From Eledone cirrhosa (Eukaryota), in the NCBI GenBank assembly GCA_964016885.1, contig OZ024748.1, positions 58,404,001 through 58,468,000 of the forward strand: 64,000 nucleotides of DNA, given 5' to 3'. Below, piece by piece: positions 1-64,000 of the stretch; within the stretch, counting starts at the first letter, position 1, and each line of letters begins with the position of its first letter. A model generated the notes under the pieces. It was not told where the DNA came from. It made no database searches and was given only the letters and a program-made list of their open reading frames with translations. The position numbers were made by a program, and so were the translations under genes.

Positions 1-81
1 GGTTTAGAACTGCAACATAACGGAATTTACTGACCAATATCTCATCTCTTATACGACGTCATTTGCTGATGAGGAAGGAAT

Positions 82-400
82 CTAATACAGTTGTAAACTA
101 CATCCAATATATGTTACTGAAATATATATCCTATGATAAAATGACGTCCATATTCTAAGTATTGTTTCCAAGTAGGAGCTAATATGATTGCTTCTCAGAT
201 AACATGCATGGATAATCAAATAGTATTCAACTGAATTAAAAGGAAAACATAAAATTTCTAGACACATAAACCTCTCAATCACTATTATTATCATTTTCGT
301 CGGTGCAGTTTCAGTTATAGATACTTCATCATCTGAAACACTTAAACTTTCAAAATATTTAGCTTTTCTTGAACTAGAAATTACCCAGAAACATATATAC
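82..400 (-). pseudogene. Possible decayed exon, C-terminal half of an F-type lectin/galactose-binding domain
   Basis: FESLSVSD...TKMIIIVIER..LEILC...VEYY...GCSLQLY loosely fits the molluscan FSV.VS...GRYVI..NER..LELCEVEVYGC pattern; same strand as the other remnants. Confidence 0.25.
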
Positions 401-598
401 ATATGTTTCATAGAAGACAATTGCAATCTTGAATGTCCAATAATATTATTTACTTATCAAATCCGATGGTTAAATGATAAATGAATAGAGTATTACATGA
501 CATAGACTGTCAATTACATTTATTCCTTAGGAATTGTCAATGCCCTGATGGCCTTTTCAAATAACGCCACTTGTATACGTAAGTATATGTTGTCTGCA

Positions 599-600
<2 letters not shown>

Positions 601-646
<46 letters not shown>
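601..646. repeat. (TA)n microsatellite
   Basis: Direct reading. Confidence 0.95.
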
Positions 647-649
<3 letters not shown>

Positions 650-2413
650 TGTGTGTATGTTTAAATAGCTCTGGTAATATTTATGCTTGTGGGAGCGATA
701 ACTTATTTAATATATGGATTTAGCTCACATGTTAAGGAATGATTCATGAACGTGTTCGTATAATTTCTTATAAAGATATATAAGATGTCAAATAATTATT
801 TGGAGTGTGTTATGATTTAGTCACTGACTCTTAAAATTCTAACTACTGAGGTATTTTGCAGTGTTTAGAAGTGTGATCGCATCCTTAATTTGGAAATACA
901 AAATGACAGCTGTCTAATAAATACTATTTCGGCATCTACACACATGCGCGCATTTTATTCATGAATGACCCTGTTTCAGACTATGATCTAATAAAATAAC
1001 GAAGAAATAGGTGACCGTTTTCCTTGCGAGCACATCCTTATGTTATTAACGAAATAGATAGTTGTGTGAAACGATTCCTGTACCTCACTTAATCGTAGGA
1101 ATAAACGTTTAAATTCATTCTAAAAAAGGTGATCAGAAGTTCTGAGAGGAATAAAACTAGTTTATATATTTAACTCAGACATATGGCCGTAAAGGTTAGT
1201 AATGTATTGATGCGGATTAAATCAAATTTGTTAATCGTTTTCATATTTTTATATTTGTGTCTATTTTCATATTTTGTCGATTTGTATTTATATTAATGAC
1301 TAGCAATGCGATGTTGGGGTGTTTCGAACTCGGAACATAAAATTGTCTAACTACATACTTCAAAAACAATTTTATAGTTCACTTCTGTTGTTTACGCTCC
1401 GACGATCTAACTAAACTAATTCAGCAATCTAAAGTTTCAGTCTCCGCATCAGTTCCTATTATCTCTAACATAATACGCAACTTCAATTAACAATTTATTA
1501 TGTTCAAATAAATAAATGCGAAGCGCATCTGTCGTTTGTTTAATGGAAATAGTTATTATTCCCATTACAAGACGGGAAGTTGCATCTCTTTCTGAAGTCA
1601 ATTTTCAAAAGTTATTTGCTTCAAATTTATAATGGTTTAACGCCAACAATACCAATAGGGAATTTATCCCATATTCCCGCCATTATCGTTCGCTCCTCTA
1701 TATTAACAAAGAAAATATTCATTGTTGGTTTGCTATTTGCAAATATTTCATTTAGATTACAATACACTTTAAAACCATGAAATTCATGTTACATTTTGTG
1801 GGATTAGAGACGGGGGGATTTTTTTCGTTAAGATCTAAGAGAAAATTATTAGTTAATTGAATTTGAATTAAGAGAGAAGTTAGTGTGTACTCATTAGGAC
1901 TGCTCTATTGTCTTGATGTACTGAGCTAAATGTTGCAATAATCATCATCATTCGCAGCACACCCAAATTATATATCATTTTCTGTCTAAACTGGGACCCG
2001 CTCTCTGCAAACACGTCAAAAATAGAAATACTATATATGTGAATATGTAATCATTTTAATTTATATTTTTTGGACCAATTTGTTCAATTTTATGACGTAT
2101 GAACTGTACCTCAAAGAATTAATTCCTGATGAAATATGAAATATCTAAACGTAATTTGAGTAAATTGAGATTATAAATGTATTTGTTCTTCCAAATATAT
2201 TGCGGAGATGATTACTTAAATGGAGTAATACCGAGTCACTGACGTTACGTTGTTTGGAAATATGTATAATTATAAAGCAGTCGATGCTTTGAAGTTGATT
2301 TCAGAAAGCATAAAACAGTAACAAAAATCATGTTGGGAAATTACTCATAAGAATTTATAAATATATTTCCCTTATGTTTAAAAACATCTGGTGAATTAAT
2401 TTAAGAGCAGTAA

Positions 2414-2415
<2 letters not shown>

Positions 2416-2503
<88 letters not shown>
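2416..2503. repeat. (CA)n microsatellite
   Basis: Direct reading. Confidence 0.95.
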
Positions 2504-2508
<5 letters not shown>

Positions 2509-2579
2509 TGTCTTATATATATATATATTTGAAAAAAAGGAAAAGAATGTCTTCACTTGTGTTAAAACATTCTTGCTTT

Positions 2580-2660
2580 AATTTTATAATATTATAATAT
2601 TATGAGTTGGTAAATCTAGACTGGATCTACTAACTCATAATATTATAATATTATAAAATT
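2580..2660. repeat. ~80 bp imperfect palindrome
   Basis: aattttataatattataatattatgagttggtaaatctag pairs with ctggatctactaactcataatattataatattataaaatt. Confidence 0.85.
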
Positions 2661-3427
2661 AAATCAAATGTTTTAACACCAGTGAAGTCTTTCATTTCTT
2701 TTTTTTCAAATATACCTAACTGTACCAAGGATCTCACACATTTTCCAATATATATATATGGGTGGATATATGTACGTTTTTCTATAAATATGTATGTAAG
2801 TGTGTATGTGGAAAGGGAATTGACAGTTAAGCATCCATAGGGGTCATGCATGTACATTTGCAATCCTGGGCCAATACTGTGGGCTTACAATCTCAATCTA
2901 AAAATGAAAGCCTGAGGAGTTCAAAGAATATTCCTTAATCGTTTATCATTTAATGGCAAGGGTGTGTTAAGTTCAAACGTAGATAAATAAAAACTATTCA
3001 CTAGAGGTTTATTGAATTCTTCATAAGTTGATCACAACTAATACGATTTATTGTTGTCAGTATATATATTAGATTTAGTAGGAGAATTTAAAAGCTAATA
3101 TTTTCTGAAGATGGCACTGAACCACATTTATTACCGTGGTGTTAGCATCTATTAAATGGGTCTAGGAACTCGACAAGTATTTATCGTATAGATACCGACA
3201 TAATTTCAAGTCGGAAACATGAAGTCTTCTAGAAGAAAACGAAAAATATATTTCTTGTATGCCAAAATATTATACTGGCGCACAAAATGTTAAGAAAGTA
3301 TTACAAAATGTTCAACCTAGTTCATACAACTTCATAAGAAATTCCACTACAGGGTCTTTTGAATATTAAATATGGATAATGCTTGAGAAGCTGCACGTTA
3401 TGCGTATTTCATCTTTTTAAATAGTGA

Positions 3428-3575
3428 GATCTCCAGGGGCTTGACATCTCATTGGAGGATCCAGAAGAGCTTACACAGGACCGCCAGCGATGGAACTTGT
3501 CGGTTCCTCGTGACGATGCTTTGGAATTGCTGGCTTAGGATATCCCCGGCCTCGTCGAGCAAGAGCAAGAAGCAG
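3428..3575 (+). mobile_element. RTE-type LINE 3' end fragment
   Basis: Translates DLQGLDISLEDPEELTQDRQRWNLSV, typical RTE ORF C-terminus (DR..W). Confidence 0.55.
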
Positions 3576-3670
3576 AAAAATACAGATGCATGCAACTGAA
3601 TTATACCATATACTGATTTGAGTTGTAAATATGAATCATAGTAGTTGTCACAATGTACACATCCATTATA

Positions 3671-3749
3671 CAGGGTGTCCCTAAAGCCCGTATACAATTT
3701 AAAGTACTTGTATTACTTTAAATTTCACGAGGACATTATAGAACCACTG
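3671..3749. mobile_element. Tiny Tc1/mariner-type MITE
   Basis: TA|CAGGGTGTCC...GGACA...CTG|TA with internal palindrome aatttaaagta/tactttaaatt. Confidence 0.5.
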
Positions 3750-5055
3750 TATCTGTCAGATTTCCAATATATAGTCCTTTTGTACTACTTCGAAATTATA
3801 CGATTGAAACATTACTGACTTCCTCAGGGTAGAGAATGAACATTGATAGGGAAATTCACTGTGATAGCCACTATTGGCAATTTCTTTTTCATTTTTATCG
3901 TGGAGAAACTGTACTATTGACAGTAGGACAGGCGATAAGTAGCACATCATATTTATCGTATATAGGACATTTTAAAGTGTGTTTTTGTTACTATTATTCA
4001 ATCGTATTTATAGAATATAATAGGATTCAAATTGTATACAATATACCTATCAAGGTCACGAGAAGCTAAGATACCATTTGAAATAACAATACAATCCCTC
4101 TATCAAATTGAGGAGAATATATTACAACCCAAAAGAAAGTCACATGAAGATTTTTAAAATGACGTTTGTCAAGTGGAGGGTGATTGAGGTTTTGGAGATA
4201 ATGATTGTGGTAATGAGGTTGGTTCTGTCTCTAGTCATTGTCTTGGACACGTTAAATGTGGTTGGTGGGGGTACAAGTGATTGTGGGGTGTTTGATTGCT
4301 ATAGTGGTTCTAATGGATGAACAGCTTCTAAAAAGACGGAATTAATGTCCAGCGGCACTTTCAGTTTGTGAGTACGGCACTCGCCTGGCATCTACTAGAT
4401 GCCGGTTTCAATTCATTTCGGGCGTCGATCAAGATTTCCCATTCTCCAGAGGCATGTTGCTCAATTTGTGCAACTACTATTTATAATGGTAACATATTAT
4501 TATCGTCCTTTGCATTCGGACGGACACATTTCAAATGGGGGGAAAATATCTAAACAATATCTCTCTACTCATATACAAATTACATCAAGCCCTTAAGTGC
4601 GACGTAAACTAAAGTCGATATTTATTAATGTAAAGCTTTTAATTTTTCTTATTTTCTTTTTTTTTCTCAAGTTCTCACCTGAAATGTTCATCACTTTAAC
4701 ACCTAATTCGTATCATGTTGCACCCTTGAGACATTTTTTGCTTTTATTTGTTTTCTTTCGCAACTCAACACAAAGTGATGTATAGCTTTCTTTAAATATA
4801 ATATTTCAGCAAAATATATATTATCTGTAGTGTGTTCAAATTGTAGTAATTGTTTTTCGTAGGTTCTGTCAAGCCTTACTAGCCAATTTGAGTATTACTA
4901 TAATATATTACTACGACGGGTCGGCTTTTGACATTTATTATCTGTTTTTCTATTTATCACCATTTTATAAATTAAACAAATACCTATATAATATTCCGTT
5001 CTGTAACCTCCTGTATTCGATGTAATCTAATTGCAGTTTTCCATACCGGATAGGT

Positions 5056-5238
5056 AATAATTGTTTCTACTTTTGGAACACAGCCAGCAATTATCCAGTG
5101 CAATACTGGTACTTTATTTTATCGACCCCATAAGGATGAAGGTCAAAGGTAACCTCGACGGGATTTGAACTCAGTCCGTAAAGGGGCGTAACTATGCTGA
5201 AAACCATGGCGTCCGAGCTTCTACCCATACTGTCAATT
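5056..5238 (-). mobile_element. tRNA-headed SINE (Meta-domain-like core), near full length
   Basis: B-box gagttcaaatccc, core ctt(t)catcctta..gggtcgataaaataaagtaccag, tail aaagtagaaacaattatt. Confidence 0.85.
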
Positions 5239-5650
5239 GGATGTAATAATGTTCTCACGTATTTTCCTATCAATGAATTTTATTTGGTGTAAATGTTTTA
5301 TTCCACTATCAACCGGATCGTTCTAGGAAATACAAAAGGACAGTTCTTTAATAAATACTAGACATTCCTATTTGATCATTTATTTAGAATACAAACCTGG
5401 TTCCAATTATTTATGTATAACATACAATTTCTAGTGTTTAGTAACAAACTAATAATGATTAAACTTGTATAATATTTGCATCCAAGTCCATATCATACTA
5501 ATTAAACCTCTGGAGCAAGCTTATTTGATATTCAAATGGAAATTGAATATCCCGCACTTAATATATATTAGTATTTTCATAATTTATTCCTTTTCAGTAT
5601 ATACAGGTTTGAACGTCATTACCTCATGGCGTGTTTACTCTAATTACATA

Positions 5651-5743
5651 TAATTGTTTCTACTGTTGGCACAATAAGAGCTTTTACCCAGTACATTACT
5701 GGTACTTTATTTTATCGACCCCGAAAGGATGAAAGACAAAGTT
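5651..5743 (-). mobile_element. Same SINE, 3' part
   Basis: ggtactttattttatcgaccccgaaaggatgaaag. Confidence 0.8.
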
Positions 5744-6212
5744 ATAATAGTTCTACCTTTGTTTTGACTAACGCTTCCGAGATTAACATGTGGAGAAAAG
5801 CCTTTATATTGGCTCGTCAAGAATGAAATTCGTAGAGAATTCTAGAAAAAAATACAAATTCTACAAATTTCATACTTGACGACCCAATATTTTTCAGGCA
5901 CTCAATCCATACATTATTCCTCTTTTTACATTCGACCCTTACTGCTTTGTCATTCAGAAATTGATCTTTATAGGCAAATGAGACTTTAAAAATATGTACT
6001 TTGTTTATCTTGAAAGAGGTAAAGTTTTCTGATATATGTTTATGACCCGCGGTATTATTACAACCTTGTTAACTAATGTTGCGGGTGTGGCGTTTCAGGG
6101 TGGTATGTTACTTGAGGTTAGGGAATACACATGATTGTCTCATCAGTAAATCAAACATGGTTCACTTCGAATAAGTATAATAATAATAATAACAATAATA
6201 ATAATAATAATA

Positions 6213-7130
6213 ATGCTCAGAATTCTACCGAAGGAGAGGACAATAGACCAGGGGATGTATAAGGAGGAAATAACAACAAGGAGAAAGAGCAGCCTTCATG
6301 AAAAATCCCTTCATAGTACCTTCTTTGACAAAACTGAATTCAGAGATCCACAGACATGGAACTGGTTGAAAAGAGGAGACCTTAAAAAGGCTACAGAAGG
6401 AATGCTAATGGCTGCGCAAGAGGAGGCCCTCAAAACGAAGTGGTTGAAACACCATATTTACAAGGAGGAGGCTAGCCCACTGTGCAGGATCTGTGGAGAG
6501 AGAGGAGACTGTGGCTCACATTGTATCCGAGTGTAAACACCTAGCCCAGACTCACTATAAGGGCTGGAGACATGGTGTGATGGGCAGGGTGATCCACTGG
6601 CACCTATGCAAAGTAAACAATTTACCACATTCTGAGAAGTGGTATGAGCATAAGCCAGAGTCGGTGATAGAAAACGATCAGATGAAGGTGCTGTGGTATT
6701 TTAGGATACAGACGGACAAGAAACTGGAACACAATAGACCTGACCTGGTGGTTTTGGACAAGGAAAAAAGATCGTGTCTGATTGTGGATGTGGCCTGCCC
6801 ATTCGACACGAGAGTGCAAAAGAAGGAGAGGGAGAAAATTAACCGATACCAGGACTTAAAGTGGGATATAAAATGGATTTGGAACTGCCATGAAGTCAAA
6901 GTGGTCCCGATTGTCATAGGCGCACTAGGTACTATCTCAAAAAGTTTCCAGGGATGGTTAAAGAAAATTGGCCCCGCCACACTTTTTGGAACGCTTCAAA
7001 AGGCATGCTTGCTGGGGACAGCAAGAACCCTCCGATACGTCCTCAATATCTGAGGCTTCAGGTAGTGGCTTGATATTCATTTCAACAAACTTTCCAGTTA
7101 ACTAACATCAATGACTGAGACTGAAAGAAC
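6213..7130 (+). mobile_element. 5'-truncated R4/Dong-clade LINE (CCHC knuckle + restriction-like endonuclease), frameshifted
   Basis: CRICGE/REETVAHIVSEC, RH..M, RPDLV..IVDVACP..EKINRY, VPIVIGALG; (TAA)n on both sides (6178-6212, 7131-7155); frameshift in GA run near 6500. Confidence 0.85.
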
Positions 7131-7159
7131 AATAATAATAATAATAATAATAATATGAG

Positions 7160-8050
7160 CCACAGAAAAAACATGGCTGTAACGTTTTAGTGATCCCAGT
7201 GTTGATCGAATCATTTGGATGCATATTGGACACTTTTGAGGACTGTTTAAATAAAAATTCTAACAAACGAAAGAAATTGATCAGAATGGGAAACACTGAA
7301 TTAAATATTTTCGACAAGACTAAGTTTAATTTGTCTAAGCTCTATGAACTATGGGTCAGATAAGCTACGCGTATGCTCCATTAAGTAAAAACCATAAATA
7401 CATAAAACCAAAAAGAAAAATAAAGATGATGGAAGGAGATGATCAAGAAAGCACTTGAACTAATAAGAAGAGAAACATTGAATTCTGAGAAATTCAACAA
7501 TATGACAATACAACAAACACTGAAAGGAAGAAGACATTGTGGCCTAACTAAAATAGAAAACATCCCATTAATCAAAGAAACAATTTACAAAGAGAATACA
7601 GGCCAAAGACGAATGTGTAAAAAGATTTAAGAAATATAAAAACTGTTTTGGCCAAAACACTTTATATAAAACCTATACAATTTATAAATAATAAAACTGC
7701 ACCTGTAAATATGTCAATCAGCAACAAAACCGCATCAGGCTATGTCAGCGTGTAAAATATATCTCGTATCATGTGATTGTAGAAATCACAACACAAAAGA
7801 AAATAAATATATGGTTTAGAGGATTTCATTTCTGAAAAAGGTTAACGCTGCTAGTGACAAACTATTGCAGGAAATAGCTTGATACATTGCACAACACCTC
7901 AACATTTATGACACATTAATATAAAAAGTCACTAAAAGATAAAGAAATAGACTTTAGTTAATTAAGCCAAACACAGACGCGGATATTAACAAGCGAAAGC
8001 ACAATGCACACAAAGGGGTGGAATAGTTAGGAAGGTAAATTGCAGCCCCA
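7160..8050 (+). mobile_element. Heavily decayed Penelope-like linker/GIY-YIG remnant
   Basis: IFDKTKFNLS, RHCGLTKIENIPLIKETIYK and ISYHVIVEITT fragments parallel the 59.7 kb ORF. Confidence 0.4.
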
Positions 8051-8389
8051 ATAGATTACCAGTCAAAGGAGATGTATATGCTAAAAATAAGGCGACAGTT
8101 ATCGATGTTGTAGCAGTCCTAGTAATAATCGATAGTTGGAATTACTCTCAACGCGAATTTAAGTTATTTTGCAAGACCAGACAGTAAAACTAAACAAAAA
8201 TAATAATTTCAATGAGAATGGGCCAGCCCAATGATATTTTAGAAATATTAAATGTATTACAAATATAAATAGATAGAGTTATTCTTTGACTTAACAACTA
8301 TTGTGAAATGTCTATTGGCAGGACTAGAATTGTCTAGTAAATAGAAAATAGAAATTAATACAAATAGCCACAGAATAACAATAAATCAA

Positions 8390-8560
8390 GTACAATGAGG
8401 CCTGTCTTCCTTGAAGACAGCAAATATAAAACATAGTTTTAGGTATCACAATGTATATGTGCTACATATTTTCAGTTTGATGCACTGGATATTATTTGTC
8501 ACATTATGACAACCCACATGAGAAATATATTTCAGACAATAAATAATTTATATTATAATC
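8390..8560 (-). pseudogene. Decayed EGF-repeat coding remnant
   Basis: Fragments GLS*CDK*YPVH and CCLQG..G.HCT across frameshifts. Confidence 0.3.
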
Positions 8561-8630
8561 TTGCATTCATTGAGGTGCCAGAGAATATTGTCATTTCAAT
8601 ATCTATAACTATACAGATATAGAATAACTA

Positions 8631-8846
8631 GCTGTTTCTGATTTAGGCATAACGCCAAAAATTCTGGAGAAGGGAATGTCGATTAAATCGGTGCCAATGC
8701 GTTACTAGTACTTTATTTTCTCGATCCTGTAAGGATGAAAGGCAAAACAAACCTCAGCATGATTGAAGCTCCGAACGCAAAGGGAAGTAACTATATGCCG
8801 CAAAGCATGTTTTCCACATCTTGCAATACTGCCAATCAACCGCCCT
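8631..8846 (-). mobile_element. Diverged SINE copy
   Basis: tactttattttctcgatcctgtaaggatgaaaggcaaa ... atactgccaatcaaccgccc. Confidence 0.7.
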
Positions 8847-9844
8847 TAGATATATACGTAGTAATGAATTAATTAATAATCATAGGTTCTTATTCTTGTT
8901 TATCCTGAACAACAAGTTTAATCCTAGTTTAAATATGTTTTCTTTAAGAGGTTTTCCAATTCTGAAGTGCTTTCGATCCATATAAGCCAAAACCAAAACT
9001 ACCTACAATTAAGGTGTGAATGTATATATTTCAAAAATGATTTTTTTTTTTTAGTTCAGATACAAAATTTATCATCCCGAATTGTATTAATTTCATTATG
9101 AAATTGTTTTAATTGTATTCTTTTTCTCCGGTTCTAACTGATAACTATTTGTTATATGAATTACGAATAACGAATACGAAACCCAGAGGAAAACATGGAA
9201 AATATTCACTTTAAAATTATATTGTACAGAATGAGACTTTAACTTGAAAATTGAATTGTTATACAAATTCAGTTGAAACCATCTATATACTTGTATTTCA
9301 ATTAACACTTTCATTCCTTTAATTTTTCTTTACAAAGACTATGATTTTCAAATAAATTTGAAAGTAATCAGTCTTTTGTGAGAATCTATTAATGTAGCTA
9401 AGTTTTTCGTTATTAATATCGTATTTGAATCAGACTTCAACAGTAGTTTCCATGTACAATTATTACGTATCGTATCATTTTCAAATAAATATAAGCAATT
9501 AAAATATGTAGTTTCGAATAACAGAACTAGCAGCATTTACGTTTCTTTGGTATCAAAATAGCTACGTATGTATGATTTACATTGAAGTATGTGTTATTAA
9601 ATCCGGGATTATGATATGCAGTCAGTGTCGCTCTCAGCGCTCTGACACATGCGTGTCAACACGAGAGATCTGCAATTGGCAAATATTGAATCAACAAATT
9701 GTTTCGACTACTATCTCCCATAGGCGCTCATGTTCATTCACACTATACCCTGTATGCTCAACTGCTCCTGTACACTCCGTCTCTATATATTCTTACAATC
9801 CCCACCAATGCTGACGCACATGTTTGAGTAGTCTTAAATATATG

Positions 9845-10022
9845 ATGCAAATGTTTTACCATACAAATTCTACAAAATAAAGTTCTGGCAGGTGTTTTTT
9901 TCATGATTTCAATCTTAAGTATAGAGACATCCATAACAATGTCTGTTCAGAACGAAGTAGGTTATATCGTTTCTTGATTTGCTCACCCACAAATTAATTT
10001 TAAAAAAAGGCCAGTTGTCATT
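9845..10022 (-). pseudogene. Decayed EGF-laminin-like exon(s)
   Basis: Acceptor ttctacag at 10023 then E*QLAFF*N; downstream HCYGCLYT*D*NHEKNTCQ...LYGKT. Confidence 0.45.
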
Positions 10023-10088
10023 CTGTAGAACATAGGTGATTGAACCGATTAGATTCACAGCTTATTTGTTATTAATATACACACTTAC

Positions 10089-10211
10089 CATTTATAACAT
10101 TTTTCATCTCTATCTCAGTTAAATGTCGCTATTCCTGATGACGCTAACTTAGTAACGAGGGACTACATGATTTATCAAACTGAGAATTGTATTTCCCTCT
10201 GTGACAAGTTA
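10089..10211 (-). pseudogene. Phase 1-1 EGF-repeat exon (123 bp) with two in-frame stops
   Basis: tattttcag| ... ATG|GTAAGT; TCHRGKYNSQFDKSCSPSLLS*RHQE*RHL matches C..G.Y...C...CS..C...C....G.C with Cys losses. Confidence 0.6.
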
Positions 10212-10292
10212 CTGAAAATATATTCTAAATTCAATAACACAGAGAGCCTCGTTTGATTATCGATTAAGAAATAAAGACTTGTTATAATTCAC

Positions 10293-10341
10293 CTGGACAT
10301 TCCATCAGTCTACGTAAAGACGTAGAGGGTCACTCGACATA
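10293..10341 (-). pseudogene. Possible short decayed EGF half-exon
   Basis: ttcccag|..CRVTLY....LMECP..CAG|GTGAAT, with frameshift and stop. Confidence 0.3.
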
Positions 10342-10988
10342 CTGGGAATTAAGAATGCTCTACTACTGACGGAATGGTATATATAGTTTCATAGGTATCA
10401 CATATAGAATTATTTAAAAAGAAAAAGTAATAGGCTTTTCAAATAATGAAAATTGTACTCCAGTATAACATATGACACCCCATGGTAGACATTAGTAAAA
10501 TATTCTAAGGTACATTTACATAGTTCTCTTTTACACACCTTCCAGATGAATTCAATGTCTCATCAATCACTTCAGAATTCTAGTGAAAATAATTTACTCC
10601 ACAATTAACCAGCGTATATTTTGGTTTTTACCTAGATAACAATGACAAGATAATCCATCAAGTTGATTATATTTCCAACAACATTACATAACAAAAACAC
10701 CGTCTGTCTTTCTGTCTACTTTAGTCATATAACACACTATAAAACATTATCTAATCTTCCTAACGGTCTCAACTTTAAACTTTCTAACACTTTTCAATTA
10801 AAACTTCCCAAAAATGTTAACATGAAAATGTTAACAACGTATATCAAGTCCTATCAAGAAATAGCAGCTGAATATCTTATTGTCTTAGGAAATAAACTAT
10901 AAGTAGCATAATGTAGTATCTTATATAAAACATACGTTATGCCCTGCGAGTTGGTATACTGTGCGTGGTCGTATGTTCTCTGTAGTGT

Positions 10989-11800
10989 TGGGGCCGGATT
11001 TAGACCTTGGGCGTCCGGAGAACTTCAGGTTGGGGGGAGGGGAGGGCATCATACATACAAATTAGAATACACAGCAAAACCCCAACTTTACATATTAACC
11101 TCGGCTTGGCGTAAATAATTGGAATTGAAGAAAAATACAATTACAGATATTACATTCTAAAAGAATCTAGCCTTCCTCAATTTACGTCTACTTTCCACTC
11201 TGGCGTTATTCCCTGTAGCAAATGATTTTTTATCAAAGCTGTGTTCCCTGTAGAAACTGCATGATTCGGAAAGCCATCATCTAAATATAGAAATATCCTT
11301 TTTAACTAGCTCTTATAATTACTAATCTTATCAATAGTAAACCTAGTAAATTCTCTAACGATTCAGCCTCTCCAAAAGTATTGTACCTCTTCAGTAAAGG
11401 ACGACTCTGGCATCGAGGAAAGATAATTTTATTGGCTTGATTATATGAAAAACTTCAGGATTTTTCAGAATGTTTTGGCATATATATAAATCAAAATGAA
11501 TTTAGCCAGTTAGATAGGAATCATATACGGGTTAATTCAAGGGAGTTAACTGCTGATAATCATTACATGTTCTGGTTTTGTCTCTTTTTTCATATAAATA
11601 TTAAAACTAAATCAAACCTCAAAACAGATTAATAATTTGAGTCAAAATACCGTTGCATGACTGCATCAATCTGATAACATAGTATTTCCGTATTAGGAGT
11701 ATTTTGATTCTCTTTCTCCATTAACATATTTTTCAACAATAATTCCTGCTATCTGCCTAAGCTAACACATTCTTCATCTACCAAACACAGCGATCAGGTT
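10989..11800 (-). mobile_element. hAT-type transposon remnant
   Basis: ggggccggatttag terminus-like motif; minus-strand fragments KILKFFI, IFP, EAES, RKARFF resemble a hAT dimerisation domain. Confidence 0.35.
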
Positions 11801-12041
11801 TATATTTTTGCAATTTTCATTTATTAAAGCAGTAGACATAATTATATTTCTAAGAATGAATCTGGGAATATGTTTCGTGTTTACAATTCAGCCCGAGTGT
11901 AACGTTAATATTTTATGAGTGAGGTTAACGTCTGGTTTTTATTGCTCTGTCCATCGATCACATTATATTATAGAGAACGCACATGAGAATAAAAACTATT
12001 CGTTATTTCCATTAATGCTCTCTCTCATTTTAAGTAAAAGA

Positions 12042-12149
12042 TAATTGTTTCTACTTTAGGCACAAGGCCATCAATTACCCAGTACATTACTGGTACTTTA
12101 TTTTATCGACCCCGTAAGGATGAAAGGCAAAGTCAACCTCGGCGGGATT
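12042..12149 (-). mobile_element. SINE 3' half
   Basis: Core and tail match the family. Confidence 0.85.
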
Positions 12150-13701
12150 AAAGATAATGTGTTCGTTTAAGATGCGCATAATCATAAAACGTGTATATTC
12201 CCCTCCCCTCCCGTTTTCACTCCAAGCTTTAATGCCATTTTTGTCACATATTCTAATTAGAAACACGATATTTCAGATTCATTAGGTAATATTTATGAAG
12301 ATATTCCGGACAACATTCCATAGATTATAACTATGAGAGACGGCCAACAGATCTGTAGGCTGTTCTTGAAGGATTGATGATTGAGCTGTGAAATATTGCA
12401 TGCAATTATTTCAACTTTTTATTAATAACTGCATTATGACTTTCTAGAGACTATGTTAAAGAAATAAAAATCATTTGGTCACTTCATGAGAGTATCTTGG
12501 CCAGCCTATACGCATTTGAGCCGACTTACGAATATATATTAACGATTGTAAGGATTCCTTCAAGATGCAGGTAGATATGTCCAGAGATAATTAAAGAATT
12601 GATAACTTCTGGCGGAGGCGATCATTCCATTTATACGATTTCAACGCTTGTTCTTTACAGCTCGAATCGAGGATGAAATAAATATATTACCCTCCTTATA
12701 TAGGCAAAGAAATGTATCAAGTGTATTATTTTAGATGTTGTATCTCATTAAATATTGTCTACAAAGGAATCGTATACTAAATTGTTATAGATAATGAGTT
12801 TCATATGTCGACTCATACAACTATGTTATTAAAGTGGAACGGAAACAAAATAAAAACGATGATGTGCATTCTATTTTCGTTTGACGTTTAGAAAAATTAT
12901 AGTTTTAGATTTTCGTAATATATATGTCTAGAAGAAATAAATAACTCCCAAACGTACATTTGTCTATCGAAACATTTTTTCTGGCGTCTGTACAATAGGT
13001 GATTTATCGACAGATAATCATCAGATGAATCGTAGGCGGAAATATGATATATTAATAAACACAGATTTCTAGATAGAAACAAATTCAATTTAATATTACT
13101 TTATCTTAGAAAATAAAAAACAAAACAGACCTTTGCACAAAATGGCATTTAAAGATTGAAATATTACTGATAACTTGCAGTGAAATTCATATCATTTATA
13201 TCATTTATTTTCAGCAATCTCTAACTGCTGGGGATGCAAACGTATATGTTGTGCTGACCTCTGAATATATATTAATTTTTTTTAAAATGGCCAAGACAGA
13301 CGAATTTAGTGGTACCCAAATAAAATTAATCGTAGGAAATGTCTACCTTATATCACGTTACAACTTATCAAACATTGTTATTTTCCGTATTTAATTTATA
13401 TTCATAGATGTCTAAAAATACTCACATAAAATGAATTACCCAACTAATCATTTATATTTGAACGTTCACAGATACATGATCAATCATAGGAAATGTAGTT
13501 TCCCTTATATATAAATATATATATATATACGACATGGTGTGTTTTCTTACAGTGTACCTTCGGTTTATGATAATATTTTTATATTATTCAAATAGCGAGG
13601 TATAGGTAACCCATACACTATAGAAACAATTGTTACCTAATATATTCTGTATACCCGCATTTCCATTTCATAAACTTCTTCTCTATATATATTTTTTTTT
13701 C

Positions 13702-13881
13702 TTCAATAATCCTTGCAAAATGAATATATAAATCCAAAATAACGGGCATTAGACATTTCAAAATGTGAGAGGTTTCTCAATTCTCGTACCAGCATTTAAA
13801 ATATAAACACACTGAATCAACAACAATGCTTCCATTCCAACAATCCACCAAACCCACCTCTCTCACACACACACACATATG

Positions 13882-13932
<51 letters not shown>

Positions 13933-13935
13933 GTC

Positions 13936-13972
<37 letters not shown>

Positions 13973-14146
13973 AGAGAGAGAGAGAGAGAGGTGGGTTTGG
14001 TGGATTGTTGGAATGGAAGCATTGTTGTTGATTCAGTGTGTTTATATTTTAAATGCTGGTACGAGAATTGAGAAACCTCTCACATTTTGAAATGTCTAAT
14101 TCCCGTTATTTCGGATTTATATATTCATTTTGCAAGGATTATTGAA
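13702..14146. repeat. Near-perfect inverted repeat (~163 bp arms) around a TA-rich spacer
   Basis: 13702-13864 vs 13984-14146; two mismatches seen by eye. Confidence 0.95.
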
Positions 14147-14343
14147 AATATTGGTGGTTGTAAAAAGTAAAGTTTCCTATAGCTGGCTTTGCAGTGTAAC
14201 TGACTCTTGTATGCTTCGTTGACACGCTTGTATAAAGATATCTCTCTACTTGATCTGAGAGATTATAATCTCTCAAGCGTGTTGTCTGACGCTCTACCGA
14301 TACTGCCAATCCATCACCCTTTCAGCTACAATAATCAAATATG

Positions 14344-14389
14344 TTAAGGTTTACAATGGTCAATAATTATTGGCCATTGTAAACCTTAA
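14344..14389. repeat. 46 bp palindrome
   Basis: ttaaggtttacaatggtcaataa/ttattggccattgtaaaccttaa. Confidence 0.85.
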
Positions 14390-16468
14390 GAATATAATTA
14401 GAAGTAGGATAAACTGTTATACTTACAACGTACGATCACGCATAATAAAACTAAATATTTTATAAAATTATATAGATACAAACGTGAGATATAAGATGTG
14501 AGATAATCAAACGAATGTGAATTTGTCAAATATTGATGATAGTCTTGAATAGTACCGTATTTTAATTAACTTAGTTCCATTATTTAAAAAAATCACCGGA
14601 ACATTTACCCATCATTTATACGAGCTATAATATATGATAAACAAAGCCACAGAGGAAGGCATCCTCCCGGGTCATACAAAAGACGACTCCGTTACAATAA
14701 ACATTAAATAAAAGAGAATGTTATGAAGTGAAATAAAATATTAAAAAATAAAACATGAATGAACTTCTGCAGAAAATGTACAATTAAGGTCGTTGCGTTT
14801 ACTTGCTAGGATGAAAAGACAATATAACCTATCATTGTTTGAAGGTGACACATTTGAGATAAGCAATGTAAAATGAATTTTATAGTTCTCTATTTGATCT
14901 GATAAGAATAATTCCTGTGTAAGATGAACATTTATATTTTTATTTTATTTTCTTCAGAATACATATAAAAAGAAGTTGTCAACATTCATATCAAAAGAAT
15001 GTTTGCGAAAGGGGAGAGGATAATCAATTTTAGAATAGATATTTATAAAGTATTCTAGAAAATGAGAATCTACATTTATGTGTATGTAGGAAAATAAAAT
15101 GTTAAATATTCTAAGTGTATAGATGTGCCTGTGTCCACAGTTCTCGGTTTCCAAGTTTATGTTAAATACTATTTGATCCAAATGCAACATTCAAAAATTA
15201 TATTATATATACATCGCTGAAAATATTTATTTCACTACAATATTTAGTAGGTGATGTTTACGACATTTATGCAAAATGCTGGTGCAAGTTCATGAATATT
15301 TTATGAACAAAAATAAAATATATTTAAAGATTAAAAATAAAGATTTTCATATACAAAGACTTGCTCTCCGTTTTGATATGTTCAAGGATGCTCAAAAGAC
15401 GTCTTACGGTACACAGTACACGTTGCCAGTAACCACCAAAAATATCTAGAATTTAATAAATTTGCTTACAGTTCTAGTTATATGCGAAACATCGTTTATA
15501 AAGTAAGAAATTGTGGTTTGTGCCTTTCTAGCGTAAATATTATTGCATGCGCATGACATCCAAGATAGAAGTATATCGATTCCTCACAGGCACCTCTCTT
15601 CATTTTACCTCAAATATTATTTGCCATAATCCTTTAGAAATAAGATTTTCTGCTTTCGGAGGGAAACATGTCTAATTCCGGCTTCTTCTTTGATCACGAC
15701 AGCCGCTCTATTATTACTACTAGCTAAATCTAGAACTGTCAAAGATCAAGTGATAATTAAAGGAATTAGAAATTCTCTTGCCCCTACATTATCAAATGCG
15801 GCAAAATACCCTAGAGATGTGTCATATCAAAACGTTTTAATATATTGTCATCTTCAGAACTATAGGTATATGGTAATAATATATATTCTGACACTTGAGA
15901 AAAATTTGCTAATTATAATAAATAACGTTGAAACACAAAGAAAAAGAATTGAACATTAATCTTTCGAAGATCTTTTACTTTTAAATATATCATTGACAAT
16001 GATGAAGTATAATAGATTGGAAGGTAATAAATAACAGAGGTAGTCTTGTAATGGTGTGATGTAATATTGGCCAACACATTTCTATTCATCTCTGTTTTCT
16101 CCAATTAATCTTCCCATCAAGTTCAAAAGTGTTCCACTCATCAAAAATTTGACACAACGTTTCAAATAAAATTACGCTCTGATTCTATAGTTATAGCTTG
16201 TTGTAAGCTATTGTCATCCTACATCCCCAAATCAGATAATATATGAAGGAAACTATTGAACCGTTGTATCAGAGTGCATTGTGATACGGTGTGAATTAAA
16301 AATATTATGATAGGTGATAAAACAAATTTCGCTACAAATATCAAAGTTTTATGGAAAAGTGTTAACTCAATTTCTCCAAATATTTCAATAGAATCACATG
16401 AATATATTACTACCACAAATTATTGATATTTGGAGAAAGGACTGTGTCCACACACGCACAGCGAAACA

Positions 16469-16513
<45 letters not shown>

Positions 16514-17369
16514 CTATATATATATATATATAAAGTTTTCGCACTACAAGTGCAAATCAAACCCTTAACCTCTTACTACTACCACCTGACAAACTGCATA
16601 TACTTAGACTTTCTACCCTCTTATTGTATACAACGCCTTTAATTACCCACCAAAACCAATACCTATATCCCTCCCTTCTCCTTCATTCCTTTTCTATTTC
16701 TTTTCGCTTTCTTCCTTTCTTCTCTCTCCTTATTTTTGATGTCTTTTCTTTTCTTTTTTGCCCCCCCCCCCCTTCTTTATTTTATTTATTTATTTATTTA
16801 TTTATTATCATTTTCTTTTTATATATGTATATACATATTTATCTCTCTATCTCCCCCCCCCCTCTCCCTCTTTCTCTCTCCATCCCTCCCACTATAAACA
16901 ATTTAATTCTCTTTAACTCACTACACTCTAAAACAACGACATCATATCTACATATATCAAAACTGATAAAATATTCCTTCCACCTATACCCCTCCCTCCA
17001 TCTCAGTTTGTCACCCTACCTCCTAATTCTCCTCCCCCTTCCTCTCTCTTTATACTACTCCCTTTCCCCCTCCACTTTCTAATTACCTTTCCTCTCTCTC
17101 TATACTAGCAAATACAATTCAAAAAAATGTTTTTCTCTATATATTAAGAATTTTTTAAGAGTAACTTATTCACTATTTTGAAAATTTGGACGTGTACAAT
17201 AATTATTATTCAGTGGATGCTATTTGCAGTATAGCAATATAAGGTTACACTTACCAATGAAACAGTCGTAAATTCCCGGATAAAATCCTTTTTTTAATGC
17301 TTGCCTGTGTTTTCTCTTTTATCCTATATATATATAATGTATGTATATATTCATATGTTGATGACACCA

Positions 17370-17582
17370 GGATCCAACAAGCTGTTACAAACATGCATAG
17401 TACTCAGACATTGTGCCAATTACCCTGGAGTTCTCTGTCTTTCGTTGGTATTTAAAATTTGAAACACAATCAATTTTGTTCAGGTTCACCTTCAAACATT
17501 ATTTTTCACTTAACACGGAACTGACTGGGAACACATATTGCAGTTCATTGCTAATTTCGGGGAAGTGACATTGCAATACATT
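17370..17582 (-). pseudogene. Decayed EGF-laminin repeats
   Basis: cttcgtag|ECIAMSLPRN*, then MNCNMCSQSVPC*VKNNV* and AQCLSTMHVCNSL across frameshifts. Confidence 0.5.
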
Positions 17583-17977
17583 CTACGAAGTGTAAAGCAA
17601 CAATAACGCCTTGACTGAGTTCTCTTTGGGATCTACATTGACATGTTGGCTGGGATATTATAGAATAATCGTACCTATATAAGATTCAATGTTGTTGCAG
17701 AAACGCAGAATGAACCATTAACAATTCAGACTAAAAGCAAAAATGCTAGTTTTAAACATCTCAGTGAATGCATATCATAATGAAGATAATATTTGAAAAC
17801 AATGGAAATAAGATTTTAGTTTGTTATAAAAGATCTAAATAATGACTATTGTGCTAAGTAGGTGTTTTGGGCGAGAATCTAAAGACAAACTAAAATACAA
17901 TTATTCAAATAATATAATACCACCCATAAAAATACTGACAAAACCATATGCTGTGTATTGTGTATTTCAGATATGTT

Positions 17978-18162
17978 GGTGGATTGGCAGTATCGGTAGA
18001 GGGTCGGACGCCATGCCTTGCAGCAAAGAGTTACGGCCCTTTATGGTATGAGTTCAAATCCCGCCAAAATTAACTTTGCCTTTCATCCTTTGGGGTCGAT
18101 AAAAAAGTATCAGTGATGTACTGGATAATTGCTGGCCTTGTGCCAAAAGAGGTAAAATTATT
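17978..18162 (+). mobile_element. SINE, full length
   Basis: A-box tggcagtatcgg, B-box gagttcaaatccc, core, tail. Confidence 0.9.
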
Positions 18163-19679
18163 TCAGATATGTTTGCTCTACAGCAATTACCATTGAGCGT
18201 TTAAGCAATAAATAACTTTAGATAAAGTGAAATATGTAACTTGTTATATATCAGTATAACATTTTTTTTTTAAAGTTAATATAGAAACGTGAGGTTTCAA
18301 CGTTAGACAATATAGCCTTTGTCTTTTTCGTCATGATCGTGACCGTTATCAGGTGATTGTGATGATAGCAGCATGTCTGTCATCACGATAGACGTCTTCC
18401 TGTTGTCACTGAAATGGTTGTCTTTATTTTATGATATTTTATGTTTTTGTACAATGTGAACAACGAAAAAGAAGATAACAAGCCAATCGCAAAACTAATA
18501 TGGCTTCATGTTACCTATTAGCATTTTAAACATCGAAAAAATACCTGTCTATGTGAAAGTGAAAATATATTATCGAAAGCAGAATGCTAAGCAGTATGCC
18601 AAATACAAATTGAATGTGGGCTACATTTAAGACAGATAAATATATCATTATATAAATGATGTCGTCATATGATGCGTTATGCAATGATAAAATGCAGTTT
18701 TCATTTATAAAATCTCGTTTCCGGTAATTCACGTTTATTGCTGGCACAATTGTTAACGTTTGGTTGTCATAATTCCGCTAGAATTTGAAATCGTATGTAT
18801 TATGAGTTGGCAAGCCACCAACAAATGGAAATCGGCCACAAAGTTACGCTGCTTGCTTGCATTTATTAAAACTGACATTATGTAATATGTCCTTAACTTA
18901 ACTATCTTACAATGTTAAAGGTTAGCTAGATGCAACGTGTTCAAACATGATATAATGTCGTAATGAATTCATTGAGCTTCCAAGCGCAAGTGCATCAGTT
19001 CGATTTCAGGACCGGGTAAGCTACTTTATACCTTATTCCTCCTGTTTCCTCAGCTTTCAAAATGATATGCGACGTCACTGGCGTCACGCTGTATCGGCCG
19101 TTTATTTTGCAGAAAGCACCAAGCATATACTTGAGTCTTGGGAAGGTAGGCTCCCGGGTTAAACCCACGATTATTCATGTTAGAAATTGACTCACATTTC
19201 ATGTAATGTGACATAGTAATAAGATTAGATATTCCTCCCCCTCTATATATAACGTATTGCCCTATTTCCCTCCAATTCATCAGGAATTGTATATATAAAG
19301 TAGCACATAACTTATGGTTTCATTCAATGTTCATTGGAGAGTTTTTGTTGTCGTTTAGTTCATTCAGTTTGTTCAATGTTCTTTGTTGTATACCATTATA
19401 TTTAGTTTGCTGGAAAAAGGTATTCATAATAGAGGACTTATAATATACCATCTACGTTCGTATTTAAAGCGTTGTTACCCTTCCGTCCAATCATTTCCTG
19501 ACAAGGCGTCAATTCCAACACGTGCATTGAATTTTCCCATTTGTATAAATATTATTTCTTTAAAAATTACGATTTGGGTAAGCTCTACTTTACATTCAGG
19601 TAGAATCGATAAATATTGAATTATGATGTATTCATTACCATTAAACATGTATACATCAACAGCTATGCCAATTTCATAA

Positions 19680-19830
19680 AGTCATTTTCACAGCTTGCAT
19701 TAAATAAGTCCTTCTAGACAGATACATATCAGCAATTTCTCTTCTACAGCTTTTAAAACAGGAGAGGCATATCTCTTTAGTTAATGAGAGATTTTCACGA
19801 TATATACGGATGCAAATCCTAGGATAATTG
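19680..19830 (-). pseudogene. Decayed Cys-rich (EGF-like) exon
   Basis: YRENLSLTKEICLSCFKSCRRE, then CICLEGL and NASCEN in other frames. Confidence 0.45.
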
Positions 19831-19992
19831 ATCTGTAATGTATCCAGAGATGTCATTGTGATTTTCAGACCCACTAAAGTGGATCTGAGCAAGGTTGATC
19901 ATGCCTCAGCAAGTAACAAATAGCATACATCTCACCGAATATTGTACTTACATGATTCTTTTGTTTTTCATGATTTTTAAAGACACAACGGA

Positions 19993-20029
19993 TATATATA
20001 TATTATAGATATATATATAGATATAGATA

Positions 20030-20061
<32 letters not shown>

Positions 20062-20088
20062 TATAGATAGATATATATATTATAGATA

Positions 20089-20142
<54 letters not shown>

Positions 20143-20146
20143 ATAT

Positions 20147-20179
<33 letters not shown>

Positions 20180-20225
20180 ATATTATATATATATATATTA
20201 TATATATATTATATATATATTATAT

Positions 20226-20258
<33 letters not shown>

Positions 20259-20353
20259 ATATTATATATATATATATTATATATATATTATATTATATAT
20301 ATATATATTATATATATATTATATTATATATATATATATATTATAGATATATA

Positions 20354-20396
<43 letters not shown>

Positions 20397-20620
20397 ATAT
20401 ATATATATATTATAGATATATATATATTATATATATATTATATTATATATATATACTTATATATATATTATATTATATATATACATATATATATATTATA
20501 GATATATATATATATATTATATATATATTATATTATAGATATATATATATATATTATATATATATTATATTATATATATATATATATATTATAGATATTT
20601 ATATTATATATATATTATAT

Positions 20621-20652
<32 letters not shown>

Positions 20653-20662
20653 ATATATATAT

Positions 20663-20701
<39 letters not shown>

Positions 20702-20822
20702 ATATATATATATATATATTATAGATATAGATATATTATTTATATATTATATTATATATATATATATATATATTATAGATATATATATATATATTATAGA
20801 TATATATATATTATATATATAT

Positions 20823-20863
<41 letters not shown>

Positions 20864-20990
20864 ATATATATATATTATATATATATTATATTATATATAT
20901 ATATATTATATATATATTATATTATATATATATATATTATATATATATTATATTATATATATATATATTATATATATATATTATATTATT

Positions 20991-21026
<36 letters not shown>

Positions 21027-21622
21027 ATTATAAATATACATATATATTATAGATATATATATATATTATAGATATATATTATAGATATATATATATTATA
21101 GATATATATTATAGATATATATATATATTATAGATATATATTATAGATATATATATATATATTATAGATATATATTATAGATATATATATATATATTATA
21201 TATATATATTATAGATATATATATATATTATATATATATTATAGATATATTATAGATATATTATATATATATATTATAGATATATATATATTATAGATAT
21301 ATATATATATTATATATATATATTATAGATATATTATAGATATATTATATATATATATTATAGATATATAGATATTATAGATATATATATATATTATAGA
21401 TATATATATATATATTATAGTTATATATATATATATATTATAGATATATATATATATTATATATATATATATATTATAGATATATATATATATATATTAT
21501 AGATATATATATATTATAGATATATATATATATATTACAGATATATATATATATATTACAGATATATATATATATATTATAGATATATATATATATATTA
21601 TAGATATATTATATATATATAT
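19993..21622. repeat. 1.6 kb compound (TA)n/TTATAGA satellite
   Basis: Direct reading. Confidence 0.95.
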
Positions 21623-21916
21623 ACGATATTAACAAATGGAAACTATATTTATAAAACCATATTTATTTCATTATACATATTCAAGGACACCAAGTTAAAA
21701 TATGGTGTGCTTTCATCAGACAAAATATAATATAGAAAGCACACCATAATTAATCTTGGTGTCCTTGAAATATGTATAATGAAATAAATATGGTTTTATA
21801 AATATAGTTTCCATTTGTTAATATCGTATGTTTACTCCAAATACTTGTTGAGTGCTTTATATCAGTTATAAAATTATTTGCTTGTTGTATTCCAACAATT
21901 TAAATAGAACTTTTGC
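21621..21916. mobile_element. HHR-bearing head-to-head inverted-repeat cassette (PLE pLTR-like) with tail
   Basis: Arms 21621-21714 / 21735-21829; minus strand tattttgt-CTGATGA-aagcacacca..tggtgtcctt-GAA-tatgta-TA-atgaaata; tail tactc..gagtgct. Confidence 0.8.
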
Positions 21917-21932
21917 ATATATATATATATAC

Positions 21933-22032
<100 letters not shown>

Positions 22033-22089
22033 AATATTATATATATATATATATATACACAAATATTATATATATAATATATATATATA

Positions 22090-22181
<92 letters not shown>

Positions 22182-22540
22182 ATTTATAGATATAGTTATA
22201 TTAAATCTGTATTTCAATTTTAAATTACTAAGCATCTATTAGAATATAATTCAGTTGATTCACGCGATATGTTTGGAGGCAAACATATCAATATTACCTA
22301 TTTATTTTAATCAGATATTTTGTAGAAGTTCAGAAGTTCGGAATCTCGCACCATACATTTCCATAGATTTATTAAATATAATATCTAATACAGAAAAAAT
22401 ATATATCATTGTCTGATCATAGAAAATTAAATATATAAACTTTTGATTATTTTCTTATTCTTTATGTCTGTAGATTATTTGGTCGAAACGGCTACTGGGG
22501 TTCAATTATGCCTTATGGATAACACATCTCTCTCTCTCTC

Positions 22541-22657
<117 letters not shown>

Positions 22658-22840
22658 TTAGAGCAAACATCACGAGCGCTCTATCTCCAAATTATTTTTG
22701 AAAAGCATTAGAAATGCGCAACCGGTAAAAACTTAAAACTAAAACTGAATACTAACCAATACGAATTACTAAGTTATACTTATTCCTAATTAAACTATTT
22801 TTCACTATGAAAAATGTGTCAGTATTTTCTTTTCCTTTTA

Positions 22841-22842
<2 letters not shown>

Positions 22843-22887
<45 letters not shown>

Positions 22888-23052
22888 ATGTGTGTGTATA
22901 TGTGTATGTGTGTGTATATGTGTACGTGTGTGTATATATGTATGTGTGGGTGTGTATATATGTGTGTGTGTATATGTGTGTATGTGTGTATGTGTGTATA
23001 TATATGTGTGTGTGTAAATATGTGTGTGTGTGTGTATATATGTGTGTGTCTG

Positions 23053-23087
<35 letters not shown>

Positions 23088-23332
23088 CTGTGTATATATA
23101 TATAAATATGTATATATATATATAAATATGTATGTGTGTGTGCATATATATATATATATATATGTGAGTGTGTGTGTATGTGTGTATATATATGTGTGTG
23201 GGTGTGTGTATATATATATATGAGTGCGCGTGTGTGTGTATATATATATATGTGTATATATATGTGTGTGCGTGTAGATATATATATATATATGTGTGGG
23301 TCTGTGTATGTATGTGTGTATGTGTGTGTGTA
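22843..23332. repeat. Compound (TA)/(TG) microsatellite
   Basis: Direct reading; source of spurious ORFs. Confidence 0.95.
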
Positions 23333-23687
23333 TGAAATGTGTTATGTGTTAATAGCTGTAAACTATTTTCAAAATATATCATATATCCCAATTAATACAC
23401 TGTATAACGAAAATAAACACGGAAGAAGAGAGAAGTAATCTACATCAGAAACAGACGCATAGACACACACATATACACACACAAACACACACATATATGT
23501 CTACATTCACTCAATATCATAAACATATAATGTGTCTGTGCGCATATATTTATTTAAACACACACACACACAAACAAACACACACATATATGTCTACACA
23601 CTATCAATCTCATAAATATATAATGTGTGTGCATATATATATTCATACACACACACACACACAAACAGATACATATATATATATATA

Positions 23688-24536
23688 CTAGCAGCTGAGC
23701 CCGGTTGCACCCGGGGCCACTTTTTATTAAGTTAATAATTTGAAAAATATTATTGAAAGTTTATTATAAAGAAGCAGTTTCAGGAAAAAAAATAGAAATA
23801 TGCACTTGGGGCTGGACGGCGTACAATGAGAAGTGGAGCGACGTGAAAAGCGTTGTTTATTAACAGCGAAATAGCAATGTCGATGATATGCAATTTGAAA
23901 AATACTACTTACTGTTAGTGGTGGTTAACATGTATTAGAATTAAAATAAAAACACTCGTCCCTTCTTCGCAATTTAAGGGTTTTATTTCTTTTGATGGAA
24001 AACAGTGACCGTACTGCAGAATCGATTTCATAAAACGGTACTGTGAAAATGAAACGTACTGTAGAAGGCAACAGTTTATTAATCTGCATTTTCAAACTTG
24101 CATTTCATCGACATTGCTCTTTCGCTGTTAATAAACAACGCTTTTCACGTCGCTCCACGTCTCATTGTACGCCGTCCAGCCACAAGTGCATATTTCTATT
24201 TTTTTTCCAGAAACTGCTTCTTTATAATAAACATTCAATAATATTTTTCAAATTATTGGTACTGTATGTTAACAGCGAAAGAACGTGAAATTGTAAATAA
24301 CTCATCCAAGTATTAGAACAGGGGAAATAACTCACCGAACGCGATAGTACATAGACCGTTTGGGGGCCCTAGAGACCACGACTTCCAAGTTAGAGATTTA
24401 AAACCTCGTGTATTTGCTTCCTTGGCACTTTGTACATAGGTGTGTACATTTTCATGTCCGTCCGACCACGTCTACTACCATTTAACCGTGCACATCTGAA
24501 TTTCAACCACCACCCATTTCACAAATATATATTAGA
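23688..24536 (-). mobile_element. Non-autonomous Helitron (~850 bp)
   Basis: 5' A|TCTAATATATA; 3' hairpin CCCGG-gtgcaa-CCGGG then CTAG|T; sits in (TA)n with no TSD. Confidence 0.8.
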
Positions 24537-24599
24537 TATATATATATTCAATTCAAGATAGCTGGTTGATTGAACATCTGCTGACTATTTCTTAACAGA

Positions 24600-25002
24600 G
24601 TACAGCACTCCACGATTTTTGTTCATCCGGAGTTTTATTATAATAATAAAGAATAAGAAGAAAGACGGTTTCATTTGTACGTGCCTATTTATTTTGTTAT
24701 ACGGAATTCAAAGACGTATGGCAGGTGTATTATAGCTGTATACGTGTTCCCTTCAGACAAAAATCCAAACAGGATGTAAATATGCATTGATAAGTTACTG
24801 GTCATATGCATCGGTCGGCGAAAAGAATAACACGTATGACTGGTAACATATCAATGGATATTTACACCTCGTTTCGATTTTTATCTGAAGAGAACACATA
24901 GGGCAGTTACCATACGTCTTTTTTGAACATGTATATCAAAATAAATAGGAGTAACTTTCCTCTTTAAATCCTCTATAATTGTTGTATTATTCTTTTATAA
25001 TA
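24600..25002. mobile_element. Older HHR inverted-repeat cassette
   Basis: Arms ~24637-24808 / ~24833-25002; CTGAAGA (24885) ... GAA-catgta-TA on plus, CTGAAGG..GAAT-tccgta-TA on minus; tail actcc..ggagtgct on minus at 24604-24633. Confidence 0.7.
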
Positions 25003-25224
25003 TTTGTCGCATCAACTGATACTAACCACATCATCTTCACTCTTTAAACATGACACTATTAATGACAACACTAATATATACGTATCTTTACAATTCTTCT
25101 GTGGAATAGGTGGTTAATTATATGTCTAAACTTTGCTAGTGCTCCGATGATACCAAACGAAAGTTTGGAAGAAACGATTGTCAGCAATAACAAGTTTTGA
25201 AATTAGTTTTGATTATTCTGTAAT

Positions 25225-25333
<109 letters not shown>

Positions 25334-25433
25334 ATTGTATGTGTCTGCGCGAATGTGTGTATATATATATATATATGTGTGTGTGAGAGAGAGTGTGTTG
25401 ATGGACATAATCATCAATATTGCTAACTACTAT

Positions 25434-25612
25434 TAATAATTGTTTCTGCTTTTGGCACAAGGCCAGCAAAAACCCAGTACATTACTGGTACTTTATTTCA
25501 TCTACCCCGTAAGGATGAAAGGCAAAGTTAACCCCGGCAGGATTTAAACTCAGTCCGTAAAGGGACGTAACTCTGTGCTGCAAAGCATGGCGTCTGACTC
25601 TCTACCGATACT
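25434..25612 (-). mobile_element. SINE, near full length
   Basis: Family match. Confidence 0.85.
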
Positions 25613-25748
25613 GATATTACAGCAAAATACGAATAATAATAACTTCTAATTTAGGCAGAAGGCTAGAAATCTGATGTTGGTAGATGCTTCATAAATAGTA
25701 CTTTAATAATGGTTACTTATTTTGAGACAAGGTCATCCGATACTGCTT

Positions 25749-25851
25749 TAATAATTGTTTCTACTTTAGGCACAAGGCCAGCAGATTATCCAGTACATTA
25801 CTGGTACTTTATTTTATCGACCCCGTAAGGATGAAAGGCAAAGTTAACCTT
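25749..25851 (-). mobile_element. SINE 3' half
   Basis: Family match. Confidence 0.85.
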
Positions 25852-26689
25852 AATAATACTTTGTTATCGTCCTAGGAAGGTTGATTCTCAAGGTTTACTT
25901 CAGCGGGGTTTGATCAAATATTTCTAAGCACTCTCCGAATCTTTAATGACATGGCTAATCGTTAAATGACGGTTTCTAATTTAGACACAAAGCCAGAATG
26001 TGTTGGGTAGGGGACGACCAATTAAATTGATCCTAGTACTTGACACTTGTACTTTTGTATGGAGCCCCGGAGTTACGAACATCCAAGTTGACTTAGTTGG
26101 TATTTGAACTTATTCCAGAAACCTGTGCAACATATTACAGATTCTGCCAATCTATCACCCTAAATGTTACGGATTAAAATAAATACTACTAATATTGAGT
26201 GCTACTTCATTATTATTAATGTCACACGTATGGTGCTGTCGTTGGATATACTTAAAATAAAACCCAACTTTCCTGAACAAATGTCTATCGTATCTGGGGG
26301 GGGGGGGGCATTTAATTGTCAAGTATCATTTTCTTGTTGTGTAGGAGTCTTTTCAAAATAGATGTGATTAATCAGACCAAACCGGCAGATAAACAATATA
26401 ATCAACAACAACATATTTACCGCGAGTGTGTTATAACTAAAGAAGATAGACGTAATTAAAATAATTCTGACATTGCAACCTCGGGTTCAAAACATAATTT
26501 AAAATCATTTTTGAAAATCGTGTGAAAAAAATGACAAACAAACCGAATTACGCTTTGTGAGAATTTCTCCAATTTTAACTACTGTTCCATATTTTGTTTT
26601 ATAGACTGCGTGGTATAGTTTGTGCAGGTATTATTAGAGGTATGCAATAAAGTTTTGTCTTTCGGATACCTAAATATGGAATGATACGC

Positions 26690-27250
26690 GATGGCAACCA
26701 ACACCCACCCACCCCACAGCCCCGGCGGACAGGATGAAGAAGGCGTTCCCGCGGAGGACGGCAAGGGAGACGCGCTGGAAGAGCCACTCCAACTCGCGGG
26801 GTTCACACCTGCGGCTGGCCAGCTCAGCGTCTATGGTGGTGAGTAGGGAAGTAGCCCTCGGGCCGAGGACACCAGAAGTCTCCACTGCCAGGGGTACAAC
26901 CGCAAACCTGTCGGAGAGCGACCGGTATTTGAGGAGCTTGGCTTCCTCAGCCCGACTGGCAGCAGAACCTGGGTTAGTGGCAAACTGCACCAGGTTGCGG
27001 CTGCAGAAAGTGTCGGTGCAAGTAGCATCCCAGACGAGGGGCTTGCCACCGCGGAACGGGAAGATAGTCATGCCATCTGGCCTTTTGCCGTCCCCTCGGT
27101 CCAGCCCCACCTGCTCGAGCTGGAAAGGGAAGCCCGCAGCGTCCAAGCCATGCTTTATGACCTCGTTGAGGGCAGCATGGCGTGGAAGGCGGTCGGCACT
27201 GTGGCGACAGGAAAGCGGGTGGAGGCGAAAGAGTTCACAGTGGATCCGCA
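26690..27250 (-). mobile_element. CRE-clade LINE C-terminal endonuclease fragment
   Basis: HPLSC..RHAALN..DGKRPDG..WDAT..AEEAKLLKY..PLAVETSG..QRVSLAVLRGNA; GC-rich island. Confidence 0.8.
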
Positions 27251-27919
27251 GCGACATTGATGTGGCCGAGTTCCATATTCTAGGTGGAAACAAAGTATAT
27301 CTTAGAATAGATTATCAAATATGAATTAACAAAATAACAAACAGATTGACATTGTGTGAGAGTTTGTAAATGAATACACATGCTTATATTTTCTTCAAAC
27401 AAACATATCGTATTAATTATGTTATAGAAAGGAAATTAATATTTATCGTCTCACAGAAGAAGATAATATAAATAAATTTAAAAATATTGATATAATTTAA
27501 ATTAAAATAAGAATGTATATCTTAAGACTTATTAATATTTTTAAGCGTCGTCGTAGTACTATCTGTGTATGCGAAATGTCTTAGTGTTAGCAGTATTTGT
27601 TAAATTCTAATACACACAGACAGACGCACACACGCACGATTAAAATTCCTAGGAATTGTACAAAAGTCAACAGCAGAGATAAAGCTGTAACTACTGTCGA
27701 TTAAAATAAATTGCAGTTTGCATGTGATAAATTATTTCCTTTTAATTTATCCGTGATATGAACGAATTTCAGAAACAAATATTCGTCGGATATGCATAAA
27801 AAAGCAAGAAATAATTTTAGATTGTATTTCAAAGTGAGAAGATGTAATTAATTTACATTCTATTTACATATACTAGCGTAGTTTATTGTTAGTCAAACTT
27901 AAGTATATGTACAATTAGT

Positions 27920-28049
27920 CGGAGATTTAACAGATCGTTAGAACGTCGGATAGAATGCGGTGTTTTATTCATATCGGTTCTCTGAGTTCAAATCCCACCG
28001 AGGTCAACTTTGCCTTACATTCATTCCAGGTCGATAAGAAATGTACCAG
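27920..28049 (+). mobile_element. Diverged SINE copy
   Basis: gagttcaaatcccaccgaggtcaactttgcct..gtcgataa..gtaccag. Confidence 0.7.
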
Positions 28050-28349
28050 GGATCGATTCTTCCTCTACATCTCTTTTAAACTACTATGCGTTGTGAGAAA
28101 TTCTCGAATTATATGAACCAGCTAATATTGCATATTTTAGCGGGAGTATATATTTAAATTAATTATCAACTATATTAACAGAGTAACAAACAGTATCAGG
28201 GGGTGATTCATCCGCTATATCTCTTTCTCACTTCCAATCACTCTCTCGTTCTCTTTCTCTGGAAGAAATCTGCTGCTTTCAGGCCTGGTGAGTAGACATG
28301 GGTTACACCCTAGAATATGCCACCAGTTGTTTTGTTGACATTGGTTAAC

Positions 28350-28560
28350 TGAAAATTCATCGTTTGATGGTCTAGAATGTTGTGGTGTTTCCAAGAATAT
28401 AGCCCGTTTATCAAGATCTTTCTATCGCATGAATGATTTCCGAAAGGATCCAGTTAAATAGGATCCAATTAAATAGCATGTGAACTGCTCGAGGATTACC
28501 AAAGAAATCTAGGTTCCTCTGACTGTGTAGCTTGTTATTCTATCTTCTGGAAGGGTCTAT
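28350..28560 (-). pseudogene. Decayed N-terminal half of an F-type lectin-like domain
   Basis: tttccag|..QATQS..SSHAI*..FGNHSC..YSW; several stops and a 15-bp tandem duplication. Confidence 0.4.
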
Positions 28561-29029
28561 CTGGAAATTCGTTTAGCGAAAGCCTATCAAAATTTACATT
28601 TTACATTCCAAACTCGAAATTTCCTAGTAGATGTCTTAAGTGTTTATGCAATCGCAACGCAATTACTAACATAGAATATTTGAATTATATCCAAGAAGCT
28701 TTTTCAAGCAATGCTAAACGTTACTGAAAATTGTCATGTTTGTGAAGGAGAGAATCTCATTCGTTCCTATCCTTATTTGTTGTTTTTGTGCCCTTTCATT
28801 TAATTTCTAGCTTCAAGCTATATGAGGGTTAACAGAAAAGGTTTTCCTTGATAAAACCTATTAAAACACATGTATATTATTACAACAATATGACCCTCCC
28901 CAGGTATAACAATATCTGTATATATATATATATGTGTGTGTTTATGTATAAATATATGTGTATGCATATATATGTGTGTGTATATATATATATATATATA
29001 TAATGTGTGTGTGTGTATATATATATATG

Positions 29030-29087
<58 letters not shown>

Positions 29088-29088
<1 letters not shown>

Positions 29089-29300
29089 GAGGTGTGTCAG
29101 AAAAGTTCCAGGACTGATGTCACAAAAGATTTATTTCAAACCAAAACTTCACACTAAGAGTTTTCTCCTTCAAAGTCCACATCTTCAAAACGGGTCCCCT
29201 CCGGGTCGCACACGAAGATCCATGACTCCTCACCGGTGATGACTGTCCCTAGCAAGTCAGATTCGGTTTCAAGACGCTTGAGGATATCCTGGCACACTTG
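29088..29300. mobile_element. Mariner-like terminal fragment
   Basis: TA|CGAGGTGTGTCAGAAAAGTTCC resembles a mariner TIR. Confidence 0.45.
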
Positions 29301-29303
29301 CAT

Positions 29304-29800
29304 GCGAAATACGCCTAGGCAGTTCCCCCTCTCAACCAGACAATGACCCTATTCAGGCGTGTAATATATAGCTTACTGCTAGCAACCCCGCCAGTGGCAG
29401 TCAGCCGAAAGCTAGCGGGGTTGGCAGAGTATGAGTATCAATAGGTCTCAATACTACCCTAAATTAAGCATGGACAGTAGCATTGACCATCAACCTCTAA
29501 GAGAAAATATACTTAATTCTAGGTATTATGGTTTCACAGTGGAACTTTTGAATGAGAGTTGGAAATTAAAACTAAAAATTAAAAATCAAACATCAGTAAT
29601 CAAATATATCGAATAAGAGAAAGCGAAGTAGTTTCAGATGTTAAAGTCCTTTAATGATAATACTGTGATACATATTTCAATGACGACAGTGGTCACTCGG
29701 TTCGGTGCGCCAGTGCCGCCCCATCGTCAGACAGCTTGTTACCTAATAAGGTTATGTTTCCGAGGCAATCCAAATTGAGTCGACATGGGAACGGGCAAAG
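29304..29800 (-). mobile_element. Circularly permuted inverted copy of the ~600-nt HHR unit
   Basis: Its reverse complement equals 30552-30747 joined directly to 30009-30440. Confidence 0.85.
29662..29735 (-). ncRNA. Type I hammerhead ribozyme
   Basis: gctgt-CTGACGA-[stem II]-GAAA-tatgta-TC-acagt. Confidence 0.75.
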
Positions 29801-30157
29801 TACTGTAATTTACTGTACGGTACTATCATTCAGTATATAGATAATATATCTGTAACATCGATCCCCCGTTCAAAACTTCTTACTTAAACATCTCCCTACT
29901 TATTAGTTAGTATATGTGCATATATTTTTTTACTCATTTCAATCTGGATTCTCACTTGTAATTTTTTTTAATATTTGATTACAGATGTTTGATTTTTTTA
30001 ATTTTAAATATTTGATTACTGATGTTTGATTTTTAATGTCCAACTCTCATTCATAATTTCCACTGTGAAACCATAATACCTAGAATTAAGTATATTTTCT
30101 CTTAGAATTTGATGGTCAATTCTACTGTCCATGCTTAATTTAGGGTAGTATTGAGAC

Positions 30158-30291
30158 ATAGTTACGTCCCTTTACGATCTGAGTTCAAATCCCGCCGAGG
30201 TTGACTTTGCCTTTCATCCTTACGGGGTCGATAAAATAAAGTACCAGTAATGCACTGGGTAATTGCTGGCCTTGTGCCTAAAGTAGAAACA
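30158..30291 (+). mobile_element. 5'-truncated SINE with 11-bp TSD
   Basis: TSD agtattgagac at 30147-30157 and 30292-30302; empty site visible in the left copy. Confidence 0.95.
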
Positions 30292-30616
30292 AGTATTGAG
30301 ACCTATTGATACTCATACTCTGCCAACCCCGCTAGCTTTCGGCTGACTGCCACTGGCGACGTGGCTAGCAGTAAGCTATATATTACACGCCTGAATAGGG
30401 TCAATGTCTGGTTGAGAGGGGAACTGCCTAGCGAATTTCGTACAACTCTGCGGTAGTTGATGGTCAACTTCCTTCGGACCTGCGCCTACGCAGACCGGTG
30501 GGGGTGAATTGGTACTCACAAGGGAACGGGCGAAGAACCCAAGAGCACATGCTTTGTCCGTTCCAATGTCGACTCAATTTGGATTGCCTCGGAAACATAA
30601 CCTTATTATGTAACAA

Positions 30617-30690
30617 GCTGTCTGACGATGTCGCGGCACTGGCGCACGGAACCGAGTGGCCACTGTCGCCATTGAAATATGTATCACAGC
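30617..30690 (+). ncRNA. Type I hammerhead ribozyme
   Basis: gctgt-CTGACGA-[stem II]-GAAA-tatgta-TC-acagc; perfect 5-bp stem I, AUC triplet. Confidence 0.8.
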
Positions 30691-30817
30691 ATTATCATTA
30701 AAGGACTTTAGCATCTGAAACTACTTCGGTTTTTTTTATTCGCTATATACTCCGTCACTCTTATGTGGAATGATTACGTAGAGTGCTTGAATTGAATTGC
30801 ATCAATGTTTACCTTAA

Positions 30818-30857
<40 letters not shown>

Positions 30858-31737
30858 GTATATGTATGTATGTATGTGTGTGTATGTGCATAAAAAATTG
30901 TTTTGCATTAGTCAAATCTGAAAAAAATTTCGCTTATGTAAAATTTCAACCTGCGGCAATGAGAACAATTCTTTTTCAAAAGCAGCCAGTATTTTAACGG
31001 TCGGATTATTATTATCTCATATATTATTAAAACACAAATAGAATATTTACATTTTATTATTCTATCTCTTATTTAATAAATTCTTATATAAACAAAAAGA
31101 AATATATTCCAGTATACAGTCAAACTTGTTACAACTTTTCTTTTTCAAAAGAAAATTTAAACATTTCATATTTATGAATACCCTCCGGGTATTTAGCTGT
31201 ATTTACCTATTAGTACTAAGAAACTTATTATTTCATATACAGATTCTCTAAACCTCATTTGTAAAATAGTTTTCTGTTGAAATATTTTTTGTAAGATTTA
31301 GATTTCACAGAGAATAATACTTTCCGTTTTGAAATATTTCCAAACTGATTAGAGATTAAGGAAAACATTCGAAACTATTATTTGATTCATTAATAAGTAA
31401 TACGTGAGCATTTATCTCCTAGAAGGCAGCCAAATATCTTGTGTCTGACAGAAATGTAAGACCAGGAACAATATATAGTAGATATACAAATAGATATACA
31501 AATGATTTGATGCTGGTAGCTGTAACGCTGATCTACAAAGGACTCCTTGGTGGATTAAGGAAATTCGTATTCAGAACAGAAATTATCGCGATTAATTATG
31601 GAAATACATTTGGTCCGGTGTAACACACATCTGCCCAAATAACGCACATATATTGATTTCTATCACAGTATGGTTATATAATAACATATGCAAACAAAGA
31701 AGATAAATATTTAATGTAAATGTTAATTTTAATACCT

Positions 31738-31925
31738 GTGGCTCTTCCACCACGTCTCCCTTATCATCCTCCGAGGAAACGCCTTCTCTATTCCGGCTGC
31801 CGGGGCCACTGGGCTGCCAACGTGTGGGGCTCCATTTGCTCACAATAGTGAGAGATTGAGAGATCGACAGAGAGAGAGGCGGTGACAGTGGACGTTTGGT
31901 TATTTTGTGTTAGGACCTGGTGTAT
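31738..31925 (+). mobile_element. Second CRE-like 3' end fragment
   Basis: WLFHHVSLIILRGNAFSIPAAGA aligns with WLFQRVSLAVLRGNAFFILSAGA of the 26.7 kb copy. Confidence 0.75.
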
Positions 31926-32283
31926 ATATGTGTATATGTATATAATTGTTCAAATTCAACGAACAATGGAACATCTAGTGCTTAACGTTTGTAGGAATAT
32001 AACATACGTAGGATCTACCTACACAATCTCAGCCAAACGGTGAGCATCTATGTCAGACGTGAATAATATTTGGTACTCGGGTTCAATACTAAATGCATAA
32101 TAGCTTGTAAAGTTTCCCTGACTAGAAACATATTAAACTCTAGTTTGATACTTGACAGATATGTAATGTAAATTTCATTATGGATCATTCGTAACCTGAT
32201 TTCTATTTTAAAATAATAGATTGTGTTTGATTGAAAATCTGTTTCAGAATATTTTGAGTGGGACAATCTTTGCCAACATTATT

Positions 32284-32472
32284 GCGGTGAATTGGCAGTA
32301 TCGGTAGAGGGTTGGACGCCATGCTCTCTAGCATAGTTACGTCCCTTTACGGTTTGAGTTCAAATCCCGCCGAGGTTAACTTTGCCTTTCATCCTTACGG
32401 GGTCGATAAAATAAAGTACCAGTAATGTATTGGATAATTGCTGGCCTTGTGCCAAAAGTAGAAACAATTATT
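32284..32472 (+). mobile_element. SINE, full length
   Basis: A/B boxes, core, tail. Confidence 0.9.
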
Positions 32473-32747
32473 AATAAATGAAGGGAAAATAACCCATTGA
32501 TAAATAAACATAAAAGTGGAGAGATTATTTAGCAAATGAAATTTAGTTTGAGATCTATAAAAGGGTTAATTGAAGCTTGAGGTCTACTCAGTGATATATT
32601 ATTTCAAATAGAAAAAATCTTATCCATTATAGCTTGATCTAATATATAAGTACACAGTTTGTTCATTATCATAGTACCAAATGTCACACTCTCTCATAGG
32701 TTTAGAGCTTCGTTTTAGCATATACAATATATTGAGAATGATACTAG

Positions 32748-33100
32748 AATTGTTTCTACTTTTGGCACAAGGCCAGCAATTATCCCAGTGTATTACTGGT
32801 ACTTTATTTTATCGACCCCGTAAGGATGAAAGGCAAAGTTAACCTCGGCGGGATTTGAACTCAGATCATAAAGGGACGTAACGCTATGCTTCAAAGCATG
32901 GTGTCCGACTCTCTACCGATACTGCCAATCCAATAATTGTTTCTACTTTTGGCACAAGGCCAGTAATTACCCAGTGCGTTACTGGTACTTTATTTTATCG
33001 ACCCCGTAAGGATGAAAGGCAAAGTTTACCTCGGTGGGATTTGAACTCAGACGATAAAGGATTGTAACTCTATGCTGCAAAGCATGGTGTCCAACTCTCC
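32748..33100 (-). mobile_element. Tandem SINE dimer
   Basis: Two abutting copies, 32748-32931 and 32932-33100. Confidence 0.9.
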
Positions 33101-33512
33101 AATAATGACAGCAAATTGCAGCTACCATCGGCTACAGTCAAGATGTATTACATATTCAGCTTGATAGCTCATTCTATCACTCAGACTATCAATCTCTCTC
33201 TCACTGTTTCTCATTCTCTCTCTCATTTTATCTCTTCCATACGATCTCCATCTACTCCTCAGCCTATCTCTCACTTGCCAACATTTCATTCCAATTTCTT
33301 GTGTGTTTCAAATAGGTTTATATGTAGATAGCATATACAAAGAACTGAAAAGAATGTTTACAACATTGTTCTTGTTATTGAAGGTTAATGAGGGCATGCC
33401 TTCTGCTAATTGTTTTCATTACCTAAAGCATCTAATCCTCATGTATAGCAACAGGACATTAAGTTGCCTAAAATAAATATAATATAATCATGTCTATATT
33501 ATAATCATTATT

Positions 33513-33621
33513 CGAGGTTGACTTTGCCTTTCATCCTTACGGGGTCGATAAAAATAAAGTACCAGTAATGCACTGGTTAATTGCTGACCTTGTGCCTAAA
33601 GTAGAAACAATTATTATTATT
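33513..33621 (+). mobile_element. SINE 3' half
   Basis: Family match. Confidence 0.85.
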
Positions 33622-34481
33622 TATAAGTTCAGTTTCTGGCTATTAAATGATAAGTACTTCTAATAATACTCAGATTGATTTCCCTGGAAGTAAAATGAAC
33701 TAAAACATGTAAAATATGATAGGATTCTGTGATTTGTCAAGTAGTTCTAATAGACACCAAATAGTTTTCTTTTGTTATATACATTTTTAAGTACGTACTA
33801 TAATTCTGGTTTAAACGATTAATGTTCTACTTCTACGATCAAAAAACAAACTAATCGTATATTAATGTGTAAGCGGTTGAGTATCACACAGACATGTATG
33901 CATATAATTCCGATGTCGAATTAGCGTGACAGAAAATTAGGCAAGGCTCGTTATTTCAATTAGACAGAAGCTCACCGAGTCGCTTCTGAATTCATTGACA
34001 CGTGTTGTATCCACACCATATCATAGTAAAGAACACCTGAAAATTTACCACAATCTATTCTGGTACTTTATCATAGCGAGGCAAATTTCTCTATCTCTCG
34101 GATATGCTAACTCCATGGCTTAGTTTAATATCCATCATTCGACTAACAAATAAACTACGTATAACCCCATATTAATATGCTTATATATAATATGCTTATA
34201 TATAATGACCCCCATATTAATAAGCTTATATATAATAGGCATTTATCGATATGCGTGTGGATGTGCGCATACCTGCGTATTTATTTATCTGCATGTATGT
34301 ATGTATAAATGTCTGCATATATTTATGTATGCAAACACGCACTTATCTATGTGTACAAACATAAGTATGTATGCATGTATGTATTAATACATGTACATAT
34401 GTATATATGCCTGCGTGTATGTATGTGAGTGTGTATATATGCCTGCATGTATGTGAGTATGTATATATGTGAGTATATCTG

Positions 34482-34513
<32 letters not shown>

Positions 34514-34697
34514 TACATATATATATATACACATATATATATATACACACACACATATATATATACACACACACACATATATAAATATATATATATATGC
34601 ACACACATATATATATATATATACACACACATATATATATATATACACATATATATATACACATATATGTATATACACACACACATATATATATATA

Positions 34698-35283
34698 TGG
34701 TGGCTGCCAACTCGTTTTCGAGTACGGCCACTACTTTATATCCATGTAGGAGAACTCTTAGCAATGCACTGAACGAATGTGACTTTAGTCCAGCCAGCGA
34801 CTTGAATACTCTGGTACAAACACTACACCTGTGACAATTATTGACACAGTGCTAGGCCCATGGTACCATGTGACGACAAGTGCAGAGAGATCTCCAGATA
34901 TAAGGCAATGCCTGTGCCGTGAAGCTTTTATAGTGAGCAAAGGCACTGCACAAAACCAGTCCCACTCTCTTAACCAAGATGATAATTACCAAAAAGAAGA
35001 ACAAGTCAACATCATTGGATACCATCAGAGTTGCAGGTGTTATATCAGAGTTTTCCTTCTCCTAGAATTCTGCCTTGACAAAGGCTAAGGGGTCATCTCT
35101 CCCAGTGATTTTGTATGGCCATTGACTCTTAAGAGCTCCTTTGCCCTTTGACAGGTTTTGTTTTTAGTCCGGCAGGATGTCCAAAGTCACCCTCCTCACC
35201 AAGAAACCTTGGTGGGATTGCCAGTTTAGTCGCCAACGACCCGGCGATGAGACAGGTTGTACTGGGATACATGTTACCAGTAT
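34698..35283 (-). mobile_element. RTE-type LINE 5' region between microsatellites
   Basis: Minus strand ttagcctt..aaggca..ctaggagaaggaaaactctga, a motif I recognise from RTE 5' UTRs. Confidence 0.55.
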
Positions 35284-35391
35284 ACACATATATATACATA
35301 TATATATCTATACAAACACATATATTTATATATATATATGTATATATATACATATAAATATAAATATATACACACACACACGTATACACAG

Positions 35392-35427
<36 letters not shown>

Positions 35428-35437
35428 GCACACACAA

Positions 35438-35470
<33 letters not shown>

Positions 35471-35500
35471 CTCACACACACATATATATATATATACGCA

Positions 35501-35537
<37 letters not shown>

Positions 35538-36531
35538 GTGTGTCTGTGTGTATATATATATATATACATCTATGGATGCTTTATATATTTGTGCTCATAT
35601 CAAAAATATTCATTCATGATGCATCTGATATTTCTATTAAAAAGTTTATGAAATATATTATTCAGTTCAACCTCTCGAGATCTCTGGAACAAATAATATG
35701 TGCAAATCTAATTTACAAGTATATGTTTGACCATAATCGTATTTATAGCTCGAGATTTTCTATAATTGTAGTGGAAGTCGTAAAGTACCTGAAATATAAA
35801 ATAGAAGTCTCGGTTATTTCAATATAAAATTTGAATTAATATCATTTACATTATGACAATAAAACATCTGAAATGGCATAAATTTCCCTTTGCTATAAAT
35901 GTTACTAAACTGTGTATAATATTTATTGAATATATGCTAATGGTCCAATAGCAAATAGGATACTTTAATGTTATAACCAAGTTATGGAATTTTGATGGGA
36001 TAATTTTGAATAAAATCACTCTATACATATAATATTCATCGGCAAAAATGCTTTGACTGATGTGAGGAAGTAGTGCCGGACGTTAGAATTGGGAGTCTTA
36101 TCTAGTAAGTTAATTTGAGAACTAGAAAGATGATAAAATTATATAGAAAACTATGACATAGATAATTTATTTTTATATTGATTTCTCACGAGGCGTTTGG
36201 TCCTTATTGTTGTATGAATTCCACGTAGTTAATACTGGCGCTGCAGTCTCATTATAGAGATTTTACGAAACTATAATTTTGTTATAGATTATCTCGTATT
36301 CTGCATTGATGAGTTGATTACAATATATTTATCTTCAACTGAAGAGGACCAAAACACGCAATAAAAAGCGGCACAAACAATCCTCTATGACACCATACTG
36401 AGTAACTGCTTTACACGTGTCCATTGTGGGTATGATATTATAATTCTTGAAAAACCATTGAACATATATATTAGAAGAATATACCACGCCGCATGAGAAA
36501 ATTGATTTGTAGATATTGCAGCTATTTTTCA

Positions 36532-36915
36532 GGTGAATTGGCAGTATCGGTAGAGGCTCGGAACCATGCTATGCAGCAAAGAGTTACGTCCCTTTATGGT
36601 CTGAGTTCAAATCCCGCCATGGTTAATTTTGCCTTTCATCCTTACGGGGTCGATAAAATTAATTACCAGTAATACACTGCGTAATTTCTGTCATTGTGTC
36701 AAAAGTAGAAACAATTATTATCCGAAAAAAGGGCGGTGGATTGGCAGTATCGGTAGAGTGTCGGACGACATGCTTTGTAGCATAGTTACGCCACTTTACG
36801 ATCAAATTTCGTCGACGTAACTTTGCCTTTCTTCCTTACGGGGTCGATAAAATAAAGTACCAGTAATGTACTGTGTAATTGCTGGCCTTGTGCCAAAAGT
36901 AGAAACAATTATTAT
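36532..36915 (+). mobile_element. Tandem SINE pair
   Basis: 36532-36720 and 36731-36915, each followed by tc(c/t)gaaaaaag. Confidence 0.9.
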
Positions 36916-37899
36916 CTGAAAAAAGATAAGTTCAAGTATTTTTGTTTCTTAATATATTCCAGTATTCCATTATACTTTCTAAAATTAGTGTACAGCATTT
37001 TGCTTGTTTAGCCCTGCCTGAACTGAGGTCCGATTTTGGCCTCCCCTCTCTTGGAAATAAGATAGGCAACAGAGAATTTATTGACGCGAACACCATCATC
37101 TTTCCTTTTTGTAAATGTCTATTCTAAGATTGTTGGTTCACACAGGGTATCAGTACAGTAAATGTTTTAGAGTTTCTGAACAGATACTTCAATGTGACGA
37201 ATTTATTCATTTCACAACGAATCGACCTTGAAATTCATCATAGCCGGTTGCTAGAACATAAAGTTGTACCTAGTAAACGCCATCCATAAAACATTGTGTG
37301 GTGAGGGAAAATAAATCATTCTTCCTATTACGTTGATACTCTCTTTAGCAAAATGATGACTCCAGATAAACGTTTGAATTTCTTACATACAATATATTAA
37401 CTTTCCGGGATACGTAATTGTTTTTAGCATCTAAAGTGAGTTTCTGAAAATAGAAATTTGTAGCGATGTGATGCAACACAACTTTAAAAAACAAAGATGT
37501 AAGCGAAAGCATGTTTAGAAATATTTATTACTAACACAGGAGCCATCGATCAAATCCATCATCGACTTGACCGGAAGTTTAAAACGCAAAGATAGACTCA
37601 GTGGGATTTATATTTTGATCCTAAGTCAATATAACTAAATATCTTTTTCTGATACATCAACAGCTTAGTTTGAATGACATGCAACAATATTTATTCCCAG
37701 GCAGAACACACTACTAATTATTTCCCGTAGGCGTTCACAATAAAACAAAATCCAAATGCTACTCCAACGCTTTTCATGTCCTGATTTCTCGAACAGAATC
37801 TCGAACAATACATCCCAATGGTATTGTGCCGACGGTCTCTTTCACCAATCTAAAAAAGAACTATACCATGCCAACAATATCAACGTTTTCAATAAACAG

Positions 37900-38165
37900 G
37901 AATAGCAATTAAACATATCTGTTAACATAGTTACAAATGCTACCCTCAACACAGACATCATCATATAAACAGGCATTTCTCGTCAAGTTCACATATTATA
38001 CTACATTAACACCAACCAGAAGTTTACCTAACCGTCTGCAAATCTACGGTGCAACATGATGAAATACAGCGTTTACAATTCAACAGGCACAGCTTCTTCA
38101 AAATCATAAAACATTGTTCCGGCAATTAACCATAACTATATACACAAGTTTCGTCGACACAAGTC
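37900..38165 (-). pseudogene. Decayed Cys-rich EGF repeats
   Basis: TCVDETCVYSYG*LPEQC..LCLLNCKRCISSCC.. and DVCVEGSICNYVN. Confidence 0.5.
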
Positions 38166-40213
38166 TAAACATATTAAGGATAGTTCTGTACTTTAATAGA
38201 TCTTACTACTTGAGGAGATTTAATTTCATTTATTTTGCAAAGATAAAATGCGTAGTTGTTCCTGGTTGAATGTACATAGTTACGATAGATTTGCAGAATT
38301 GTGGCTATTGTATCTCTCATACGACTACCTTTTAACTCTACATCTAATTATACTGGGATTGCTCCACTTTTATCAAGAGTGATAATGTATTTCCAGGTAT
38401 CTGGAAATGTATTAAACGTATATACAACAGCTGAATATTGCTATGGTTTTAACTTAATTTCGAGGTATTATTGATTTCTAATTAAGGAAGTGTGGTTCAG
38501 CACAAAATGATACTTGTAGTTGAAGTGGTTAATTCTGTTGTTGTGTTTTGTTGTAATTGTTGTTGTTGCAAACAAATATATTTGTTTTTATCAATGAAGT
38601 ATTAAAAGCAAAATATTCCGGGTGCATTCACCCCTACAAATATCATATATAGTAAATTTTGAACATATACAACGCCAAATATATCTATATATATATTGAG
38701 CTGTTTTAATTTAATTTTCTATATACGTTTTATGTCGAGACATTTCTGAGAGAGTTAAGCAATTCGATTGTAGTTATAATCTAGAAAATGTCATTCATAT
38801 ATACATCATATCTCTCCCTTGATAATTGATAGATACCGCAGATAATACAGTTTATTTTGCTAACACTGTTTCTTCATTTCACGTAATCACATTGTGATTT
38901 ATAACTCAGTGTGGAAGGTCGGAAATGAAAATATATTTTATTCTCAAGATTCTAAAAGTAGCTTCTCTGAACTATATTGATTTTACAGGGGAATTTATTT
39001 TCTCGATGTGTCAGTGAAACCCAGCCTACATTCCCCCCCCCCCTCTCTCATTTCTCTTTAATGATGAATGTATACAAATGATAGTTAATAAAATAACCAC
39101 CTACTTGAAACAGCGCTGTATATATAACAATGAATTAAAAATCAATTCAATAATTTAAGAAGCCGCAATGTTAAAAGAGCAAACATGCAAAATTGATGTA
39201 TCTGAAAAGATCTATGCAAAAAAACATTGATTCGACGTAACAGAGAATAGTATTACAAAATAATAATAAAATGTATCAGAATAACATACGTCGCGACAAT
39301 AACACTAGCATTGTGCAATTATTTCTCTATATCTCTTTTTATTGTATACAATTACACAGACAACTATTATAATAATAATACTATATTTGTATCTTGCCAT
39401 TTCAGTTCTATTTCAAAATCAATATTGTTCTTTTTACAAAGTATTTCCGTAGATTATATTTCACTTTACAGAATATATATATATATATATTTGGGGAGGG
39501 TCATATTTGTGTAATATTGCCAGAATTAATAACAGAACACACTCACTGTTTGGTTGGTTTTCGCTTTTCGCTTCTGTGTCTTTTATATATATATATAAGA
39601 AACAGTTTATTGCAGCAAATATTCTAGCTTATGTATGTGTCCTCTCAATCTGTTGAGAATAGCTATAAGAACAGCAAATATAACTTATTGACGTTACAGT
39701 AGAATATGTCGTATTTCTGCTTGGTTAATCTGCCAAAAGGTACACCAAATAATATTCCTAAGCATTTCCATATCCAAGTGATTAATCGATGTTAGCAGAA
39801 GGACGGTCAAGTTAGAGTCAGCACGGCTCATGTACAGTGTAAAGAGTTAGGGGAAGAAATAGTTTTAATTGTGCGAGATCAGCTTCTCTTAAAAATTTCT
39901 GCTGCCCAGCTTCCGATAGAATTGTGTACTACATATTCCATCGCAAATTTGAATGATGACATTCTGATTCGGATTTAATTCAAGAATCATTGCTTCTTGT
40001 AATTGCAACGGTGATAATATATATATAATGTGTGTGTTCATTTTATTAAGGCTAAATATATTATCCTTTTATTTCAGTTTTGCGTATTCCTTTCTCTCAC
40101 ACGGAAATATATATGTATGTGTGTATGTGTGTGTGTGTATGTGTGTATGTGTGTGTGTCTGTATGTGTGTGTATGTGTGTGTGTGTGTGTGTGTAATTTC
40201 CCTAAAATGTTAC

Positions 40214-40355
40214 ATTGTCAGTTCTAAGTTGGGGAGAATAAATTCTATCCAAACTGCTGAATTACTATTTAAAGAATCGCAGATTAAATTCTGCTGAACT
40301 GTTTCTGTCCACTCAAAGACAACGACATTGGCACTGTACCTGTATACTGAATCAC
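40214..40355 (-). pseudogene. Exon-like remnant, lectin-like domain half
   Basis: tttcatcttag|GDSVYRYSANVVVFEWTETVQQNLICDSLNSNSAVWIEFILPNLELT; followed at ~39963 by cag|ECHHSN..CSTQ. Confidence 0.4.
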
Positions 40356-42062
40356 CTAAGATGAAATGTGATGTTATTAAATCATTAGGTTTTGTGTAAT
40401 ATTTGTCGAACTTCAGTGTACCAAATATTAATAGAAATATATATGTAACTCTGCAGTAATTACACAATCGAATTTACAATGTTAGATTATTTAAGTATCA
40501 TTATATGGTATTAAATGTCTATCGTGGATCTGCCTTTCTAGAAATTGCTACTTTTCTTTTGCATCGCCATCGTATTTCATGTCAATGTATACATCGTACG
40601 AATGAACCCGAACTCCAGAATAAACGAATTGCGAAATAACTTGTTAATCACATGCGGGAAGGATTTAAGAAAGAAATTAATGATTCTAGCATAGCAATAA
40701 ATTAAAAGAAATCCCAACTCAAAGTTTTGAAAAACATATTATGTAATAATATTGAAAGGTGTATGTAGGGAACCGAATATAACCATAGCAAATATAAGGA
40801 AGGTTAATAAACGTATTTAATGTACTACATCAAATATAAAGATCAACTAAACCATAATATATCTTACTAAACCCATCCTAATATTATTTCATAATATTCC
40901 ATGAAATAATATCGCATCACAAGCGCTATTAAAAACCGGACACAATGTATCGGCTTGCTTTATTACCTAATAAAATATTGGATATATATTAAAACTTTAT
41001 CCAGAATTATGAGTTCCCTTTCGTAATCACAAAAGTTTGATAGTCTGAGTATTATAATAGTAGACGAATAAAAATGTGTACGTTGTCATATTCACACGTA
41101 AAATAATTATGTTATATATTTAGTCCGTGGCACTTTGAAAGGTAGCAATAATTGAACAATGTGGTTTGTTAATAAATCCAAAGCTATTCGGTTCCAACTT
41201 TATTTAGAGTTTCCGAATGTTATGTTGTAGTTAAAGGAAGGTGGCGGTGCGTGGCGTTGATTTACTCAGTGGTTAGATTGTTAGTTTCCCGATCGCAAGT
41301 TCTATTATACAAGTGCACTGTGCCTGGTCTTCTTGAACAATACAATAATATCCATATTACTCCATTCAACTCCGTTGGATAAAACTATTATTTGTATCTG
41401 TGATTTAAAGATCCACCCTATTCATATATTGTGTCAGCTGGTTCCCCGTTAAAATTCCGTTAGGAATGCTCCTGTCTATGACATGCCGATTTACAAAGAA
41501 CAGTTGTCGTCGTAGACTATGGAAATCCAATATGCCTGTAGAGTTTTATAATCCAGAATATAGTAAGTTTTTTATGTTGGAGTTATATTTTAAACATTTC
41601 CTATAGATTGTGTGTGTATGTGTGTGTGTCTATAAAACGTGTATACTTCGGAGATTTTAAGTTTATCGACCCGTGTTCGTTTGAAATTATTGATTAGTTC
41701 GTAATATAGCAATATAACTAGAGCAGTCCATTAGACTGATAAAGAATTAGCTTAACTCGCTAAAATGTTAGACTGAAAATCAATTAGTGTGACAAAACAA
41801 AGGTCAAAACATTCCAGATTCAGTCAACACAATTGAATTATTGTTTCCTAAATCTAATCATCAGAGATTGATATTTATGACATGATCAAACACATCAAGA
41901 CTTACAAAAACAGTATACTGCACAAGACCAACAGTTTTATCCCAGCAACTTTATTGTCACATCAGTTCTTTTGCCCTACACTCTGCTTGTAAATTGTACT
42001 AATTACATCCATTTAATGACTGTCATTAAACGCAGGTATGCTTTCAAGCAGCTGTAGCTTAC

Positions 42063-42140
42063 CAGAATTTGTTGGATAATCGATACATGCCCTATTAGGA
42101 GTACACCAAATTCCATAATTGTTCTTCTTTTTGCTTTCAT
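42063..42140 (-). pseudogene. EGF-like remnant with donor site
   Basis: ESKKKNNYGIWCTPNRAC..CTG|GTAAGC. Confidence 0.35.
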
Positions 42141-42269
42141 CGAACATGTTAGTGTTTTAGTGTAGGTTGGAATAGACAAAGTTAATATCCAACTTAAGCA
42201 TAATCGAAATTGTGATCCGGTTTCGATATCTGTTTCATGACATTATATATTATCCACGTATTATAATTG

Positions 42270-42657
42270 TAATTGTTTTTCATTTTGGCACAAGGCCAGG
42301 TATTACCCGAGTTCATTACTGGTGCTTTATTTTATTGACCCCGTAAGGATGAAAGGCAAAGTTAACATCGGCGGGACTCAAATCATAAAGGGTCGTAACT
42401 CTATACTGAAAACTATAGCATCCGACCTTCTACCGATGCTGTTAATCCTCCGCACGTATAATTATAAGGGTCGGTGAATTGGCAGAATCGGTGGAGGGTC
42501 GGACGCCTTTTTTTCCAGCATAGTTACGTCCCTTTACGGCCTGAGTTCAAATACCGTTCAGGTTAACTTTGCCTTTCATCCTTACAGGGTCGATAAAATA
42601 AAGTACCAGTAATGTATTGGGTAATTACTGGCTTTGTGCCAAATGTAGAAACAATCA
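42270..42657. mobile_element. Head-to-head pair of full-length SINEs
   Basis: Minus 42270-42452, plus 42472-42657; second copy has TSD ataattataagg. Confidence 0.9.
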
Positions 42658-43538
42658 TAATTATAAGGATTGACGTTTTCGAGGGATTTAGCCGAGATGT
42701 CTGCTATTGATGTCGTTTCACCGTGCACTCTAATGTGTCAAAGACCAAAATACTCACTACTTATTGGTTCAGACCAATTATCTAGGGATATGTAACAATG
42801 GAGATATATTTTCTACTATACGTACTGACAGTTATATCAAATTGAGCAATGATTTGCTGCCCGTCTAATATTGCTGTTGGTGTTGTTTATATTTGATTGG
42901 TCTTTAGCCCAAGGTTAACAACCGCCTATGAGACGAGTCTGCCATCAATGTGTCCAAGTGAGGATAAATCCATGTCTTATCTAGATCTAATACAACAATT
43001 GAGAATACGAGAGTAGTCTGACCAAGATATTCTCATGGAATTAGTAAATGAGAATTATTTTTCAACGTATTACCTGGGAAGATACAATGCAATTATTAAT
43101 AGGAAGAGTTGAAATTAATGCATGCAAGATTTCACAGACCTAGCATCCCACTTTCGGAATCGGCGTATGAATGTTTCAGCCAAACCTTGTAGTAAACGAA
43201 ATATTTAGCTGCTGTACTCAGCAGGTTACTACACTACATAGAATCGTCTCTGATAGCTCATTGGGAATTATTACCGATAGAACGCAAGTGTTTAACGCTT
43301 CGAAAATTTAATCTCGCTGAAAAAGTTTATAGTTGGGATCTGCTTATATAGTTTCTTACTAAGAGATCATGACAACAGAAGTATCATTACCAACCACAGT
43401 GAACTAAGGCTAAATTCTATCATAACATTATTTACAATAGTAATGCAAAATGTTATACAATGTTAAGAGGTTTCATAAATCAACAAGTAGGACATACACA
43501 CTTACACTCCCCCCCCTATATATATGTATATGCATATA

Positions 43539-43580
<42 letters not shown>

Positions 43581-43759
43581 CGTATGTATGTATGTTGATA
43601 TACACGTGTATATATATATAATCTGAGTTAATCCCAAACGATATATACCTGAAAGTAGTTTGATCTCGATGTAATATGGGATGATAATAAATAATTTCTT
43701 ATCAGGAAGTCAACTTTTATCTTTCTGCTAATTTACCAAGGTTCGCAGTTTATATATAA

Positions 43760-44525
43760 ACTCAAAATGGTGTTCCATTCCATTCCAGATTCTAACACTT
43801 AAAGCAAATGTCCGTAAATTTCCATTTCATTTTATGCCATCATGGATTGCCAAAAGCACAGTAAACTATAAATCTATGCTATAGCAATATGTAAAGAAGT
43901 AAGTAAAATGTAGATGGGAGTTGTATCTTAAATTAAAACCATCACTCCATTCAGAGGAGAATACCACAAACATTACATGGCTTATTAGTAAGTATGACCA
44001 TATCTGTTCATGCAAGAATGTGTTAATGAACAACAGATCCATTCACCTAAAAGTACATACATATTATGTATGTAAGTATTAAATGAATTCCAACCAAAAT
44101 TAAATAGAAAACATGAATGGAACAGCAACATCACAACTTACAATTAAGGACACAATGAACACACACATGGAACAAACAACCAACCAGTAACATGTAAATA
44201 AACAAATATAAACACACACAGACACCCGGATGTAACACATGCGCAAACTAAGCACTCAACACATACAAAAACAAAATGGCGTAGGACAGAACAAAGGAGA
44301 GGCACAAAAACAAAGAAAATAATCCCCAGTCACTGAAAAGGTCACAGAATATGTGACGAAAGAACTTTGACAATATATGAACAATCATCTGGTTGTGGAA
44401 CCAACCAACCAACCGGAAATTTATAAATTCCTAAATTTATAAATTTAATTTATAATAAATTGAAGTGAAAGCCATTGGTGCGTGTGTTTCTCATTGACAA
44501 CATGACCCTACCAAAGTATAACAAT
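43760..44525 (+). mobile_element. Decayed Penelope-like 3' region with degenerate HHR
   Basis: WCSIPF..TINLCYSNM parallels [15 protein letters not shown]; gtca-CTGAAAA-g-gtcaca/tgtgac-GAAA..tgac at 44329-44371. Confidence 0.55.
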
Positions 44526-44723
44526 ATATATATATATATATATACTGTGGGGGTCTGAAAATTCATTTCGGTCTACAACAGAAACATAGTGCAGAAAATG
44601 TTGAGAAGTAGGCAAGCCTCATCTTCCAGATTTAATTGCAATTATTCTCAGCTACTCAACAATTTTATTGAATTCCGAAATATTAATATCACTATGAATA
44701 GTTTTCGAGTATATCATCCTATA

Positions 44724-44908
44724 TTAATAACTGTTTCTACTTTTGGCACTAGGCCAGCAATTACACAGTACAATCCTGGTACTTTATTTTATCGACCCCG
44801 TAAGGATGAAAGGCAAAGTTAACCTCGGCGGGATTTGAACTCAGATCGTAAAGGGAAATAACCATGCTGGAAAGCATGTCCGACACTCTACCGATACTGC
44901 CAATCCAC
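44724..44908 (-). mobile_element. SINE, full length
   Basis: Family match. Confidence 0.9.
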
Positions 44909-45270
44909 AATAACCTATAGTAATGTTTCCTATCATGGTGTCAACAGACACCTGGAAATCAACAAATGTAATGTGTGTAGTGGTTTAACTCAGTTATAAA
45001 TTTCAGCTAGTTTACTTTAAATAAAATGAACACTCACTAAAATTATACATGTTTTTTTTTGGGGGGGGGGGGTATGGGAGGGGGGTTCACATCATAATGT
45101 AGTGCCCCAGCATAGCCGCCGTCTAATTGATAGAAACCAGTAAAAGAAAAAGAAATAAGAGTATAATATTGCATATAAATACTCACGATATTGTATTGCA
45201 GTCTAGAACCAGAAATGTCATATAAGAAAAGTATTACATTGTATTGAAAAGATTGCAAACAAGTAATGTA

Positions 45271-45458
45271 TAATAATTGTTTCTACTTTTGGCACAATAC
45301 CAGCAATTATCCCAGTGTATTACTGGTACTTTATTTTATCGACCCTGTAAGGATGAAAGGCAAAGTGAACCTCAGTGGGATTTGAAATCAGACGATAAAA
45401 GGGCGTATCTCTATGCTACAAAGCATGGCGTCCGACCTTCTACTGATACTGCCAATCC
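45271..45458 (-). mobile_element. SINE, full length
   Basis: Family match. Confidence 0.9.
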
Positions 45459-45642
45459 CAATGAATAAAGAATGGACGCCCCAAACACTCAGGATTATAA
45501 TTGTCTAGAAAAATAGTGTTATATTGTAATTGACAAGCAGAAGGTATACACAGCAAAATATTTAAGTAAAATTACTAGCAATATATTTTAAGAGGAAATA
45601 ATGGATTTTCATTTAGCTTCGTGTTTAATTATTGTTATATGT

Positions 45643-45644
<2 letters not shown>

Positions 45645-45738
<94 letters not shown>

Positions 45739-45740
45739 CC

Positions 45741-45778
<38 letters not shown>

Positions 45779-45780
45779 AT
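45645..45780. repeat. (CT)n-(TA)n-(TG)n microsatellite
   Basis: Direct reading. Confidence 0.95.
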
Positions 45781-46077
45781 AATGTTATAGTGTAATAGTT
45801 CACTACTTTCATTGGTAAGATGAGTTAAGCAGAATGCACATCTTTACCTTTCGCAAATAATTATAGTCACAGAGCATTCATAATTCTACCTTTGTCTCAT
45901 TGAACTCTGAATTATATATATATATATATATACATACTCACATACATACATCCATACATACTTATAAAGATAGATAGATAGACAGAAAGAGAGCTACTAA
46001 AACACAATTCAAGATGTACACACGTTTTTCATTGCAACCTTACGTACTTTTAATATATGAAGAAAAGGAACACTCAC

Positions 46078-46209
46078 TCGAATCCAATGCTCGTGAATTT
46101 TCTGTACATATTCTATATCCACAGATGACCTCTGTATAGATGATGTATGGTCTGTAATTGAGACGTTCTCCTTCAGATCATGCTCATATAAAGTAACAGA
46201 TGTATTCAA
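46078..46209 (-). pseudogene. Exon-like remnant, N-terminal half of an F-type lectin-like domain
   Basis: HTSSIQRSSVDIEYVQKIHEHWIR|GTGAGT resembles HT...VDL....I..V.I.R ending at a consensus donor. Confidence 0.4.
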
Positions 46210-46394
46210 TAAAATTAATGAAGGTATCAGGTACCATTAAATCAAATTGAGCCGTTGATTTTCAACATGAAAACTGACGGTCAACAAATCTTTGTGAGGG
46301 ATAATTCTGTGATGTTAAATACAATTCAAACCTCTTTTCGTTCGTTGTTGTTTCGGTGTGAGTGGTAGGATTCAAATCATACACACCATTAGTG

Positions 46395-46540
46395 ATGGAG
46401 CGTGGCCTAGTGGTAAGGGTGTTGGACTTACGATAAGAATGTCGTGTTTACAGTTTCTTGATTTGCTTGTGTGTTATGTTGTTGAGCAGAACATTTCATT
46501 TCACGTTGCTCCAATATACTCACCTGAAGATAAGTACCAG
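46395..46540 (+). mobile_element. Second tRNA-derived SINE family, diverged
   Basis: A-box gtggcctagtggtaag; ttgagcagaacatttcatttcacgttgctcca core. Confidence 0.55.
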
Positions 46541-48659
46541 AAATAACTGGAGTTTTACACCTGCGAGGATTGAGGTCTTGTCTAGCGAGGAGAGTTGCAC
46601 ACTCAGACTCTTCCCGTCTCAGAACCGGGAAGAGAACCTACCTGGTGAGCCACCGACCTCGAGAGATTTTAGACTAAAGAACAATTAATCTAGTATCTGC
46701 AAAACAATAACAGTATTTCCGAAACTTTTCATTTAGATTATAAGGATTAATTTATATGTATCCCCTAAACCAGTATTTAAGTGTTATGTTACCGCTGCTC
46801 CTTTGTTGCCGAGGAAAGAAAAAACATGAAAGAACAAAAAAGAATACGTCTAATAAATATAATAACTCGATTGGAAATTATCATTTTAACCCTGTGCAGC
46901 TGACCACGACTGATATTAACAGCCTCTTGACTTTGAACTTTATTTTTAACCTCACAGTTAAAATAGCCCTGACAACCATACAGACACCTGGGGATTAAAT
47001 GGCTCTTGAAAAGAATTTGCATTGCCATAATTAGGGGCAACATTGCCACTATAGTATACTGCACAGCCGCTGGTTTACAATAATGATGTTCTCTTTATAG
47101 ATTATAAAACCTTTTAGCATCAAAAGCAAATCACAAACAGGAAAAAAATCGGAAGACGAAAGGTAAAAAGAAAGAAATAAAGCTAAAAATGAAGATAAAA
47201 TATAAGATTATGAAAGCAGAATTACATTCTACTCACGAACCGGATTTATAACGCCTTCCTCTGATGATTTCGGGGCATCAGTCATAACGGAAGCTAATAT
47301 AAAAGGAACACAAACCATAACAAAGAAACTTATTTCCTTCATACGATACAAGTTATATCCAATAGAAACTCGTTTGATATTTTGATTTTGTAGTTATTAT
47401 ATATGTGTGGAGATATAACATTGTGTTTAAGATGTTTGATTCAAAATCACAAAGTTTTCTATTCGAGGCTAGGACTCAGCATCTTCGACAAACGTCTTAT
47501 AACATAAGAGAATAAATCGGTCATAAAATGATTGGCCGCGCCGCAGCCCCGGCGAACAGAATAGATATTTAAGTATAACGATGATACAATGCGGCTTGGG
47601 GAAATTTGTATAATGTCTAATTCCATCATATTTTCATAAGCAACTATCATTCTTTTGATTTGATTACGGAGAATTCATCTATTGATTCTGGTAGGTATTG
47701 AATAGCAACGCTGTTGCTAGCGCGTATTTCTAACAGTTATATCTCTGGTGAGTACAGAATTAGTGTCGTAACATCACGCTAATACATTATATATATATAT
47801 ATACATATATATATAAAGAATAAAATTAAATTTCATTTCTCACTCCTAGTACGGCTGAAACTTAAATGTAAGTGTGTATACGTACATACATATATGTATA
47901 TAGACGTACAGTAGTATGTATATATATATACATACATGCACACATATATATGTACGTATGGGTTTATCGAACTTTTATAATAATGTTCGGTTTGTTTGTA
48001 AACAAACAGCTCGAATTAAGCCGTACAGTGTTCGGCAACCATCGTCGTCCTTTTGTCAACACTGACACAGGAACGATGAACTAGTTTCAAGCTTATTAGC
48101 TATCGTCAGCATCGTATACCTTCCTGTCAGATGATTGAACGTTTGAAAGTATATACTTTCCTATGCATATTAACGGCTCAGCAGCCTAATTTGCATATCG
48201 AGTGAGATAGTACGGCTCCTTATATTTGATTTTTTAGAGCTAAATAATCGTCCCGTAAACCAAGCTGCTATTTTTGCGAGGCACGCTGGGCTCTGAATGC
48301 CACGTTTGTCATTCTAAATGCACGTTTCATTTAGTCTTCTAAGATACCTACAATTGAAGATTTTACTAATACCTTACATCCACTGAAGAGTTTACTAATA
48401 CCTTACATCAATTCATACAAAACAGTTTACCATAGACTGTCTGGCTGTTTTTCGATAGTTATCACAATTTTTTTTTTTTTTCAGAATTGTTTCTTTCAAT
48501 TGAGTCTGGCAGACCGGTTTGTTTATAGATAGTATACTGTTCAACCGAGCAAATGTTGGTCCCTTGTAATCTAAATATAGCTGTGTTTTCTCTCTTTATA
48601 TTGAATTATATATATAATGTATTAGCGTGAAACTTGAATAACATTGGTGGTGGTCTTAT

Positions 48660-48774
48660 CACGATAAAAGACCCATACACGTACAGATATTGACCATCCC
48701 ATTTCCATAAAACTTGTTACAATGTGCGATTAAAAAAGCATTCGTTATTATTGATACCACAGGCTCTGCGCTCT
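48660..48774 (-). pseudogene. Possible Cys-rich decayed exon
   Basis: Strong acceptor tttctgtttcag; HCNKFYGNG..ICTCMG. Confidence 0.25.
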
Positions 48775-49045
48775 CTGAAACAGAAACGTGGGTGCGCATG
48801 AAACACTTTCCAGCGTGACCGACGTTTTTCAGGAAATACACATGCAACTCTAATATAATTTATAGATAGAAGTCTTATTCCTAGTACAAATAATTTGCAC
48901 CAAGTTGAAGAAGTGCACCATTCATACGATAGATTATTGGGTTCAGATCTATCACGTCACTGTAAATTCAATATTGAGGAGATACTTTAGGACAGAATGA
49001 ACTTCATGCTAACAAAGAAGATCTTTTTTTACATCAATACAAAAC

Positions 49046-49103
<58 letters not shown>

Positions 49104-49419
49104 GTTTGTGTGTTTGTATGTGTAAGTATATAACCGTATTTATTTGACAGCCATATATATGTCTGTATGTGTTTGTGATTATGTCTACATGCATGTGTGT
49201 GTGTGTGTGTGGGGGGGGGGGGGTATCTGTACTGGTATGGGGTTTTAATATGACACATCTGATAATATCCATTGAAGTTGAAAATAGTACCAGAATGTAT
49301 CGCTGTGAAATAGTTGCAACGTGCTCCGAAGTAAATGTTCTACACTAGCTAAACAATGGCTATTCAAGAGCTAATTATTTTAAGTACACTATACACACAA
49401 CCTTATACACCTATGTAGC

Positions 49420-49459
<40 letters not shown>

Positions 49460-49460
49460 T

Positions 49461-49492
<32 letters not shown>

Positions 49493-49554
49493 TATATATA
49501 TATATTATATATACACATATATACAGATATATATATATGTATATATATATATAT

Positions 49555-49586
<32 letters not shown>

Positions 49587-49912
49587 ATATTATATATACA
49601 CATATATACAGATATATATATATGTTATATATACACATATATATTTATTTATACTTACGACAACAGATGCATAAACGCCTATTTATATATATATACATAT
49701 ACGCACAAATGTATGTAAAACATACAGACACACATGCATACACAAACACACTTTCACGCACGTACACATTTGTATATGCGTGTGTATATATAAATATATA
49801 TATATATATGTATATAAGTACATATATATGTATATATATATATGTGTATATATATATAGTGTGTGTGTGTCTGTCCAATATATATATAAAATATATGTAT
49901 GTGTGTGTATAA

Positions 49913-49978
<66 letters not shown>

Positions 49979-50016
49979 TGCGTGTGTATAATACATATAT
50001 ATTTTTTGTGTTTGTG

Positions 50017-50058
<42 letters not shown>

Positions 50059-50081
50059 CACAAACACAAAAAATATATATG

Positions 50082-50114
<33 letters not shown>

Positions 50115-50119
<5 letters not shown>

Positions 50120-50570
50120 ATATTAAATAAATGGAAACTATATTTATAAAACCATATTTATTCTATTATATATATTTCAAGGGTACCAAAAAAACTTTGG
50201 TACCCTTTCATCAGATGAAATACAAAAGGTGTATCATAAATGTTGACATAGCCAAGGAAATCATATCTTATCAGTTGGATTTTCTTGGGTAGTCTACCCA
50301 TTACCCAAGAAAATTCAACTGATAAGATATGCTTTCCTTCATTATGTCAAAATTTATAAAACATTCTTCGTATTTTATCTGATAAAAGCGTACCAAATTT
50401 CTTTGGTACCCTTGAAATATATATAATAGAATAAATATGGTTTTATAAATATAGTTTCCATTTATTTAATATCATTGAATATTTACTCCAGAACCCTTTC
50501 GAGTGCTCTGAATCAGTTATAAACATTTATATTTGTTGCATTTACAACAAATTAAGTATCGCTTCTACTT
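50115..50570. mobile_element. HHR head-to-head inverted-repeat cassette with tail (same family as 21.6 kb)
   Basis: Arms 50115-50291 / 50302-50477; tail tactc..gagtgct. Confidence 0.9.
50159..50222 (-). ncRNA. Type I hammerhead ribozyme, core intact
   Basis: tatttcat-CTGATGA-aagggtaccaaa/tttggtaccctt-GAAA-tatata-TA-atagaata. Confidence 0.8.
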
Positions 50571-50869
50571 ATATATATATATATTTCTGTGTGTGGTATT
50601 ATATTTGGAATATTTCAAAATTGGAATGCTAAGAAAAGGTGACAGAGTGCAAGTTCCCCTATTGGTCTGTTATATTGAACTTTATTTCATATAGCTTTTT
50701 CCTCACACAATTATTCTAAAAAGAAATCAATTCATAATTTCTTTTGAACGATTGTGAAATGATAACTTCATTTCCATACAAATCGATATCATTTCAAAAT
50801 AGATTTCTAACCATTCTGCTGGTTACGATTTGGACGATAATGAAAATACCTTTAACATAGATCATCATC

Positions 50870-51320
50870 AACATGATGATAATAGTGATGGTGGTGATGA
50901 TGATGTGTGGTGGTGGTGGTGGTGGTGGTGATTGTTGTGTTGTTGGTGGTGGTGATGGTGCTGATGGAATTGGTGTTTATTATGATGATTAGTGTTGTCG
51001 TCGTCGTCGATATTGTCGTTGTTGTTGTTGGTGGTGATGGTTTTGGTGTTGTTGGTGTGTTTGGTGGTAGTGGTGGTGATGGAAGTGGTGGTGATGATGA
51101 TGATGGGCGCTGCTGGCGGCAGTGGCGGGGATAGAAGTAGTGGTGGTGGTGATGGTGGTGGTAGGGATGGAGAAGTGGTCTTGGGTGGTTTGGTTAGCTG
51201 TGATGAATCTTCCGTGAGTGTCTGTGCCCCACACGTCATATATCACATACACTTAAGAATAGTCTACAGACACGCTGGTGGTGGCGGTGGTGGTGGTAAT
51301 GGTGTTGGTGGTTGTGGCCG
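50870..51320. repeat. (GGT)/(GAT)/(GTT) trinucleotide tract
   Basis: Direct reading. Confidence 0.9.
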
Positions 51321-51787
51321 CAGCGACAATAAGGATGAGGAGACAACGTTGGAGTCGGGGGCTGTGACGAATCTTCCATGAGTTTCTGTGTCCGGCAGCA
51401 CGTGATATTACATGGACATTTCTGAGTTTTCTACCCACGATTGTCAAGGTGTCACACAGAGATAAATTATGTTTTAAGAAGACATATTTAAATTACCTGT
51501 ATAATTTACGTAATGGGTTTCCATACAGTTTGATCTCTAGCAAACTCGTCAACTTCAGTCAAATATTCTGAGTCGATCAATAGCTCAGTTATACATGTGA
51601 CTATCAAATAAACTAAATGGTTTGCTAAATGCACTGAAATAATTAGTTTCTCACATCTGGGTTCTGGATATATCCAAACATTTTGCATTAAACCTATATT
51701 AATCAAGCTAATTAAAAATATACATATGTCGATGAGAGAAGGGTGAGAATGGAAATAAAGTTAAACAGATAGATTGTTAAATATATA

Positions 51788-51851
<64 letters not shown>

Positions 51852-52304
51852 TGGGGGAGGGGGAGAGTCACATATGTCATAATTATTAAAATAATCTTCA
51901 ATTATGTGTCACACTATAAATTATATTCAGTGAAATATTGATTTCTCATATAAACATATGTCCATTGAAGAGGAATATTCTAGAACATACTTGTCAAATT
52001 TATGATATCAAATACGAACGAAAGAAATGCAGGGACGGTAACAAAAGATTCTAAACTTTGATTATATACGGAAGAATGTATATTGATTTCTACATAGGTA
52101 CAAGGCTATACACATTTGGTAAGGTATACCTTGATGTTATCTATCTCTGTAATTGAATGTAATTATTGGATCAATTGTTGACGTTTTAAGTAAGGCATCG
52201 AAGTTGATGTGAATTAGAATCAGGATATGTAATGTATTTAGTATGTAACGGAATATATTTAATTGACAGTCTTACAGTAGGATATTGTTGAGATATCTAA
52301 CAAG

Positions 52305-52354
<50 letters not shown>

Positions 52355-52357
<3 letters not shown>

Positions 52358-52490
52358 GGAACCAGTAAGACCCCGACGGCTGAGCTCAGCCGTCGGGGTC
52401 TTACTGGTTCCTATTACCCACTCTACTACCCTAAGTATTGAGTACTTTGGTGCGTTATGGTCTACCTGGTTCCTTACCACATTTCCTTCG

Positions 52491-52492
<2 letters not shown>
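52355..52492 (+). mobile_element. Perfect 60-bp palindrome plus pLTR-type tail
   Basis: 52355-52414 is self-complementary with no spacer; then cactc..gagtac tail; (TA)n on both sides. Confidence 0.85.
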
Positions 52493-52520
<28 letters not shown>

Positions 52521-52525
<5 letters not shown>

Positions 52526-52973
52526 GATTGGTGCTCTGAAATAGCGATGTATACATGAATGTATGTATAATATATTTGGCTATATACCGTATGTTTAATC
52601 AATAACATTTTCATGAGCATACGTTATCGGTTTTAAAGTAGTGGCTATGTCACTTACTTCTTGTCGGTGAAAGAAGGGGGAGAAGCTAAGAGTATGTTTC
52701 ACGCTGTTGGCGATCATCAGAGCCACGCACTCCTCGCTTTCACCGAAAACTATATTAGCTTCTTTCCCTTCTATAATTTTCGGGGACAGCGGGGAGTGCG
52801 TGGCTCTGATGATCGCCAACAGCGTGAAACAGAGTGTTAGCTTCTCTCTCTTCTCTCGCCGAAAAGAAATAATAGACATAGCCATTACTTTAAAACCGAT
52901 AGCGTATGGTCTTCAAAATGTGTTTAGTTAAACATACGGTATATTGCCAAATATAATATACATATATACATTC

Positions 52974-52975
<2 letters not shown>
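52521..52975. mobile_element. HHR inverted-repeat cassette with cores on both strands
   Basis: Arms 52555-52754 / 52772-52975; ggct-CTGATGA-tcgc..gcgt-GAAA..TT-agct at 52684-52724 (-) and 52802-52842 (+). Confidence 0.85.
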
Positions 52976-53052
<77 letters not shown>

Positions 53053-53413
53053 TAAACACACACATATATATATACACATATGTATACACATATACATAAA
53101 AATATATAAATATATACATATATATATACATATATGTATATATATAAACACACACATATATATATATATATACATATATATACATATATATATACATATA
53201 TACACACATATATATATACATATATACACATATATATATAGATATACATATATACACACATATATATGTATATATATACATATAAAAACACACACATATA
53301 TATATATAAATGAAAGGTATAGAAAACATTGTAGCAAAAAGCCAACAGTATTCGATAATATATAAGTGACTATAGCGTCAAAATATATATATATATATAT
53401 ATAAACATATATT

Positions 53414-53477
<64 letters not shown>

Positions 53478-53650
53478 TATACACACATATATACACATAT
53501 ATATCTATATACATATATACACACATATATACATATAAATATATATAAATATATACACATATATATACATATATATATATATATAAATATATACACATAT
53601 ATATACATATATATATATATAAATATAAACACACATATACATATATATAT

Positions 53651-54935
53651 AGTAAAAAATTGAACGGGAACAAAACAGAGAGGCAGTACGAACAAAGGTT
53701 TATTAGTTTCACGCTCTTGGGAGAGAGGTGGTGGTGGGGAACGACGTTTCGGGCATCAGCCCTTCTTCAGGTGAAAAGTGTGTGGGAAGAGAGTTCCAAG
53801 GGTGTGTATGGGAGTGGTGAAGAAACATATAGAAAAAAGGGGGTGATAGGAAACCGTACAAATGAAATTAAATATAAAAGCAAAATAAAAATAAAAATAA
53901 ACATGAAGTAAAACAGATGGTGGAGGGGTGTGGCGCGCGTAGGGGTGGCGGCGGGTGGAGTGGGGAAAGGGAGGCGGGGTGTCCTGGCGGGGAGGGCTGA
54001 ATATGTTGTGTGTGTGTGTGTAGGTGTACGTGTGTGTGTGTGTATGTGAAAGTAAGAGTTGGGGGAAGAACGGGGTTCCATGTTCAGGAAAAGGTATGTG
54101 TGGGGTGGGGTGTAGGTCGGTGTGTGTGTGCGTGTGAGGATGAGGAGGGGTCAGAGGGTGGGGGAGAGGATTCCGGAGGCTGGCTGTGTAAATATGTGGT
54201 GGTACGCACGTGTGTGTGGTGTTTATACGTGTTGTGGATGTAGGTGGCGTGTGGCAAAACAAATCTTTTTGAGTGTATGTCTGTGGGTAGTTCCGTAGAG
54301 GATGTGGTGGGAAGCTGGGTAATATCCTTGGGATGTTGTTGATTCTTGGGAGCGATGTCTAATGTGTGTAATCCGTGGTTGGATTGGTTGGAAGAGGGGA
54401 GATGTGGAGTGCGAGCGCAACACGGTGGTCAGAGGGTCAAGGCAGGAGGAGGGTTGTGTGGTTGTGTGACTGTGTGTGCGGAGAGGTGGTCAGAGATTCG
54501 GGGGGGAATAGCAGCAATCGGGGAGAATGGTAAGTGAAGAAAGTCGGTGTGTCTGTGTGTGCGGACGTGCGGTGGACATGGAAGAGGATGGGTAAGTGTG
54601 AAAGTTGGAGTGAGAAGAGGGTGTGTGTTTTAGTAGAGGTGTTGGTTGGATGTGTGTGTTGGTGAGAAAGGGTGTGGGTGGAGCGGGGAGGGTGAGGACC
54701 AGCTCGGCGAGGCGAAGGGGGTGGGGGTGGATGGGATGGGGGAGGGGTGAAGGTCGAGGTAGTGCTTGAGCGCACGTAGGCCGTCGGCGTGGGGGATGAC
54801 GGTATAGAGGGACTTGATATCTAGGGTGAAGAGGAAGGGCTGTGGGCCGGGTGGGAAGGGTTGTGGGCCGGGTGGGAAGGTGAAGGAGTCGAAAAGGCGC
54901 AGGGCGTGGTTGGTGTCGGAAATGTGGGAGGGATA
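53651..54935 (-). mobile_element. Internally decayed Penelope-like element: RT fragment plus pLTR with minimal HHR
   Basis: DTNHAL..LFTLDIKSLYTVIPH; ac-CTGAAGA-agggc tgat gccc-GAAACGTC-gt at 53741-53772. Confidence 0.8.
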
Positions 54936-55412
54936 TAATATAAAATTAAAATTAGCTAAAGCGTAATCCAATACAAGCGATATTCATTGATATATGAGAA
55001 TAGAATTTTGATTTCTTATTTTATCTAGCATTTGAAAACAACGGTTTTTTAATCTCCTCTCTATTTCACATTTCCATCTTTCTTTTCTTCATTTTTCTTT
55101 ATTCCTCTTCGTTTTCACTGTATTCTCCCCACACCTTCCCTCTCTTTTGTTTTTATTCCGCTTTTCTCTTACATCTTTATTTCTTCTTTTATTCATTTAT
55201 CCATTTATGTATTTATTTATCTATTTGTTTATGGTTTTGCCTTTTCCTCTTCTTTGCATCCCCCTTCTCTATTTCTACCTTGCTCTACGTCATTTTCTTC
55301 TTTAAGTTTATCATATTATTTTTGGTATAAAAACGTTGAGATTTGGTGAAATAAATCACTGTCAATACTGGAATTGAATAATCAAAACCGTAGCGGTATG
55401 TCACATATCAAT

Positions 55413-55478
55413 TATATTTTGTCTGATGAAAACGTACTTAAACACCATTGTACCTTTGAAATACGTATACAAAATATA
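55413..55478 (+). ncRNA. Type I hammerhead-like motif (solo pLTR fragment)
   Basis: tatattttgt-CTGATGA-aaacgtac..gtaccttt-GAAA-tacgta-TA-caaaatata; 1 nt short at the cleavage site. Confidence 0.65.
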
Positions 55479-55569
55479 TATTTTGATTATGAGAATATTT
55501 TTCATTTATTAACATTTTGAATTATATATATATATAATAAAGTATTTCAATGAAAAGGTAAAGGAAAGA

Positions 55570-55862
55570 AGCGTGCTCTATGTATAATACAGAGCTATTT
55601 AATTATGTAATAAACAACACAATATAAGTATTCCATTACCCAAGGTTTCACAAAGACAGGCGACCCCAACAGAGAGCTCCGTAGTCGTTCAAAATTTAAT
55701 ATGGAGGTAAGATATGAAATTAAAATCAAAGGATTTTCATTTCAATTTCATATCTTATATTATTAACTTTTCCTTCTGATGAACGACTTCGGACGCTTCT
55801 CTTGGGGTCGCCTGATTTCGTGAAACCTAGGGTAATGGAATAATTATATTGTGTTGTTTATT
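55570..55862. mobile_element. HHR inverted-repeat cassette
   Basis: Arms 55609-55691 / 55780-55862; CTGATGA (55776)-acga..tcgt-GAAA-cctagg-GTA-atggaa; tail gctc..gagcac on the minus strand. Confidence 0.8.
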
Positions 55863-55864
55863 TC

Positions 55865-55902
<38 letters not shown>

Positions 55903-56796
55903 GTAGTTCTCGTCACAAATCCAAACGATATGCCTTCTCAACGAAGATTAAATGCTTTGTCCATGTCAGATTATAGATAAGAGAATAATGATATTAATGT
56001 ACAAAAACTTAGAGCTGTTGGCACCCAATGCTATCATACTAACACAGTGATATTACTCCCATTTGACTTCCGTACAAAAGTAGGAATAAGTTTCGCAGCA
56101 CCATACTTAATATGTTGAAGCACAAATCATTTATAACGTTTATTCGGTGGAAGAAAACATACGCAGATTGGTTTACATATATTGAACTGATTTTGTTAAA
56201 ATAATTTGACATTGTGTACATCATCCATAAAGATAGCAACATATTTTAAAATCCATTAAACTATTGCTGATATTCTTTATAGAATATGCCATTAAAAATA
56301 TTTTCGTGTTATCATATTTGTCCTTCATTAATGCCTCATTTAATAGTCACAATTTTATGTAGGCTACCAGTAGATTGTGAAAGGTTTTGAAGGCTTCAAT
56401 ACAATTCTTTATGATAAAAATAGAACGAATAATGTTTGATGATTCAGAAGTATGCAACATTAAATTTATTTATCATTAAAAAGATTCCGCTGCAACAATC
56501 AGGAGATTAAGCTGTTCTCCCTTATACTAGTCAAGTTCCAAGTATGTAAAATCTCGCTTAGTTTATTCGGCCTTATCTTGTTCAGCCCAGAGAATCTAAA
56601 ATACTTTCTACCGTGTACATACCTTACTTATCTATAAAAATACAAATCCTAGCCTAATGTATATATCTACAGCAATTTCACACTCCAAATTTGAATATAA
56701 AAGTAAGAGCTTAAGTGTGTGTGTGTGTGTGAATGAATTGTATGTGTCTAAAGTATATATATATAATATATTTCTCCGTCCTTAACTTAATTCTAA

Positions 56797-56846
<50 letters not shown>

Positions 56847-56876
56847 AGATCAAAAGATGGTTAAAGGAGTTCCATG

Positions 56877-56947
56877 TATTTTATTATGCGCATTTCAAAA
56901 GCAAACATCATCATGCAATAATATTTGTGTTTTCATCAGATAAAACA
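56877..56947 (-). ncRNA. Type I hammerhead ribozyme, core intact
   Basis: tgttttat-CTGATGA-aaacacaaatat..atgtttgctttt-GAAA-tgcgca-TA-ataaaata. Confidence 0.8.
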
Positions 56948-56959
56948 GGAGAACAAATA

Positions 56960-57007
56960 TATATATATATATATTTCTATATGTATATATATGTATGTGT
57001 GTGTATG

Positions 57008-57062
<55 letters not shown>

Positions 57063-57144
57063 CTACGTCTTTAACTTAATTCTAAATGTATGTATATATA
57101 TATATATATATATATATACGTATGTATGTGTGTATGTATGTACG

Positions 57145-57195
<51 letters not shown>

Positions 57196-57305
57196 ATATA
57201 TATATATATATGTATGTATATATATATGTATATATATATATTTATGTATATATATATATATGTATGTATGTGTATATATATATGTATATATATATACATA
57301 CATAC

Positions 57306-57337
<32 letters not shown>

Positions 57338-57399
57338 GTATATATATATGTATATATATGTATGTTTGTATGTATGTGTATATATATATGTATATATAT

Positions 57400-57445
<46 letters not shown>

Positions 57446-57590
57446 GTATATATATATGTATATATATGTATGTTTGTATATATTTATATATATATATGTA
57501 TATATATATATGTATGTTTGTATATATATATATATATGTATACATATGTATGTATGTATATATATATATATATATTTATTTATATGTATA
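56960..57590. repeat. Compound (TA)/(TATG) microsatellite
   Basis: Direct reading. Confidence 0.95.
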
Positions 57591-58260
57591 AACCAGTTAC
57601 ATAGTCAATGATAAATTTTGCTTCATACACGTATATGTACTAAAAAAAATGATGAATTGTCGAAAACGATAACATGATCCGATTATATGACATTGTAATG
57701 GAGACTGCTTTGTAGATAATGTATTATTTTTCCAGTATTTGCATATAATGGAAGAAAATCTCTCCTCCTAAAGAAAAATTGTGAATCTCATGACATTATT
57801 TCCTTGGTTACATCTCGGTCTACATTTTCCGATATATGTATAGTTACAATTTGAAGTATTTCAAAATTACAATAATTGCACACTGGATATATTAAAACAT
57901 TTTCATTCATTGATGTTCAAGTAATTTATAATATTTGGTTGTGATTTTTATACTACAATTTCTTTTACGTTTATATAAAAAGTTGAGAAACTTTTAATGA
58001 GGAAATCTTCACATGAATTATACAAAAGAAAATCTAATAGAAGATACACAGTATATACTTTTCACAATTTGATTTTCCTACTTTCTCCACTGGTGGGAAT
58101 TTTTACGATATTCAATTAGAAATGAATCTATGAATTTTTACAGAATTTAGTATTTGAAGCAGTGAAGACATAAATACCACATCATGCTTACCATACACCT
58201 TCATATATATATATATATATATAGTGACGAAACATAAGTCAATTGGATGAACTCATAATC

Positions 58261-58306
<46 letters not shown>

Positions 58307-58331
58307 GAAGGTGTATGGTATGTATAATGTG

Positions 58332-58520
58332 GTATGTAGATGCAGGTCTCTTGGAGATGCACGACATGGCAGCGTTGATGATGGACAGAGACTGCTGGAG
58401 AGAATTCGTCTATGATATTTCGGGATTTTACCCACCCTAGATTATATATAGACGAATATACGATTTCTTTCCAGCGGTCTCTGTCCCTCATCATCGCTGC
58501 CATGTCCTGCATCTACATAT
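58332..58520. mobile_element. Two RTE-type 3' ends, tail to tail
   Basis: Plus DAGLLEMHDMAALMMDRDCWREFV; minus MQDMAAMMRDRDRWKEIV. Confidence 0.6.
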
Positions 58521-58772
58521 GTCAACCTCGGTAATAAAAAATATTCCGCAGGACAAAACTGTATTCTTTATATTTGTCTCAGCGACAACTCATCCATCAT
58601 CTACTGGTTCTAAACATGCAGAGTCATAACGACCAGACTGTTCTTTGACAGTGTAGTTAGGGTCTCTAACCCTAATATCGTGCAATACACTTTCCCTGGT
58701 TCTTTTCAATGGCTGATAATACCTTACCAGCACCACTGGAATAAGGTAATTATTTAACACATGAATGTATAT

Positions 58773-58817
<45 letters not shown>

Positions 58818-58818
<1 letters not shown>

Positions 58819-59582
58819 GTTATTCCGGGTTGAATCGGAGGTAACCACAGTAAGTAAGGTACTCAATACATAGCAGAGTATAATAGTTTTAATATAGAAG
58901 AGATTCTACAGGACTAGAACTGTTTCATTCATTAGAAATCATCAGGAATCTGGGTATCAAAAAATAAATATGGTATTTATAGGTCTCTACAAGTGGTAGG
59001 AGAGGGTGGGGAGTGGGATGGGTGCAGGTCATTGGTTGATAGAGAAGGGAATTCATTAAAGGCTAATTCTACATAGCTATAGTTAATTTATATTTATTTA
59101 TGTTTTTAGAGTAACAAAGGCAGACAGAAATCTATAAACAAGTTCCGGATGGCATACCATTCCGTGTCAATAAGTTTCTCTTAAGCTAGCAGATGTCTAT
59201 AAAATCAGTGGGGGGTCATTCATGCTCGATAGAATTAAAGAAAAGGGAGATTCTTTAAAAGCTAAAGTCATTAAGTTCTGCTAAGTGACAAAGGTCTAGG
59301 GAATTCTGCAGACAGATTCAAAATACTGAGTGCATATCTTACTATTATCTTCGAACTTCTCTTAAACTAATCAACAATATGCCAAATCAACAGACACATT
59401 CACAAAAAAACAAAAAAAAACCAAAAAAAACAAAAAACCAGAAAAAAAAAAAAAAAAAAACCACACCTAAAAAAACCCCCAAAAAACACACATACTCACT
59501 CACACACTTACGCGCAACCATAAACACACACATAAACACAAATACACACATAAAAACACACACACATATATAAAAAAAAATT
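58818..59582 (-). repeat. Inverted pLTR of the young Penelope element (HHR + tail)
   Basis: 58956-59582 is the reverse complement of 63380-64000. Confidence 0.95.
58901..58951 (-). ncRNA. Type I hammerhead ribozyme
   Basis: agattc-CTGATGA-tttc taat gaat-GAAA-cag ttctagtc ct-GTA-gaatct. Confidence 0.8.
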
Positions 59583-60898
59583 TTACCACCATTACCGATG
59601 CCGAGCAAGTTATTATCCTCCACGCTCGTAAGACCTTTCTATACCACGATGGATCTTACTGGATCAACAAGAAATCTCAGACCCCATTTGACGTTAGCAT
59701 GGGGGCGAGTGACTCGGCTGAAATTAGCGACCTTGTGGGCCTGTACATCCTACATAACCTGAAGAACCTCTTTACCGGCCTTACTGGAGGTTTATACCGA
59801 GACGACGGCCTCTTCGCCCTGCATAAGGTTAGCCCCAGAACCACCGATGGGTTTCGGAAAAACTTAAGCTCTTTCTTCTCTAATCTAGGATTTAGTATTA
59901 CTATAGATTCTAATTTGACTAGGGCCAACTTCTTAGATGTCACTCTCGACCTAGATACTTCCCTCTATTACCCGTACCACAAACCTAACGAGTCCCTTAA
60001 ATATATTAATGTTAATTCAAACCACCCCCAAAACATTACTGATAACCTAGTAAAAAGCGTCTCTATTAGAATATCTGGCCTCTCCGCCAACAAAGATATG
60101 TTTAATGCATCTGCCTCCTACTACAATGACGCCCTAGCCCGTAGCGGATTTAAAGATAAGATAACTTACCTAGAAACCACCGCAAAATTGCAGAGGAGGA
60201 ATAGACATAGGCAGATTAGCTGGTACAACCCTCCCTTCAATAGAGAGGTATCTACTCCGATAGCTAGGATTTTCTTCACTTTACTGAAATTACACTTCCC
60301 CATACAACATAGGTACTACACCATCTTTAATAAGAACACTATAAGACTGTCTTACTCCACCACACCTAACCTAGCTAGGAATATAGCCAACCACAACTCT
60401 AAACTAAATAAGCCAACCACCTCCGAAACCAATCCCCGGACTGGGGCTCTATGTAATTGCCTAAATAAGGAAACATGCCCACTAGAAAACAAATGCCTCA
60501 CAAACGACATCGTATACAAATGCGATGTCATCTCGGGCACCGAGGATTGCAAAAAAACTTACATCGGCATGACATCCAACACCTTTAAGACCCGCTGGTA
60601 TGCCCATACCCACTCCTTCAGAAGACCGGATAAATCAAACCAAACAACACTCGCCTCCTACGTTTGGGACCTCAAAAGGAACTCCACCCCCTTCACGCTT
60701 AATTGGAAAATACTCCAGAAAGCGCGCTCTTACGACGGAGGACACAAGGGCTGCGACCTTTGTATTTCAGAGAGTTACGAAATTTTATTCGCCAAGGGCC
60801 CGCTACTGAACAAACTCTCTGAACACTGCCCGAACTGCATGCACAAGAACTTTGCAACATTCAAACACTTTAAGCCAGTGTTAAAGCCCGATGGCTAA
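59582..60898 (+). CDS. Penelope-like retroelement ORF, 5'-truncated RT + GIY-YIG endonuclease
   Basis: Frame is open from ~59582 (upstream of the listed ATG): [51 protein letters not shown]...H, CDLC..E, C.H. Confidence 0.92.
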
Positions 60899-61074
60899 AA
60901 ACGACCTCCCCCTATTGGCCCCTATACCTCCTCCCCACCCTACCCCCACCCCTCCTCAACCTGAAATACGGCCACTATGGTCATGTGAGTACCTCTTTTG
61001 TATCTACTTTTTCTGCCTGTAGAGGTGTCTTTATGTGCCTGTGTATATGCGTATATTTACTGAGTACCTATTTA

Positions 61075-63379
<2,305 letters not shown>

Positions 63380-63400
<21 letters not shown>

Positions 63401-64000
63401 TGTGTTTTTATGTGTGTATTTGTGTTTATGTGTGTGTTTATGGTTGCGCGTAAGTGTGTGAGTGAGTATGTGTGTTTTTTTGGGTTTTTTTTAGGTGTGG
63501 TTTTTTTTGTTTTTCTGGTTTTTTGGTTTTTTTGGGGTTTTTTTGTTTTTTTGTGAATGTGTCTGTTGATTTGGCATATTGTTGATTAGTTTAAGAGAAG
63601 TTCGAAGATAATAGTAAGATATGCACTCAGTATTTTGAATCTGTCTGCAGAATTCCCTAGACCTTTGTCACTTAGCAGAACTTAATGACTTTAGCTTTTA
63701 AAGAATCTCCCTTTTCTTTAATTCTATCGAGCATGAATGACCCCCCACTGATTTTATAGACATCTGCTAGCTTAAGAGAAACTTATTGACAAGGAATGGT
63801 ATGCCATCCGGAACTTGTTTATAGATTTCTGTCTGCCTTTGTTACTCTAAAAACATAAATAAATATAAATTAACTATAGCTATGTAGAATTAGCCTTTAA
63901 TGAATTCCCTTCTCTATCAACCAATGACCTGCACCCATCCCACTCCCCACCCTCTCCTACCACTTGTAGAGACCTATAAATACCATATTTATTTTTTGAT
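63380..64000 (+). repeat. Sense 3' repeat (pLTR) of the Penelope element, runs off the window
   Basis: Near-identical inverted match to 58956-59582. Confidence 0.95.

Follow-up and report, generated by a model that had tools for sequence, protein, structure and literature searches.

A 5'-truncated head-to-head insertion of a high-copy, non-coding hammerhead element in Eledone cirrhosa, likely copied in trans by Penelope-like proteins

Introduction

The 64,000-nucleotide stretch of the Eledone cirrhosa genome analyzed here in its entirety (contig OZ024748.1; hereinafter, the window) contains, within positions 29305-30818, the same repeat on both strands, a minus stretch followed by a plus stretch, each with a hammerhead-like motif. 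On the minus strand, the end of one segment (B) runs directly into the start of another (A), and the question is whether this end-to-start junction is the trace of a circular or multimeric template. The original prediction interpreted the locus in this way, as a circularly permuted, structured unit of about 600 nt that could be a retrozyme mobilized by the reverse transcriptase (RT) of a Penelope-like element (PLE). We consider it highly probable that the locus represents a single insertion, truncated at the 5' side and arranged head-to-head. The inserted element is a non-coding tandem repeat of 1.3-1.4 kb that is present in high copy number and has a predicted type I hammerhead; Penelope-like RT/GIY-YIG proteins likely copied it in trans. 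In this view, the B-to-A junction probably reflects a template jump that occurred only once.

Architecture of the locus

Coordinates with the prefix r are positions in a natural copy of the element, L003:331-1696. In these terms, the window contains, in order, r756-1060 and r1171-1366 on the minus strand and about r590-1366 followed by r1-70 on the plus strand. Three inverted arm pairs are detected, namely 29604-29800/30552-30748 (93% identity), 29442-29577/30025-30160 (93%) and 29326-29455/30292-30421 (97%). The left, inverted arm B (29604..29800, minus strand; r1171-1366) terminates at the short 3' end of the family and encompasses a type I hammerhead (29662..29735, minus) with a predicted cut after 29667 and a mutated base in stem II. 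The extra piece A (29305..29607, minus; r756-1060, SINE absent) is attached to this end: the B-to-A junction (29604..29607, minus) connects r1366 to r756 through a 4-nt ATAT microhomology, so that the end-to-start connection seen in the original prediction does exist. The head-to-head (5'-to-5') junction between the arms is at 29800..29801; since 29801-30007, which the original prediction overlooked as part of the repeat, is element DNA as well, the arms meet without a spacer.

The right arm (29801..30818, plus) is a 5'-truncated monomer that consists of about r590-1366 and the tail r1-70 and is devoid of about 520 nt (r71-590). It includes the second type I hammerhead (30617..30690, plus; predicted cut after 30685) and the tail of about 70 nt (30749..30818, plus), which extends from the short to the long 3' end and the boundaries of which we infer to be RT start sites; a (TA)n microsatellite, the putative target, follows at 30819..30890 (plus). 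A 5'-truncated SINE (30158..30291, plus), which we take to resemble an octopus SINE, was inserted later and is bracketed by an 11-bp duplication (30147-30157 and 30292-30302). On the left, a mariner-like DNA transposon fragment with an internal deletion (29087..29306, minus), which weakly matches the Mos1 transposase (E 0.057) and has what is presumably a terminal-repeat-like start, lies outside the element and is severed where the insertion begins. The segment map, the position of the SINE, both hammerhead cores and the predicted cut after 30685 are thus located where they were originally placed.

A DNA contig departs from the window sequence at 29306; among the contigs listed from three DNA runs, none spans the locus, and the bin at the inversion junction has zero depth at 97% identity, as would be the case if the locus were an assembly artefact in a palindromic, repeat-rich region. 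These contigs are short, too short to bridge any junction, and possibly come from another individual. Against such an origin, divergence between the arms amounts to 5-7%, each arm having private changes, the SINE and its duplication are present on one arm only, and another 48 junctions display this architecture, so we regard an artefact as extremely improbable. The divergence between the arms also indicates that the copy is old.

A family of 1.3-1.4 kb non-coding monomers

A search of the 3.0-Gb genome with segment B yields 2,508 first-look candidates, and all 41 reported matches are 92-100% identical to the query. An exact pattern for the ribozyme core, which also captures an older sister family, has 2,178 genome matches compared with one for the reversed control. 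In the fetched loci, the tail runs on through the approximately 520 nt that are missing from the window and then into A again, which defines a head-to-tail monomer. Among 15 same-strand ribozyme spacings in these loci, 12 fall between 1,309 and 1,376 nt, the others being 1,455, 2,468 and 4,002; seven tandem pairs among the first 100 of the 2,178 listed matches are spaced by 1,309-1,364. None of these 15 spacings or seven listed tandem pairs is near 600 nt. The unit length of about 600 nt does not hold, given that the family monomer is 1.31-1.38 kb and that 29801-30007 belongs to the element. In L152-L153 (G000:C1:130880000-130895000), about ten monomers of 1.31-1.32 kb form two arrays that face each other head-to-head, with variants alternating in the plus array; this is a candidate source locus.

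The monomers have a GC content of 36-40% and show no sign of coding capacity. The longest ATG-initiated ORF varies from 46 to 114 aa across 12 monomers, with different strands and frames; a Pfam search with two long stop-free frames and six-frame translation detected no coding relic, and the best tblastn match to PLE proteins (E 0.049, antisense) is not significant. There is no conserved ORF. The possibility that A and B are merely the ends of a long, ORF-bearing PLE is not borne out, and the characterization of the element as non-coding, hammerhead-bearing, non-autonomous and larger than typical animal retrozymes is supported.

The 'structured' body that was part of the original prediction, in contrast, does not emerge from folding: compared with shuffled sequences, the energy z-score is -0.67 for the 496-nt minus copy and -0.88 for the plus segment 30292-30748, and all 12 of the 200-nt windows across the full monomer lie between -1.7 and +0.8, no better than shuffles. 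The first of the cited hairpins (caaccccgc/gcggggttg), the one that was scored individually, has 9 of 9 pairs in the minus copy only, with 6 of 9 in the plus copy and 3-8 of 9 in 35 other copies.

Identity between the two main subfamilies of the family peaks at 82-87% in a region that extends from roughly 260 nt upstream to 100 nt downstream of the cut site, compared with 25-75% elsewhere. The older sister family (L155-L190; 2,802 first-look candidates) is about 70% identical near the ribozyme and 75-94% identical in the tail, and has a longer stem II. PLE matches occur near 5 of its 30 loci, none of them continuous with the unit, and its same-strand spacings are 1,123 nt (L164) and 740 nt (L173); at L173, an opposite-strand ribozyme lies between the pair, hence this is not a plain tandem. 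Separately, in 5 of 118 ribozyme contexts of the family (L010, L122, L125, L131 and L154), the SINE that is also present in the window is inserted just past the ribozyme cut site, with different 5' lengths, which suggests a target hotspot. No description of the family was found in the literature on octopus Penelope elements and hammerheads, cephalopod repeats or non-autonomous Penelope elements, and Repbase or Dfam may already catalogue it.

A predicted hammerhead with a U.U-closed stem II

Both hammerhead cores in the window retain CUGANGA, GAAA and UC, together with stem I. In the plus copy, stem I is formed by 30617-30621 and 30686-30690, and the core by 30622-30628 and 30674-30677, combined with a long stem II and a self-complementary stem III. 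The core and stems are found in 105 distinct family copies, and the closing pair of stem II is U.U rather than G-C in all 105, although 30 of the loci were retrieved with a pattern that demanded U.U. The ribozyme of an intact autonomous PLE from the same genome is likewise closed by U.U. Hence the claim that both cores are intact stands for the core bases and fails for the closing pair of stem II; nor is there an Rfam match, as a search with the whole window at the gathering score and further searches up to E 5 report no hammerhead, the miRNA matches being either to (TA)n or below the cut-off. A 2017 paper reportedly deals with small hammerhead variants of PLEs and possibly already covers the U.U variant.

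Single-sequence folding and RNAalifold do not recover the hammerhead fold. When the structure is preset, 88% of the cells are paired in 24 distinct sequences and none of 500 shuffles reaches this value; the covariation score is likewise matched by none of 500 shuffles, and pairs with two-sided change are not significant (127 of 500 shuffles), all these tests being inflated by sequence relatedness. Taken together, the comparisons of family sequences support a hammerhead fold. According to PMC4209133, G10.1-C11.1 is highly conserved and metazoan PLE hammerheads are low in activity. Given that stem III is self-complementary, activity is predicted in dimers only, following the same source; in a recent survey, cleavage was reported for one of nine dimers (10.64898/2026.07.22.740005). 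Consecutive ribozyme-bearing tandem units are present in the family, and the window locus has one ribozyme per strand. Without two tandem ribozymes on either strand, no monomer can be excised at this locus, and, with a ribozyme predicted to act only as a dimer in tandem transcripts, it would be a dead copy.

Three further hammerhead-like motifs with a palindromic stem III, at 50379 (+), 56939 (-) and 48109 (-) of the window, belong to other families, and two of them resemble motifs in L117 and L118; an AT-rich match of the hammerhead scan at 23740 is probably due to chance.

The B-to-A junction is private to the locus

A 121-nt query across the B-to-A junction has 1,101 candidate matches, 40 of which were scored; only one of the 40, the window itself, spans the junction, and the remaining 39 cover the B half only. 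Two exact gap patterns for the junction have one site each in 3.0 Gb, in both cases the window, compared with 1,169 exact matches for the normal B-to-tail junction (control, 0). Same-strand junctions in the fetched loci number 107; of these, 89 are normal and a single one is r1366-to-r756. With a single occurrence genome-wide, the reading of the junction as a circular permutation is not supported.

The window pieces most likely derive from one source, judging by changes that they have in common. Minus A and the plus arm have four substitutions in common that occur in none of 72 other copies, after removal of seven further common columns as alignment-edge artefacts, and minus B and plus B have two changes in common, each present in 1-3% of 115 copies, with no other copy having more than one. 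This source contained about r590-755 and r1-70, both of which would be missing from a 611-nt circle, so a single template jump is the likely origin of the B-to-A junction. The alternative that a real circular or multimeric replicon of about 610 nt (r756-1366) served as the template is compatible with the order of the minus strand, r1171-1366 followed by r756-1060, which is what a 611-nt circle would yield, and with the start of the junction at a preferred end. It conflicts with the uniqueness of the junction and the lack of spacings near 600 nt among those counted above, and also with the plus arm, which has the same private changes and includes the sequences that the circle would lack. Moreover, if the ribozyme had made the circle, its closure would be expected at the cut site (about r1303) and not at r1366. 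In our estimation, such a template is very unlikely.

Somewhat less improbable, yet still unlikely, is that the junction arose after the insertion, with piece A being either an independent copy of greater age or what is left of a tandem left arm that lost 755 nt. The family frequently shows internal deletions and jumps (18 of the 107 same-strand junctions are non-canonical, although several of the 17 other than r1366-to-r756 are alignment gaps of a divergent subfamily), a deletion at the ATAT microhomology would give an identical sequence, and minus A, in its 5' half, resembles other loci, which score better (95.7%), more than it resembles the plus arm. The private substitutions common to A and the plus arm speak against an unrelated older copy, and the end at r1060 is not a preferred one, so that a second deletion would be needed. 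An extra piece past a short end is seen at the window locus only. In the window, the long 3' end is that of the right arm, and B stops exactly at the short end, so that the end of B is an ordinary terminus and A is an add-on.

One tail per insertion

In the family at large, there are two sites, separated by about 70 nt, at which copies terminate, and the sequence that comes next is (TA)n or (TC)n(TA)n. Such repeats are located within 35 nt of 115 of the 134 free 3' ends, compared with 26 of the 48 free 5' ends. Neighbor pairs within 5 kb, among the first 100 of the 2,178 listed matches (n = 23), comprise 15 head-to-head, one tail-to-tail and the seven tandem pairs mentioned above. A head-to-head arrangement is the rule in the family. 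The original prediction stressed an inverted rather than tandem layout; this is correct for the window, but the family shows both layouts, and the inverted one is a known Penelope trait.

After removal of duplicates by sequence context (a few of which may persist), there are 49 head-to-head junctions: 31 combine a long and a short end, one has two long ends, one has two short ends, ten, including the window locus, involve another end, and six are at a locus edge. Thus, when both ends are at preferred sites, 31 of 33 head-to-head insertions carry the ~70-nt tail on one arm only (p 1.3e-7). By analogy with described elements, one tail per insertion beside (TA)n is the signature of Penelope: an inverted, 5'-truncated partner together with a one-sided tail is presented as standard for PLEs in PMC8557442 and PMC3846280. 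As described in PMC11167929, AT-rich DNA is cleaved and extended on both strands by a PLE protein in vitro; reverse transcription begins at two internal sites, which delimit the tail, and ribozyme cleavage is unnecessary for insertion. Between this reaction and the standard inverted layout of PLEs, a circular template is not required.

Penelope-like proteins as probable helpers

The same genome harbors abundant PLEs with intact 775-aa frames, one of which contains RT and GIY-YIG domains according to Pfam, with RVT_1 scoring slightly under its cut-off. In two autonomous PLE families, copies likewise have two kinds of end beside (TA)n, the tails being about 60 nt long, and the autonomous PLE ends (10 of 11 loci scored) are long in four cases and short in six. 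Sequence similarity to these elements was not detected, which counts against the proposed helpers: a nucleotide search of 30 PLE loci with the monomer matches only at a locus that already carries the element, alignments of three PLE tails to the family tail are no better than those of shuffles (277, 269 and 118 of 300), and no pLTR homology to the monomer is found in the L112 family (3' part and pLTR) or in the ends of the L069/L115 family.

A young autonomous PLE at L112:1117-7646, in a 4,202-bp tandem, has a 476-aa frame without a credible Pfam match upstream of the 775-aa RT and GIY-YIG frame; it has many equal-scoring copies genome-wide and a minimal hammerhead closed by U.U. In a second intact PLE family (L115:4490-4530; L211-L219), the core of a hammerhead-like site deviates from CUGANGA in 10 of 10 copies, and the site is possibly a further variant or a lost ribozyme. 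The window itself contains a PLE RT/endonuclease-like fragment (59924-60814, plus) with 36-45% identity to fragments of PLEs in L047 and L074, and two likely 3' pieces of another PLE family, at 28874-28915 (plus) and 39479-39588 (minus), that match the PLE arm of L221; the former adjoins (TA)n to the left of the mariner-like fragment, and its match in L221 extends into the repeat.

Some element copies directly adjoin PLEs. Four of the 48 free 5' ends enter, within 17 nt, a retroelement ORF facing away; three of these are PLE ORFs of differing sequence, and the fourth is presumably that of a LINE. Two of the 134 free 3' ends likewise adjoin PLE ORFs. The query proteins were taken from the same loci, so these head-to-head PLE fusions are a lead and not an enrichment test. 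In the L115 chimera, the short end belongs to the element arm and the long end to the PLE arm. In the L118 chimera, it is the element arm that ends at the long site; the junction contains a 17-nt element piece (identified by eye), and the PLE arm stops about 55 nt beyond its own ribozyme, at (TA)n. The chimeric insertion in L118 is flanked by an exon with a zinc-metalloprotease-like HExxH motif (L118:2440-2560, minus), which we take to be neprilysin-like.

The head-to-head layout, the one-sided tail and the (TA)n targets support mobilization by the Penelope RT, as originally suggested, as likely. The locus can then be pictured as follows. Tandem arrays would be transcribed as multimers, and the Penelope protein would bind the RNA downstream of the ribozyme and cleave both strands of the (TA)n target. 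One cDNA would be primed at each of the two internal start sites, from both target strands, and the two truncated cDNAs would be joined 5'-to-5'. During or soon after the insertion, the left end would gain r756-1060 through a jump on the same template at the 4-nt microhomology. The left target DNA would have been lost, with the mariner-like fragment cut at 29306, and the SINE would have arrived later.

More tentatively, and with less than even confidence, a dimeric Penelope enzyme might build each insertion out of two RNAs, with one arm begun at the long start site and its partner at the short start site. The 1.35-kb ribozyme RNA would then be a partner-less, promiscuous passenger that can occupy either slot beside an unrelated RNA of a PLE family, giving rise to head-to-head chimeras, and the U.U hammerhead may release one of the largest ribozyme-delimited circular RNAs in animals.

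Comparison with known systems

How PLEs form tandem and inverted structures is described as undefined in the relevant text of PMC8557442. The approximately 2,000 ORF-less copies constitute a record of the Penelope integration reaction, and both the near-strict rule of one tail per insertion and the few chimeras with PLE RNAs bear on how these structures are built.

Like the metazoan non-LTR retrozymes described in PMC7229834 and 10.64898/2026.07.22.740005, the family consists of tandemly repeated units that are non-coding and contain a single type I hammerhead, has a GC content under 45%, and co-occurs with autonomous PLEs. It differs from those retrozymes in the length of the monomer (1.31-1.38 kb vs about 300 bp typically and 51-972 bp among those surveyed), and in having a PLE-type hammerhead with a long stem II, a self-complementary stem III and U.U in place of G10.1-C11.1. 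Furthermore, unlike the retrozymes as described there, it occurs mostly as scattered head-to-head insertions with 5' truncation, the PLE families covered here yielded no homologous pLTR partner, and circular RNA is only a candidate here. As to size, PMC7229834 mentions circles from 150 to over 1000 nt, and the tandem finder of the 2026 survey was limited to a period of 1000 (10.64898/2026.07.22.740005), so that a family with a monomer longer than 1 kb would have escaped that survey.

With the EN+ PLEs (PMC8557442, PMC3846280, PMC11167929, PMC4209133), the family has in common partial tandems, an inverted, 5'-truncated head-to-head copy, a tail that is confined to one end, insertion into AT-rich or (TA)n DNA, and two 3' ends with a hammerhead upstream. 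It differs from them in the absence of an RT or GIY-YIG ORF between pLTRs and in its tail of about 70 nt, about twice the 30-40 bp given in PMC8557442. The putatively non-autonomous PLEs of Chlamys, such as MRC1 (PMC8557442), are similar in being ORF-less and pLTR-forming, with multicopy head-to-tail insertions. By these comparisons, the family may be characterized as a large, retrozyme-like, non-autonomous Penelope-like element; given that it falls outside the size range and the canonical core of the described retrozymes and that circles are only candidates, we file it as a new non-autonomous PLE family. As such, it fits the proposal, made in PMC7229834 and 10.64898/2026.07.22.740005, that the non-LTR retrozymes of animals represent PLE derivatives that are not autonomous.
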